64,000 nucleotides of DNA from a bacterium. GTDB taxonomy: Bacteria > UBA8248. The stretch spans positions 1,632,001-1,696,000 of the forward strand of contig OZ241875.1 of NCBI GenBank assembly GCA_965203325.1, read 5' to 3'. Positions within the stretch are counted from its first letter, which is position 1; every line of letters starts with the position of its first letter. Of this stretch, positions 1 through 64,000 are shown piece after piece. The notes beneath the pieces were generated by a model. It saw nothing but the letters and a program-made list of their open reading frames with translations, had not been told where the DNA came from and made no database searches. The position numbers were made by a program, and so were the translations under genes.

Positions 1-287
1 TCGGGCACCCATTTCTCGGGGTCCACGAGCTCCCAATTCTGGTATTTGTTGGTGGTGCCCATGACGGTCTCGGGATAGTCGTTCACCATGAGATTCCACT
101 GGTGGGGGTAGCCGTCCTGTAAGTGAAGCCATTTGCAGTAGGGGCCGTAGCTCATGATGACGGGGTATTCGCCGTCGTCATCGGGCCGGTAGACGTCGCA
201 GCGCAGCACCACGCCGTCGTCCATCTCGATGGGCACGTCCCAGTCGACCCGCATCCCGTCTCTTGCCTCGCTCTTGTACTCGCTCAT
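1..287 (-). CDS. CocE/NonD family hydrolase, N-terminal part (runs off window)
   Basis: Hand translation from ATG at 287: MSEYKSEARDGMRVDWDVPIEMDDGVVLRCDVYRPDDDGEYPVIMSYGPYCKW...NWELVDPEKWVP, the typical CocE/NonD N-terminus; not in the ORF track because it is truncated. Confidence 0.85.
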   Translation of the reverse strand, partial: MSEYKSEARDGMRVDWDVPIEMDDGVVLRCDVYRPDDDGEYPVIMSYGPYCKWLHLQDGYPHQWNLMVNDYPETVMGTTNKYQNWELVDPEKWVP

Positions 288-509
288 GTTTCGCCTTTCC
301 GTGAAGAAGTGGATCACCGTCGGTGATGTATTTGGGGATGAGGGGAATATAACCGAGGGGAGGGGGTGAGTCCAGATGGGGAGGGTAATCGAAAAAACGA
401 CCTTATTTCGGAAGGTGCTTCAGGGCTGCCGCAATCTCAGACGTTTGGACGGTTTTGCTCAATTGAAGGCGTCGGTGGAGGGTGAGTTAGCGGCTATCTC
501 GAAAGAGCA

Positions 510-827
510 TTACGTCCTATTGTCATTTATGTCAGGTTCAATATTTTGTTCATCTTCTGACATATCCACTTCCTCAATATAATCAGAGCGACCTACACTG
601 CAACCTACTATATCTCGGAATACTTTAGTGGATACTCCCAATTGCTTCGCCATACGATCTTGCAAATAGTCATTAATGTCCTGATTGTTGTGCGACATGA
701 ACGTCTCACCAATTAACCTATCCTCATCATATACACGGTAATATATATGATGGCCGGCCTCATCAACTTCACATTTTAACTTGTTTCGCAATGCTCTTTT
801 GACTTCACGCGCTTTGTAAGTGGGCAT
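510..827 (-). CDS. HicA-like toxin (dsRBD-like RNase fold)
   Basis: 105 aa; alpha-beta-beta-beta-alpha pattern (KAREVKRAL..GHHIYY..SH..DI...L..MAKQLG); AT-rich; directly downstream of a HicB-like ORF. Confidence 0.65.
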   Translation of the reverse strand: MPTYKAREVKRALRNKLKCEVDEAGHHIYYRVYDEDRLIGETFMSHNNQDINDYLQDRMAKQLGVSTKVFRDIVGCSVGRSDYIEEVDMSEDEQNIEPDINDNRT

Positions 828-837
828 TCGGGGTGGA

Positions 838-1200
838 CTACCAATTTACAGTAACAGTCTGATGAAACAGAACATCAAGACGTAGCTTGCGTTTCTCCAT
901 ATGTTTAGAGAGTCTTTTCGCAGAATGAAGGGCCTTCCATGATGCTTTCAGTGCTTCAAAGAGCGAAACCATAGCTTCATCAGGTGTCGAACCTTCCCCA
1001 TGATGCGGCAAATCCGGTTCCATCAACATATCGGCAAAATATCTTCCGTCCATCTCGTGTGTCTGAACAAAAATCGGGATTCCTTCATAGGATTCTGCTT
1101 GTTGTTCAACTGGGGCGTAAGCAACTAATGAGGAACTCACTAATGTAGGATTACCACCATATGAGGTGTTATCTACAGTATCAAGTAATGTGGTATTCAT
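838..1200 (-). CDS. HicB-like antitoxin
   Basis: DGRYFA...DLPHHGEGSTPDEAMVSLFEAL matches the HicB N-terminal G-x-T-x-x-EA motif; 10 nt upstream of the HicA-like gene. Confidence 0.65.
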   Translation of the reverse strand: MNTTLLDTVDNTSYGGNPTLVSSSLVAYAPVEQQAESYEGIPIFVQTHEMDGRYFADMLMEPDLPHHGEGSTPDEAMVSLFEALKASWKALHSAKRLSKHMEKRKLRLDVLFHQTVTVNW

Positions 1201-1225
1201 TTCGTCATATACTCTTTTATGTATG

Positions 1226-1477
1226 TTATTCAGATTCCAGCACTGTTATGATAGTTCCACTTCTCACATTGTAAATTGGATTTCCATCCAATCCACGCTC
1301 ACCTTTGAATTTAGCAACTTCAACTACATCCACTTTTATTCGCAATACAGTCCCATCAGCAAGCCTGATTTTCATCGGCTTCTCAATGATCTCTTCTATC
1401 TCAACCATCTCAACATCATGCATTTCACCTGTTGTTGGATGTTTCATTTTTCGCTCTACCATAACTAACCTTTTCAT
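1226..1477 (-). CDS. Small beta-rich hypothetical protein, first gene of the AT-rich cassette
   Basis: 83 aa, IRLADGTVLRIKVDVVEV...DGNPIYNVRS; co-oriented, 25 nt upstream of the HicB-like gene. Confidence 0.7.
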   Translation of the reverse strand: MKRLVMVERKMKHPTTGEMHDVEMVEIEEIIEKPMKIRLADGTVLRIKVDVVEVAKFKGERGLDGNPIYNVRSGTIITVLESE

Positions 1478-1735
1478 TTATTTTGAAGTAGGGATTTCCT
1501 TGTTGAACACTCAAAAATAGCATTATCTATCTGTTGCGATATTGCCAGGATCGATTGAACAACAATCTTCGCCAACCACCTAAGTAATCGGAAGCCTGTC
1601 GGAACTCTCCCTTTAGTATGAGCATGGATGCGAGTAGCACCTCAAACAACCATACCCTATCTCATAAATCGCAATATTTCGCCATATCCTGCCATACATT
1701 GCGAAAATCTCAACCAGTCCGGAATAAGCCTCCTC

Positions 1736-2311
1736 TCACTCGATCCTTTCCTCGAGCTTCCGCGTCGCCGCCTCGACGATTTCGCACACCTTTTCCATCA
1801 CCTCGGGGTGCGCGCGGAACGACTCGCGCACTTCCTTGACGATCGCCATCTTGGCGGCGGCGAAGCCGTCCTGGTATTCGAGCTTGAGTTTCTCGGCCGA
1901 TATACGGCTGCGCTCCAGCCCGTTCACCATCTGGGCGAGTTTCTCGGGCGTCAGGCCCTCGAAGGATTCCTTCCCCATCTGCGAGACGGCCTCGACCGCC
2001 TGGGTCATCAGCATCCGCCGCGCGGCCGCCGCTACCTTCTCGCCCGGGTCCCTGCCCTCGCCGTCATAGGCCATGACTTCTTCGATCAGCTCATCCACCA
2101 TGGCTTCCACCCGCCTGGTCTTGCGGATGCCTTCCAGCAGGCGGTTGTTGCGCGCCCCGATGGAGCCGAGCCCTATCTTCTCCCCGGTGGCCTTCTCGAA
2201 GGCCTCGGCCACCTCCTTATAAGTCTTTCCCTCGGCGAGCATGGGGTCGACGACTTTCTCGGCCCCGTATTCCACCACCTTCGACCTGCGCCCCCGCCTC
2301 CTCTCCATCAC
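1736..2311 (-). CDS. DUF3486 / Mu gp27-like (small terminase-like) protein
   Basis: N-terminal RGRRSKV motif, then an HTH (TYKEVAEAF...IGLGSIG) and a helical C-terminus; follows a gp26-like gene as in Mu-like phages. Confidence 0.7.
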   Translation of the reverse strand: MMERRRGRRSKVVEYGAEKVVDPMLAEGKTYKEVAEAFEKATGEKIGLGSIGARNNRLLEGIRKTRRVEAMVDELIEEVMAYDGEGRDPGEKVAAAARRMLMTQAVEAVSQMGKESFEGLTPEKLAQMVNGLERSRISAEKLKLEYQDGFAAAKMAIVKEVRESFRAHPEVMEKVCEIVEAATRKLEERIE

Positions 2312-2640
2312 AACTCTCCCACGAGGATGTCGGGCGAAGCGGAAACGGCGCCTTCGAGCAGGCCGCGCCCCTTGCGGGTCAGGTGCGCCTCGTAATCCGT
2401 CAGCAGGCGGCCGAAACCGCCCGGGGTGCGCTTTTCCAAAAAGCCCCGCCCGGCCAGATCGTCCACGAAGGCCTCGAGCGTCTCGCGGCCCAAGGGCGCG
2501 CCGTCCTCATGGTGGCCCGCCTCGCGCAGCGCGCTCCACAGCAGAAGGCTGCCCACGCTCGATTCCGCGCGCAAGGCATCCTGGTAATACAGCGTCTTCA
2601 ATATGTCGCCGCGCAGGACGCGGGCCGTCAGTTCATTCAC
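2308..2640 (-). CDS. Mu gp26-like winged-helix protein
   Basis: LRGDILKTL...L..RGFLE...AHLTRKGRGLLEG...PDI pattern; strong GGAGGTG RBS; 4-nt overlap with the gp27-like gene. Confidence 0.7.
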   Translation of the reverse strand: MNELTARVLRGDILKTLYYQDALRAESSVGSLLLWSALREAGHHEDGAPLGRETLEAFVDDLAGRGFLEKRTPGGFGRLLTDYEAHLTRKGRGLLEGAVSASPDILVGEL

Positions 2641-2647
2641 GATGAAT

Positions 2648-2747
2648 CACCTCCCCAATGACTTTCATACCGGCGTACCCGACGCCGGTTATCGTAATCC
2701 AGACCTCTTCCGTGCACTGAAACACCTCCTCGATGACTTTCATACCG
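2648..2747. repeat. Two 25-bp direct repeats, 75-bp period
   Basis: CACCTCCCCAATGACTTTCATACCG (2648-2672) vs CACCTCCTCGATGACTTTCATACCG (2723-2747), 23/25 identical. Confidence 0.85.
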
Positions 2748-2893
2748 AAACGCCAATCACCCCGCGTGAGGCGGAAACTCTCTCAATATAGAATGCGGCT
2801 GCATCTCCGGCAGACCGGCAAATGCGGGGAAATGCGGGCGCGTTGAGAAAATAATTTCCGGGTTGCACAATGCCGCCCGAGGAGGAGGCTTCG

Positions 2894-3301
2894 ATGCGCT
2901 CAAGCGCGCGGAAAATCATCACCACGCTCGCCGTATTCGCGCTCTGGTTCGCGTGGCTGCCCGACGCGCCTGCCCTCGCTCACGGGGAGGAGGAGATCCT
3001 CCTGTTCGCCTATCTGGCGGAAGAGCGCAACCTGCTGAGAATCTCGACCGCCATCGTGGGCGGCATCATCCTGGCGATGGGCGTCTTCATCACCCAGCAA
3101 TCGCGCGCCGAGGCGAGAGAAAACGCCCGGGCAGAATTCACGGGCTTCAGGGTGATATTGCCGGGGCTGCTCGTCACCTGCCTGGGCGCCGCCGTGCTGT
3201 TCACGGCCGCCTTCATCCTCCCCGAGCAGATCAAGATTGTGCACGACCATCCCCTGGAGCACGTCGAGACAAAGACCACAAAAAGTAAAAGCGGCCCGTG
3301 A
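2894..3301 (+). CDS. Hypothetical membrane protein (prophage cargo)
   Basis: GGAGGAGG RBS before ATG 2894; signal-like N-terminus plus two hydrophobic helices; opposite strand to the phage genes. Confidence 0.7.
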   Translation: MRSSARKIITTLAVFALWFAWLPDAPALAHGEEEILLFAYLAEERNLLRISTAIVGGIILAMGVFITQQSRAEARENARAEFTGFRVILPGLLVTCLGAAVLFTAAFILPEQIKIVHDHPLEHVETKTTKSKSGP

Positions 3302-3570
3302 GGGGTTGTTGGAAAGTCCCACAGAGGGAGCGCGCTGAGTTTCACTCCCCCCTTGAAGGGTCTGGCTTCCCGAGGGGAAAGCCAGACGAGGAAGCCGAAC
3401 CGACAGGTGAAGGCTGACTCAGTGGGGGGACATACCACAGAAAAAGCTCCCCCCACCAACTCGCCTGCGGGCTTCGCCCTTGCCTCTTTGACTCCCCCTC
3501 AAGGGGGGAGTGAATTTCAAAAGCGTGATTGAAACCCAAAAATATTTCGCGGGGCTTTTTCACCCCCCCC
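3302..3570. mobile_element. MITE-like element with nested palindrome, copy 1
   Basis: Left end GGGGTTGTTGGAAAGTCCC and a degenerate right end; internal 16-bp IR TTCACTCCCCCCTTGA/TCAAGGGGGGAGTGAA (3341-3514); core shared with 34372-34555. Confidence 0.7.
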
Positions 3571-3594
3571 AAGCCCTCCCCGCGCAAAACTCCC

Positions 3595-4017
3595 TCACTT
3601 CGCCTTTCCCGTGAGCTTCTCGACGGTGCGAAACGCGCCCAGACCCAGCATCCCCAGGGTGAGTTCGAGTAGCCCGTCCGCCGAGACGGGATAGGGCGCG
3701 AGTTCGCCGCTCATCAGCACCTGCCGCGTCCAGAGCCATGCGCCGAGGGCATACTGGGGGATGAAATAGAACGCCAGCGAGACGCCGCAGATCCACAGGA
3801 TGAACGGCCTGCCGCCTGCGACGAAGACGCTGCGGTGGGCGGCTTCGATTTTGTTGATCTCGTTCTGGGCTTCGGCGGGGCGCATCATCAGCTTTTGTTT
3901 TATCGCCTCCGCCGCGCGCCGCTCGTCCGGCGTCTCGACGAACCTGTCGATGACGTTGGCGACGCCCTCGGCCGCCGATACGACGCCGCCGCCGATGAGC
4001 TTTTCCAAAAAGGCCAT
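3595..4017 (-). CDS. 3TM-type phage holin (GTA_holin_3TM-like)
   Basis: VIDRFVETPDER...EINKIEAAHRSVFVAGGRPFILWICG...LGMLGLGAFRTVEK; ATG overlaps the endolysin stop (TGATG). Confidence 0.85.
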   Translation of the reverse strand: MAFLEKLIGGGVVSAAEGVANVIDRFVETPDERRAAEAIKQKLMMRPAEAQNEINKIEAAHRSVFVAGGRPFILWICGVSLAFYFIPQYALGAWLWTRQVLMSGELAPYPVSADGLLELTLGMLGLGAFRTVEKLTGKAK

Positions 4018-4430
4018 CACGCGCTCCTCATGCGCTCGGCGACCCGGCCCGCCCGGGCGGGGAGTTCCCGCGCGTAAACTGAATCGAGCGCCTCCCCGGC
4101 CGCTTCTGCGTAATCCCCTGCCGCGAGCGCGGCCCACATCTTCTGAAAGCCCAGAAGACTCGGCACACCCATGTTGTAGGCCATGTTCAGGACCGCTCGC
4201 TTCGCAGCCGGTTTGAGACCCCCGTAAACCTCGCCCACACGGGAGCGCTCCAGTTCTCCGGCCATCAGGTCGAGACGATGCCGGAGGAGCAGTTCGGCCT
4301 CGGCTTCCGATATGCCGTCTTCGAGCAGCGTTCCGTAGCCGATGGTCTTCTTGCCCTTGCTATCCAGATACACCACCGGCACGAAACCCTCCTCGCGCTT
4401 GATCTCCGCTACGAGTTCGTCCGTGAGCAT
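4017..4430 (-). CDS. Phage endolysin, GH24 (T4-lysozyme-like)
   Basis: EEGFVPVVYLDSKGKKTIGYG gives the E-x8-D-x5-T catalytic triad; LNMAYNMG motif. Confidence 0.9.
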   Translation of the reverse strand: MLTDELVAEIKREEGFVPVVYLDSKGKKTIGYGTLLEDGISEAEAELLLRHRLDLMAGELERSRVGEVYGGLKPAAKRAVLNMAYNMGVPSLLGFQKMWAALAAGDYAEAAGEALDSVYARELPARAGRVAERMRSA

Positions 4431-4648
4431 CCCCTGCCCTCCCCTTCAAGCAGGTTCCCTGCCCCGGCCGCTTCTCCCAGCAGGCGCACGAGCGCCGCCG
4501 CGCCCTTGCGCGCGCCCGTGCGGCCCGCATAGGCCTGGCTCGACGCCAGCACCCGTCCGTTCCTCGCCCGCACCCGGAAGCGATGACGCCCGGATTTGTC
4601 CCGGAAAATCTCGACGGGACGATATTTCGAGTTCTTTACGGCCAGCAT
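4409..4648 (-). CDS. YegP/DUF1508 family protein
   Basis: EIFRDKSGRHRFRVRARNGRVLASSQAY; start reassigned to ATG 4648. Confidence 0.8.
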   Translation of the reverse strand: MLAVKNSKYRPVEIFRDKSGRHRFRVRARNGRVLASSQAYAGRTGARKGAAALVRLLGEAAGAGNLLEGEGRGCSRTNS

Positions 4649-4785
4649 ACGACGCCCCCCAGAAAAAAACCCAACAGCACCAGACCCGCGCCCGCGGCGA
4701 CGAGGCGCAAGGCGGTGTGCTTCTTGTTCGCCCAGCGCCACAATGCGGCGTCCGTTCTTCTTTCGAATTCATTTTTCCCGGTCAT
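4636..4785 (-). CDS. Small single-TM phage protein (49 aa)
   Basis: Hand translation MTGKNEFERRTDAALWRWANKKHTALRLVAAGAGLVLLGFFLGGVVCWP; GAGGAGAG RBS; below the ORF-track size cut-off. Confidence 0.6.
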   Translation of the reverse strand: MTGKNEFERRTDAALWRWANKKHTALRLVAAGAGLVLLGFFLGGVVCWP

Positions 4786-5065
4786 GACTCTCCTCACATT
4801 CTGTTAGCGAAATCCCGCGCGCCGCGCTTAAGCGATGCGCTTCGACGCAAGAGATTCTAGGCCTTGATCCCGCCGGGCCGTTGACGGAAAATGCGGGCAA
4901 CTGCGGGGTGATGCGCTCTCACCCGTCCGCGAGGGGAAAAAAGCGCATCCCCCCGCGCCGGACGCGCCCGCTCGACCGCTTCGTTCGCGACGCGCGAGGG
5001 GCGTTTCATCCGCCAGGAAGACGACGCGCCAAGGGGCGCATGCCGCCAAGCACAGGAGATGAACC

Positions 5066-5554
5066 ATGAAAAAACTGACCGCCACCCTCCTCGTAGCCGT
5101 ATTCACCCTGGGGCTGGCCGGATGCCGCACCGACGGCACGATGGACAAACAGACCAGCGGAGCCATTCTGGGCGGAATCGCGGGCGGTCTGATCGGCTCG
5201 AAGTTCGGCAAGGGCCGGGGCCGCAAGGCGGCGACCTTCGCGGGCGCGGTCCTCGGCGTCCTCGCGGGCAGCTCCATCGGGCGACAACTCGACGAGCGCG
5301 ACCGTCTGCTGATGGGGCGAAGCACGCAGAAAACCCTTGAACGCGGCAAGACGAACGTGGCCACCAAATGGGTGAACCCCGACACGGGCAACCGGGGCAC
5401 CATCACGCCCAGGCGCACCTACCGGGTCCAGAGAGGCTCGACCACCCGGTATTGCCGCGAGTTCCAGCAGACCATCACCGTGGGCGGCAAGACAGAGCGC
5501 GCCTACGGCCGCGCCTGCCGACAGCCCGACGGAAGCTGGAAGATCGTCAACTAG
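5066..5554 (+). CDS. Glycine-zipper 2TM lipoprotein (17 kDa surface antigen, RT0821/Lpp0805-like)
   Basis: Lipobox LAGC; glycine zipper; WVNPDTG and CREFQQT..GRACRQPDGSWKIV motifs. Confidence 0.9.
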   Translation: MKKLTATLLVAVFTLGLAGCRTDGTMDKQTSGAILGGIAGGLIGSKFGKGRGRKAATFAGAVLGVLAGSSIGRQLDERDRLLMGRSTQKTLERGKTNVATKWVNPDTGNRGTITPRRTYRVQRGSTTRYCREFQQTITVGGKTERAYGRACRQPDGSWKIVN

Positions 5555-5605
5555 GCCTGCGCTGCTCAAGAAACGTCATTCGCCTTCATCCAAGAAAGGC
5601 GTCTC

Positions 5606-6004
5606 ATGAAGAAGCGGATCTGCGCAGGCGTGGCGTTCATGTTCTTCGTATCAGGTTGCGCGGGTGTTGGACCGAACCCGGTGGCGCGCTACACGCCTGC
5701 GGATGAGAAGCGCAGTTGCGTCTCGCTCAAGGCGGAAATAAAAGCCAACAGGAAGGGCATCGCCAAAAAGACGCTTGAGCGGACGAACAAGACGCACAAG
5801 AACCTCATCCTCGGCGCTTCCGGTGTGTTCCTCATCGCGCCGTGGTTTTACATGGACCTGAAGGGCAAGGAAGCAGTCGAGACCGAAGCGCTAGAGCGCC
5901 GAAACGCCGCACTTCGCCGCATCGCCTTCGACAAGGGCTGCAACGCGCCGCTACCCATCGTCACGCATCAGAGAAAGCCGAGAACGGGAGAGAAAACGAA
6001 ATAG
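5606..6004 (+). CDS. Hypothetical lipoprotein
   Basis: Lipobox VSGC; D..SC..L..EI motif, one TM segment and a terminal K-G-C. Confidence 0.75.
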   Translation: MKKRICAGVAFMFFVSGCAGVGPNPVARYTPADEKRSCVSLKAEIKANRKGIAKKTLERTNKTHKNLILGASGVFLIAPWFYMDLKGKEAVETEALERRNAALRRIAFDKGCNAPLPIVTHQRKPRTGEKTK

Positions 6005-6005
6005 A

Positions 6006-6034
6006 TGTAGGGGCGGTCGCGAACCGCCCCTACA
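6006..6034. repeat. GTAG-type REP palindrome
   Basis: TGTAGGGGCGGT-CGCGA-ACCGCCCCTACA with perfect 12-bp arms. Confidence 0.8.
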
Positions 6035-6122
6035 GGAGAAATCGACGCCTCATCCGCTTGCACTCTCCGATAATGTATGCCACTCGAAATCGCAATCCCT
6101 TCTTGAGCAGTCGGGGTTGACC

Positions 6123-6503
6123 CTACTCCCGCATACCGCCGAATTTCCATTCGAGATCGTGCGGGAAATCCTCCGTCATCTTCTCGACGTAGGCGAGCAC
6201 GTCCTCACGGCGGAAGCGCGCGCTCTTGAAGGAGGGGTGGCCTTCGGGCTGTCTGGCGCCCGCGCGCGGGGGCGGGCGGCGCAGGTAGACGGGGCGGAGG
6301 CAGGGCGCGTCGCTCGCGCAGTCCTCGGCGATGATGGCGTCGAGCGTGCGGTAGCTCTTATAACCCAACACCCTGGCGAGCATGGGCTTGGTGAGAAACG
6401 CCTCTTCCTCGAGAATCCGGCGCGGCGTTCTCGGATCGAGCGGGGCCCGTTTCGTTCTCCTCGCGCGCCTCTTGCTCCCCCGGGTATTCTTCGGCGGCGT
6501 CAT
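6123..6503 (-). CDS. Phage excisionase/MerR-like HTH protein
   Basis: FLTKPMLARVLG...TL and RFRREDVLAYVE patterns; basic N-terminus; translationally coupled to the upstream ORF. Confidence 0.55.
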   Translation of the reverse strand: MTPPKNTRGSKRRARRTKRAPLDPRTPRRILEEEAFLTKPMLARVLGYKSYRTLDAIIAEDCASDAPCLRPVYLRRPPPRAGARQPEGHPSFKSARFRREDVLAYVEKMTEDFPHDLEWKFGGMRE

Positions 6504-6748
6504 CAGCGAAGCGCCTCGGCGAGCGGGAGGAGTACAAGGTCGCGGCGGCGGGTTCTCTTCATCCTGATGAGGGCGTCGGCGCGGGCGCGGGCGGATTCCA
6601 TGTTCGGGAAGATGAGGCTCACGCGCCTCTCCCGGGAGCGGTCGCGGTAGACGAGCAGCGCAGCCTTTTCGGGGACGCCGAATCCCTCCTCCACCAGATC
6701 GGAGAGACCGCGCTCATGGGTTCCGATGAAAGAAGCGGTTTCGTTCAT
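6503..6748 (-). CDS. Hypothetical phage protein (81 aa)
   Basis: GGAGGAGG RBS before ATG 6748; TGATG coupling to the next gene. Confidence 0.6.
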   Translation of the reverse strand: MNETASFIGTHERGLSDLVEEGFGVPEKAALLVYRDRSRERRVSLIFPNMESARARADALIRMKRTRRRDLVLLPLAEALR

Positions 6749-7063
6749 GACGTCCCTCCTCCACATCCGTATGCGGCTTCTCCCGCAAGAAGCAATAAAG
6801 GCCCGGATGATCCGCGCGGTCTCGAAGGTGCGTTGCCGTCGGTAGGGGGCGCCTCGCGGGCGGTGCGGGACGCCGGGTTCGGTGGGGAAGATGGTGGGGT
6901 ATTGCGGGACGGATCATCCGGGCGAGGCGAATATCTGAAAAATTCGACAAATTTAGATAAATTCATGGAATTTCCTTTTTTCTTTATAAAGTCAACAATA
7001 TCAATTAAATATATTGCTCATCGGCCTGAATGTGATGTTCTTATTCACACACCAGACAACGGC

Positions 7064-7092
7064 AATATATCTATATATACTTATATTGTCAA
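7064..7092 (-). promoter_or_regulatory. Sigma70-type promoter pointing into the prophage remnant, overlapped by an inverted repeat
   Basis: Minus strand TTGACA-N17-TATATT inside an AT-rich tract; CAATATA...TATATTG IR at 7063-7088. Confidence 0.65.
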
Positions 7093-7174
7093 GCACAAAT
7101 ATTTATAAATATAGATACAAGAAGACATGATCGGCTAATTTGTTGAAAGGGTATGATTTGCAGCGGTGTTAACG

Positions 7175-8059
7175 CTAGTCGAGGTCTCTGCCCAGAAGCT
7201 CGATGAAGCGCCTCACGCCGCCGTGGAGGGGCTTGTCGCGCCTGTGGATGAGGCCCAGCGGCCGGATGATGCGCTCGCCCTCGAAGGGCAGCACCGCCAG
7301 CGTGTTCATGGCCCGCTCATTATGTACGGCCGAGCCGGGCAGAATGCTCACCCAAGTGTCGATGAAGAGCGCCTCCTTGATGCTCTCCACGTTGTCGAAC
7401 TCCATGACGACGTCCACGCCGACGCCCGCCTTGCGCAAGACCCTGTCGATCGCGCTTCGGATGGCGAGATCGGCATCGAACGCCACGAACGGTTCGCCCG
7501 CGAGGTCGGCTAGTCTCACCGCGTGGCGAAACGCCAACTGATGCCCCGGATGCGAGACAAAGAACATGGGATCTTCCTGGAAGGGTACGACCCGGAGCGC
7601 CTTGTCTCTCGGGGGGTAGGAGAGGATTCCGATGTCCGCCGTATCGTCCAGAACGGATTGCACCACCTTCTCGGGGTGGAGGCATTCGAGCCGAACGCGC
7701 GCCTGGGGATACAGGGAGCGGAACCGCTGCATGTAGACACCCATCTGGTGAAGCCCCACCGAGTAGATGGCCGCGACGCGCACCTGTCCGTGCACCTCGC
7801 CGATGCCGTGTGATATTTCCGCGCAGACCTGGTCGAATTCCCCCACCATCTTTCGGCACGCTTCATAAAACCGGGCGCCTTCCTCGGTGACGCCGAAAGG
7901 CCGCTTGCTTCTGTCGAGCAACTCGACGCTCAAATCCCCCTCGAGCTGGCGAAGCGCCTGACTCGCCGCAGACTGCGTGACGCCGCTTTGAGCGGCCCCC
8001 TTGGAAAAACTTTTCTCCTGGATGATACGGCAATACAGCCTCAAGGATTCGATGTTCAT
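7175..8059 (-). CDS. LysR-family regulator divergent from gltBD (GltC/CysL-like)
   Basis: SFSKGAAQSGVTQSAASQALRQLE HTH plus LysR substrate-binding domain; AT-rich divergent intergenic region. Confidence 0.9.
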   Translation of the reverse strand: MNIESLRLYCRIIQEKSFSKGAAQSGVTQSAASQALRQLEGDLSVELLDRSKRPFGVTEEGARFYEACRKMVGEFDQVCAEISHGIGEVHGQVRVAAIYSVGLHQMGVYMQRFRSLYPQARVRLECLHPEKVVQSVLDDTADIGILSYPPRDKALRVVPFQEDPMFFVSHPGHQLAFRHAVRLADLAGEPFVAFDADLAIRSAIDRVLRKAGVGVDVVMEFDNVESIKEALFIDTWVSILPGSAVHNERAMNTLAVLPFEGERIIRPLGLIHRRDKPLHGGVRRFIELLGRDLD

Positions 8060-8262
8060 GAGAAAAGGTTACAATATAAATTATTCTAATGCAATATATT
8101 AAATATTTTAGTTTGTCTTATTTTCCAGGGCGTGTTATATTCAAAGTCCGTTTCATGGAAATCATCATGCGATGTCCATAAGACGCTCTCAGGAGTTCCC
8201 CGTGAAATGGGCAAACGGGGAGTTTTCCTGGAACTTCTCTCGGAAAGAAAGTTGGTGAAACA

Positions 8263-12811
<4,549 letters not shown>

Positions 12812-12819
<8 letters not shown>

Positions 12820-14263
12820 GCCGACGGGATTTGTGGAATTCGGAAGGGAAGCGCCCAAGACGAGGCCCGTGGAAGAGCGCGTCCACGACTGGGACGTCGT
12901 CTATCTCCCCACGCCGCACGAGACGCTCAAGCAGCAAGGTGCGCGGTGTATGGACTGCGGCATTCCCTTCTGCCATGAGGGATGCCCGCTGGGCAATCTG
13001 ATCCCCGACTGGAACGATCTGGTCTACCGCGATTTGTGGAAAGACGCCATCGACCGGCTCCACGCGACGAACAATTTCCCCGAGTTCACGGGCTGGCTCT
13101 GTCCGGCGCCGTGCGAGGATTCCTGCGTTCTGACGATCAACGACTCCCCGGTGACCATTAAGGAGATCGAAAAATCCGTCATCGAGCACGCCTTCGAACA
13201 GGGCTGGGTGGAGGCGACACCGCCTGCGGTGCGCACCGGCAAGAAAGCCGCCGTCGTCGGTTCGGGACCGGCGGGGCTGGCCGCCGCCCAGCAACTCAAC
13301 TGGGCGGGCCACCTGGTCACCGTGTTCGAGCGCGACGACAAGCTCGGCGGACTCATGCGCTACGGGATACCGGACTTCAAGATGGACAAGACGTATATCG
13401 ACCGCCGCACGCAGCAGATGGAAGAAGAGGGCGTGGCGTTCCGCGTGAACGCGAACGTGGGCGTCGACCCCAAGGTCTCAGAACTCCAGGAAGAATTCGA
13501 CGCCATCGTGCTGGCCGCAGGCGCTCTCCAACACAGGGATCTGCAGATTCCGGGCCGCGAGATGGACGGCATCCACTTCGGCATGCGCTACCTCACCATG
13601 CAGAACCGGAGGCTCGCGGGCGAGGACATTCCGGATGAGGATTTCATCACCGCGAAGGACAAGCACGTGGTCGTCATCGGCGGCGGCGATACGGGTGCGG
13701 ACTGCGTGGGCACCGCGCACAGGCAGGGGGCGAAAACCGTCCGGCAGTTCCAGTACCACCCGCGCCCGCCGGACAAGCGGGACCCGCTGAACGACCCCTG
13801 GCCGAACTACGCGAACATCTTCCGCACCGCGCCCATGTACGAAGAGGGCGGAGAGCGCATCTTCCAGATCCAGACCCGCCAGTTCCTGGGCGAAAACGGC
13901 CAAGTCAAGAAAATCGACACCGTAAAGGTGAACGAATCCCACGACGAGGACGGAAGAATCGTCTTCACCGAGATTCCGGGCACGGAAGAGGAAATCGACG
14001 CGGACCTCGTTCTCCTGGCGATCGGCTTCCAGGGTCCCGACTGCCACCCGCTTCTCGATGAACTGGCGCTTGAGCGCACCGGGCGCGGCGCGGTGAGCCG
14101 CGATGAAAAGTGGATGACGAGCGCGCCCGGCGTCTTCGTGGCGGGCGACATGATGCGCGGCGCATCCCTCGTGGTATGGGCGATTGCCGATGGCCGCTCC
14201 TGCGCCCGCGCCGTGGACGAATACCTGATGGGAGAATCCCAACTCCCCGCCCCGCTGGAATAG
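12812..14263 (+). CDS. gltD: Glutamate synthase small subunit
   Basis: [16 protein letters not shown] and GGGDTG motifs; overlaps the gltB end. Confidence 0.97.
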
Positions 14264-14353
14264 CAAACACGGACGCTACCACTCCACCAAGCCTCTTCTC
14301 GCAACCCCATCACCAAGGCGAGCAAAAAGTTTTTGAACGTACAGACAAAAGAG

Positions 14354-14382
14354 TTGACACGCCTAGTATTTCAGTTTATTGT
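14354..14382 (+). promoter_or_regulatory. Sigma70-type promoter for the repeat protein
   Basis: TTGACA-N17-TATTGT about 50 nt upstream of ATG 14431. Confidence 0.55.
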
Positions 14383-14430
14383 TGTTGCTATGCGAATGTA
14401 ATGCGAACGTTACGCGAACGGAGTGTAACC

Positions 14431-14982
14431 ATGACTCAAGAAATCCTCACCGCCATCGCTAGGCTGGACAAGAAAACGACTGCCGCAATCACGAAACTCG
14501 ATGAAAAAACAGCCGCCGCCATCGCCAAGCTGGACGAAAAAACGATTGCCGCCATTACGAAACTTGACGAAAAAACGACCACCGCTATCGCCAATCTGGA
14601 CAAGAAAACGACAGCTGCCATCTCGAAACTCGACGAAAAGACAACTACCGCTATCGCCAACCTGGACAAGAAAACGACAGCTGCCATCTCGAAACTCGAC
14701 GAAAAGACAACCGCCGCCATCGCCAAGCTGGACGAAAAAACGATTGCCGCCATCTCGAAACTTGACGAAAAGACAACTACCGCTATCGCCAACCTGGATG
14801 AGAAAACAACCAAAGCCCTTACGGAAGTCAGGAGCGAAATCACCACTTTCAGAAAAGAAGTAGACCAAAGGTTCGATACACTCGAATCAGAGATGGGTGA
14901 GGGATTCGAACTTCTCGACGGCCGCATGGTGAGTCTGGAGGCGAAAGTAGAGGCTTTGAGAGAAAACAAGGAGTGGGAGTAA
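14431..14982 (+). CDS. Hendecad (11-aa) tandem-repeat coiled-coil protein
   Basis: GGAG RBS; 11 copies of (A/T)AI(A/S/T)(K/N)LD(E/K)KT(T/A/I), then a heptad-like C-terminus. Confidence 0.8.
   Translation: MTQEILTAIARLDKKTTAAITKLDEKTAAAIAKLDEKTIAAITKLDEKTTTAIANLDKKTTAAISKLDEKTTTAIANLDKKTTAAISKLDEKTTAAIAKLDEKTIAAISKLDEKTTTAIANLDEKTTKALTEVRSEITTFRKEVDQRFDTLESEMGEGFELLDGRMVSLEAKVEALRENKEWE
14449..14811 (+). repeat. 33-bp coding tandem repeat, 11 units
   Basis: Units such as GCCGCCATCGCCAAGCTGGACGAAAAAACGATT recur, with near-identical 66-bp higher-order blocks. Confidence 0.9.
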
Positions 14983-15178
14983 GCAGCATATAAGCAAATC
15001 TTCTTCAGCAAACAGCTTTCTCTCGAGAAGCTCTAAACCCATGACTTCCCGATCGATGCCAAATGCTTTATCCATTCAAGTCCGGGTTGCGTGACAGGGG
15101 AGGCAAAAACCTCCCCGTCCTTTTAGATCGCTACCAATGATAAAGAGCGTACCCTAATCTCAGAAAAACCGAACAGTT

Positions 15179-16183
15179 TTATTTCGCCAGCACCTTGTTC
15201 TTGATGGGCCGTATGTCGAAAACCTCAGGCTTGTTCGTGTCCACCTTCACCTTGACGGCGTGCATGTGCTTTGCGCCGAAGACCTGGAGGGCGACGACGT
15301 TCGGCGCCTTTTTCGGGAACGGACGCGTGATCCGGTATTTGTGGCTGTCGCCATAGATCAGCAGGACCGGCTTTTTGAACGCGGCGGCCTTTTCGAGCAG
15401 CGCATCGCCGAACCGCTTGAAGCCCGATGCGCCCGAGAACGCCTCTTTTTTCGCTCTGAAGAATCCCGGCTTGAACATGTCGGCGTGGATCGCGAGCACG
15501 AGCGCCTTTGCCTTCATGGCGATGGCCCCCTCGAAGCCCGCTTTCAGCCAGGCGACGTTCGCCTTATCGCGGGCGAAGAACTCCTGGACGGCGCGCCTGT
15601 CCCGCACCTCGAAATTGTTGTTCGAACCCACGACGTGCGCCGCCACGAAATGAACGCCCTCTTTCACGAAGCGCGCATTTTCGGGATAGCCGGCGAATTC
15701 CTTCATGGCGTCGGATTGGCGTTCGAGCTTCATGGGAGCCTTGCCGAGTGATTGCGGGCCGCGTGAGAAGTAGTGCTTCCGCAAGAAGGCGAGCCTCTCG
15801 ATAGGATCGAAACGGCCGGCCTTCTTGCGGTGGCAATCCGTCCATTCGTTGTCGCCGGGCGTGTAGACGAGCGGGGCGTCGAAAGAGTTCATGAAACCGA
15901 GCTGGTCGAGCAACATCTTGTCCGAACAGGGCGTGGAGCCCGACTTGGTGTCCCCGATGTGAATGGTGAAGGCGGGTTTCAGCGCGTTCACTTGGCCGAT
16001 CAGCGTCTTGAACGGTGCGTAGACCTTCGCGGGCTTCCCGTATGGCATGTCGCCCAGGGCCACGAAGGTGAAGGGCTGATCGGCCGAGGCTGCGCCCGCC
16101 GTCAGCACGCATAGTGTCAACGCGCCGAGCAGCGCGCCCAAACATTTGCGCAAGAATGAAGCGGAATTTTTCATCGGACCCAT
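15179..16183 (-). CDS. Secreted calcineurin-like metallophosphoesterase
   Basis: Signal peptide; GDMPY, HIGD, PGDNEW and GDSH motifs. Confidence 0.85.
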   Translation of the reverse strand: MGPMKNSASFLRKCLGALLGALTLCVLTAGAASADQPFTFVALGDMPYGKPAKVYAPFKTLIGQVNALKPAFTIHIGDTKSGSTPCSDKMLLDQLGFMNSFDAPLVYTPGDNEWTDCHRKKAGRFDPIERLAFLRKHYFSRGPQSLGKAPMKLERQSDAMKEFAGYPENARFVKEGVHFVAAHVVGSNNNFEVRDRRAVQEFFARDKANVAWLKAGFEGAIAMKAKALVLAIHADMFKPGFFRAKKEAFSGASGFKRFGDALLEKAAAFKKPVLLIYGDSHKYRITRPFPKKAPNVVALQVFGAKHMHAVKVKVDTNKPEVFDIRPIKNKVLAK

Positions 16184-16409
16184 CCCATCCACCTCCTATG
16201 GATTGCAAGAAAGATTGGCATCTCCCGATACGAAAGGAGACGCCTGCCAACAACTGGAAAAACAGCCATGCCGAAGTCCGGGTTTTCGCTCGTAGCTCCC
16301 TACGGGATGGAATATAGAGAAGATTTCCAGGAGAGGTGTTACAAACAGGTGGCGGTTCCATGATTTTTCGCTAAAACAGGGGCGGATGAACCGCGCGCCG
16401 CTCAAAAAC

Positions 16410-17300
16410 CTACCTGCGCCAGCCCAGCCTGTCCGCGATGCGCAGGATGATGTCCGATCGGTTGAGGGCGTAGACGTGAAAATGGTTGACGCCCAGTTCC
16501 ATCAACTCCCAAATCTGGAACGCCGCCAGATCGGCCGAGCTTTCCTGAAAGGCCTCGGGGTCATCCTCGTAGGGCGCCAACGCATCGACGACGCTTTTGG
16601 GCACGCTCGCCCCGCATTTTTCCGCGAAACGCTGGACCTGGCCGAGGTCGCGCACGGGCAGGATGCCCGGCGACACGGGAACCGGGACGCCCCGAATCGC
16701 CGTCTGCTCCCGGAACCGCTCCCAGACGCTCGCCTCGAAGAAGAACTGCGAAATCGCGTAGCTGGCCCCTTCGTCGACCTTGCGGATGAAGTGATCCATA
16801 TCCGCGTTCTTGTCGGGCGTTTCGGGGTGGCCCTCGGGGTAGCAGGCCACGCCGATGGAGTGGAGCCAGTCGAAGTTACAGAGCCACCGCACGAGGTCGG
16901 CGGCGTAGCGGAACCCGCCGGCCACGGCCTCATCGTGCGTCATGCCTTCCGGGATGTCGCCGCGAAGCGCCAGGATGTCGTACACCCGGTTATCCCCATA
17001 AACGTCCAACAGGCGTGAGAGTTCCGCTTCATTCGCGCCCACGCAGGTGAGGTGCGCCACGACGCGGCGCGGATAGCGCCTCGCCAGCTCCAGCACCAAC
17101 TCGAGCGTGCCCTCCTGCGTGGAGCCGCCCGCTCCGTAGGTCACCGAGGTGAAGGCGACGTCCATCGCGTCGTGAATCGCCTCCACCTCGCGCAGGGTGC
17201 GCTCCACCGCCTTGCGCCCCTTGGGCGGGTAGAGCTCGATGGAGACGCTCACTCCATCGGAGACGATGCCATCGATGACGGCGGACAACCCGTTCACCAC
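16410..17300 (-). CDS. metF: Methylenetetrahydrofolate reductase
   Basis: SIELYPPK, SVTYGAGG, AHLTC, LALRGD, YPEGHPE and SQFFF motifs. Confidence 0.93.
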   Translation of the reverse strand: MVNGLSAVIDGIVSDGVSVSIELYPPKGRKAVERTLREVEAIHDAMDVAFTSVTYGAGGSTQEGTLELVLELARRYPRRVVAHLTCVGANEAELSRLLDVYGDNRVYDILALRGDIPEGMTHDEAVAGGFRYAADLVRWLCNFDWLHSIGVACYPEGHPETPDKNADMDHFIRKVDEGASYAISQFFFEASVWERFREQTAIRGVPVPVSPGILPVRDLGQVQRFAEKCGASVPKSVVDALAPYEDDPEAFQESSADLAAFQIWELMELGVNHFHVYALNRSDIILRIADRLGWRR

Positions 17301-17342
17301 TTCCCTCCTCCCTCAGACGGACGCCGGAAGAATGAGAAACGC

Positions 17343-17378
17343 AAAAAAACGGGCGCGGGGCATGTTCACCCCGCGCCC
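17343..17378 (-). terminator. Rho-independent terminator after the sod-peroxiredoxin pair
   Basis: Minus strand GGGCGCGGGG-loop-CCCCGCGCCC followed by G and T7. Confidence 0.8.
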
Positions 17379-17403
17379 AGGAACATCAGGTGCAAAGACC
17401 GGC

Positions 17404-17868
17404 CTAGCCCAGACCCTCGATTGCCGCGAAGAGCTTATCGTCGTCGGGCTTCTCAGGCGGAGCGGACGTCACCTCCATGTAGGCGACGTTCCCGTCCTTG
17501 TTGACGAGAATCACCGCGCGGTTGCTGAAGCCCTTGTCGTTCAAGAGCCCATAGGCCGCGCACGTTCCCTTGCCGAAGAAATCGCTCAGCAGCGGGAATT
17601 CGATGCCGTATTTCTCGGCCCAGGCGGCGTGCGCGAACGGGCTGTCCACGCTGATGCCGATGACCTCGCAGTCGGCATTGTCGAACTTCGCCTTCTCCGC
17701 CTGATAGGCGGGCAGCTGCTCGCTGCACACGGAGGAGAAATCGAACGGGTAGAAGCAAAGCAGCACGTTCTTCTTGCCCCGGTAATCGCTCAGCTTGATC
17801 GTGTCGCCCTCGGCGAGGGTTCTCGGCAGCTCGAAATCGGGAGCCGCATCACCTACGCTCAGTGCCAT
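17404..17868 (-). CDS. Peroxiredoxin (AhpE-like, AhpC/TSA family)
   Basis: [16 protein letters not shown] peroxidatic motif, GISVDS, FPLLSDF. Confidence 0.9.
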
Positions 17869-17880
17869 GAGACAACCCTC

Positions 17881-18468
<588 letters not shown>

Positions 18469-18714
18469 TTCGTTTTCTCCTTGATGGGAATGGAATGTTC
18501 CGATTCAGGTGGTAAATATCAAACCCCGAGGCCACGGCCCCGAAAAATTATCCAAAACCGCCGGATCGCGTGAACGGCGATAAGAGACGATGCGGATGGG
18601 TTTTCCGTGTTGAGTAAAATCGTATCTCTGCCCTGATTCACAAGCGCGCGTATTCTACTTTCAGGGATCGTCCGCGTCAAACCGCATCCTGAGCGGGAAC
18701 GGCCCGTCTTTCGC

Positions 18715-19614
18715 CTATTCCGGCGCGTCCATCTTCTGGATTTCGTCGAAATCGCGGTAGAGAAGCGTCAGGTCCTCCTCGATCATCCCCCGCTCGACAG
18801 CCTTCCTCAAGAACGAGAGCGTACCCTCGGCGAGCTGGATGTCAGCACCTCTCTTTCGCCCGATGCCGACGGCGAGGCCGACGTCTTTTTGCAGGTTGTA
18901 GATGCGGGCCTGCCCGTTCCAGGTGCCCGAGAGGATGTTGTTCGGAAAACGGTGGCGGCTCGCGTAGCTGTAGGCCGTCGACGCGTTGAAGATGTCAATC
19001 ATGTCCTCGACCCGCATCCCGAGCCGCTCGACGAGGCGCGCGCCCTCGCAGGTCGCCAGGAACATGGTGTGGAGCACCATGTTGTGGATGAGCTTCATGG
19101 TGTGGCCCGAACCCAGCGCGCCCAGATGGAAGACGTGGTCGACGAAGGGTTTCAGGTATCGCCTCGTGCGCTTCAAGAGTTTCTCGTCCCCTCCGATCAT
19201 CAAGGTCAGCCTGCCCTCCAGAATGTTGCCGGGCCCGCCGCTCATGCCGGCGTCGAGATAGCCCAGCCCCGCGCGCTCGGCGCGCTTCGCGAGACGCTTC
19301 GTCTTCGCCGGGTCGGACGTCGTGAGGTCGTAGACGACGAGGCCTTTTTTCGGGTTTTTGAGCAGGCCGTCCTTTCCCCGAAAACACGCGGCTATCTCAC
19401 TTGAGGAAGGCACGACGAAGAAGACGACCGCGCAGGATTCCCCTATCTCGCGCGGCGTGGCGATGACGACGCCCTCGGTTTCCTCGAAGAGCCTCCGCCT
19501 ATCTTCTGCGACATCCCAGACCATCAGGGGCATCTTCGCTTGTAAGAACCTTTGCGCCACGGGATTCCCCATGCGGCCCAGGCCGATGACGCCCACGCCC
19601 TTTCGTTTCGCCAT
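18715..19614 (-). CDS. NAD(P)-dependent oxidoreductase, 3-hydroxyisobutyrate dehydrogenase family
   Basis: IGLGRMG, LDAGMSGG and G.GHTMKLIHN motifs. Confidence 0.9.
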   Translation of the reverse strand: MAKRKGVGVIGLGRMGNPVAQRFLQAKMPLMVWDVAEDRRRLFEETEGVVIATPREIGESCAVVFFVVPSSSEIAACFRGKDGLLKNPKKGLVVYDLTTSDPAKTKRLAKRAERAGLGYLDAGMSGGPGNILEGRLTLMIGGDEKLLKRTRRYLKPFVDHVFHLGALGSGHTMKLIHNMVLHTMFLATCEGARLVERLGMRVEDMIDIFNASTAYSYASRHRFPNNILSGTWNGQARIYNLQKDVGLAVGIGRKRGADIQLAEGTLSFLRKAVERGMIEEDLTLLYRDFDEIQKMDAPE

Positions 19615-19652
19615 GCAACACCTCGGATGGATGAACCGGAAATGAATTCTGC

Positions 19653-19729
19653 TGGAGCCGACGACCGGACTTGAACCGGTGACCTGCTGATTACGAATCA
19701 GCTGCTCTACCTGTCTGAGCTACGTCGGC
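19653..19729 (-). tRNA. tRNA-Thr(CGT)
   Basis: Reverse complement GCCGACGTAGCTCAG...CTGATT-CGT-AATCAG...GGTTCAAGTCC...GTCGGCTCCA; full cloverleaf with CCA. Confidence 0.97.
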
Positions 19730-19912
19730 AAGAAGGAGTATGCAACCCTGGTGAGGCTCGCGTTCCCCATGAGGGAGGTATTGAACACACCGCCCCCGCC
19801 TTCGTCAAGCCGAAAGAGGTCCGGGCCACCCGAAACGCAAGATTCGTAGCCGCCCGCGTTTGACTCCACGGCTTGACTTACAGGCCCGTGCGTCGTAAAT
19901 CTCTTTTCTCTT

Positions 19913-19985
<73 letters not shown>

Positions 19986-20143
19986 CTACAAACCACCCCG
20001 AATCCGTTCGGGTTTCATACTATTTCTCACAGGAACGCCCGGACTACGTCTCGTGCGGGAATGCGGCCCGCCCCCGGAGGGGGCCGGTTCGCGCGCCGGG
20101 TCACCCACGGCCCGCTCCCGGATCACCAATATGGAGACCGAAG

Positions 20144-20533
20144 ATGGACGACGCCGAGAAAAAGGCCCTGATCGAGAAGACCGTCGCCGACCGCGGCTGG
20201 GTGCTGCCCGAGCAGGAGTTCTACATCAACAAAGACCCCGAATACCACGTGCGCCAAAGCGCGCTCTATAACCACGTCATCAAGCGCGAGGGGGCGCTCT
20301 CTGAAAAGATGCGCGAGCTCATCATTATCACCGCCCTTTGCGTGCGCCTCCCCGGCACGGAGGTGGAAACCTACGTCAAAAACCACATCCGCCGCGCGCT
20401 GGACCTGGGCGCCACTGAGGATGAGATATTCGAGGCCGTGCAATGCCTGATCTTCCCGGCAGGCGGCCCCTCGCTGATGATGGGCATCAAGTGCCTGCGC
20501 GCCGTCCTGGAAGAGCGCGGACTTTTAGATTGA
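20144..20533 (+). CDS. Carboxymuconolactone decarboxylase (CMD/AhpD-like) family protein
   Basis: GALSEKMRELI...HIRRALDLGATEDEIFEA...AGGP; no CxxC. Confidence 0.85.
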   Translation: MDDAEKKALIEKTVADRGWVLPEQEFYINKDPEYHVRQSALYNHVIKREGALSEKMRELIIITALCVRLPGTEVETYVKNHIRRALDLGATEDEIFEAVQCLIFPAGGPSLMMGIKCLRAVLEERGLLD

Positions 20534-20562
20534 TTTTTCGAGATAGTCATAGGGGACACCGC

Positions 20563-21300
20563 ATGGACAGAAGCATCTGGGCGACCTGGTACGATCTGCC
20601 GAAAGAAGACGAGGCCGAATACAACGACTGGCTCCACCACACCCACATCAAGGACGCGCTCAAGCGTCCCGGCTACATGTGGGCGGCCCACTATGAACTC
20701 GTGGACAGGGAATCGCCCAAATCGAAGAAAAAGGACCATTTGGCCTACACGGACGACCCCTCGATCCCGGGCGGCACGGAGTTTCTGCTGCTCTTCGGGG
20801 GCACGAGTGCTGAGGTGTTCCTGAGCCCCAACCCGGCGCAGCTTGCGGAGACCTATTCCGATGAGACGAAGGCGATGATCGGTAAGCGAATCGGCGAGCG
20901 CACGGGCATCTTCACCGAGGTGGACCGGGTGAACGGCCCCGCCGCCGCTACCCGCGCTCTCGGAGGCGTGCCCGCGCCAATCGTCCAGATGGGAACCTTC
21001 AACTGCTTCACGCCCGAGGATGATTTCGACTTGAGTTCGTGGTACGCGCAGGACCGCCTGCCCGCAATGAAGTACATGCGCGGCTGCGTGGGCACGCGCA
21101 AGCTCGTCTCGGTGGCGGGATGGGCGAAACACTCCATCTTCTATGAGTTCTCCTCGCTGGAGATGGTCCTCGAGCACTTCCCGCGCGCGGACAAGCTCTT
21201 CCCCGGCGAGAACGACTGGTCGTACCACGTATGCCAGCGCCTGCTCCACGCACCTGGCTCGCCCACGCGCGGCAAGCGCATCTGGCCGCCCGTGGAATAA
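20563..21300 (+). CDS. Hypothetical protein with tandem dimeric alpha/beta-barrel (EthD/DUF4286-like) domains
   Basis: EAEYNDWLHHTHI....RPG and a second WYAQDRLP....RG repeat; start reassigned to ATG 20563. Confidence 0.65.
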   Translation: MDRSIWATWYDLPKEDEAEYNDWLHHTHIKDALKRPGYMWAAHYELVDRESPKSKKKDHLAYTDDPSIPGGTEFLLLFGGTSAEVFLSPNPAQLAETYSDETKAMIGKRIGERTGIFTEVDRVNGPAAATRALGGVPAPIVQMGTFNCFTPEDDFDLSSWYAQDRLPAMKYMRGCVGTRKLVSVAGWAKHSIFYEFSSLEMVLEHFPRADKLFPGENDWSYHVCQRLLHAPGSPTRGKRIWPPVE

Positions 21301-21316
21301 AGCGGAGGACGCGCGC

Positions 21317-22006
21317 ATGAACTACATGAAGCCGATACCGGTCGAGGAGGCCGAAGGCGAAGCCGCGAAACTCTTCCAAGGCGTGACGAAAATGCTCGGG
21401 CGCGTGGCGAATTCCTTCGCCGTCATGGCCTATCAGCCCCACGTCGCCAAGGTCATCCTGCCGCTCACCGTCACCCTCATGCGCGAGGGGCTGGGCACGG
21501 TGCTGCCCACCAAGATCAAGGAAATCGCCGTCATCAAGACGAGCCACCTGAACGGGTGCGACTACTGACTCGGACACAACACGGCGCTCGGTCGAGACGC
21601 CGGGGTGACGGAAGCGCAGGTGCAGGAAATCTGCTCGGACGCCTATATGGATTCAAAGACGATGAGCGCGCGGGAGAAGGCCGCCGTCCTGTGGGCGGAG
21701 CACGTAACGCTGAACACCGCCAAGACGCGCGACGACGTGTTCGAGGAGGTGCGGCGTCACTACGACGACCGCGAATTCGTCGAACTCACGATGGTCATCA
21801 CCTACTTCAACATGAGAAACCGCTTCCAGGACGCCCTGCGCATCCCGCTCGATGAGCCGAAAACGATATCGGGCATCACCATCGGGCGCAGGCAGGACCC
21901 CGAGAACCTGAAAGCCTATCTCGCGGACGTGGTGGAGGGGTGGCCCGAGAGCTTTCCGGGGCCAGTGTCTGAGGATGGAGGTGTTGAGAAACCTTCGATT
22001 TCGTGA
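21317..22006 (+). CDS. AhpD-like/CMD-family protein, probable selenoprotein (CxxU)
   Basis: ORFs 21143-21568 and 21605-22006 share a frame and are separated only by TGA 21566-21568 in ...TSHLNGCDY-U-LGHNTALGRDAG, the AhpD CxxC..H position; GGAGG RBS before ATG 21317. Confidence 0.85.
21569..21608 (+). promoter_or_regulatory. Putative bacterial SECIS element
   Basis: CGGCG-CTC-[GGTC]-GAG-A-CGCCG hairpin (21582-21602) with a G-first apical loop about 22 nt after the UGA. Confidence 0.7.
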
Positions 22007-22055
22007 TTCGGCGTATGTAGCAGACCGGGGAAGGAGGAAACTTCACTCTCCTCTT

Positions 22056-22361
22056 GGGGTTGTTGGAAAAGGCCACATTTCAGGGGTAGAAGAGAAGTCC
22101 CTCTCGAATGGAAAAGCAACCCCCCCTACCCCCCCTTGTCAGGGGGGTATAAAAAAACGATGCGCCCCTGCCGGGCTGAGGGGGCTTTGTTATTTCTTGC
22201 CCCTGGCGAGGGGGGTATGAAAAGGCGACGCCCGCCGCCGGTAGAGAGGGGTTTGCTTTTTCTTGTCCCCCTGACAAGGGGGGGTAGGGGGGGGTTGCCT
22301 TATGGGGTTTCCCTTTCAAGGGGGTTGCCATTACCCTCTCATGGGCTTTTTCAACAGCCCC
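22056..22361. mobile_element. MITE-like element with nested palindrome, copy 2
   Basis: TIRs GGGGTTGTTGGAAAAGGCCA / TGGGCTTTTTCAACAGCCCC (17/20 match); internal ~30-bp IR GCAAC6TAC7TTGTCAGGGGG at 22116-22298. Confidence 0.75.
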
Positions 22362-22392
22362 GGAATAAAGAGAATTCAGGAGGCCGTCAGCC

Positions 22393-22836
22393 ATGAGCGA
22401 AAAGCCCGATTTCGTCTGGGAGAACCTGGAAGTCGGCATGACGATCGGCGAGCGCAGCCTCAAGGTGACGCAAGCGATGGTGGATGCGCACTGCGACGCC
22501 GTGGGCGCGCGGCGGGAGTGGTATACGGGCGAATCTCCCTTTGGCTGCGCCATCGCGCCGCCCATGATCTTCATCAACGACCTGCTCGCCATCTACGATG
22601 CGAACTACAAGCGCTTCGGCACCATCCACGCCAAGCTCGGCTACCGCTTCCACAAGCCCGTGCGCGTCGGCGAAACGGTGCGCCAGAAAGTCACGGTGAA
22701 GGATTTGTACGTGAAGCGCGAGAAGGGCTGGATCGTGAGCGAGCTCGCCGTAACGAACGAGGCGGGGGAGTTGCTGCTCACCTCCTCGCACACTTCCGTC
22801 CTGAGCCTCACGAGAAGGCACGAAAAAGATGACTGA
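22393..22836 (+). CDS. MaoC/hotdog-fold dehydratase-like subunit
   Basis: ESPFG..IAPP and IHAK..YRFHKPVRVGE motifs. Confidence 0.8.
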   Translation: MSEKPDFVWENLEVGMTIGERSLKVTQAMVDAHCDAVGARREWYTGESPFGCAIAPPMIFINDLLAIYDANYKRFGTIHAKLGYRFHKPVRVGETVRQKVTVKDLYVKREKGWIVSELAVTNEAGELLLTSSHTSVLSLTRRHEKDD

Positions 22837-23260
22837 TACGCTGCCCGAAAACCTGGAACCAGGAGACGCCCTCCCCGAGCGGACGCACGAGGTGGACTGG
22901 GAGGACATCCTCAAATTCAACCGCTACGTCACAGGCGGCGTGGATACCAGGAACATCCACACGGACGATGAGGTGGCCAGAAAGGCGGGCCTTCCCCGGG
23001 CGGTGGCGACGGGCCGCCACCCGGTGTCGTTCATCACCGAGCTCATGGTCGATCACTTAGGCTTCGGCTTCATCACGGGCGGTGAGATCGATGTATCCTT
23101 CGTCAAGCCCATATTCCCGGGGGACGTTCTGACGCTTCAGGCCGTGCTCAAGGAGAAAACGCTCGACCAAGGCGCCACACGTTATCTCTTCGACGTATCG
23201 CTCACGAACCAGGGCGGCGCAGCCGTAACGGTCGGCACTGCCGGCGCCCGACTCGCCTAA
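22829..23260 (+). CDS. MaoC-family dehydratase
   Basis: NIHTDDEVARKAGL...VATG and FVKPIFPGD motifs. Confidence 0.85.
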   Translation: MTDTLPENLEPGDALPERTHEVDWEDILKFNRYVTGGVDTRNIHTDDEVARKAGLPRAVATGRHPVSFITELMVDHLGFGFITGGEIDVSFVKPIFPGDVLTLQAVLKEKTLDQGATRYLFDVSLTNQGGAAVTVGTAGARLA

Positions 23261-23269
23261 GACCCACGC

Positions 23270-25381
23270 ATGAGCGCGCACGAATCCCTGACGAGCCTGT
23301 TTCACCCGAAATCCTTCGCGGTGGTGGGCGCGGCTTCCGACTTGAACCGCCTGGGCGGCATCCCGCTCAGGCTCACGATGCGCTACGGCTTTCCCGGCCC
23401 CATCTACCCGATCAACCCGAGGCGCGAGGAGATAGCGGGCTTGAAATGCTACCCCGACGTGGCCTCCCTGCCCGAAGCGCCCGAGTTCGCGCTCATCTGC
23501 ACCCCGAGAGAGGACGTTCTCCCCGCCCTCGCCCAGTGCGCGGAGCGCGGCGTCAAGGCCGCCGCCGTCATCACTTCGGGCTTTGCGGAAACGGGTGCGG
23601 AAGGCGTGGCGCTACAGGAGAAAATCCTGGAGTTGCGCGATAGGTCCGGCATGCGCGTGCTCGGCCCCAACTGCATGGGCGTCGTGCACGTGCGCTCGAA
23701 GCTCATGGCGACGTTCACGATATCCATCCGCGACGACGACCCGCTCATCCCGGGCGCGGTGGCCCTCGTCACCCAGAGCGGGGCGATGGGGGCGTGCATG
23801 CTCACGGGCTTTCAGGAGAGCGGCTCCGGCATCAGCAGCCTCGTGAGCCTCGGCAACGAGGTGGACGTTGATTTCGCGGAATGCGTCGAATACTTCATCG
23901 ACGACCCGCACACGCGCGTCATCTGCGGGTATCTCGAATCGGTGCGCGACGGGGAACGCCTGAAACAAGCCGCCCTGCGCGCGCTGGGGCGGGGCAAACC
24001 CATCGTCCTCTTAAAGGGCGGCAAGACAGAAGAAGGCGCGCGCGCCGCGCGCAGCCACACTGCCGCCATCACGACTTCAAGCGACGTTTTCGACGCCTTC
24101 GCCGCGCAATACGGGATTCAGGTGCTGGGTTCCATGGATGCGTTCATCGAGATAGCGGATTTCCTCGCGCGCAGCAAACCGATTCAGGGAAACGGGGTGG
24201 GCATTCTAAGCTTCTCGGGCGGTCTGGGCTCACTCGCGGCGGACTTAAGCACCGAGGCGGGCCTCACGCTCCCCATCCTCGCGGGGGAAACACAGGAAAA
24301 ACTCGCGGGCGTCCTGCCCGACTACGCGCCCAAGGACAATCCCGTCGACTTGGTATCCCTCATGGTCAGCAAGCCCGAGAGCGAGCCGCTCAAAACGGCG
24401 GGGGAAGCGGTGGCGGGGGATGAGAACGTGGACGCCCTGCTCTTCATGATGGGCGTCTACCACCACGTGGGCGAGCAGATAGCGGCGGAGGTGAAGGCGC
24501 TCTTCGAAGCCTCATCGGTGCCCGTCGCCTTCGCCTGGCTCACCGGACCTCGCGAGCAGATAGACGCGCTCAGGAAAGCCTCCGTGCCCGTATTCGGCGA
24601 TTACGCAAGGGCGATTCGCGGCCTGGAATCCCTCCTGTCGCTCAAAAACGCGCGCGAGGCGGCCGCCTCCAGACCCCGCTCGCTCGACCCTGCGCGGGCG
24701 GAGAAGGCGAAACGAATCATACGAGAGAGTATTCCCTCTTCCGACGGCTTTCTTCCGTCCGAGACCTGCGCGGAAATTCTCGATCTCTACGGCGTCCCGA
24801 GACCGAAGGAGACCCTGGTTGAAACGTCCGAAGAAGCGCTCAAAACGTGGGAAAAGTATAAAGCGCCCATCGCCCTCAAGGTCGTATCGGACAACCTTTC
24901 GCACAAGACGGAAGCGGGCGGCGTCATTTTAGGTCTTAACACGCCTGATGAGGTTCTGTGCGCAGCTCAAAAACTGCTAGCCCTCAGCTATGATGCGCGT
25001 CTTCTGGTGCAGGAGATGATCGAGGGCGGCCTGGAGCTTCTCGTCGGCGTATCGAACGACCCGACGTTCGGCCCGTGCGTCACGGCGGGACTGGGCGGGG
25101 TGTACGTGGAAGCCCTCTCGGACGTGGCACGCCTGCTTCCGCCTTTCGATGCCGGGGAGGCCGAAGGCGCGCTGTCAAGACTTCGCTCGCGCGTCATCTT
25201 CGACGGCTTCCGGGGCGGGCCAACCGTTCAAATTCCGCACATATCCGATATAATGGTCAAAATCTCCGAACTGGCGACGGAATTAGAAGATACAGTCGCC
25301 GAGATGGACTTGAACCCGCTCATCGCGGCGGCGGAGGGCTGCATCGCCGTGGACGTTCGGATAAAGACGAAATCCCAGTGA
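23270..25381 (+). CDS. ADP-forming acyl-CoA synthetase (acetate-CoA ligase family, fused alpha/beta)
   Basis: PKSFAVVGA, GPNCMG, QSG, GNE, SHT phospho-His and HKTEAGGV ATP-grasp motifs. Confidence 0.92.
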   Translation: MSAHESLTSLFHPKSFAVVGAASDLNRLGGIPLRLTMRYGFPGPIYPINPRREEIAGLKCYPDVASLPEAPEFALICTPREDVLPALAQCAERGVKAAAVITSGFAETGAEGVALQEKILELRDRSGMRVLGPNCMGVVHVRSKLMATFTISIRDDDPLIPGAVALVTQSGAMGACMLTGFQESGSGISSLVSLGNEVDVDFAECVEYFIDDPHTRVICGYLESVRDGERLKQAALRALGRGKPIVLLKGGKTEEGARAARSHTAAITTSSDVFDAFAAQYGIQVLGSMDAFIEIADFLARSKPIQGNGVGILSFSGGLGSLAADLSTEAGLTLPILAGETQEKLAGVLPDYAPKDNPVDLVSLMVSKPESEPLKTAGEAVAGDENVDALLFMMGVYHHVGEQIAAEVKALFEASSVPVAFAWLTGPREQIDALRKASVPVFGDYARAIRGLESLLSLKNAREAAASRPRSLDPARAEKAKRIIRESIPSSDGFLPSETCAEILDLYGVPRPKETLVETSEEALKTWEKYKAPIALKVVSDNLSHKTEAGGVILGLNTPDEVLCAAQKLLALSYDARLLVQEMIEGGLELLVGVSNDPTFGPCVTAGLGGVYVEALSDVARLLPPFDAGEAEGALSRLRSRVIFDGFRGGPTVQIPHISDIMVKISELATELEDTVAEMDLNPLIAAAEGCIAVDVRIKTKSQ

Positions 25382-25391
25382 GAGGACACGC

Positions 25392-25826
25392 ATGAGCACG
25401 AGAATCACGCCCGAAATACGCGCCCTGGTGGGGCGAAAGCACGGCCCCTACCGCGTGAGGGTCGAGCAGGGGGCGATAGAGAAATTCGCGGACGCGGTCG
25501 GCGACGATAACCCCGCCTACCGGGGGCCGGACGCGGTCGCACCGCCGACGTTTCCCACCACCTTCCGGCCAAAGGACGCCTACCCCGATCTCCCGCCCGG
25601 TTTCGGCGACGTGGGCCTTCACGCCTCACAGGTCTATGAGGTCGAGCGGCCCATCCGCGCGGGCGATGAACTGGACATTTCCTTCACCATCGTGGACATC
25701 ACCGAAAAGTCGGGCCGCACGGGCGACCTCGTCTTCGTCGAGCGAGAATACGAGTTCACCGACGCGCGCGACGGCGCCCGCGTGGGCGGCGGCAAGTGGG
25801 TGTCGCTCAGGCGATTCAGGAACTGA
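25392..25826 (+). CDS. MaoC N-terminal-type (HadA-like) dehydratase subunit
   Basis: VE.GAI.KFADAVGDDNP.Y, APPTF and LH..Q.Y...RPI.AGD motifs. Confidence 0.85.
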   Translation: MSTRITPEIRALVGRKHGPYRVRVEQGAIEKFADAVGDDNPAYRGPDAVAPPTFPTTFRPKDAYPDLPPGFGDVGLHASQVYEVERPIRAGDELDISFTIVDITEKSGRTGDLVFVEREYEFTDARDGARVGGGKWVSLRRFRN

Positions 25827-25836
25827 AGGAGAGACG

Positions 25837-26238
25837 ATGCGCTACCAGAAGGGAGATACCCTCCCTGAACTCGTGAAGGACCCCGTCTCGCGGACGCAGC
25901 TCGTGAAATACGCCGGCGCGAGCGGGGATTACAACTCGATCCACTATGACGACGAGGCGGCGCGCGCGGGCGGACTGGAGGGCGTCATCGCCCACGGGAT
26001 GCTCTCGATGGGCTTTCTGGGGCAATTCGTCGAAACCGCCTTCGGCGCGGGAAGCTACAAGCGGCTCGAAGTCCGCTTTCAGGGCATGGTGAAGCTCGGC
26101 GAGGTCATCACCTGCCGGGGCGTCGTGACCGATTTAGCAGAAGAGAATGGCCGGGAATACGCCGCCTGCGAGATCGAGGCGGTAGACTTAAGTGGCCGCG
26201 TCGTCACCAAAGGCTGCGCACAGGCCTGGCTGGACTGA
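25837..26238 (+). CDS. MaoC-family (HadB-like) dehydratase
   Basis: YAGASGDYNSIHYD hydratase-2 motif and IAHGM; AAGGAG RBS before ATG 25837. Confidence 0.9.
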   Translation: MRYQKGDTLPELVKDPVSRTQLVKYAGASGDYNSIHYDDEAARAGGLEGVIAHGMLSMGFLGQFVETAFGAGSYKRLEVRFQGMVKLGEVITCRGVVTDLAEENGREYAACEIEAVDLSGRVVTKGCAQAWLD

Positions 26239-26267
26239 AATCCATAGAACGGAAAGAGAGGAATTCC

Positions 26268-27011
26268 ATGAGACTGAAAGACAAGAACGCCCTCGTGACG
26301 GGCGCGGCCCAGGGCATCGGACGCTCTGTCTGCCAACGCTTCGCCGAGGAGGGCGCCAAGGTGCTCGTCGTCGACATGAACGAGGAAGGCGGCGAGGAGA
26401 CGGCGCGCCTGATAAGGGAAGCCGGGGGCGAGGCGCTCTTCCACAAGGCCGACGTGAGCAGCCTCGCGGAAGTCGAGGGCGCGCTCGACGCGTCCGAGGC
26501 CGCGCACGGGCCCATCCACGTGATGGTGAACAACGCCGGCATCGTGCGCGCGGCCATGCTCCACAAGATGAGCGAAGAACAGTGGGACTCCGTGATCGCC
26601 GTGCATCTCAAGGGCACCTGGACGGGCATCCACGCGGCGGCCAAGCGCATGATCCCCCGGAAAGAGGGCCGCATCATCAACGTCACCTCGGGTGCGGGGC
26701 TTCGCGGCACCATCGGGCAGATCAATTATTCTTCGGCCAAGATGGGCATCGTCGGCGCGACGCAGAGCGCGGCCCGCGAACTGGGACGCTACAACATCAC
26801 CGTGAACTGCGTCTCGCCCGCGGCCATCACCCCGATGACGGAGACGATTCGCACCGATGAGCGATTCGAGTCGAAGTATCTCGAGCGCATCTGCCTCGGC
26901 CGGTGGGGCGAGCCCGAGGAGATGGCGGCGGGGTTCGTCTTCCTGGCGTCGGACGAGGCGAGCTACGTGACGGGCATCGTGCTCCGAATCGACGGGGGAT
27001 TGGGGATGTAG
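26268..27011 (+). CDS. SDR oxidoreductase (FabG/PhaB-like)
   Basis: TGAAQGIG, NNAG and YSSAK motifs. Confidence 0.92.
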   Translation: MRLKDKNALVTGAAQGIGRSVCQRFAEEGAKVLVVDMNEEGGEETARLIREAGGEALFHKADVSSLAEVEGALDASEAAHGPIHVMVNNAGIVRAAMLHKMSEEQWDSVIAVHLKGTWTGIHAAAKRMIPRKEGRIINVTSGAGLRGTIGQINYSSAKMGIVGATQSAARELGRYNITVNCVSPAAITPMTETIRTDERFESKYLERICLGRWGEPEEMAAGFVFLASDEASYVTGIVLRIDGGLGM

Positions 27012-27025
27012 GGGAATTATGGAAT

Positions 27026-27101
27026 TGTAGGGACAACCCCCTGTGGTTGTCCCTCTTCGGAATGGATACGACCGGGACAGGCACGGGGGCCTGTCCCTAC
27101 A
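27026..27101. repeat. GTAG-type REP doublet upstream of RAYT1
   Basis: GTAGGGACAACCCCCTGTGGTTGTCCC and inverted GGGACAGGCACGGGGGCCTGTCCCTAC. Confidence 0.9.
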
Positions 27102-27163
27102 AAAGGCCTTTTGTTTGACCTCGTCTCGGTTGTAATGAGTGGGTGTGGTCGAGAAATTTGCGT

Positions 27164-27745
27164 ATGAAAGACAGAAAAGCGAACATATTGAAGGGTTACG
27201 ATTATTCGCAAGGTGGATGTTATTGCGTCACGGTTTGTGTGCAGGACAGAGAGGAATTGTTCGGTGAAATCATCGACGGTGAAATGGTTTCAAATGCCGC
27301 AGGTAAAATGGTGAAAACAACATGGAACGAATTGCCGGAATTCTATAGCGGTGTTGAAACGGATCAATTCCAGATCATGCCGAATCACGTCCACGGCATC
27401 ATCGTCATTACGGGAAACGAATTCCCCCACGGAACTGTAGGGACAGGCCCCCGTGCCTGTCCTGAATATGCCCATCCTGACATGGGACAACCACGGGGGG
27501 TTGTCCCTACGATGTCATTATCGGATATCGTGCATCGGTTCAAATCTATGACGACCCATAGATACATTGCGAACGTCAATGATGGTGAATGGAGACCCTT
27601 TGATAGGAAACTCTGGCAACGATCATTCCACGATCACGTCATCCGCGACTAGGAAGACCTCAACCGCGTCCGGGAATACATCCAGAACAATCCGTTGAAA
27701 TGGGCGCTGGATGAGGAAAACCCAGCCAATCATGCGGGGCCGTAG
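27164..27745 (+). pseudogene. REP-associated tyrosine transposase (RAYT, Y1 HUH) with a premature stop
   Basis: YDYS, MPNHVH and WQRSFHDHVIRD, then TAG 27650-27652; the frame continues EDLNRVREYIQNNPLKW to TAG 27745, so the catalytic Tyr lies after the stop. Confidence 0.88.
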
Positions 27746-27888
27746 GGGCGATTCCCTTTCCGGGACCGCCCCACTATTCGCGAACGGCTCTATTATCTTA
27801 ATAGCCCCCCATCTGGCATCCCCGTCATGGGCCTGCTAGAATCGCCGCAGGTTTTGCCCCTTGATAACAAAAAGCGGAGGAACCGCCC

Positions 27889-28917
27889 ATGAAGGCCATG
27901 ATCCTTAAAGAGTTCGGCAAGCCCCTCGTCTATGAGGAAGCGCCCGAGCCCAAGATCGGCCCCCGCCAGGTGCTCGTCGAATCGAAGGCGAACGGCCTTT
28001 GCGCGACCGACCTGAAGATAGTGGACGGCAGCGTGAAGTCGGCCCCCACGCCCCTGATGCTCGGCCACGAGAACTCGGGCGTCGTGCTCGAAGTGGGCTC
28101 AGAAGTCGATTCCGTCACTCCGGGCGACCGCGTGGTCGTCGTGAGCAAGCAGACCTGCGGGCGCTGCCGCATGTGCCGCGCGGGCCATGAGGAGATGTGC
28201 CTGAACTCGCCGGGACGCCTGGGGATAGAGATCGACGGCGGTTTCGGCCAACTCGTCGCGGTCTCGGAACGGAACCTCGTCAAAGTCGGGGAAAACGTCT
28301 CGCTGGCGGCGGCCTCCCTCATCGGCGGGACGCTCGGCTCCCCGCTCCACGCCATCCGCATGGCGCGGCCCGAACTCGGCGAGTGCGCCGTCATCTTCGG
28401 GGTCGGGGGACTGGGGCTGCACGCCCTGCAGATCCTCCGCCACCTGGGCGTGAACGTCATCGCCGTGGACGTGAAGGAAGAAAAGCTCGCCAAGGCGCGC
28501 GAACTCGGCGCGTTTGAGACCGTGAACGCGATGGAGGCCGACCCGGTCAAGGCCGTGATGGACATGACGAACGGCTTCGGCGCGGACATCGCGCTCGAGA
28601 TCGTCGGCGGAGCCGCCGTGCCGCCCGTGCTCCAGCAGTGCATCGATCTCTTAAGGCCCGGCGGACGCCTCGTCATCCTCGGCTACTCCTTCGGCCAGAA
28701 AGTGGAAATCGACCCCGCGCAACTCGTCTACAAGTGGATCCAGATCGTCGCGTCGCACAACCACACGGTGCGCGACGTGGCCGACGCCGCGAGCCTGGTG
28801 AACGACGGCCGGGTGCGCGCCGTCATCACCGAAGAAGCCCCGATGCCGGACGCCAACGACGCGCTGGCCGCCCTTCGCGCGGGCGACCCGGTGGGCCGCA
28901 TCGTCCTCACGTGGTGA
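27889..28917 (+). CDS. Zn-dependent alcohol dehydrogenase (MDR family)
   Basis: GLCATD, GHE, CGRCRMC..C and GVGGLG motifs. Confidence 0.92.
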
Positions 28918-28981
28918 GGCGACCGGCCTGATGAGATCATACGACCTATATCAACCAACCAACGCATCCGCAGGAGGCAGC

Positions 28982-30373
28982 ATGTCGCATCGAATCGAAA
29001 CCGACAGCATGGGCGAGATCGAGGTGCCCGGGGACAAATACTACGGCGCGCAGACGGCGCGCTCGCTCGTTCATTTCAAGATAGGCGGCGACCGCTTCCC
29101 GCGCGAGGTCATCCGCGCGCTGGGGATTCTGAAGAAAGCCGCCGCGGTGACGAACGAGGAGTTGGGGATTCTCGATTCGGATAAGGCCGCGCTCATCACA
29201 CAGGCGGCGGATGAGGTGATCGCGGGCGACCTGGACGCGCATTTCCCCCTCGTTGTCTGGCAGACCGGCAGCGGCACGCAGACGAACATGAACGCGAACG
29301 AGGTCATCGCCAACCGCGCCATCGAACTCGCGGGCGGCGTGATGGGCTCCAAGGACCCGATACACCCCAATGACGACGTGAACAAGGCGCAGTCCTCGAA
29401 CGACACCTTCCCGACGGCGATGCACGTCGCGGCGGGCGAGCAGATGACGAAGAAGCTCATCCCCGCCGTGGGGACGCTTGGGGCTACGCTCGCGCAGAAG
29501 GCCGAGGCATTCGATTCGATCATCAAGATCGGCCGCACGCATCTCATGGACGCCGTTCCCTTGACGCTCGGCCAAGAATTCTCGGGCTACGCCCAGCAGC
29601 TCGAAAACGGCTTGGCGCGCGTCAGGATGTCGCTGGACGGCATCTACGAGCTGGCCTTGGGCGGCACGGCGGTGGGCACGGGCCTCAACACCCATCCCGA
29701 CTTCGCGGACAAGGCCGCCGCCCGGATCGCCGATATGACGGGGCTTCCCTTCAGAAGCGCGCCCAACAAGTTCGAGGCGCTCGCCGCGCACGATGCGGTC
29801 GTCTTCGCGAGCGGGGCGGTGAAGACGCTGGCGGCATCCCTGATGAAAATCGCGAACGACATCCGGATGCTGGCGTCCGGCCCCCGGTGCGGCGTGGGCG
29901 AGTTGCTCATTCCCGAGAACGAGCCTGGAAGCTCCATCATGCCCGGCAAGGTGAATCCCACCCAGAGCGAGGCGATGACGATGGTGTGCGCCCAGGTGAT
30001 GGGCAACGACGTGGCGGTGAACGTGGGAGGTGCTACGGGACATTTCGAGCTCAACGTCTTCAAGCCCGTGATGATCTTCAACCTGCTGAATTCCGTGCGC
30101 CTGCTGGCCGATGCGTGCGTTTCGTTCAACGAACACTGCGCGGTGGGAATCGAGCCCAACCGCCCGGCGATAGACGCCTATCTCCAGAACTCGCTCATGC
30201 TCGTGACGGCGCTGAACCCCGTCATCGGGTACGACAACGCGGCCAGGGTGGCGAAAAAGGCGTTTGCCGAGGGTGGCACCCTGCGCGACGCGGCGGTCGC
30301 CCTCGACCTCTTGACGGGCGAGGAGTTCGACGCCGCCGTCAAGCCCGAAAACATGATCGGGCCGAGGGGGTAG
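28982..30373 (+). CDS. fumC: Fumarate hydratase class II
   Basis: [15 protein letters not shown] and [11 protein letters not shown] motifs; AGGAGG RBS before ATG 28982. Confidence 0.97.
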
Positions 30374-30401
30374 CCATCAGGACAGGCACGGGGACCTGTT
30401 T

Positions 30402-30911
30402 CTACGACCCAACCTGATTTGTTGGGTTGTATTCGTCAAGCGACCATTTCAGAGGATTGTTCTGAATGTATTCACGTATGCGGTTGAGGTCGTCATCGTC
30501 GCGGATAACGTGATCGTAGAATGATCGTTGCCAATTGAAACAAGCGAGACCATGTTCGCGTATACGTTTCGATGACGTGGTCTTGAACGCGCCGACCAAT
30601 TCCGACAATGATTTGATTTTCAACGCATCTGTAGGGACAGGTCGCGACCTGTCCCAATGGGGTTGGATTATCAAAATGCCGTGGAAATGATTCGGCATCA
30701 CGACGTATTCATCCGATTCGACATAATCATATCGCTCGGACAACCATCGCCATCGCGTATCAACAATCTCTCCTGTCTGGTTCAAAACCATCTCGCCGTC
30801 GACAATTTCGCCGAGCAATTCCTCTCTGCTTCGCACACAAACCGTCACGAAATAACATCCCGCTTTTGAATAATCGTAACCTTCCAACCTGTTCAACTTT
30901 CTGTCTTTCAT
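30402..30911 (-). mobile_element. REP-associated tyrosine transposase (RAYT), intact
   Basis: YDYS..GCYFVT, MPNHFH and WQRSFYDHVIR...EYIQNNPLKW motifs; flanked by REPs. Confidence 0.9.
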
Positions 30912-30991
30912 TCTTGAATTTCCAAATTTCTCGACCGCAACCATTCCTTACAGCCGAGTCGCCGATAAATAAAAAGGGTGGGTTTTCTCCT

Positions 30992-31086
30992 TAGGGACAG
31001 GTCGCGACCTGTCCCTACAGTTACGTCCTGCCGATGTGGGAATATGATCCCGTCGCGTGGCGGACAGGCACGGGGCCTATCCCTAT
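30992..31086. repeat. GTAG-type REPs upstream of RAYT2
   Basis: TAGGGACAGGTCGCGACCTGTCCCTAC and a degenerate GGACAGGCACGGGGCCTATCCCTA. Confidence 0.85.
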
Positions 31087-31101
31087 TAAAGGCATCACCC
31101 C

Positions 31102-32145
31102 CTACCTCTCCGCGAACCCCTCAAACGCCACCGGGATCGTCTGGATATCCTGGATCAGGTCGGTCGGGAGGTCGCGGTCCGCCGTGGGGAGCATGCCCGC
31201 GTAGAGGGTGTCGACGCCGTTGCCGAAGCGCGCCTTTATCGCCTGCTTTATTTCATCGTGCGTGCCTACCGCAGCGAAAAGGCGCACCAGGTCGTCCGGA
31301 ATCTCGCCCGCCAGTTCGCCCCACTTGCCCTCGCGCGTCATCTGCCTGAGCTTTCTGCCCAGATCGCCGTAGCCGTGCATCTCGAGCACCGGCCAGTAAT
31401 CGGGCGTGGAGCCGTAAAAGCCGAGACGCACCTTGACCTCATCCATCCCGCGGCGCAGGGCCTCCTCATCGCGCCCCGTGACGACGTAGCCGCCGCCCGT
31501 GACCTCGAATTGCTCGCGCGTGATCCCGTTCTCCCCGAATCCCTCCGTGAGCCTCGGCAGGCAGAACTCCTCGAAATACCTGCTGGTGCAGAAAGGATGC
31601 AGCCGCACGCCGTCGCACCGGCTCCCTGCGACTTTCAGCATCCCCGGCCCCACCGCCGCGATGGTGACGGGCGCCATGGGCTGGCCCCCGGAGGGCGGCG
31701 TGAAGGCGGGCGTCATGAGGGAGAACTGGTAGTGTTCGCCCTTGTAATCGAGCTTTTCCCCGCTTTGCCAGGCGCGCCATATCGCGCGCAGCGATTCCAC
31801 GTATTCGCGCATCCTCGCTGCGGGCGCGCTCCAGGGCACGCTGAAGCGCCGCACGTTGTGCGCGCGAATCTGGGGGCCGAGCCCCAGGACGAACCTTCCC
31901 TCCGAGGCGACTTGTAAGTCCCAAGCCGCGTTCGCGCACACCATGGGACTCCTCGGAAAGGCGATGACCACGGCGGTCAGAAGCTCCACGCGCTCGGTCT
32001 CCACAGCCGCCACCGCCAGGGGCAGGAACGGGTGGTGCGCGTTTTCCATGGTCATGGCGCCGTCATAGCCGGCCGCCTCAATCTCTCGCGCGGCGGGACC
32101 CGCTTTTTTCAAGTCATCCATCGGCAGGGTGGTCATGATACGCAT
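31102..32145 (-). CDS. Luciferase-like (LLM) oxidoreductase, F420-dependent TIGR03617-like
   Basis: AFPRSPM, GRFVLGLGPQ, GVRLHPF and FYGSTPDY motifs; AGGAG RBS before ATG 32145. Confidence 0.85.
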   Translation of the reverse strand: MRIMTTLPMDDLKKAGPAAREIEAAGYDGAMTMENAHHPFLPLAVAAVETERVELLTAVVIAFPRSPMVCANAAWDLQVASEGRFVLGLGPQIRAHNVRRFSVPWSAPAARMREYVESLRAIWRAWQSGEKLDYKGEHYQFSLMTPAFTPPSGGQPMAPVTIAAVGPGMLKVAGSRCDGVRLHPFCTSRYFEEFCLPRLTEGFGENGITREQFEVTGGGYVVTGRDEEALRRGMDEVKVRLGFYGSTPDYWPVLEMHGYGDLGRKLRQMTREGKWGELAGEIPDDLVRLFAAVGTHDEIKQAIKARFGNGVDTLYAGMLPTADRDLPTDLIQDIQTIPVAFEGFAER

Positions 32146-32284
32146 CTCGGAACTCCTGTCTTGATAAAAGAAAACGCCGCCGGGCGGCGGGGCGGCGCCA
32201 TGATACACGATCCATCCCGCGCACACATCGTGATATGATGGGGTATCGAACAACGCCAAGCGCGCATCGAATGGAGAAGACTCC

Positions 32285-33034
32285 ATGAGCCAGCCGTGCC
32301 GTCTCGAATACCGCGGCTTTCACCAGCTCGAACTCGTGCGCCACGGGGGCGAGGAGATACGCATCGGCGGGCAGCCCCGCGTTCTGCAGGAACCTCCGCC
32401 CAACGTGGCCTCGCGGCCTCCCGTCGATACGGTGCAGTACGTCTACGCGACGTGGGATGAAAAACGCGAGCGCGTGAAGCTGATCGCCTCGACCACTGGA
32501 CATGAAACGCTGGACGGCGAGGAGGTGATGCGCGGCGAGCCGGCGGCGCTCCTCGTCGGCATGGGAAGGCCCTACGAGAACAGGCCCAGGCACTACCACT
32601 GGGCGGACAGGCCCGAGCACAGGACGCTCATCCTGAGCCGGCACAACCGAAAGCGGATCGAATGGCGGCAGAGGCTGCACGCGGATGCGATGGTCGCACC
32701 GGGCGGATGGCGCGAAATATCGCAAGACCTCTCCGTCTCTTTTCTCGTATGGGGAGAGGAGGAGGCGGGTCTGGAAATCGAGGGCCGCGTGCGGAGCGAG
32801 GTGGCCGCCTCGCCGCTGCTCCTGGGCGTGGGGCTTGACGGCGCGCCGCCCGAATCGGCTGATGTGGAGATCGCACCCGGCTCAAGGCCGGCTCAGGCCT
32901 TCAACCTCAAATACGAGAGAAGATTCTCCCGCGATGAGGAGGGTTTTCATACGCTTTTTCTTCACGGAAAAACCGAAGACGCCTCCTGGACTGCTCTTCA
33001 AGGCGCGACGCTGCGCTATTCCACTCTTGGCTAA
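32285..33034 (+). CDS. Hypothetical protein, possibly a phage tail-fibre-derived beta domain
   Basis: GGAG RBS; YVYA.W...STTGH...LVGM.R...S..NR...FLVW pattern recalled from phage tail-fibre regions (unverified). Confidence 0.6.
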   Translation: MSQPCRLEYRGFHQLELVRHGGEEIRIGGQPRVLQEPPPNVASRPPVDTVQYVYATWDEKRERVKLIASTTGHETLDGEEVMRGEPAALLVGMGRPYENRPRHYHWADRPEHRTLILSRHNRKRIEWRQRLHADAMVAPGGWREISQDLSVSFLVWGEEEAGLEIEGRVRSEVAASPLLLGVGLDGAPPESADVEIAPGSRPAQAFNLKYERRFSRDEEGFHTLFLHGKTEDASWTALQGATLRYSTLG

Positions 33035-33045
33035 GGAGCAAGACG

Positions 33046-34182
33046 ATTAACGAATCCCATCAAGACCCCGAATTCCTGAACGACCTCGGAATCCGCCGCG
33101 TCATCAGCGCGCGCACCCGCCAGACCGTCTTCGGCGGCTCGAAAATGAGGCCGGAAGTCTGGACCGCCATGCAGGAGGCGAACGCCGCCCAGGTGGACAT
33201 GAACGAGTTGCACGCCAAGGCGGGCACGCGCATCGCCGGGATGACGCAGAACGAGGCGGCCTACGTCACGAGCGGCTCCGCCGCGGGCCTCGTGCTGTGC
33301 GCGGCCGCGTGCGTCACGGGCGGGAACCCGGCCCTCATGGACAGGCTCCCCTTCACCGACGGTCTCAAGAACGAAATCGTGATCCACCGCTTCCAGCGAA
33401 ACCACTACGACATCAACATCCGCCAGGCGGGGGCGCGGCTCGTGGAGATCGGCTCGCACCGCCAGACCCACCCCTGGGAGTTAGAGGAGGCCATCGGCGA
33501 GAAGACGGCGGGCGTCTTCTATTTCCCGGGCCGCTACGCGGGCGGAAACATCCTGAAGCTCAAGACCATCATCGAGATCGCGCACGGCAAGAACGTCCCT
33601 GTAATCGTGGACGCCGCGTCGCAGCTTCCGCCGTCCGCCAATCTCTGGCGCTACACCAAGGAGATGGGGGCCGACGCCGCCATCTTCAGCGGGGGAAAGA
33701 GCATCGGCGGGTCGCAGAACACGGGAATCATCCTGGGCAAAAAGGAGCTCATCGAGGCCTGCGCCATGATGGGAAGCCCCAGGTATTCGGTCGGCCGGCC
33801 CATGAAGGCGGGGCGCGACGACATCGTGGGCCTGGTCTGCGCACTCGAACATTACCTGGACGAGGGCGAGGCCGAACAGTACGCCCACAACGAGCGGTGG
33901 TGCGAGTTCTTCATGGAGCGCACAGCCGGGATGAAGGGACTCTCGCCCCGCGTGAGGCGCCCCAATTCCCTGGGACAGGATTTGCCCGAAGTCGTGATCG
34001 AAATTGATGAGGATGCGCTCGGGAAATCGCGAGATGAGGTCGCCGATGCGCTATGGGAGTGCGAAGTAAGAGTGCAGGTCGGCATATCGGGCGAGTCGGG
34101 AATCTTCATCTCCCCCGACCCGCTGACGGATGAAGACGCGGAATACCTGTGGGCGAGGTTTCAGGAGGTTGTGTCATCGTAG
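33046..34182 (+). CDS. SelA/DgaE-like PLP-dependent enzyme
   Basis: VTSGSAAG, VIVDAA, FSGGK (PLP Lys) and GRPMK motifs; conserved N-terminus LGIRRVISA..T..GGS lies upstream of the first ATG, implying a start near ATT 33046. Confidence 0.85.
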   Translation: MNESHQDPEFLNDLGIRRVISARTRQTVFGGSKMRPEVWTAMQEANAAQVDMNELHAKAGTRIAGMTQNEAAYVTSGSAAGLVLCAAACVTGGNPALMDRLPFTDGLKNEIVIHRFQRNHYDINIRQAGARLVEIGSHRQTHPWELEEAIGEKTAGVFYFPGRYAGGNILKLKTIIEIAHGKNVPVIVDAASQLPPSANLWRYTKEMGADAAIFSGGKSIGGSQNTGIILGKKELIEACAMMGSPRYSVGRPMKAGRDDIVGLVCALEHYLDEGEAEQYAHNERWCEFFMERTAGMKGLSPRVRRPNSLGQDLPEVVIEIDEDALGKSRDEVADALWECEVRVQVGISGESGIFISPDPLTDEDAEYLWARFQEVVSS

Positions 34183-34277
34183 GGACAACCCCCCGTGGTT
34201 GTCCTTCGCCAGGACAGGCACAGGGGCCTGTCCCTACAAAACTATTACATCGTCATTCCGGCGAATGCCGGAACGAC
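34179..34277. repeat. GTAG REP doublet plus a CGTC-type palindrome
   Basis: GTAGGGACAACCCCCGTGGTTGTCC...GGACAGGCACAGGGGCCTGTCCCTAC, then CGTCATTCCGGCGAATGCCGGAAC. Confidence 0.85.
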
Positions 34278-34308
34278 GGAAAAAGACAAAGAACATTCCT
34301 CTCATTCG

Positions 34309-34616
34309 GGGGCTGTTGAAAAAGCCATTCCACAAATAGGAAATAAATTTCTCATTCAACATAGGCCTATGAAATCAACTCCCCCCTTGAGGGTCTGGCT
34401 TCCCGAGGGGAAAGCCAGACGATGAAGCCGAGCGATTTGTGCGAAGGCTGAATCGGTGGGGGGATATGCTACAGAAAAAAACTCCCCCCACCGGTTCGGT
34501 TTCGGGCAAAAACCCCCTCACCTCACCGACTCCCCCTCAAGGGGGGAGTTGATTTGAAACTCTCTTTGATGGAAAGAGCGCCGTAGTTGAAGTACGCCGG
34601 GTTTTTCGACAACACC
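34309..34616. mobile_element. MITE-like element with nested palindrome, copy 3
   Basis: Ends GGGGCTGTTGAAAAAGCC / GGGTTTTTCGACAACACC; internal 19-bp IR AAATCAACTCCCCCCTTGA (34372-34555). Confidence 0.75.
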
Positions 34617-34644
34617 TTGAGGGGGAAGTGTTCTTATCACATCC

Positions 34645-34701
34645 GTAGGGACAACCCCCCGTGGTTGTCCTTCGCCAGGACAGGTCGCGACCTGTCCCTA
34701 C
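34645..34701. repeat. GTAG REP doublet
   Basis: GTAGGGACAACCCCCGTGGTTGTCC-TTCGCCA-GGACAGGTCGCGACCTGTCCCTAC. Confidence 0.88.
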
Positions 34702-34724
34702 GAGACCATCAAAGCCCCCCGTCC

Positions 34725-37433
<2,709 letters not shown>

Positions 37434-37669
37434 CTTTCACCTCTCTCGGACGGGAAATCCGCCTCCCGCAACATCCACCGGGAAAACGGCCCCCATCCCG
37501 TCAAGCGCTCCTTGCGTCCGAAACCGGCCAAAGAGGCGACTTCAGATAAAAAGCTATAACCGATTGAATCATATTGTGTTAAAGAAATACCGACTTTCAA
37601 CTAAAGAGATAATACCACAGATGGGCGCAAAGAACGAGGGTGAGCCAAAACCCGCGCCCGGAAGCGTTC

Positions 37670-38095
37670 TCAGGCTTCTTTGACGACCATGTAGGTGGCC
37701 GAAGCGAAGCAGACGAGCTTTTCGGCATCGTCGAGAAGACGGATCTCCCAAACGGAAGTCTTGTGCCCCAGATGCAGGGCCTTCGCCTCGCCGATGAGGG
37801 TTCCTTCCTTCACGGGACGGACGAAATTCACCTTCATCTCCACCGTCACCACCTCGGTCCCGACCGGGTAGCTCACGTAGCTGCCCACGCCGCCGACGGT
37901 GTCGGCGAGTGAGGCCAGCGCGCCGCCGTGGACGATCCCGAAAGGCTGATACAGCTTCGGCGCCACGGGCATCGCCACGCGGGCGAAACCCTCTTCGGCT
38001 TCCAGGACTTCAAAACCCAGAAGGTCGTTGAAGTTCCCCTGCCAGCGGGCCTGGAACACCCGCTCGACTTCTTCCCTCGTCCATGAGCGGCTCAT
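37670..38095 (-). CDS. PaaI-family thioesterase
   Basis: QPFGIVHGGALASLADT and EMKVNFVRPV motifs. Confidence 0.9.
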   Translation of the reverse strand: MSRSWTREEVERVFQARWQGNFNDLLGFEVLEAEEGFARVAMPVAPKLYQPFGIVHGGALASLADTVGGVGSYVSYPVGTEVVTVEMKVNFVRPVKEGTLIGEAKALHLGHKTSVWEIRLLDDAEKLVCFASATYMVVKEA

Positions 38096-38161
38096 TTTCA
38101 TCCTTTCGAACGCACATCCCCGCGTGAAAGTCATGCGCGTGAGAGGCGGTGCGGTTTTGTT

Positions 38162-38290
38162 CGTCATTCCGGCGCATGCCGGAATCCAGGGAATTTGTCT
38201 TTCTGCCTTTCGCCTTCATTCACGCTCAAACCAAGACCGGGATATATCCACACCAATCGGCTCTGGATTCCGGCATGCGCCGGAATGACG
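38162..38290. repeat. CGTC-type palindrome inverted pair
   Basis: CGTCATTCCGGCGCATGCCGGAATCCAG ... CTGGATTCCGGCATGCGCCGGAATGACG. Confidence 0.9.
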
Positions 38291-38408
38291 GCAGTGGTAA
38301 ATTCCGAGCGAGGAGGAATTATTCAACAACCCCTTCGGCTCGATCCCCAACGTCATATATTTGGGCCATACCCATGAAAACAGACGAAACGATGCTCCCG
38401 AAGGCCGA

Positions 38409-38723
38409 CTAGCCGAAGATCTGCGTCGGGACGCGGCCCCACTCGGCGGGGTCGGTGAGGATGTCGTCGCCCTCGCCCTCGTAGGAGAAGAACAGGAGTT
38501 CGGTCTCGGTCTTCCTGCCCTTCTTTTCCAGGCGGCGCACCGTGATTGTCGGCACGTGGACGCCGAGTTCGAAGTTTTTCGCGTGGCTCACCGAGACGCT
38601 CGCCCCGAACTTGGCGGCGCAGCCTTCGAGTTGTTCCCGCGTCGTCTTCACCCGTCCGTCCGCGAGGATTTCCCCGCCGAAATTCTCCGTGAGGTCGACC
38701 ACAAAAATTTCTGGCTCCAGCAT
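38409..38723 (-). CDS. Hypothetical protein (104 aa)
   Basis: GGGAGA RBS; host-like codon usage; family not recognised. Confidence 0.65.
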   Translation of the reverse strand: MLEPEIFVVDLTENFGGEILADGRVKTTREQLEGCAAKFGASVSVSHAKNFELGVHVPTITVRRLEKKGRKTETELLFFSYEGEGDDILTDPAEWGRVPTQIFG

Positions 38724-38921
38724 GATGGCGCATTCTCCCTTGAAACGTGATGAAAGGAATCCCCTGTCAGGGGCCTGCGAAAGCGCGGAGTCTAGCAGAA
38801 AGGGGACGGGGTGAGAAAGGGGGCGGGGGTTCGCCCGATGAAAAAATCCGTTATATCGCTATCCGGGAATGAAACGTTCGGGTCGTTTCACCCGCAACCG
38901 CTTGGTTTCTCCGCATCCGCA

Positions 38922-38946
38922 AGGACAGGTCGCGACCTGTCCCTAC
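38922..38946. repeat. GTAG-type REP
   Basis: GGACAGGTCGCGACCTGTCCCTAC. Confidence 0.85.
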
Positions 38947-38961
38947 CAAAAGCTCAGATTC

Positions 38962-39190
38962 TCACTCGCCGCCTGTCCTCGAACCTTTGGGAACCGCCTT
39001 GCCGGCGTAGATGAGCCGCCTCCCGTCCGCAATAGGCCGGTACTCGGCCATCGCGCCCTCATAGTAGAGCGCGTAGATTCCCGCTCCCTGGACTCCCGCG
39101 AGACCGTCTAATGGTATTCGCTCTTGTGTTTCAAAGTGCGCGACGGTACCTGCCATGAGATTGTCGTAGGTAAGCGGGTCGCATCTAACC
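38962..39190 (-). pseudogene. Eco29kI-like GIY-YIG restriction endonuclease fragment
   Basis: DPLTYDNLM...GAGIYALYYEG..Y..I....IYAGKAVPKGSRTG, then a stop; only the N-terminal third remains. Confidence 0.75.
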
Positions 39191-39193
39191 CCC

Positions 39194-39964
39194 CTACCAG
39201 TCCCAGAACAGCGTATACGCCCTGCCGGTGACGGGCCCGGTTTCGCGCCATTCCAGGCGGGTCTGGCCGGTTTCGTTCAAGAGGCGGGGATAGACGCGGC
39301 GCTTGTTGAAGCTGTTCGACGCCCCCTGGGACTCCTCGCGCCGCGCGCCCACCAGCTTGCGGCCGGGGGGGATGAGCACCTCCAGGTGAAATTCATCGGT
39401 GGGGTATTCCACCACGAGAGTGACCCACTCGTTTCGCGTCGTGAACGAATCGTGCAGAACGATCTCGTGGCGAAGCTCGAAGCGCGCGCCCGCGCGAATC
39501 GGCTCGGGCAGGGGCAAATGCGCGGAATAATCCGCACCCGCGCCCTTTTCTATCCGGTATTCCAGGGGCGTCCAGGGGACTTCGGCGGCGCCATTTCCGG
39601 CAAGACGGTAGGAATAGGCCACCTCCCTGTCGCCGCTGCCGGTGTGATAGCGCGTCCTCACCCGGGGCAACTCCCGCCGGGCCACGCAGCGCCGCACGCT
39701 CTCCATGCGCGCGGTGCGGCCTTCGACGTCTCCTATCGTATACAAGCGGGAGTGGAGGAGGACATGGTAGTCGTACTCGTCCTCCTCGCCGCTACCCGCC
39801 GCGGAAGCGGATTCTGCGGAGCGGATTCGTTCTTCCAGACGCCGGACGCGCGCTTCGAGCGCATCCAGTTTATCCGAGAGTTCTTCCTGGCTCTTGAGAA
39901 TCGAAGAGATGCCGCTGGAGAGCTCTTTGAGGAGGTCTGCCGTTTCCGGACTTTCATCCGCCAT
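39194..39964 (-). CDS. Hypothetical protein: N-terminal coiled coil plus beta-sandwich domain
   Basis: Heptad stretch LSDKLDALEARVRRLEERI; beta-rich C-terminus ending P..G..YTLFWDW; start uncertain. Confidence 0.7.
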   Translation of the reverse strand: MADESPETADLLKELSSGISSILKSQEELSDKLDALEARVRRLEERIRSAESASAAGSGEEDEYDYHVLLHSRLYTIGDVEGRTARMESVRRCVARRELPRVRTRYHTGSGDREVAYSYRLAGNGAAEVPWTPLEYRIEKGAGADYSAHLPLPEPIRAGARFELRHEIVLHDSFTTRNEWVTLVVEYPTDEFHLEVLIPPGRKLVGARREESQGASNSFNKRRVYPRLLNETGQTRLEWRETGPVTGRAYTLFWDW

Positions 39965-40179
39965 ATCGGTGCATCCATCGTGCTGCATTGTGTCGCGCAT
40001 TAACCCGCATTTGCCGTGTATGTGTCTCCCTAGGGGAGAGGTATACCAACATACCGGGCGCACGGGCAAGGGGCGCTTCCCGCACCTCGTTCTCCCGAAA
40101 AACAATTCTGAAAAATAAGATAAATACCGGCAAATTCAGGAGGTTTTCCGATAAATTCCTGAAAGCTCAAGCCATTGTT

Positions 40180-41334
40180 TTATATGGAGTTGAATTGTTT
40201 CAAGGCGCTTTGGCCAGACAAGCGGCGCGCGTCGGCCAACTGTCCGCACGCCGCGAGAATGTCGCTCCCCTTGGCCGTGCGCGTGGTGGCCACCACGCCC
40301 GCCGCCAGGAGGATGCGGCGGAATTCATCGACGCGCCCCTCATCGGGCCGCTCGAAGGGAGTTCCCGGGAACGGATTCCAGGGGATGAGATTCACCTTGC
40401 ATTTCAGCCCCTCCAGGAGTTTTGAGAGCTTCTTCGCGTCCTGCCCAGAGTCATTCACCTCCCGGAGCATGACGTATTCAAAGGTGATGCGGCGGCGCTC
40501 GCCCATCGGCAACTCCCGGCATTCATCGAGCAGCGCCCCCAGATTCCACTTGCGGTTCACCGGCACGAGTTTCGCTCTGGTTTCATCGTCCGCCGCATGC
40601 AGCGATACGGCCAGACCCACGCCCGGAACGGCGGAGACGAAACGTTTCAGCTTCGAGACGACCCCCACCGTCGATACGGTAAGCCTCCTGGGGCTGACGC
40701 CGTTCGCCTGCGGGTGCGTGAGAATCTTCACGGCCTTTACGGTGGCGTCGAAATTATCGAGCGGCTCCCCCATTCCCATGAACACGACGTTGTGCAAACG
40801 CTCCCCCGGGGCGAGGAGGCTTCGCGCGGCGAGGAACTGACCGACGATCTCACCGGCCGTCAACTGCCTGACGAAACCCATCTTCGCCGTCAGACAAAAT
40901 GCGCACCCCATCGCGCATCCGACCTGCGTGGAGACGCAAAGAGACCACCGCATGACGCCGTTTACGTTTCGCATGGGTATCCGGACGCTCTCGACCCGCG
41001 CGCCGTCACGAAGCCGCCACAAGTATTTTTCCGTGCCGTCCGCGCTTTTGCTCTCCCGGTCGAGTTCGAGAGTCTCCAGGCGAGCCGCTTCCGCAAGCTT
41101 CGCCCGAAAACCCTTGGGGATGTTCGTCATCTGGGAAAATTCGCTCACCCCGTGAGCATACAGCCATGAGAATATCTGCCGGCCCCTGTAGGGGGGTTCC
41201 CCCATCTCCCCGCAAAAAGAAACGAGCTCCTCCTCATCCATGCCGAGGAGCCCGACAGGCCGAGAGGACAGCGACCGCTCCAGCCGGCCGGTTGCGATTT
41301 TTGATTTCACGTCCTGTTCCATAGATGGACTCAT
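40180..41334 (-). CDS. rlmN: 23S rRNA/tRNA m2A methyltransferase (radical SAM)
   Basis: CVSTQVGCAMGCAFC, MGMGEP, SLHA and AACGQL motifs. Confidence 0.96.
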   Translation of the reverse strand: MSPSMEQDVKSKIATGRLERSLSSRPVGLLGMDEEELVSFCGEMGEPPYRGRQIFSWLYAHGVSEFSQMTNIPKGFRAKLAEAARLETLELDRESKSADGTEKYLWRLRDGARVESVRIPMRNVNGVMRWSLCVSTQVGCAMGCAFCLTAKMGFVRQLTAGEIVGQFLAARSLLAPGERLHNVVFMGMGEPLDNFDATVKAVKILTHPQANGVSPRRLTVSTVGVVSKLKRFVSAVPGVGLAVSLHAADDETRAKLVPVNRKWNLGALLDECRELPMGERRRITFEYVMLREVNDSGQDAKKLSKLLEGLKCKVNLIPWNPFPGTPFERPDEGRVDEFRRILLAAGVVATTRTAKGSDILAACGQLADARRLSGQSALKQFNSI

Positions 41335-41410
41335 GGTGTTATCGTTTGCCGATTTCGTTTCCGGCTTGAATCATAACATGGTTGTCCATAACCGGATGGA
41401 AAGCACTCAT

Positions 41411-42046
41411 ATGAGCATACGCGCGCTTCTTTTAGACCACGACGGCACGCTTGTCGACAGCTACGACGGCATCGCCAAGTGCATGCGCCTCATGTGCCGT
41501 GATCTGGGCGTGCCCGAAATGAGCGATGCGGAAATTCTCGCATCCATCGGCCCTACACTCGAGGATAGATTCACCCAACTATGGGGCGAAGACATGGCTG
41601 AAGAAGCGGTGCGCATCTACCGCTCCCATTACAAGCTCCATAATGCCGCAGGCACCCATATCATTCCCGGCGTGAAAAAAACACTCGAAACCCTCTCCCG
41701 ACGAGGTATTCAGATGGCCTGCGTTTCGAACAAGGCCTGGTTCTTCTGCAAGGAGCAATTGGCACACGTCGGGCTCTTGCCCTACATGCACGCGGTATTC
41801 GGTCACCGTCAGGGATATGCGCCGAAACCGGCCCCGGAAATGCTGTTCGCCGCCATCGAATCGCTTAACGCGAAACCGGAAGAAGTCGTCATGGTCGGGG
41901 ATACGACGACGGACTTGCAAGCCGCCAGAAACGCATCGATCCCTGCATGGATCATCAAGGGGAAATACTCCCGGCATGATGAGATACTAAAATTAAACCC
42001 GGATAAGTATCTGGAAAAACTGGAGGACATTCTCGACTTGATATAA
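41411..42046 (+). CDS. HAD-family hydrolase (phosphoglycolate phosphatase-like)
   Basis: DHDGTLVDS, SNK, KPAP and VGD...D motifs. Confidence 0.9.
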   Translation: MSIRALLLDHDGTLVDSYDGIAKCMRLMCRDLGVPEMSDAEILASIGPTLEDRFTQLWGEDMAEEAVRIYRSHYKLHNAAGTHIIPGVKKTLETLSRRGIQMACVSNKAWFFCKEQLAHVGLLPYMHAVFGHRQGYAPKPAPEMLFAAIESLNAKPEEVVMVGDTTTDLQAARNASIPAWIIKGKYSRHDEILKLNPDKYLEKLEDILDLI

Positions 42047-42247
42047 TTCACCAATTGCCGCTTGCGCACTCGGTGATGGTTTTCTATCTTTTGTTCAGGG
42101 GATAGCGGCGTACGATGGCGCAACCCAAGTCCGCCCAACTATCGCGATTTCACGCAAGAGTCTGTTCTTGCTCTCTCATCTCGCGGTTTTGTTTGAGTTT
42201 GAATGGAAAGACGCTCCGCCCGAGCCAGTTCCAATACTTTCCCCGGA

Positions 42248-43024
42248 ATGAATCTCATGAACCTCATCATCAGCGTCCTGATCGCCATTTACATTTTATT
42301 CCTGATACTCGAACTCAAAGATTTGCGCCTCGGGCAAAGTAAATACATGTGGGCGCTTTCGAGACTCCCGCTGGCCGGAATCGCTCTTGCCGCCGTATGG
42401 ATGCTCCATGCGCAGCCGCTTCCCTCCATAACGAAATTGATGCAGTTAAAGAAAATTTCATTCCTCACCCCAAAAATTCATCCCGATGAACAAATGAAGG
42501 CGACGAGGAGTGGAAATTTCACGACAGGAAAACCCGGGATTTTTTGGCACATTCATCATTACGCCAGACTCTATGAGGTCGACCCCCTGTTGGTGCGAGC
42601 CGTCATCGAAGTGGAAAGCAACTTCGATCCAAAGGCCGTTTCTCGAGACGGGGCCAAAGGGCTGATGCAAATCAACCCGATTACCGCCAAACATTTGGGC
42701 CTCGACGATGTTTTCGACATCGGGGAAAACATCGAGGGCGGCGTGCGTTATCTGCGATATTTACTTGAGCTATACGGCTGGAATTTACATATGACGCTGG
42801 CCTCATACAATGCGGGGCCCGCCAACATCAAGCGCTATAACGGGATTCCTCCCTTCCGAGAGACGCGCCGGTATATCTCAAGGGTCATCAAAGTATATGA
42901 GCGCCTCAAAAGAACGGATGAAGTCTTCAACGACTCCTCCCGGCTTTCGGCTTTGCTCCGTCCCTCGCCCGACACCGGGGCAAAAACGGATAGGGAGATT
43001 CAGCGGCAAATCACGCAACAGTGA
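42248..43024 (+). CDS. Membrane-anchored lytic transglycosylase (SLT domain)
   Basis: AVIEVES, GAKGLMQ, ASYNAG and PPFRET..Y motifs. Confidence 0.9.
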   Translation: MNLMNLIISVLIAIYILFLILELKDLRLGQSKYMWALSRLPLAGIALAAVWMLHAQPLPSITKLMQLKKISFLTPKIHPDEQMKATRSGNFTTGKPGIFWHIHHYARLYEVDPLLVRAVIEVESNFDPKAVSRDGAKGLMQINPITAKHLGLDDVFDIGENIEGGVRYLRYLLELYGWNLHMTLASYNAGPANIKRYNGIPPFRETRRYISRVIKVYERLKRTDEVFNDSSRLSALLRPSPDTGAKTDREIQRQITQQ

Positions 43025-43200
43025 GCTTGAACACGAAAGGATTTGCTTCCATTCAGGAAAGTGCAGGGTTTTCTCATCTTATGGCAATGATGCGTCATTC
43101 TGGAATCACATTGCCAAACCATACGCGGGTTCTATATTTTACAATTCAAAGAAGCCACCCGGCCCCGATATATCAATAGCGCATCGCACCAGGACATAGA

Positions 43201-43941
43201 ATGCCGACCAGAGTCGCCTCATCAACCACCCGAAAACGAAAAATCCTGAAACTCACGGATAGGCTATTGTCGCGCTTCGGGAAGCCAAAGCGCACAAAGC
43301 GAAGCAACCTCCTGGATTCCCTGGTCGAAACCCTGCTCTCACAAAGCACGACCGATCATAACCGCGACATGGCGTTTGATTCCTTGAAAAAAACCTTTGC
43401 CAGTTGGGATGAAATCGCCGACGCCCCTCAAGAATCTCTCGCCCAGGCAATCCGTTCGGCCGGTCTGGGCAATCAAAAAGCGGGGAGAATACGGGATTTT
43501 CTGAGATGGCTTCGTGAGGACCGAGAGCAACTCTGCCTGGAATTCCTACACCATGAACCGGATGATTTCGCCGTGCGGTATCTTACGCAACACAAAGGCA
43601 TCGGCGTCAAAACCGCTTATGTCACCCTGATGCTGGCTTCAAACCGGGATTTGTTCCCCATCGACGTTCACATTCACCGGATCATGATCCGCCTGGGCAT
43701 CATCTCCGAGAAAACCACGCCTGAAAAATCTCACGCGGTCCTGGCGCCACTCATTCCAACAGGCCGCGCTCATGAATTGCACATGAACATGCTGCGTTTT
43801 GGCCGCACCATCTGCACCGCCCGCAATCCCAAGTGCACCGACTGCGACATGAGACGAATGTGCCCCTACTATAAAGACAAGATTCCGGGAAAATCCAAAG
43901 GCGGAGATGTTCATCTTTCGCAAAAGCAAATCAGCCCATGA
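43201..43941 (+). CDS. Endonuclease III-related HhH-GPD glycosylase
   Basis: LLSQST, GIGVKTA, FPIDVH and C-x6-C-x2-C-x5-C motifs. Confidence 0.9.
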   Translation: MPTRVASSTTRKRKILKLTDRLLSRFGKPKRTKRSNLLDSLVETLLSQSTTDHNRDMAFDSLKKTFASWDEIADAPQESLAQAIRSAGLGNQKAGRIRDFLRWLREDREQLCLEFLHHEPDDFAVRYLTQHKGIGVKTAYVTLMLASNRDLFPIDVHIHRIMIRLGIISEKTTPEKSHAVLAPLIPTGRAHELHMNMLRFGRTICTARNPKCTDCDMRRMCPYYKDKIPGKSKGGDVHLSQKQISP

Positions 43942-44834
43942 GTTGGATCCACCGGATCGGCCCGGGCGAAATGCTGGCCATCGCTTCTTCCATCACATTC
44001 TCGGTAGCGCAGACTTTTCTCAGACAGGGAATGAGGAGCGTATCTCCCCTTGCCGCCGCCTTGATAGTGAATGGAATCGTAAGCCTGGGCGGCTTCGTCA
44101 TGTCTCTCTTGAACGGCACGCTTTTTACTTCGAAGGCAGAAGCCATCTTCTGGTACGCCGCCGTGGGCGCCGCGGGTCCCACCATAGGCAGATATTGCTA
44201 CCTGGTGGGCGTCTCCCGTATCGGGCTCAGCCGCTCTGTGCCCATATCCTCGGCGGCCCCGATCTGGGGAACTTTTTTCGCGATCCTGATTTTGGGAGAA
44301 ACGCCGACAACCATGGTCGTACTCGGCACCCTGGGCATCGTCATCGGGGTATCCATTCTCGGGATACAAGACGACAAATCCCAATCTTTCAAAAGCTGGT
44401 TCCGGGGAGCGCTGATATTTCCGCTCGTTGCATCACTGGCCTATGCGATAGCGCCCATCTTCGCCAAACTCGCATATACGCATCAGATGACACCCAGCGT
44501 CGGCATGGCCGTCTCCTTCGCCACAGCCAACTGTTTACTTCTGCTCACGAAACCAATCCTGCCCGGCCAAAATGAGATTCGAGGCAAAAGAAGAGGCCTC
44601 CTGTGGGTGGGAGGCGCAGGCGCCATCGGTATTTGCAGCTCGTTTATGCTTTGGACAGCCTTTACGATGGCGAGCGTTTCCACTGCGCTGCCCCTGAGCC
44701 GGATCGCACCGATTTGGGTACTGGTTCTGAGCTATTTTTTCCTGGGCAAGCTCGAAACAATCAACCGCAAGACTGTTCTGGCCACGATTTGCGTCGTCAC
44801 AGGCGGAGTCCTGATCACCGCTTTCAGGAACTAA
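43938..44834 (+). CDS. DMT/EamA-family transporter
   Basis: About 10 TM segments in two EamA repeats (ILGE / FLGKLE). Confidence 0.85.
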   Translation: MSWIHRIGPGEMLAIASSITFSVAQTFLRQGMRSVSPLAAALIVNGIVSLGGFVMSLLNGTLFTSKAEAIFWYAAVGAAGPTIGRYCYLVGVSRIGLSRSVPISSAAPIWGTFFAILILGETPTTMVVLGTLGIVIGVSILGIQDDKSQSFKSWFRGALIFPLVASLAYAIAPIFAKLAYTHQMTPSVGMAVSFATANCLLLLTKPILPGQNEIRGKRRGLLWVGGAGAIGICSSFMLWTAFTMASVSTALPLSRIAPIWVLVLSYFFLGKLETINRKTVLATICVVTGGVLITAFRN

Positions 44835-44902
44835 CTCTATGGAGAAGAGCAACCCTCCATGCTCACCTCCAATCTTGAATCTCCAGCGTCCAGCGAAAAA
44901 CC

Positions 44903-46150
44903 CTACCTGCCCGCCGCCGCCTCGGCGACCCGAGGGGAATAAATAATATCATCGACTTGCGGCGGATCTTCGAGAAAGCCTGCCGCCTTCAGCGTCAACA
45001 CGTCGTTCGTGCCGTCTGAATGCAGGAAGCTCAAGGCATCGCGCATGAGCTTTTCGATGGGGTTTTTCCGCATATACCCCGCCGCCCCCCAAAGCTCCAT
45101 CGCCTCCTGGCAGACCTGTACGGCGGACTCGGATGCGAATACCTTGCTCAGCATCGCATTTTTCCGGTCCATCTCCTCAAGCTGGGTGGACCACGCGGTA
45201 CGCCACAGATAAGAACGTGACGCTTCTATCTTCATCGCCATACGCGCAAGTCTGATTTGCTGGAGTTGATGGTCGAGCAAGGGCACGCTTCCCTGGATTC
45301 GGGCATGGGCATACTGCAAAGAGAGATCATACGCACGTTGCGCGACCCCCAATACGGTGGCGCCCGCCTGGATGTTGCTCCCGTGCCTGATGAACAGATT
45401 GGCCAGCGCCGGCAGAGCCTCGCCCACTTCCCCGATTTGGTCTTCCGCCGGGACTTCCACATCGTGAAACTCCAGTGTGCCGTTCTGGACACACCTTTGG
45501 CCAAGCTTATCCCACACCTCCGTGACTTCAAAACCCTTCGCATCAGAGGACACCAAAAAGGCCGTGAGACTGTTCATCATGGGATTGTCTTTATCCGTGC
45601 GGGCGGCTATCTGATAAACTTTGGCGAGACCCCCATTGGAGATGTAACGCTTGGAGCCGTTCAACACCCAGCGGTCTCCTTTTTTTTCCGCATACGTCTG
45701 AATTCCCGCCCCGGGATTCTGGTTGGGCCATACATTGTCACTACCCGCCATAGGCTCCGTCCAGGCGGTCGCCAGAATACACTCGTCATCATCCATGATT
45801 TTAGGGAGCCAGCGTTTTTGCTGTTCTTCATCCGCCATGTTGGCAATTGACGTCATGATCTTCCACGTCTGATCAAAGGCGACAGCCAGTCCCAAATCTC
45901 CATAGGCCAGCGTCTCGCCCACGATGGCGCAGGAAAGCACGTCGGCGCCTTCACCTCCAAACTCTTTGGGGACGGTGAGTGTTCTGAGGCCTCGTTTGGA
46001 ACCTTCTCTGATGACTTCCCAGTTAAAGGATGCTTCGGGATCCTCGATGCGGTCCGCAACCTCCGCTGCGGGGATCATGACTTCGGTGGCGAATCTTTTC
46101 GCAGTATCCCTGAGTTCCATTTGCCGCGGGGTGAGCTGGAAATCGACCAT
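44903..46150 (-). CDS. Acyl-CoA dehydrogenase family protein
   Basis: TEP.AGSD, LNGSK.YISNG, KLGQR and GAAGY motifs; DGT in place of the usual EGT. Confidence 0.92.
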   Translation of the reverse strand: MVDFQLTPRQMELRDTAKRFATEVMIPAAEVADRIEDPEASFNWEVIREGSKRGLRTLTVPKEFGGEGADVLSCAIVGETLAYGDLGLAVAFDQTWKIMTSIANMADEEQQKRWLPKIMDDDECILATAWTEPMAGSDNVWPNQNPGAGIQTYAEKKGDRWVLNGSKRYISNGGLAKVYQIAARTDKDNPMMNSLTAFLVSSDAKGFEVTEVWDKLGQRCVQNGTLEFHDVEVPAEDQIGEVGEALPALANLFIRHGSNIQAGATVLGVAQRAYDLSLQYAHARIQGSVPLLDHQLQQIRLARMAMKIEASRSYLWRTAWSTQLEEMDRKNAMLSKVFASESAVQVCQEAMELWGAAGYMRKNPIEKLMRDALSFLHSDGTNDVLTLKAAGFLEDPPQVDDIIYSPRVAEAAAGR

Positions 46151-46276
46151 CGGTTTTATCCTCCAAGGGTAATTGTCCTGGCGATTCAGTCGCGATGAAA
46201 CAATCGCGAATCATTATGTCAAGAAAGCCCGCTGTTGCGCCTCCGCTTATTCCGGTTCTCAGGATGCGAGCGTATA

Positions 46277-46687
46277 TTAAAGAGCCGCCGGGTTCTCGCA
46301 CAACTCGATGCGGATATTCCCGGGCCCTCGGACATAGGCGATCATCCGCCCGCCAACCCCGCGGCGCACGGGCTCCATCATAATCTCGGCCCCTTTGCCC
46401 CTCAGCCACTCGACGGCGGCTTCCACATCCGGAACGCCGAACCCGAAATGATCCAGTCCCTGAACCAGTTCCGGCCCGACTGAATCCGGCGTCTCCTCAG
46501 GTCTGACACCGCGAGCGAATATCACCAGGCGGCCGATTTGGATCGCCGCGTTGGGCGAGCCCTTGAAGTCCTCATCGTAGCGAATGATTTCCGCGTCGAA
46601 CACGTTTTTGAAATACTCGGCAAACGCCTTCACGTCTGCGCAAACGTAGTGAATATGATCAAAACCGAATTCCATCGAATTCTCCAA
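46277..46687 (-). CDS. VOC/glyoxalase-family protein
   Basis: FDHIH, GLDHFGF and GPGNIRIEL motifs. Confidence 0.88.
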   Translation of the reverse strand: MENSMEFGFDHIHYVCADVKAFAEYFKNVFDAEIIRYDEDFKGSPNAAIQIGRLVIFARGVRPEETPDSVGPELVQGLDHFGFGVPDVEAAVEWLRGKGAEIMMEPVRRGVGGRMIAYVRGPGNIRIELCENPAAL

Positions 46688-46695
46688 TTATGAGG

Positions 46696-48405
46696 TTACG
46701 GCGTGATGATGATCGGTGAATCCTCAGAATCGGTATCTTCCGAAACACCGCCATCCCCGACATTCTCCTCTTGCATTTCCCCTTCCACACCCTGAGATTC
46801 GCGGACCTGGCGGATAATCCGTTCGAGCATCACGTTGATGGAATACCGAACCATTTCGAGGAACAGCGGCGTGGGTTCATCCGCAGCCGTCCGCACTTCA
46901 TCGGCCAGCGTCACACACTCGCGCGCCATCGCTTCATCGCCCGCCAGATGGAAAACGTATCCATTGTCTTCCAGTTGGCCCGATATGCGCTCCCGCAACG
47001 CCGCATCCTGAAAAATTTCTTTTGCGCCGTTTTCCACTATCTGCTCAAGACGCTCTTTTTTCTGTCTTTCGTCCAACGCCACCTGACTTTCCATCGACTC
47101 CAAGAATTCCTGGAAATACGGCCCCACACGCTCTTCATCCATCGCCCAACTCCAAAAAGGCCGATGGGCGAACATCGTGCGCACCTCCATCCTGTCCTCG
47201 CCTTCTGCAAGAGATTTCACCACAGCGCGGACAGGATGCGGCCCCTCCAGGGGAAACGCGTCGGTCTCCGCCAGGGGATCGAGCATGAGTTTCGCATGCG
47301 TAAACCCCCGGGGCAGCGGTACTTCTCCCGCTTCGTTTTCGCGCTGGCCGCGCTCCAGAAGCCAGATCGCATATCCGGCAGGCACTTCCTGTGACGCCAG
47401 GGCGGGCATTTCTGAAATTCGGCGGAAAACATCGCGCAACTCTTTCCCGCTCATTTCCGCATCCGTGAACTCGACAATGCCTCGCCCCCGGTGCAAACGC
47501 GCCTGCACGAGATACCTCCCGCGCGGAACCCTCGAACGCGCAAGCCACAATAGCATCTGCCCACGCCCGTCTACGGCGCTGACAACGGCATGAACATAAT
47601 CGGGATACGTGGACCGTTGGGCGGTTCGACTGCCCGCATCCGGCGATTTTTCAACTTCCACGCCTTTATTCTTCAACCGGAATATCGCTTTGCGGATTCG
47701 TGACAACGTATCCTTGTCCTTGCTGGATTCCGAGAGCTTTTGAAGCGCATTCGCGGCCTCCTGCGTAGCCGTATCCGCCAGAATTTGAATGAAGTATGGG
47801 GGCGGTAATGTTCCTTCACCGCCCATCGCTTCCGCCAGCATGAGCAGGCGATTCTCTGAAACGCCCGGCTTGTTCTCGAGGCCGTCACGCAACACGACTT
47901 CCTGCAAAAAAGGAGGCAGGTCATTCAACGACGATACAAGGGACGTTGCGGAATCGACCGTGAGGGACTCATTCCGGCTGAAACGCTCAGAAACCTCCTG
48001 AGCGCGGCTTAAATTTTCCGGATCGAAACCATCCGGCAATTCTGCTCGCGCATCCAACGCCCGGAGAGTCTCCAACAGCGCCGCGAGTCCCGGTATCGAC
48101 CACCGCATCGTCCGAATAAGCGAAACAAGCTTTTGAGCGACGGATACATCCCCAAGCTCGCGCAGAGCGAGAAGCGTGGGAATACGGCCCTCCCGAGTCG
48201 TAGAGGACAGGTGGTTGAATACGCCGGCGAGCCCGACATCTCCCATTTCTCTGATTTCGTCCAATAAAGGCGCAGGCGCCATGGCGCCCGGTGGAGGAGG
48301 AACCGTGAACGATGCTTCGAGACCGGCCGCTATGGCGGCGGCCCTGTCCAAATCTTCCTTGGAAAAAGATTTTTTCGAGGCCTTTAACCTCGATTTCTTT
48401 GCCAA
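46696..48405 (-). CDS. Hypothetical alpha-helical (HEAT-like) protein
   Basis: Long ORF; KAIFRLKNKG, SAVDGRG and terminal IITP; AGGAG RBS suggests TTG 48405. Confidence 0.75.
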   Translation of the reverse strand: MAKKSRLKASKKSFSKEDLDRAAAIAAGLEASFTVPPPPGAMAPAPLLDEIREMGDVGLAGVFNHLSSTTREGRIPTLLALRELGDVSVAQKLVSLIRTMRWSIPGLAALLETLRALDARAELPDGFDPENLSRAQEVSERFSRNESLTVDSATSLVSSLNDLPPFLQEVVLRDGLENKPGVSENRLLMLAEAMGGEGTLPPPYFIQILADTATQEAANALQKLSESSKDKDTLSRIRKAIFRLKNKGVEVEKSPDAGSRTAQRSTYPDYVHAVVSAVDGRGQMLLWLARSRVPRGRYLVQARLHRGRGIVEFTDAEMSGKELRDVFRRISEMPALASQEVPAGYAIWLLERGQRENEAGEVPLPRGFTHAKLMLDPLAETDAFPLEGPHPVRAVVKSLAEGEDRMEVRTMFAHRPFWSWAMDEERVGPYFQEFLESMESQVALDERQKKERLEQIVENGAKEIFQDAALRERISGQLEDNGYVFHLAGDEAMARECVTLADEVRTAADEPTPLFLEMVRYSINVMLERIIRQVRESQGVEGEMQEENVGDGGVSEDTDSEDSPIIITP

Positions 48406-48567
48406 AACCACTTCTCCTATTGTATATGTCTCAAAGCACACATCATCGGCGGGGGTAACACATACTGTCAAGACGAAGTCGAAACACGAATTTCTCACAT
48501 TTTCAGATTTTGCCGACTACAACATACACATGACAGAATCATCGTTGTATTGGTCCCTGGAGCCAGC

Positions 48568-49557
48568 GTGAACTTTCGATTTGCCCATTGCGGCGATTTC
48601 CATCTCGGCTATGACTTCGGCTATCTCCCGCCCCGGAAAGCAGCGGCGCGCCAGGCCGATCTTCGGGTGGCGTTTTTCCGCACCGTTCGCGAAACCCTCA
48701 AATGGGGCGCACAGGTATTCCTTGTATCGGGCGATCTGTTCGACACACCGCACCCAGGTGATCGCGACGTAGAAATCGTCTCGAAGAATCTCGCGCACTT
48801 ATCGAAAAAAGGGGTGCGCTGCTTCGCCATACCCGGCAACCACGACCCGAGACACCCGAAATCCGTGTGGAATCGACCCGAAATGGCAAGCTATATCCAC
48901 CTTTTCCACGGTGACGCCGCTGCCGGGTTGGCGCAGGAAAATATCGGCGAACTCAACCTGACGATTGCCGGAATCCCCTGGGATACCGAAGACGCCTTCA
49001 AACCGCCTTTGCAGGAAATCCTCGCGCGGAAACCGGATGTAAGCGACAGGTCCATCCTGCTTCTGCACGGTTCGGAAGCCGCTCTCGCCTCAGAGCACCC
49101 CGCGTTCAAGGAACACCCATTCGAAGCCGATGATTTGAAGCGTTTGCCCTTCGGTTACGTGGCCATCGGCCACTACCACAAACCCATGGACGTCGCCAGG
49201 TGGAGCGGCGGCGCCGCATGCTACAGCGGCTCGCCCGAGGGTTTGCGGTTCAGCGATCACAATCTGGGGGAACGCTCCATCGTTTTGGGAGAAATGGACG
49301 AGGGGGGCTCTCTGGTTCGACTCGAACGAAAAATCATCAATGCGCGCACGATGAAAACGCTTTCCTATTCCGCCGGGGACGGGACGACCACGGACGACTG
49401 GTTCCGGACTATCGATGACATGAGAGACCCCGATACCCTTTTGAGAGTGCGCGTCCCGAAACAAGAAGGCGGTGAACAAAGGCGGGCCGAAGTCCTGTTA
49501 TCCTCGCTGTGCAGTGACTATTTCTATCTGGACATTATCTGGGAATCACCCTCGTGA
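48568..49557 (+). CDS. SbcD/Mre11-like metallophosphoesterase (nuclease)
   Basis: DFHLG, GDLFD, GNHD, LHG, GHYH and YSGSPE motifs; GGAG RBS before GTG 48568. Confidence 0.88.
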   Translation: MNFRFAHCGDFHLGYDFGYLPPRKAAARQADLRVAFFRTVRETLKWGAQVFLVSGDLFDTPHPGDRDVEIVSKNLAHLSKKGVRCFAIPGNHDPRHPKSVWNRPEMASYIHLFHGDAAAGLAQENIGELNLTIAGIPWDTEDAFKPPLQEILARKPDVSDRSILLLHGSEAALASEHPAFKEHPFEADDLKRLPFGYVAIGHYHKPMDVARWSGGAACYSGSPEGLRFSDHNLGERSIVLGEMDEGGSLVRLERKIINARTMKTLSYSAGDGTTTDDWFRTIDDMRDPDTLLRVRVPKQEGGEQRRAEVLLSSLCSDYFYLDIIWESPS

Positions 49558-50342
49558 GCGAAAGCATCTGGTGTGACGTCTCCTTTTCCCACCCGGAAAT
49601 CCCCACGAGACTCAAAGATGCGCATCGGGCGCACGCCGATAATGCACAACACGTTGTGTGCGTCGTAATCGATATACTGAGAGCCACGACGAACATCGCC
49701 GTCATCCTGGAGAACGGATGTTCCGCGATATATCCATGCGCGTCTCCTGAGATGGCGCATGAACTGGCCCGGAAGCTGAGACACGTGCATGGCGCCGAAC
49801 AAATCATTCTGGGCGGAGAGCAGGACGGCAAGCCGATTGAAGGATTCGACGGGGGAAACTCTCCGCTCGAATACACGCGCCGGAGAATCAACGGCAAGAC
49901 CTTGATACTCTCAACGAGCAACGGCACCAAAACACTCTCAGCCGTAAAGAATTGCGGAGAAATTTTCACCGCCGCTTTTGTGAACATCACCGCTGCGGCC
50001 GAACGCATCGGGTCTATTCTTCTTGCCAACCCGAATCAATCCCTCCTGATCGCCTGCTCGGGCCGCGAAGGCGCTTATTGTGAAGAAGACGCCGTAGGGG
50101 CGGGAATGCTCCTGCAAATCTTGTCCAGACATCTGGAAAGGCTGGAATTCTCCGACACCGCCCGGGCAGCCCTGCATGTTGCAAACGGGGCTGAAAAAAA
50201 CCTGGAAAAGATGCTTTTTCAGAGTTGGTGGGGCAGACACTTATCATCCCTGGGGCTTGACGAGGACATATCCTTCTGCGCGCAGAAGGACATCACGAGG
50301 GTCGTTCCCAAGCTGGATGCCGGGATAATAAAGATATCTTAA
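49554..50342 (+). CDS. 2-phosphosulfolactate phosphatase family (ComB-like)
   Basis: VIDILRATT, GGE, GNSP.E, STSNGT and ED..GAG motifs. Confidence 0.9.
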   Translation: MSESIWCDVSFSHPEIPTRLKDAHRAHADNAQHVVCVVIDILRATTNIAVILENGCSAIYPCASPEMAHELARKLRHVHGAEQIILGGEQDGKPIEGFDGGNSPLEYTRRRINGKTLILSTSNGTKTLSAVKNCGEIFTAAFVNITAAAERIGSILLANPNQSLLIACSGREGAYCEEDAVGAGMLLQILSRHLERLEFSDTARAALHVANGAEKNLEKMLFQSWWGRHLSSLGLDEDISFCAQKDITRVVPKLDAGIIKIS

Positions 50343-51151
50343 GTTTCGAGGTCCTTCGCCAGGACGTTCTCAACCATATCGTGCGGCTCCGGAGAATTCG
50401 CTCCGGGCTTCAGGTGCATAAAGAATTCCCGGTTTCCCTTCGCGCCCGCAATCGCGCTCGATGCGATGTCCCGGGGGGTCAATCCCGCCCGAAGCGCTTC
50501 ATCCCAGACGCGGAGGAGCACTTCACGGTGAAGCGCGGGGTCGCGAACGATTCCGCCCTTGCCGACACGTCCCCTCCCCACTTCGAACTGTGGTTTGACG
50601 AGAACGAGCATCTCTCCATCTTCGTCGAGCAACTCATGAACCGGTTCGAGCACCTTCATGACGGAGATGAACGAAACGTCCACGGCGCATAAACCCGGAC
50701 GTTCTTCGCCCGCCAGCGATTGAAAAATTTCCGGCGTCAGATGCCTGGCGTTCACACCTTCCAGAAGAGTGACCCTGGGGTCATTCCGCAACTTCCAGTC
50801 AATCAAACCCTTGCCCACGTCCACCGCCGCAACGCGACGGGCGCCACGGGTGAGCAGCACATCGGTGAATCCGCCCGTCGACGCGCCGACATCCATGCAG
50901 TATTTATCCAGCGGATCAACCCCGAAAAAATCCAGCGCACCTGCGAGCTTCAGGCCGCCCCGGCTGACATAGGGACAAGGGTTTTCCTTGAGGGTGATGG
51001 ATGCGTCTTCCGGAAACGAAGAACCCGCCTTGGTGGCGGGTTCGCCGTCGACACTCACAAGACCTGCCAGAATCAGGCTGCGCGCGCGCTCCCGGCTCGG
51101 GGCCAGCGCACGTTCGACGAGTAACTTATCAAGCCTCTGTTTCTTTGCCAT
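50339..51151 (-). CDS. tlyA: TlyA-family rRNA methyltransferase
   Basis: S4 domain RLDKLL; YVSRGGLKL, DVGASTGGFTD and KPQFE motifs. Confidence 0.95.
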   Translation of the reverse strand: MAKKQRLDKLLVERALAPSRERARSLILAGLVSVDGEPATKAGSSFPEDASITLKENPCPYVSRGGLKLAGALDFFGVDPLDKYCMDVGASTGGFTDVLLTRGARRVAAVDVGKGLIDWKLRNDPRVTLLEGVNARHLTPEIFQSLAGEERPGLCAVDVSFISVMKVLEPVHELLDEDGEMLVLVKPQFEVGRGRVGKGGIVRDPALHREVLLRVWDEALRAGLTPRDIASSAIAGAKGNREFFMHLKPGANSPEPHDMVENVLAKDLET

Positions 51152-53063
51152 GCGCCGCCAGATCGGCAGAATCAGCCTTGCCTTCCATCAGATCGCGAGC
51201 CGCCTGGGTGATATCGCCTGGCGTGAGTCCACAGTCGTCGCGCTGGAGTTGAGGCGCTCCGTGCTCGATAAACCGGTCGGGAATACCCAAAACCGTGGTG
51301 GAAACGTCCCGGATGCCATGCGCCGCCAAAAGCTCCAGAACGCCGGCGCCCATTCCACCGATGCGCGTTCCCTCCTCGATCGTGACGATGCGTTTGCAGC
51401 GCCTCGCGAGTTCCAAGACTTTCTCCTCATCCATCGGCTTCACAAAGCGGAGATTCAAGACCGATGCCTCAATCCCGAGTTCCGCCAATTGCCCGGCAGA
51501 TTCCATGGAAAGGCCCACCATGGGACCCAGGGCGATGAGAGCGATGTCATCGCCGTCGCGAAGCGATTCCGCCTCTCCGATGGGAATCGTCTCGATATCC
51601 TCATCCATCGGCACCCCTTCGCCGGAGCCGCGCGCGAAGCGAACTGCCGCCGGACCGGGATGTTCAATCGCGGTCAAGACCATTTTCTGAAGTTCATTTT
51701 CGTCTTTGGGCGACATGATGGCCATGTTCGGCAGACACCGGAGATAGGCCAGGTCATAGGCTCCCTGGTGGGTGGGCCCGTCATCGCCCACGAGACCGGC
51801 CCGGTCCAGCGCAAAGGTAACGGGCACGTTCGTGAGGCAGACGTCGTGGATGATTTGATCATAAGCCCGCTGCAAAAACGTGCTGTAAATCGCGGCGACC
51901 GGCTTCATTCCCTCGAGCGCCAGACCCGCGGCGAAAGTCACCGCATGCTGTTCGCACATCCCTACGTCGAAGCAGCGCTCCGGCAACACTTTTTGATAGT
52001 TCACGAGCGCCGTACCCTCAAGCATGGCCGCCGAGATGGCCACTATCTTTTCATCCTTTTGACTGAGTTTCACCATGGTATCGGTAAAAACTTTGGAGTA
52101 GCCGGGAGGGCCGGGCGCTTTCTTGTGGAATTCACCGGATTCGGGATCGAATTTCGTCACGCCGTGATAGGTGATGGGTTCCGCCTCGCTATAGGGATAC
52201 CCGTAACCTTTTCGGGTTACGACGTGCACCAGGTTGGGGCCATCCAGGTTTTTCACGTTTCTGAGAGTGGGAATCAGCAAATCGAGCCGGTGTCCGTCCA
52301 CCGGGCCGATGTACCGGAAACCCAACTCCTCGAACAAAATTCCCGGCACGATGATATTTTTCAGAGACTCCTCCACCCTGTCCATCAGCGTGACGGCATG
52401 ACTCCCCACCACGGGAAGGTGGCTGATTATTTTCTGGACTTCCGCACGCACCTTGCGGGCCCGGTTCGACCATTCACCCGTCATGATTCGCGCCAGATAG
52501 GAGCACATGGCGCCTACGTTATGCGAAATTCCCATTTTATTGTCATTGAGAATAACGGTGAGGTTCCGCTTCGAATCGCCGGCGTTGTTGAGTCCTTCCA
52601 TCGCCATGCCGGCGGTCAGGCTGCCGTCTCCGATGATGGCGACGACCTGAAAATCCTCGCCCGAGAGGTCTCGCGCCGTGGCCATGCCCAGGGCAGCGGA
52701 AATGGACGTGCCGCCATGCGCCACGTTCAGATGGTCGTATTCACTCTCACGCCTGTCCGGGAAGCCGGCAACCCCCTCCCACTGCCTCAGCGTATGGAAC
52801 TGGTCCCGGCGTCCCGTGAGGATCTTGTGCGTGTAAGCCTGATGGCCGACATCCCAAATCAACTTGTCCTTCGGCGTATCATAGAGATAGTGAAGCGCCA
52901 CGATGAGCTCAGCGGCACCCAAAGATGCGCCGAGATGCCCGCCCGTATTGGAGGTCACCTGAATGACCATGTCGCGGAGTTCATCCACGACTTGAGGTAA
53001 CTCCTCCTCCGTCAGTTGTCTCAAATCCGCCGGGCTATCAATACGTTCAAGCAATTCGCCCAT
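51129..53063 (-). CDS. dxs: 1-deoxy-D-xylulose-5-phosphate synthase
   Basis: GGHLG, WDVGHQAY, GDG..T.G and DRAGLVGDDGPTH motifs. Confidence 0.97.
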   Translation of the reverse strand: MGELLERIDSPADLRQLTEEELPQVVDELRDMVIQVTSNTGGHLGASLGAAELIVALHYLYDTPKDKLIWDVGHQAYTHKILTGRRDQFHTLRQWEGVAGFPDRRESEYDHLNVAHGGTSISAALGMATARDLSGEDFQVVAIIGDGSLTAGMAMEGLNNAGDSKRNLTVILNDNKMGISHNVGAMCSYLARIMTGEWSNRARKVRAEVQKIISHLPVVGSHAVTLMDRVEESLKNIIVPGILFEELGFRYIGPVDGHRLDLLIPTLRNVKNLDGPNLVHVVTRKGYGYPYSEAEPITYHGVTKFDPESGEFHKKAPGPPGYSKVFTDTMVKLSQKDEKIVAISAAMLEGTALVNYQKVLPERCFDVGMCEQHAVTFAAGLALEGMKPVAAIYSTFLQRAYDQIIHDVCLTNVPVTFALDRAGLVGDDGPTHQGAYDLAYLRCLPNMAIMSPKDENELQKMVLTAIEHPGPAAVRFARGSGEGVPMDEDIETIPIGEAESLRDGDDIALIALGPMVGLSMESAGQLAELGIEASVLNLRFVKPMDEEKVLELARRCKRIVTIEEGTRIGGMGAGVLELLAAHGIRDVSTTVLGIPDRFIEHGAPQLQRDDCGLTPGDITQAARDLMEGKADSADLAAHGKETEA

Positions 53064-53178
53064 ATCATCTCCCCCACGGGAATTCATCGCAAATCGAATC
53101 TGATTTCATCAAGGGGATGTCTCGGAAACCGACATTCCACCCTTACCCAAAGATTAACTGCAAAATGATAATCAATCG

Positions 53179-54099
53179 TCAAAACCGACGCAAGATAATA
53201 AAATGCGCCAAAGATTCTAATTCAGGCGCTTTATTCGGGAAAATTTCGAGCGCTCCCAAGGCCTCCTCGCAAGTGGAGCGCGCGAGCCCTTTCGATTTTT
53301 CCATGCCATACAAGGCGGGATAGGTGGCCTTGTTCAATCCCTCATCCGAGCCTATGGGTTTTCCCATGAGGGCCTCATCGCCTTCCACGTCCAGAATGTC
53401 GTCCACGATTTGAAACGCCAGCCCGATCTTCTCGCCATAAACACGCAGCGCTGCCAATTGCGCTTCATCACCGCCACCGAGGAGGCCCCCCAGGCAAACG
53501 GAAACTCTCAAAAGCGCGCCCGTCTTTCTTCTGTGGATTTCCTCCAAATGCGCCATATCGCTCACCCGGCCATTGGCCCGGATGTCCAAAAGCTGACCCC
53601 CCACCATACCCGTCGCGCCCGCCGCATCGGCGACCATGCGAATCGCTTTCACATGACGCTCCGGCGAAACTTTCGCGCCCATCTGTTGATTCGCCATCAA
53701 CTCGAAGGCCAGGGCCTGCAACCCGTCACCCGCGAGAATCGCCGCCGCCTCCCCATACACCTTGTGGCTCGTCGGCATCCCGCGTCTCAAGTCGTCATCG
53801 TCCATGGCGGGCAGATCGTCATGGATCAGGGAATAGGAATGAATACACTCGAGGGCGCACGCGGCAGGCAGGATAAATTCGGGATTGCCGCCTACGGCTT
53901 CACATCCGGCCACACAAAGCACGGGGCGCAGGCGCTTTCCACCCGCGAAAAGGCTGTAGCGCATGATCTCGAAGATTTCGGGCGGTTCCGAGGATTCCGG
54001 CACGAGGCGATCGAGTTCTTCTTCCACGCGTTTCGCCCAGCCGCTCAGGTAAGCTGCTGCGTCGATGACGGCGGGGAGTTCGCCTTCATTCATCGTCAT
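53179..54099 (-). CDS. ispA: Farnesyl diphosphate synthase / geranyltranstransferase
   Basis: GGKRLRP, HDDLPAMDDDDLRRG and FQIVDDILD motifs. Confidence 0.95.
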   Translation of the reverse strand: MTMNEGELPAVIDAAAYLSGWAKRVEEELDRLVPESSEPPEIFEIMRYSLFAGGKRLRPVLCVAGCEAVGGNPEFILPAACALECIHSYSLIHDDLPAMDDDDLRRGMPTSHKVYGEAAAILAGDGLQALAFELMANQQMGAKVSPERHVKAIRMVADAAGATGMVGGQLLDIRANGRVSDMAHLEEIHRRKTGALLRVSVCLGGLLGGGDEAQLAALRVYGEKIGLAFQIVDDILDVEGDEALMGKPIGSDEGLNKATYPALYGMEKSKGLARSTCEEALGALEIFPNKAPELESLAHFIILRRF

Positions 54100-54355
54100 C
54101 ACCATCTTCGAACGGCTGCAACGATAGTGTTTCCTCCGATTCCCCGGCGAGTTCTTCCACCTTTTTTTGCGCCGCGCTCAACTGCTCCCGGCTGTAGCGG
54201 AAGAGCTTCACACCCTCCTCATACAGCAAAACCGCCTTTTCCAGGGAAGGCTCACCCTCTTCGAGTTCTTCCACGATGGCCTCCAAACGCTCCAGCGCAG
54301 CCTCGAAACTTTTCGGTTCCGCATCGGGATTCGCGGATTCATCCACCGTATTCAT
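54086..54355 (-). CDS. xseB: Exodeoxyribonuclease VII small subunit
   Basis: SFEAALERLEAIV..LE...LE....YEEG; sits between xseA and ispA. Confidence 0.93.
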   Translation of the reverse strand: MNTVDESANPDAEPKSFEAALERLEAIVEELEEGEPSLEKAVLLYEEGVKLFRYSREQLSAAQKKVEELAGESEETLSLQPFEDGDDDE

Positions 54356-55752
54356 GGGCCCTCTCCCTCGGGAAAGACTTCTTCTACCCGGCACGTCAAG
54401 CCGCCTTGCGATAAACGAAGCCGCACGGATTCACCTGCCCTCACATCTTCGGCCTTTTTCACCAATGCGCCGGCGGGCTCCCTGTAGGCCAGGCTATACC
54501 CCCGCGCCAAAACAGCCAGCGGCGATACCAACTCAAGGCGCCCGGCGGCGTTCTCGAGCGCGTCCGCCCTGTTCTGCAGAAACAATCCATTCGCCATACG
54601 CAAGCGCTTCAGATTATCGTCAAGTTTCGATACGGATACAAGAATTTTTTCTTTGGGCGAGAGGGCGCGCAGCCTCGGGACTACTCCGGCCAAATGCGTC
54701 CATTTCATCTGCTGCTGGTGTCCGGCTTCTCTGCTCATGCGTTCATAGAGCGCATCCATACGCTGCGCCAACGATTCGAGCGGAGCCTCGGGCCTTCTGA
54801 ATACAGGTTCCCTGAGAAAACGAGACAACTTGTCATCCAGAGAGGCCAGGATAGTCTCGGCTGCCCGTCGCGCGTCATGGATCAAGCCGGTAATGTCCCG
54901 GGCGACATCCAGCCAGCCTCTGGCCACACGCTCCGCCGCCGCCGTGGGCGTAAGCGCCGATTCATCGGCGGCCAGATCACTCAGCGAGGTATCGACCTCA
55001 TGTCCCACTGCGGATATGAGGGGCGTCGCGCATCCGGCGATTGCCCGAACCACCTCTTCTTCGTTGAACGCCCACAAATCCTCCCGGCTCCCTCCGCCGC
55101 GGCCCGTGATGATGAGGTCCACGGGGCGCTCAATTTTAGCGAGGTTCTCGTCCGCCCTTCGAATCGCCGCAGCGATGGATGATGCGGCACCCTCGCCCTG
55201 CACCCGGGTGTGGAGGACCACGAGTTCGACAATCGGGGCGCGCTCCTTGAAAACCCGCAGCATATCCCGGAGGGCGGCGCCTTCCCGGCTCGTCACCAAC
55301 CCCACGCGGCGGGGGCGGTCGGGAATCTCCTTTTTCCGCGAAGGATCGAACAAACCTTCTTTTTCCAGCCGCTCGTGCAACTGGCGAAAAGCGACTTCGA
55401 GCGCGCCTTCGCCCAGGGGCTCCATGGAAAGCGCCGACACCTGGAAGCGTCCGTCTTTTTCATAAAGCGTCACCCGGCACCGGAGCATCACGCGCATGCC
55501 CGCTTCGGGTTCAAAGCGCAGAAAACGCCTGCGGCCCGAGAACATCACGGCGCTCACCCTGGACGTAGCGTCTTTCAGGTCAAAATAGGAATGCCCGGAT
55601 GGATAGGTGCTCCAGGAGGAAATTTCCCCCTCGACCAAAACCTCGCCGAATTCATCTTCCAGCAATTCTCTCGCGCGCGCATTGAGCTGTGAGACGGTGA
55701 GCACCGCCGGGGCTGCGCGAGGCGTATTGTCACCCAGAAGGTCTACGCTCAT
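54352..55752 (-). CDS. xseA: Exodeoxyribonuclease VII large subunit
   Basis: GEIS..SGHSYF.LKD, RGGGS.EDL, GHE.D and TPTAAAE motifs. Confidence 0.96.
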   Translation of the reverse strand: MSVDLLGDNTPRAAPAVLTVSQLNARARELLEDEFGEVLVEGEISSWSTYPSGHSYFDLKDATSRVSAVMFSGRRRFLRFEPEAGMRVMLRCRVTLYEKDGRFQVSALSMEPLGEGALEVAFRQLHERLEKEGLFDPSRKKEIPDRPRRVGLVTSREGAALRDMLRVFKERAPIVELVVLHTRVQGEGAASSIAAAIRRADENLAKIERPVDLIITGRGGGSREDLWAFNEEEVVRAIAGCATPLISAVGHEVDTSLSDLAADESALTPTAAAERVARGWLDVARDITGLIHDARRAAETILASLDDKLSRFLREPVFRRPEAPLESLAQRMDALYERMSREAGHQQQMKWTHLAGVVPRLRALSPKEKILVSVSKLDDNLKRLRMANGLFLQNRADALENAAGRLELVSPLAVLARGYSLAYREPAGALVKKAEDVRAGESVRLRLSQGGLTCRVEEVFPEGEGP

Positions 55753-55765
55753 CCAAAATCCCTTA

Positions 55766-56644
55766 TCAGTTCGATGCCCTCGCTTCTTGCGATTTGAGAG
55801 AATACGCTTGCGTCGTGTTCATCATCAGCATGGCGACCGTCATGGGTCCCACCCCGCCCGGCACCGGCGTGATGGCGGAAACCTTTTCGAGCAGAGGTTC
55901 GAAATCACAATCGCCGACCAGTTCCCCATCCACCCGGTTGATGCCGACGTCGACCACCACCGCTCCCTCGCGAACCATATCCGCGGTCAGGAATTTCGGC
56001 CGCCCCATGGCGGCCACGACGATGTCGGCTTCTCTCGTAATGGCGGGGATATCTCGCGTCCGGGAGTGGCACACCGTTATCGTTGCGTTTTCATGCATCA
56101 TCAGAATGGCCAGGGGAAGCCCCACGATCTTGCTGCGCCCGATGATGGCGGTTTTCTTCCCCTCCAGGCCGATATCGTAGAACTTCAGAATCTCGAGGAC
56201 GCCGGCGGGCGTGCAGGGCTTGAGCGCACCCTGCTTGAGCGCCAGTTTCCCGAAATTTTCCGGGTGAAACACGTCGGCGTCTTTTTGGGGGGATACCCTG
56301 CGCAACACTTCTTCTTCGTTCAAACCTTCGGGAAGCGGCAACTGCACCAGCATCCCGTCCACCTCGTCGTCCTGGTTCAACGCTTCGATGAGCGAGACGA
56401 TATCATCCTGGCCCGTGTCCTCGGGCAAATGGTGATCGAAAGTCCGGATGCCGAGTCTCTTGGCGGAACGCCCCTTGATGCGGACATACACCTGAGAGGC
56501 CGGGTCCTCACCCACGAGAACGACGGCGAGCCCCGGAGGCCTGCCCATCCGGGGCAGGAGGGCATCGATGGAGGCTTTCAACTCCTCCATCACCTTTTCC
56601 GCCACAGGTTTGCCTTCAAGGAGCAGGGCTTTTGCCATCTTCAT
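55766..56644 (-). CDS. folD: Bifunctional methylene-THF dehydrogenase/cyclohydrolase
   Basis: VQLPLP, PCTP, GRS.IVG, DVGINR and TPVPGGVGP motifs. Confidence 0.96.
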   Translation of the reverse strand: MKMAKALLLEGKPVAEKVMEELKASIDALLPRMGRPPGLAVVLVGEDPASQVYVRIKGRSAKRLGIRTFDHHLPEDTGQDDIVSLIEALNQDDEVDGMLVQLPLPEGLNEEEVLRRVSPQKDADVFHPENFGKLALKQGALKPCTPAGVLEILKFYDIGLEGKKTAIIGRSKIVGLPLAILMMHENATITVCHSRTRDIPAITREADIVVAAMGRPKFLTADMVREGAVVVDVGINRVDGELVGDCDFEPLLEKVSAITPVPGGVGPMTVAMLMMNTTQAYSLKSQEARASN

Positions 56645-56691
56645 CCTTCATCATCGGGCGAGCCGGCGGCGGACTTTATTATATTTGGCGA

Positions 56692-57663
56692 CTATACCAG
56701 AATCTTTCCGTCCTGGATGATCATCTGCTCATCCGCCCATACGGTGGGGTTGTCGAAGATCATGTCGATGTGGAGCGGGGCTTCGATCACGCCCCCGATG
56801 CTGCCGCTGTCGCCCACCGCCATGTGGCACGTGCCCCACGTCTTTTTCGCCTCCCGCATCGTCTCCCGGGGGCGGCATGCCGGATTCGTGCCGATGGCGA
56901 ATTCCGCCACGTTCTTCGCCAGGTCCCCGTTCTCATCCAGCAGTTTCCAGAACCTGTCCGCGGCGGCGCTTCCCGTGATGGACGCCACCTTGCCGTCCTT
57001 GATCTCGAGACGTATGGGCTCGGTGACGAAGCCCAGATCCTTCCGCTCGATGGAGAAGGGATTCACCATCACGCCGTTCGACGTGCCCTCAAGAGGGCTC
57101 ATGGCCGCTTCGCCGTCGGGACACGCCGCGAATTCGCCGGATTTTCTCGCCACGCCGATGAGCGGGAAGCAGGTCCTGCCTTCCAGCGAGAATTCCATGT
57201 CGCACCCATCGGGCGTCGTGAACCGGCCCGTCTTGGCCTCGGTGTAGATGTCGGAAATCGTCCGGGTGACCCGGGCGAGTTCGTCGTAGTCGGCCAGGGC
57301 GCCGCCCGCGACCATCATGTCCTCGCGCCATCCCCACATGTCCAGAACGCGCGCGCCCTCCCTGAGCGCGTTCCTCGCCGTCTCGGTATGGATGGTGGCG
57401 AAGCTGGTCTGGAGTATCACCACGTCCGATGCCGCCATCGCCGCCCCCACATGCGGCAGCGGGTCGATTCCCCCGTTCATGTGAGGGGGCATGTGCATGA
57501 CGGAGAGTCTGGCGCCTGCGCCGCTCAAGGCATGGGCCAGCGCCTCGGTGACCGAAGCGGGGCGATCCGAATCCGTCACGAGAAGCACCAGCTCGCCCTC
57601 TTTCACGTCAAGAACCTGCTCTACGATTCGTCTGGCGGTAGGCGCCATATTGAACTTTACCAT
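56692..57663 (-). CDS. M29/leucyl aminopeptidase-like metalloprotein
   Basis: [21 protein letters not shown] and HID motifs. Confidence 0.8.
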
Positions 57664-57854
57664 TTCATCACCCCTGCATTATGGAAACTGAAATTGACGA
57701 TGCCTCGATTCGAAATGAACCGGTTACCGGCGGAACTTTCTTTTGGACGGATTGCATTATATGGGCCGATGAAACGTACTCGCAAGGGCGCGGCTTGATA
57801 TGCGAAAATCAGCCGTATCTCACAGATTCCGGTTCTCTCAAATGTGAGTCACAA

Positions 57855-58271
57855 ATGGAAACGCCCAGAAATCCTTATCTTACAGTGGACGTCATCATCG
57901 AAATCGAGGATGAGAAGGGCGAGCAAGGGGTCGTGATGATTGAGCGCAAAAATCCTCCCTATGGATGGGCTTTGCCGGGTGGATTCGTCGACTACGGGGA
58001 AACGCTCGAAAGCGCTGCAATACGAGAAGCCAAAGAGGAAACCTCGCTCGATGTGGAACTGATTCGCCAGTTTCATGCCTACAGCGACCCCGGGCGCGAC
58101 GAGAGGCAGCACAACGTGACCGTCGTGTTCATCGCAAGGGTTCTTGGCGGAGTCTTAAAAGCGCGGGACGACGCCAGGCGCGCAGGCGTTTTCGCCGAAA
58201 ACTCCCTGCCCGCTGAAATCGCATTTGATCACGCGGACATTCTAAACGATTATTTTTCAAGGAAGTACTAG
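57855..58271 (+). CDS. NUDIX hydrolase (ADP-ribose pyrophosphatase-like)
   Basis: [23 protein letters not shown]udix box; AFDH. Confidence 0.92.
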
Positions 58272-58384
58272 CGTGACCCGCCTGGGCGAAAGGCGTATCG
58301 AAACACAGTGTGCTATGATGGATAGGTAACGTGGGGGAGCACGCCTGTTTCCCCGATTTTTCTTTGACTTAGGGTTTACGAGAC

Positions 58385-59092
58385 ATGGGTGGACTCCTCG
58401 GAAGTTTCGGGCGCGGATTCGAGTCGATGCGAAAGGACATCGCCGCCGTCATGGAGCGCGACCCCGCCTGCAGGTCGAAACTGGAGGTGATTCTCTGCTA
58501 TCCGGGATTTCACGCCGTCTGCCTGCACCGGATGGCCCACTACTTCTGGAAGCGGGGCTTTCTGCTCCTGGCGCGCTGGCTGAGCCACTGGAACCGGTTC
58601 ATCACGGGCATCGAAATTCATCCGGGCGCGCGGATCGGCGAAGGGCTATTCATCGACCACGGCATGGGCGTCGTCATCGGTGAAACGACGCATATCGGGA
58701 AAAACTGCACCATCTACCAGGGGGTGACGCTCGGCGGCGTGAGCCTCAAGAAAGAAAAAAGGCATCCCTCTCTGGAGGACAACGTCGTCGTCGGCGTCGG
58801 CGCCCGGGTGCTGGGTCCGCACGTCATCGGCGCAGGCAGCCGCATCGGCGCCAGTTCGGTCGTCATCTCGGACGTTCCGCCCGGCTGCACGGTCGTCGGC
58901 GTGCCCGCGCGCATCGTCTACCGGGAGGGGCAAGGCAAAACGGACGATCTGCTCCCCGTCTCTTTCGAGCACCACGAGTTGCCCGACCCGGTGGAGGCGG
59001 CCATTCAGGCCCTGAACCAGCGCATCGCGGCCCTCGAGAGAGAACTGGCCCAGGCGCGGGAACCGGCACAGGAAAAACAAGAGACCCCATGA
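58385..59092 (+). CDS. cysE: Serine O-acetyltransferase
   Basis: [27 protein letters not shown] and KRHP motifs. Confidence 0.95.
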
Positions 59093-60258
59093 ACACCATC
59101 TACATGGACCACAACGCGACCACCCCGATGCGGCCCGAGGTTCTGGCCGCGATGCAGCCCTATCTCGGCGAGAAATTCGGGAACCCGAACAGCATCCACC
59201 GGTACGGCCGCGAAACCAGAATCGCGATTGAAGACGCCCGCGACCATGCGGCGGCCCTCATCGGCGCCGTTGACAGCGATGAAATCTTCTTCACCTCAGG
59301 CGGTACGGAGAGCGACAACTGGGCGCTCCGGGGCGTCGTCTCCGCTGCGGGGGGAAGGAGCCACATCGTCACCACGGCGATCGAGCACGAGGCCGTCCTC
59401 GCGACGTGCCAGACCCTGGAAGCGGAGGGGGCGGAAGTCACCTACGTGAAGCCGGACCGGAAGGGGCGCGTCATAGCCCAAGACGTGGCGGCGGCGATCC
59501 GGCCGGATACCAAAATCGTGTCCGTCATGTGGGGCAACAACGAGGTCGGCACGGTTCAGCCGATCCATGAGATCGGCGCACTTTGCCGGGAGCGCGGAAT
59601 CCTGTTCCACACCGACGCCGTGCAGGCGATGGGGAAGGAGGCCATCGACGTGGAGCGCGCCGGCGTGTCCCTGCTTTCCGCCACCGGACACAAATTCAAT
59701 GCTTTGAAGGGCGCGGGCTTTTTATACGTCAAAAAAGGAACCGAGCTCGACCCCTTCATGACCGGCGGCGGGCAGGAGCAGAAACTCCGCTCGGGCACGG
59801 AGAACGTGGCCGGCATCGTGGCGTTGGGGGAAGCGTGCCGCATCGCGAAAGAAGAAGGCCCGCAATCCGCCAGGAACGTCGCCGCCATGAGAGACCGGCT
59901 CGAAAACGAAATCTGCGAGCACGTTCCCGACGTGCTGGTCAACGGCGATACGGCGCACAGGCTGCCCGGCACGTCGAACCTGGGCTTCATCGGCGCGGAA
60001 GGGGAAACACTCCTGATCCGCCTGGATCTCGAGGGCATCGCCGTAAGCACGGGGGCGGCCTGCAGCTCCGGCTCCCCCGAGCCCAGCCACGTTCTTCTGG
60101 CGATGGATTTGCCCCAGGAAACCGTGCAGGGCTCGCTCAGGTTCAGCCTCGGCTACGGCAACTCGGATGCGGACATCGACAGGCTGCTCGAAGTGCTGCC
60201 CGAGGCCGTCAGCAAGGTGCGCGAGATGGCGCCGCGCCTCAAATCGACGAAAACGTGA
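59089..60258 (+). CDS. iscS: Cysteine desulfurase (IscS/NifS)
   Basis: [24 protein letters not shown] and STGAACSS motifs. Confidence 0.93.
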
Positions 60259-60267
60259 GAAAAATCC

Positions 60268-60660
60268 GTGGCTCCCAAAGACGATTACCACTATAACGAG
60301 ACGGTCCTCCGCCACATCGCCGACCCGCGCAACATCGGCGTCATCGAAGACGCGGACGCCGAGGGGAGCGGCACGAACCCCGTCTGCGGGGATGAAGTGA
60401 CGCTCTACCTCAAATTCGAGGGCGTGGCGGTCACCGACGCCAGGATCAGGATTCTCGGCTGCGGGGCGATCACCGCCGCCATGAGTTCCCTGACGGATAT
60501 GGTGCGCGGAAAAACCGCGGAGGAGCTTTTGGAAATCACCGCGGAGGAGATCGCGCAAAGCGTCGGCGGCCTCCCCACCCACAAACGCCACTGCGCCACC
60601 CTCGCCCGGCGGATACTCCAGAACGCCCTGAAATCGAGAAGCTTAAAGAACTCTCCATGA
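60268..60660 (+). CDS. iscU: Fe-S cluster scaffold (IscU/NifU N-terminal domain)
   Basis: PRNIG, NPVCGD, GC and K.HC motifs. Confidence 0.9.
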   Translation: MAPKDDYHYNETVLRHIADPRNIGVIEDADAEGSGTNPVCGDEVTLYLKFEGVAVTDARIRILGCGAITAAMSSLTDMVRGKTAEELLEITAEEIAQSVGGLPTHKRHCATLARRILQNALKSRSLKNSP

Positions 60661-61118
60661 GGCCATCTCTATCGGTCAAAGTCCTGGAACTGGACGGCTT
60701 GAAGCTCTGGGCGCTTCGCACGGACGCGCCTGCGACGCCTGAGACCATCGGCCTCACCCAGGCGCGCCTGCTCCGGATATGCGGGAACCTCCCCCGCATC
60801 GGCCCCGCTTGCGGATTCGACCATGGAGAGGGGGGATACGAAGCGTGCCGGCGAGCGCTTTCGGATCTGCCAAGACCTGAAGAACTCCATGAGACGAACT
60901 TTCCGGGCGGATGGCATGCGGTGGGTACGCACAGCGGGGGATACGAGGCGCTTTGCGTCACGTTGGGCGAGATGCTCGAACAATGGCTGCCGCACAGCGG
61001 TTTCAGGAGAAGAGAAGGCCCGCTGGTGTACCGTTACGTCACCGACCCCCGCGAAACGGCGGAAGCCGACATCCGAACCGAAATCTGCGTGCCCGTTCAG
61101 CCCGATCCGATTGAGTGA
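60657..61118 (+). CDS. GyrI-like small-molecule-binding domain protein
   Basis: H.GGY..L, WLP.SG and Y..DP..T....RTEI.VPV motifs; ATGA-coupled to iscU. Confidence 0.75.
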   Translation: MRPSLSVKVLELDGLKLWALRTDAPATPETIGLTQARLLRICGNLPRIGPACGFDHGEGGYEACRRALSDLPRPEELHETNFPGGWHAVGTHSGGYEALCVTLGEMLEQWLPHSGFRRREGPLVYRYVTDPRETAEADIRTEICVPVQPDPIE

Positions 61119-61126
61119 GGGGCATC

Positions 61127-61346
61127 GGACAGGTCGCGACCTGTCCCTACGAGAACCACATAAATCGAATCGAACCCGTAGGGGCGGCCCCCCGTGATTC
61201 GCCTTCGGTCGTCATTCCGGCGAAAGCCGGAATCCATTTGCGGGTGCGGGTGAATGAACTGCGGTGTATCCTTCCCCGCCGATGCGCGGGAACCATGACG
61301 AAAGGCAAAAGGCGTAAAATGGATTCCGGCTTTCGCCGGAATGACG
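61127..61346. repeat. GTAG REPs plus a CGTC-type inverted pair
   Basis: GGACAGGTCGCGACCTGTCCCTAC at 61127; 30-bp perfect IR CGTCATTCCGGCGAAAGCCGGAATCCATTT at 61210-61346. Confidence 0.9.
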
Positions 61347-61403
61347 GTGGGTTATCTCGGTCGACGGGGAAAGGAACAAGGACAAATCACGGTCTCAGAC
61401 AAA

Positions 61404-63800
61404 TCACGCCCGGGAGATCCGGCACAGCAAACTCTTGAGGTTCGTCTGGTCCGAGCACGGGTCGCGCTGCGTGATGTCCGTCAGGAAATTCACCGACCGC
61501 CAGGGGTGGTAGGGCTGGCGCTCCCCCCAGCCGATGGGAACGTATACCGCGTCCTCCCGGATGCCCGCATTCACCCAGGCCATCGCCTCGATGGCGCCGT
61601 GCGCCGTCTCCACCCGGACTTTCTCGCCGTCTTCGATTCCCAGTTCTCGCGCTTTCAGAGGATGAATCTGGCAATAGAGGTCCGGCCACATCTCCTGCGC
61701 CTGCCAGAAATAATGCGTCCAGCTATGAAAATGCGGCGCGGGCGGGCGGCCCGTTATGAGCGTCGTCTCGAAGCCTTGCCGGCGTAGCACATCGCCCGGG
61801 TTCTTCCCGTCGGGCTGAATGATTCTGGCGGCGCGGGAACCCGTGGGCGCCTTGGAGAACGGGGAGATGATCGCCAGATCGTCATCTTCGTGTTCATATT
61901 CGAGATACGGCAACCCCAGGAGATTCTCTTTCTCGCTGTAGAACTCAGGCAGCGCTGAGAGTCCGACTTGAGAGAATTTTTCCTCCAACGCCTCCGTCCA
62001 GAACTCCAGCCTTCCGCTCGGCGTCGGGAAGCGCTTGCCCTCCGGCTGCCCGGTGGCGGTCGTTCCTTCGAGATAAAGCGTCTCCTGCTCCGGGGCGTCC
62101 TCGCTCGCGACGGGGAAACGCACCCACCGGTAGGGAACCGAGTGGAGGCGTTTCTGCGTCACGCCCCGGAGGAAATCGTTGTCGATGCACATCTCGTCCC
62201 AGAACCTGCCCGGGTCCTTGTATTCCTCTTTCATCACGTCGCCGAACCCGAGGCGCCTGCCGAGTTCCGTCCATATCCACCCGTCGGGCTTCGCCTCTCC
62301 CGGCGGGTCGATCATCTTGTCGATCCAGACGATTCTCCTGTCGTCGTTCGTGCGGCCCAGCTCGCCTTTCTCGATCCCCCCCGCCGCGGGCAGCACGTAA
62401 TCCGCATAGGCTGAGGTCTCGTTCACGAACAACTCGATGTGGACGATGAGGTCGAGCGCTTTGAATGCCGCACGCGCCTCATCCTGACCCGGCCATTGCG
62501 CGAGCGGGTTGTTGCACGTGATGAGGCCCTTGATGGGATACGGCTCCCCCTTCCGCATGGCGCTCAGCCAGCCGGCCGGGCTCCTGCGCACCATCGGCTT
62601 CCCGATTTCCGCCCGTCTGTGCTCGGGCGCGTTGGCGGCGATGGGCGGCCCCGCCGTCATGTTCACATAGGCGCCGCCCTTTCGGCCCCAGTTCCCCGTT
62701 ATCGCGGCGACGAACATGAACGCCCGGTTGGTCTGCACCGAGTTGGTGTGCTGGTTGAGTCCCCGGCTCCCGAAGATGACGCAGCCGTCCGCCCCCGCCA
62801 CGTCCCCGGCGAGCGCGCGAATCTCATCCGCGGGTATGCCCGTCACGCCCTCCGCCCAATCGGGGGAATAGCCCTTGGCGATAATGAAATCGCGCCAGCG
62901 CTCCCAGCCGAGCACCCATTCATCGCAAAAAGGCTGATCGTGCAAATTTTCAGAGAGAATATGGTGGACCATGGCTAGGCCGAGCGCCATGTCGGTGCCG
63001 GGGCGGATGGCGAGCCATTTGTCCGCCTTGCTCGCCGTCGCGGTATACCTCGGGTCGACGACCACCATCTTCGTCTTGTTCCTGATGCGCCAGTCGTTCA
63101 CCTTGCCGAAGTAGACCGGGCGCGTCTCCGCCTGGTTGTCCCCGACGTAGAGATACATCCCCGCGCTGCCGATATCCTCCGGCGTATAGCTGTTCCCGTT
63201 GCCGTTGATCCCGTGCGTCACCTCGTAGGCGACCACCTTGCCCGCCGCGCAGAACGGGTCCGTCCCCTGGAGATTCGGCGTGCCCCACATCTGGCTGAAC
63301 AGCCGCGCATAGCCTTTCTGCGTAATCAACCCCGTGCGGGTCCCTACGAACATCGCCAGCGCCTCCGTGCCCCACTTTTCCTTCAGGACTTCGAGTTTCG
63401 CGGCGATCTCATCGAGCGCCTGCTCCCAGGTGATGCGCTCGAACGCATTTTCGCCCCGGCGGCCGACGCGCTTCAAGGGATATTTCAGGCGGTGTTCGTT
63501 GTGGTGGAGCTGCAGCGTGAACTGCGCCTTGGGGCAGATTTTTCCGTCCAGGACGGGGTCTTCATCGTTCCCCGTCACGTTGATGAGCTTATCGCCCTGG
63601 AAATGAAACTTGGCGGTGCAGCAGTTGAAGCAGAAATTACACCCCCCCGGCTCGACGCGGTCCGCCTGGAGCGCGTTTTTGTCGTGCAGGTAGGGAAAGG
63701 CGGGGCCTTTCTCCTCGAAAACGCCGTTCGCTTCGGGTGAATCCACGAACCGGGGCCGGCTCGGTTTTTCACCCGAACCCAAGCCGTCCTTTCCGTTCAC
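61404..63800 (-). CDS. Molybdopterin (bis-MGD) oxidoreductase catalytic subunit, DMSO reductase superfamily
   Basis: CNFCFNCC...CPK Fe-S motif, RL.YPLKR, VDPR, IRPGTD, ADYVLPA and a C-terminal molybdopterin-binding domain; no Tat signal. Confidence 0.93.
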   Translation of the reverse strand: MNGKDGLGSGEKPSRPRFVDSPEANGVFEEKGPAFPYLHDKNALQADRVEPGGCNFCFNCCTAKFHFQGDKLINVTGNDEDPVLDGKICPKAQFTLQLHHNEHRLKYPLKRVGRRGENAFERITWEQALDEIAAKLEVLKEKWGTEALAMFVGTRTGLITQKGYARLFSQMWGTPNLQGTDPFCAAGKVVAYEVTHGINGNGNSYTPEDIGSAGMYLYVGDNQAETRPVYFGKVNDWRIRNKTKMVVVDPRYTATASKADKWLAIRPGTDMALGLAMVHHILSENLHDQPFCDEWVLGWERWRDFIIAKGYSPDWAEGVTGIPADEIRALAGDVAGADGCVIFGSRGLNQHTNSVQTNRAFMFVAAITGNWGRKGGAYVNMTAGPPIAANAPEHRRAEIGKPMVRRSPAGWLSAMRKGEPYPIKGLITCNNPLAQWPGQDEARAAFKALDLIVHIELFVNETSAYADYVLPAAGGIEKGELGRTNDDRRIVWIDKMIDPPGEAKPDGWIWTELGRRLGFGDVMKEEYKDPGRFWDEMCIDNDFLRGVTQKRLHSVPYRWVRFPVASEDAPEQETLYLEGTTATGQPEGKRFPTPSGRLEFWTEALEEKFSQVGLSALPEFYSEKENLLGLPYLEYEHEDDDLAIISPFSKAPTGSRAARIIQPDGKNPGDVLRRQGFETTLITGRPPAPHFHSWTHYFWQAQEMWPDLYCQIHPLKARELGIEDGEKVRVETAHGAIEAMAWVNAGIREDAVYVPIGWGERQPYHPWRSVNFLTDITQRDPCSDQTNLKSLLCRISRA

Positions 63801-64000
63801 GCGACTGTTTTCCCTCGCGATTTTCTCCAGATATATCGTCTGCGGCTTCAGGAGAAAATGATCGTGATCCCGAAGATGACGACCCTCTCCCTCCGCTTGT
63901 TCGAGAAGCGTGTCCCTTTCGCCGAAAGAAATCGCGTAGCCCGGACAGATCTCGGCGCAGGCGGGCTCCAGATTCTTCTCCCGTCTGTCGGGGCAGAGGT
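63769..64000 (-). CDS. 4Fe-4S dicluster electron-transfer subunit (DmsB/NrfC-like), C-terminal part
   Basis: Hand translation ...LCPDRREKNLEPACAEICPGYAISFGE...; overlaps the start of the catalytic subunit. Confidence 0.85.
   Translation of the reverse strand, partial: PLPRQTGEESGARLRRDLSGLRDFFRRKGHASRTSGGRGSSSSGSRSFSPEAADDISGENREGKQSRERKGRLGFG

Follow-up and report, generated by a model that had tools for sequence, protein, structure and literature searches.

The window analysed here is a single stretch of bacterial DNA of 64 kb, and it contains one copy of a gene for a putative selenoprotein of the AhpD-like (CMD) type (Table 1). The gene runs in one frame from an ATG at 21317 to a terminal TGA at 22004–22006, and its sole interruption is a further TGA at 21566–21568. 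Translation through this codon gives a product of 229 residues with the motif SHLNGCDYULGHN (C81-D-Y-U84-L-G-H87), whereas translation table 11 splits the frame into two ORFs, 21143..21568 and 21605..22006. An initial annotation of this DNA had joined the two halves in frame across a single TGA, had placed that TGA on the second Cys of the AhpD motif and had given the length of the read-through product as 229 residues. The continuous frame from 21317 to 22006, the position of codon 84 within NGC81-D-Y-U84-L-G-H87 and our own translation all agree with this description, which was right in each sequence detail that we checked.

The selenoprotein gene is the last member of a same-strand cluster that begins with tRNA-Lys and continues with a gene for a 129-aa CMD-family protein and a gene for a 245-aa protein. 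Genes for a superoxide dismutase and a peroxiredoxin are found 3 kb upstream on the opposite strand, where synteny is also conserved. Over about 7 kb the window is 92–94.5% identical in DNA sequence to four of the related loci discussed below (L001, L002, L003 and L068), with gene order kept, which places it in the group of MAGs that carry the label Nitrospinota. Two scans of the 64-kb window for further genes with an in-frame TGA gave no other convincing case; the only other strict match, at 60256, is the stop codon of iscS, downstream of which nifU lies in frame.

Table 1. Features of the AhpD-like selenoprotein locus, in window coordinates
Feature	Position	Strand	Basis or remark
129-aa CMD-family protein without a CxxC motif	20144..20533	+	PF02627, 1.9e-10; kept upstream in orthologous loci
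245-aa tandem ferredoxin-like (EthD/DUF4286-like) protein	20563..21300	+	Ends 17 nt before the selenoprotein ATG
Shine-Dalgarno-like GGAGGA	21304..21309	+	7 nt before the ATG; direct sequence reading
AhpD-like (CMD-family) selenoprotein gene, putative	21317..22006	+	229 codons plus terminal TGA
TGC, Cys81, first residue of the CxxU redox motif	21557..21559	+	C81 invariant in family alignment A3
In-frame TGA, codon 84, candidate selenocysteine codon	21566..21568	+	TGA/TGC comparison across loci
CAC, His87 of CxxUxxH	21575..21577	+	Invariant in alignment A3, nearly so in alignment A1
SECIS-like hairpin GGCGCUC[GGUC]GAG(A)CGCC, within the CDS	21583..21601	+	Folding, pair counts, third-position diversity
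Apical loop GGUC	21590..21593	+	G25, G26 and C28 invariant in 77 sequences
C-terminal extension, about residues 180–229, with conserved W209-P-x-x-F-P	21854..22003	+	Alignments, AF2 model

A scan of genome contigs returned 266 relatives, and the best 80 of these make up the comparison set. In the column of codon 84, TGA is present in 77 of the best 80 loci and TGC in the remaining three (L056, L060 and L069), so that the interchange of Cys and TGA for which the initial annotation had suggested aligning homologues does occur. The TGA is directly aligned in 76 loci, and in L015 it sits between two compensating frameshifts. Within the best 80 of 266 relatives are loci labelled Nitrospinota/Nitrospinae, SAR324, Candidatus Tectomicrobia and Acidimicrobiia, as well as Rhodospirillales, Verrucomicrobiales, Chthoniobacterales and Burkholderiales, and at least 10 of the genomes represented carry three TGA-containing paralogues each. 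For 17 orthologous loci, dN/dS is 0.087–0.325 in the 130 codons after the TGA versus 0.042–0.331 in the 83 codons before it. Judged by these ratios, purifying selection acts alike on the coding parts before and after the TGA. A TGA unique to this strain and followed by relaxed selection, the outcome that had been named beforehand as speaking against a selenoprotein, is ruled out by the 77 of 80 loci that share the codon and by the downstream dN/dS of 0.087–0.325.

These comparisons bear directly on the view that the gene is a decaying pseudogene, its TGA being the result of nonsense mutation or of faulty assembly. Table 11 does read a stop at 21566–21568, and two of the relatives look damaged, L015 by its pair of compensating frameshifts and L016 by an internal deletion of 36 residues. 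An accident of mutation or assembly would nevertheless have to recur at one alignment column in 77 of 80 loci that were assembled independently and represent several phyla (again among the best 80 of 266 relatives), and the part of the gene beyond it would have to keep a dN/dS like that of the part before. The domain and the predicted fold, described below, also need both halves of the protein. We regard decay as a vanishingly unlikely explanation of this gene.

A second possibility is that the gene is truly split, with an 83-aa peptide ending at the TGA, a restart at the GTG found at 21605 that yields a 133-aa protein, and cooperation between the two pieces. Gene callers do report such pieces: when protein databases were searched with the read-through product, 63 matches were obtained among 357 candidates, and 41 of the 63 are no longer than 155 aa. 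Codons 85–96 would stay untranslated in a split gene, yet the segment L85–G96, which separates the TGA from the following start codon, is conserved, including H87, N88, T89 and G92, and its residues align with the Cys-form homologues. A split would also deprive the redox pair of its second residue. Finally, the starts of the C-terminal fragments vary from query residue 92 to 113 in the rows shown, which is what arbitrary calling of the first start codon after the TGA predicts. A functional split is thus, in our estimation, extremely improbable.

The fragments are better understood as products of gene calling. Because 41 of the 63 database matches are this short and, in the rows shown, those that cover the C-terminal part start after the TGA, the split seen here is common in public gene calls, as the initial annotation had anticipated in writing that genes of this kind are usually misannotated as two pieces. 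A second kind of misannotation, which it did not foresee, is the reading of the TGA as Trp. Trp stands in the codon-84 column of the database entries P0019, P0020, P0022, P0024 and P0041. The first of these is 98.7% identical to L067, whose DNA reads TGA, and the Trp is therefore the caller's translation of that codon. In 22 longer database homologues the same column is occupied by Cys in 11, Ser in six, Trp in four and Leu in one. Since relatives are stored as fragments or with Trp, counts of the family, and of selenoproteins generally, are too low in related MAG lineages. The selenoprotein gene is in this respect a clean example of how a gene can be broken up or mistranslated by standard callers.

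The Trp entries might also be taken to mean that the UGA is read without selenium, as Trp, Cys or Gly, through a reassigned code or near-cognate suppression, and the lack of Sec-machinery genes in the 64-kb window, described below, would be consistent with this. A reassigned code is ruled out for the window: TGA ends 25 of its 60 ORFs, the selenoprotein gene included, and the window scan gave no other coding-like in-frame TGA. The Trp of P0019 is accounted for by the TGA of L067, a Trp within the CxxC redox site has no precedent among Cys-form homologues, and the conserved hairpin downstream of the codon would be needless if selenium were not involved. Read-through of this type is very unlikely.

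None of selA, selB, selC or selD is encoded in the 64-kb window. The only tRNA genes of the window are those for tRNA-Thr and tRNA-Lys, and no tRNA-Sec was detected by ARAGORN in the window or in the loci of the best 80 of 266 relatives, or by Rfam in the window. With E. coli SelA, SelB and SelD as tblastn queries against the window and the same 80 loci (best of 266), we found SelD in L055 and weak SelA-like matches. The one such match in the window, a SelA-like ORF at 33145–34182, was rejected as a candidate: it belongs to the DgaE family (TIGR01437, 3.1e-54) and scores 44.7 bits against the SelA model TIGR00474, whose cutoff is 267.9. In L055 the SelD is fused to a part resembling pyridine-nucleotide-disulfide-oxidoreductases and is convergent to the AhpD-like gene; a fusion type Ndh-SelD is mentioned in the available text of the GOS paper (PMC2398784). 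According to the accessible BSepDB records, the MAG that supplied L019 and L024 has 54 selenoprotein genes and is placed in GTDB phylum UBA8248, and two further UBA8248 MAGs have 50 and 48 (PMC13326102). It is from the lineage, then, that support comes for the selABCD genes that the initial annotation took to be implied in the host.

The initial annotation had also described a hairpin with a G-first GGTC loop about 22 nt past the TGA. This hairpin is present. Its stem pairs 21583–21589 with 21594–21601, leaving A21597 bulged, and the distance from the TGA is 14 nt to the stem and 21 nt to the first G of the loop. The available text of PMC1088965 describes the bacterial SECIS as a stem-loop that directly follows the UGA and has G in its small apical loop, and the hairpin, which lies 3′ of the UGA and has a small G-containing loop, answers to this description of a bacterial selenoprotein gene. 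Taken alone, the hairpin is a weak signal. The fold of a 75-nt segment has a z score of −0.97, with 32 of 200 shuffles folding equally well, and under loose rules a hairpin of equal stability, with a G at one of the first two positions of its loop, follows 66 of the window's 1928 TGA triplets. A more specific pattern, a hairpin with a 4-nt GGUN loop after TGA, was counted at 0 of the 1928 triplets. No SECIS family of Rfam matched, either at gathering thresholds on the window or at E values up to 10 on 21450–21750.

More is learned from the relatives. Alignment A4 of the hairpin region comprises 77 sequences, the window and the 76 loci with a directly aligned TGA, L015 and the three TGC loci being excluded, and base pairs were counted over its 73 distinct sequences. 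The closing pair 24–29 is U-A in 41 of these and C-G in 32 and is unpaired in none; pair 23–30 is U-A in 55, U-G in 14 and something else in four; and pair 22–31 is C-G in 70 and something else in three. Over the alignment, 79.3% of cells are paired in the bulged structure and 72.8% in the unbulged structure, as compared to 20.9–66.8% when the partner strand is slid; for the bulged structure by itself, sliding gives 20.9–57.5%. In the outer stem, the bulged A is a property of the window's clade, and most other members of the family have no bulge. A paralogue group made up of L026–L033 and similar loci has the loop GGCC and a weaker stem (−6.5).

Synonymous positions in this region are also constrained. 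Third-position diversity among 18 orthologues is 0.068 for the hairpin codons 89–95, compared to a gene mean of 0.229, and only seven of 209 seven-codon windows are as low. The codon for Gly92 is GGT in 64 of the 77 sequences and GGC in 13, despite a GC3 of ∼0.8. Part of the nucleotide conservation of the hairpin can be ascribed to the peptide L-G-Q/R-x-A-G, which is itself conserved, and independent covariation events are few because the switch between U-A and C-G follows clades. Shuffles were not beaten in either of two pair tests, whether scored as ‘pairs with a change on both sides’ (245/500 and 154/500) or as ‘further pair types’ (500/500 and 482/500). One might expect the hairpin to be lost where TGA is replaced by a Cys codon. 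That expectation is borne out in part: two of the three Cys-form loci have weak stems only (−6.6 kcal/mol), and the third, L060, still folds a stable stem of 7 bp (−11.4 kcal/mol), capped by another loop, of 6 nt. Viewed jointly and across the relatives, the TGA and the hairpin go far beyond chance.

The protein that read-through would produce was compared with domain models. PF02627 (CMD) matches residues 60–128 at 43 bits versus a cutoff of 23, and since codon 84 falls within this interval, the domain runs across the TGA. The NCBIfam core-domain model TIGR00778 (ahpD_dom) is also passed (32.1 versus 27.8). Curated subfamily cutoffs of NCBIfam are not reached: the best match, NF053654, covers residues 4–178 of 229 and falls short of its cutoff (75.5 versus 310), as does the second-best, the peroxidase-related model TIGR01926 (61.8 versus 81.8 bits), in which residues 4–177 align with model positions 3–174 of 178. 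An AF2 model of the selenoprotein is all-helical (pLDDT 89.6, pTM 0.86), and its best PDB match by Foldseek is 6k40_A, the AhpD of D. radiodurans (E 8.8e-07, TM 0.80 normalised to the target). With the domain cutoffs reached, an all-helical fold and the redox pair and His all in place, the selenoprotein is a member of the AhpD/CMD superfamily.

The C-terminal extension proposed in the initial annotation is present as well and comprises ∼45 residues. In the model it consists of helices at 181–190 and 195–207 followed by W209-P-x-x-F-P, and the solved AhpD-like relatives stop near query residue 182 without it. The extension is conserved across the whole subfamily and so is not peculiar to the gene studied here.

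Taking these lines of evidence together, we consider it highly probable from sequence comparison that 21317–22006 is one gene, for a 229-residue AhpD-like thiol/selenol oxidoreductase, and that its UGA codon 84 is decoded as selenocysteine. Two features to be looked for in such a gene are (i) an in-frame UGA aligned with Cys in homologues and (ii) conservation of this UGA with purifying selection on the frame beyond it, and both are seen. From this we infer the insertion of Sec at codon 84, the binding of SelB, the catalytic roles and the kind of substrate as follows. During translation, SelB, the elongation factor specific to Sec, would bind the hairpin at 21583–21601 by way of its GGUC loop while carrying Sec-tRNA(Sec), and would deliver this tRNA to the UGA 14 nt upstream; by virtue of this delivery, the ribosome would read through to the ordinary stop at 22004. 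In the folded protein, the AhpD scaffold would carry a CxxU redox centre composed of Cys81 and Sec84 together with His87. In M. tuberculosis AhpD the second Cys is the attacking residue. Sec84, which takes the place of that second Cys, is the likely attacking nucleophile, and its oxidant may be a peroxide or a disulfide. Cys81 would then resolve the oxidised Sec84 into a selenenylsulfide, and a cellular reductant would reduce the selenenylsulfide.

To our knowledge, no substrate has been assigned to the AhpD-like selenoprotein family, and the conserved gene for the 245-aa protein is a concrete lead to one. Homologues of this neighbour are present in 35 of the 80 loci (best 80 of 266 relatives). 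They lie directly upstream of the selenoprotein gene in 19 orthologous loci; a second paralogue group has them immediately downstream, in 13 loci, and in three Rhodospirillales loci (L066, L071 and L076) they are nearby. Of the three paralogue groups of the lineage, two thus show the pairing, as do some Rhodospirillales. No Pfam family matches the 245-aa protein above threshold (DUF4286, E 0.007), and its look-alikes in the atlas are clusters that are unnamed or EthD/DUF4286-like. In the predicted structure (pLDDT 84.6) it forms a tandem ferredoxin-like repeat, nearest to the anthrone-oxidase-like 5f9p (TM 0.61), and further fold matches are to cofactor-free oxygenase-like, chalcone-isomerase, coproheme-decarboxylase and sulfur-oxygenase-reductase folds.

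That the selenoprotein and the 245-aa protein form a dedicated two-protein system is a speculative reading that we think doubtful. If they do act together, one possibility is that a small molecule is oxygenated, or changed in some other way, by the 245-aa protein and that the hydroperoxide so formed is then reduced by the CxxU enzyme. Another possibility, suggested by analogy, is that the selenoprotein carries out reductive dehalogenation in the manner of Bmp8, with Sec serving as it does in deiodinases. Our literature search for a link of EthD or DUF4286 with AhpD or selenoproteins found none.

What may be new here is modest: the conserved neighbour, the number of Sec paralogues, three per genome, and a hairpin that is shared across the family and has no Rfam model. 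Because no Rfam model matches it, this hairpin could seed a covariance model. With this gene, a family abundant in the ocean gains a well-supported member, and the findings do not overturn current knowledge.

Comparison with known systems can begin with the solved AhpD-like proteins. Family-profile searches match the selenoprotein to P. aeruginosa PA0269 (2ijc/2o4d/7xw1), with E 3.8e-17 for 2ijc, and to the D. radiodurans AhpD (6k40), with E 1.2e-10. The PA0269 motif TSxxNGCxYC aligns with TSHLNGCDYU of the selenoprotein. Both PA0269 and 6k40 have Cys where the selenoprotein has Sec, neither has the C-terminal extension, and in both the His is four residues past the second Cys (CxxCxxxH) rather than three (CxxUxxH). 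The debrominase Bmp8 (6ohi/6ohj) also has the AhpD/CMD fold. It aligns with query residues 16–182 (E 9e-11), ranks seventh in the fold search and is ∼19% identical to the selenoprotein, but is a Cys enzyme acting on bromopyrroles.

For the hairpin, the closest comparison is the fdhF SECIS of E. coli, in which the bulged U and the G and U of the loop are the contacts of SelB. The fdhF SECIS (K-12 record) and the hairpin described here are both located within the coding sequence just after the UGA, and both have a 4-nt GGUC loop, a 3-bp upper stem and a single bulged base. They differ in spacing, with the loop starting 21 nt after the U of the UGA in fdhF and 24 nt in the selenoprotein hairpin, one codon further. 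The bulged base differs too, being a 5′-side U in fdhF and a 3′-side A here.

Three (seleno)protein models, NF053654 (YciW-related), NF041238 and NF041047, represent members of the AhpD superfamily with Sec and Cys forms. The selenoprotein scores 75.5, 29.4 and 16.7 against their respective cutoffs of 310, 175 and 110 and is not in any of these equivalogs.

The system that the selenoprotein resembles most is the marine AhpD-like family. In the available text of the 2005 Sargasso Sea study, AhpD-like (COG2128) selenoproteins with a CxxU motif and a bacterial SECIS are reported from 27 sequences (PMC1088965), and in that of the GOS study of 2008 AhpD-like 1 is among the most abundant families, with 299 selenoproteins and 902 Cys homologues (PMC2398784). 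A 2026 review, in the portion available, places the AhpD-like selenoprotein under TIGR01926 (PMC13188914), and the accessible part of BSepDB includes a page for the AhpD-like family. As far as the two marine studies are available (PMC1088965, PMC2398784), the published family has in common with the selenoprotein studied here the superfamily, a CxxU motif with Sec in second place and a SECIS after the UGA, and its Cys-form homologues are widespread. The selenoprotein differs in falling below the TIGR01926 cutoff and in carrying the conserved C-terminal extension of ∼45 residues. It is very probably part of the published marine AhpD-like CxxU family and likely of the same subfamily as the published sequences, to which we have likened it by motif, domain and descriptions. 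Publications on the CxxU AhpD-like selenoprotein family date back to 2005, and the gene described here adds a member to it.

Several database homologues of the read-through selenoprotein are unusual at or just past the Sec column, the aligned position of codon 84. Five of these proteins (P0004, P0005, P0010, P0011 and P0013; 334–365 aa) start within an AhpD-like domain, immediately after its Sec column, and go on to a complete second AhpD-like domain in which the redox pair is changed to A/S..S. Judged from protein sequence, they are probably two-domain selenoproteins cut off at the TGA. Another homologue, P0023, has Leu at the Sec column, whereas the related locus L072, which is 91.7% identical, has TGA; the Leu could be a true TTA or an artefact of the gene caller. 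Two related loci carry irregular copies of the gene: (i) in L015 (10001–10696) the motif is flanked by two compensating frameshifts and (ii) L016 (10001–10558) is missing 36 residues ahead of the motif. Either the copies are damaged or the long-read MAGs were misassembled here.

A gene related to the Sec machinery is found in one related locus, L055, where SelD (motif CGGCGAK) is fused to a part resembling pyridine-nucleotide-disulfide oxidoreductases (~1054–3294, − strand). The fusion gene is convergent with the AhpD-like TGA gene, with a gap of 36 nt. In the window, one ORF has a weak match to the SelA Pfam family, but we reject it as a selenocysteine synthase; it is a PLP enzyme of the DgaE family (selA_rel) and a possible false lead when Sec machinery is sought. 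The window also contains a molybdopterin oxidoreductase whose top NCBIfam match, formate dehydrogenase alpha, is under the cutoff. In FdhA selenoproteins the Sec residue sits in the N-terminal region; here that region is outside our view because the gene extends past the end of the window.

Features of the window discussed in this section
Feature	Position	Strand	Remark
Phage-like genes	1736–4430	−	
Fe/Mn superoxide dismutase and AhpC/TSA peroxiredoxin	17404–18468	−	back to back
245-aa protein gene	20563–21300		no Pfam family; immediately 5′ of selenoprotein gene
Spacer	22007–22392		selenoprotein gene to next gene (MaoC-like dehydratase)
Inverted-repeat arms (37 nt)	22120–22156 and 22257–22293		in spacer 3′ of selenoprotein gene
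ORFs, partial IS200-like Y1 transposase matches	27143–27652 and 30402–30944		low GC3
ORF, weak SelA match	33145–34182		
Molybdopterin oxidoreductase	61404–63998	−	

The spacer differs widely in length among the window's relatives, in a comparison with loci L001–L023. As taken from homology-match coordinates, it is ~12 nt in L004, L005, L007 and L010 and ~1.9 kb in L003, L011, L015 and L022; the window has a spacer of ~330–420 nt, as do L001, L002 and L068. The inverted-repeat arms in the window are 89% complementary and separated by 100 nt. The window has two copies of their core motif versus 0 expected, and the motif is also present at further intergenic sites in the close relatives L001 and L002; by its sequence the repeat looks like a small REP/MITE-like element. 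Elsewhere in the window, genes for an alcohol dehydrogenase and a fumarase lie between the two transposase-matching ORFs, and the phage-like genes encode Mu Gp27-like, GTA-type 3-TM holin and phage lysozyme proteins.

The superoxide dismutase–peroxiredoxin pair lies 3 kb upstream of the selenoprotein cluster, with synteny kept in 18–19 of the best 80 of 266 related loci, and makes the cluster's surroundings an oxidative-stress neighbourhood, though on the opposite strand. Homologues of the 245-aa protein are found in 35 of the same best 80 loci; they adjoin two distinct selenoprotein paralogue groups and are also present in some Rhodospirillales. Cys175 is nearly invariant, and several His residues are invariant. 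The modelled fold of this protein is a tandem ferredoxin-like repeat, closest to an anthrone-oxidase-like protein.
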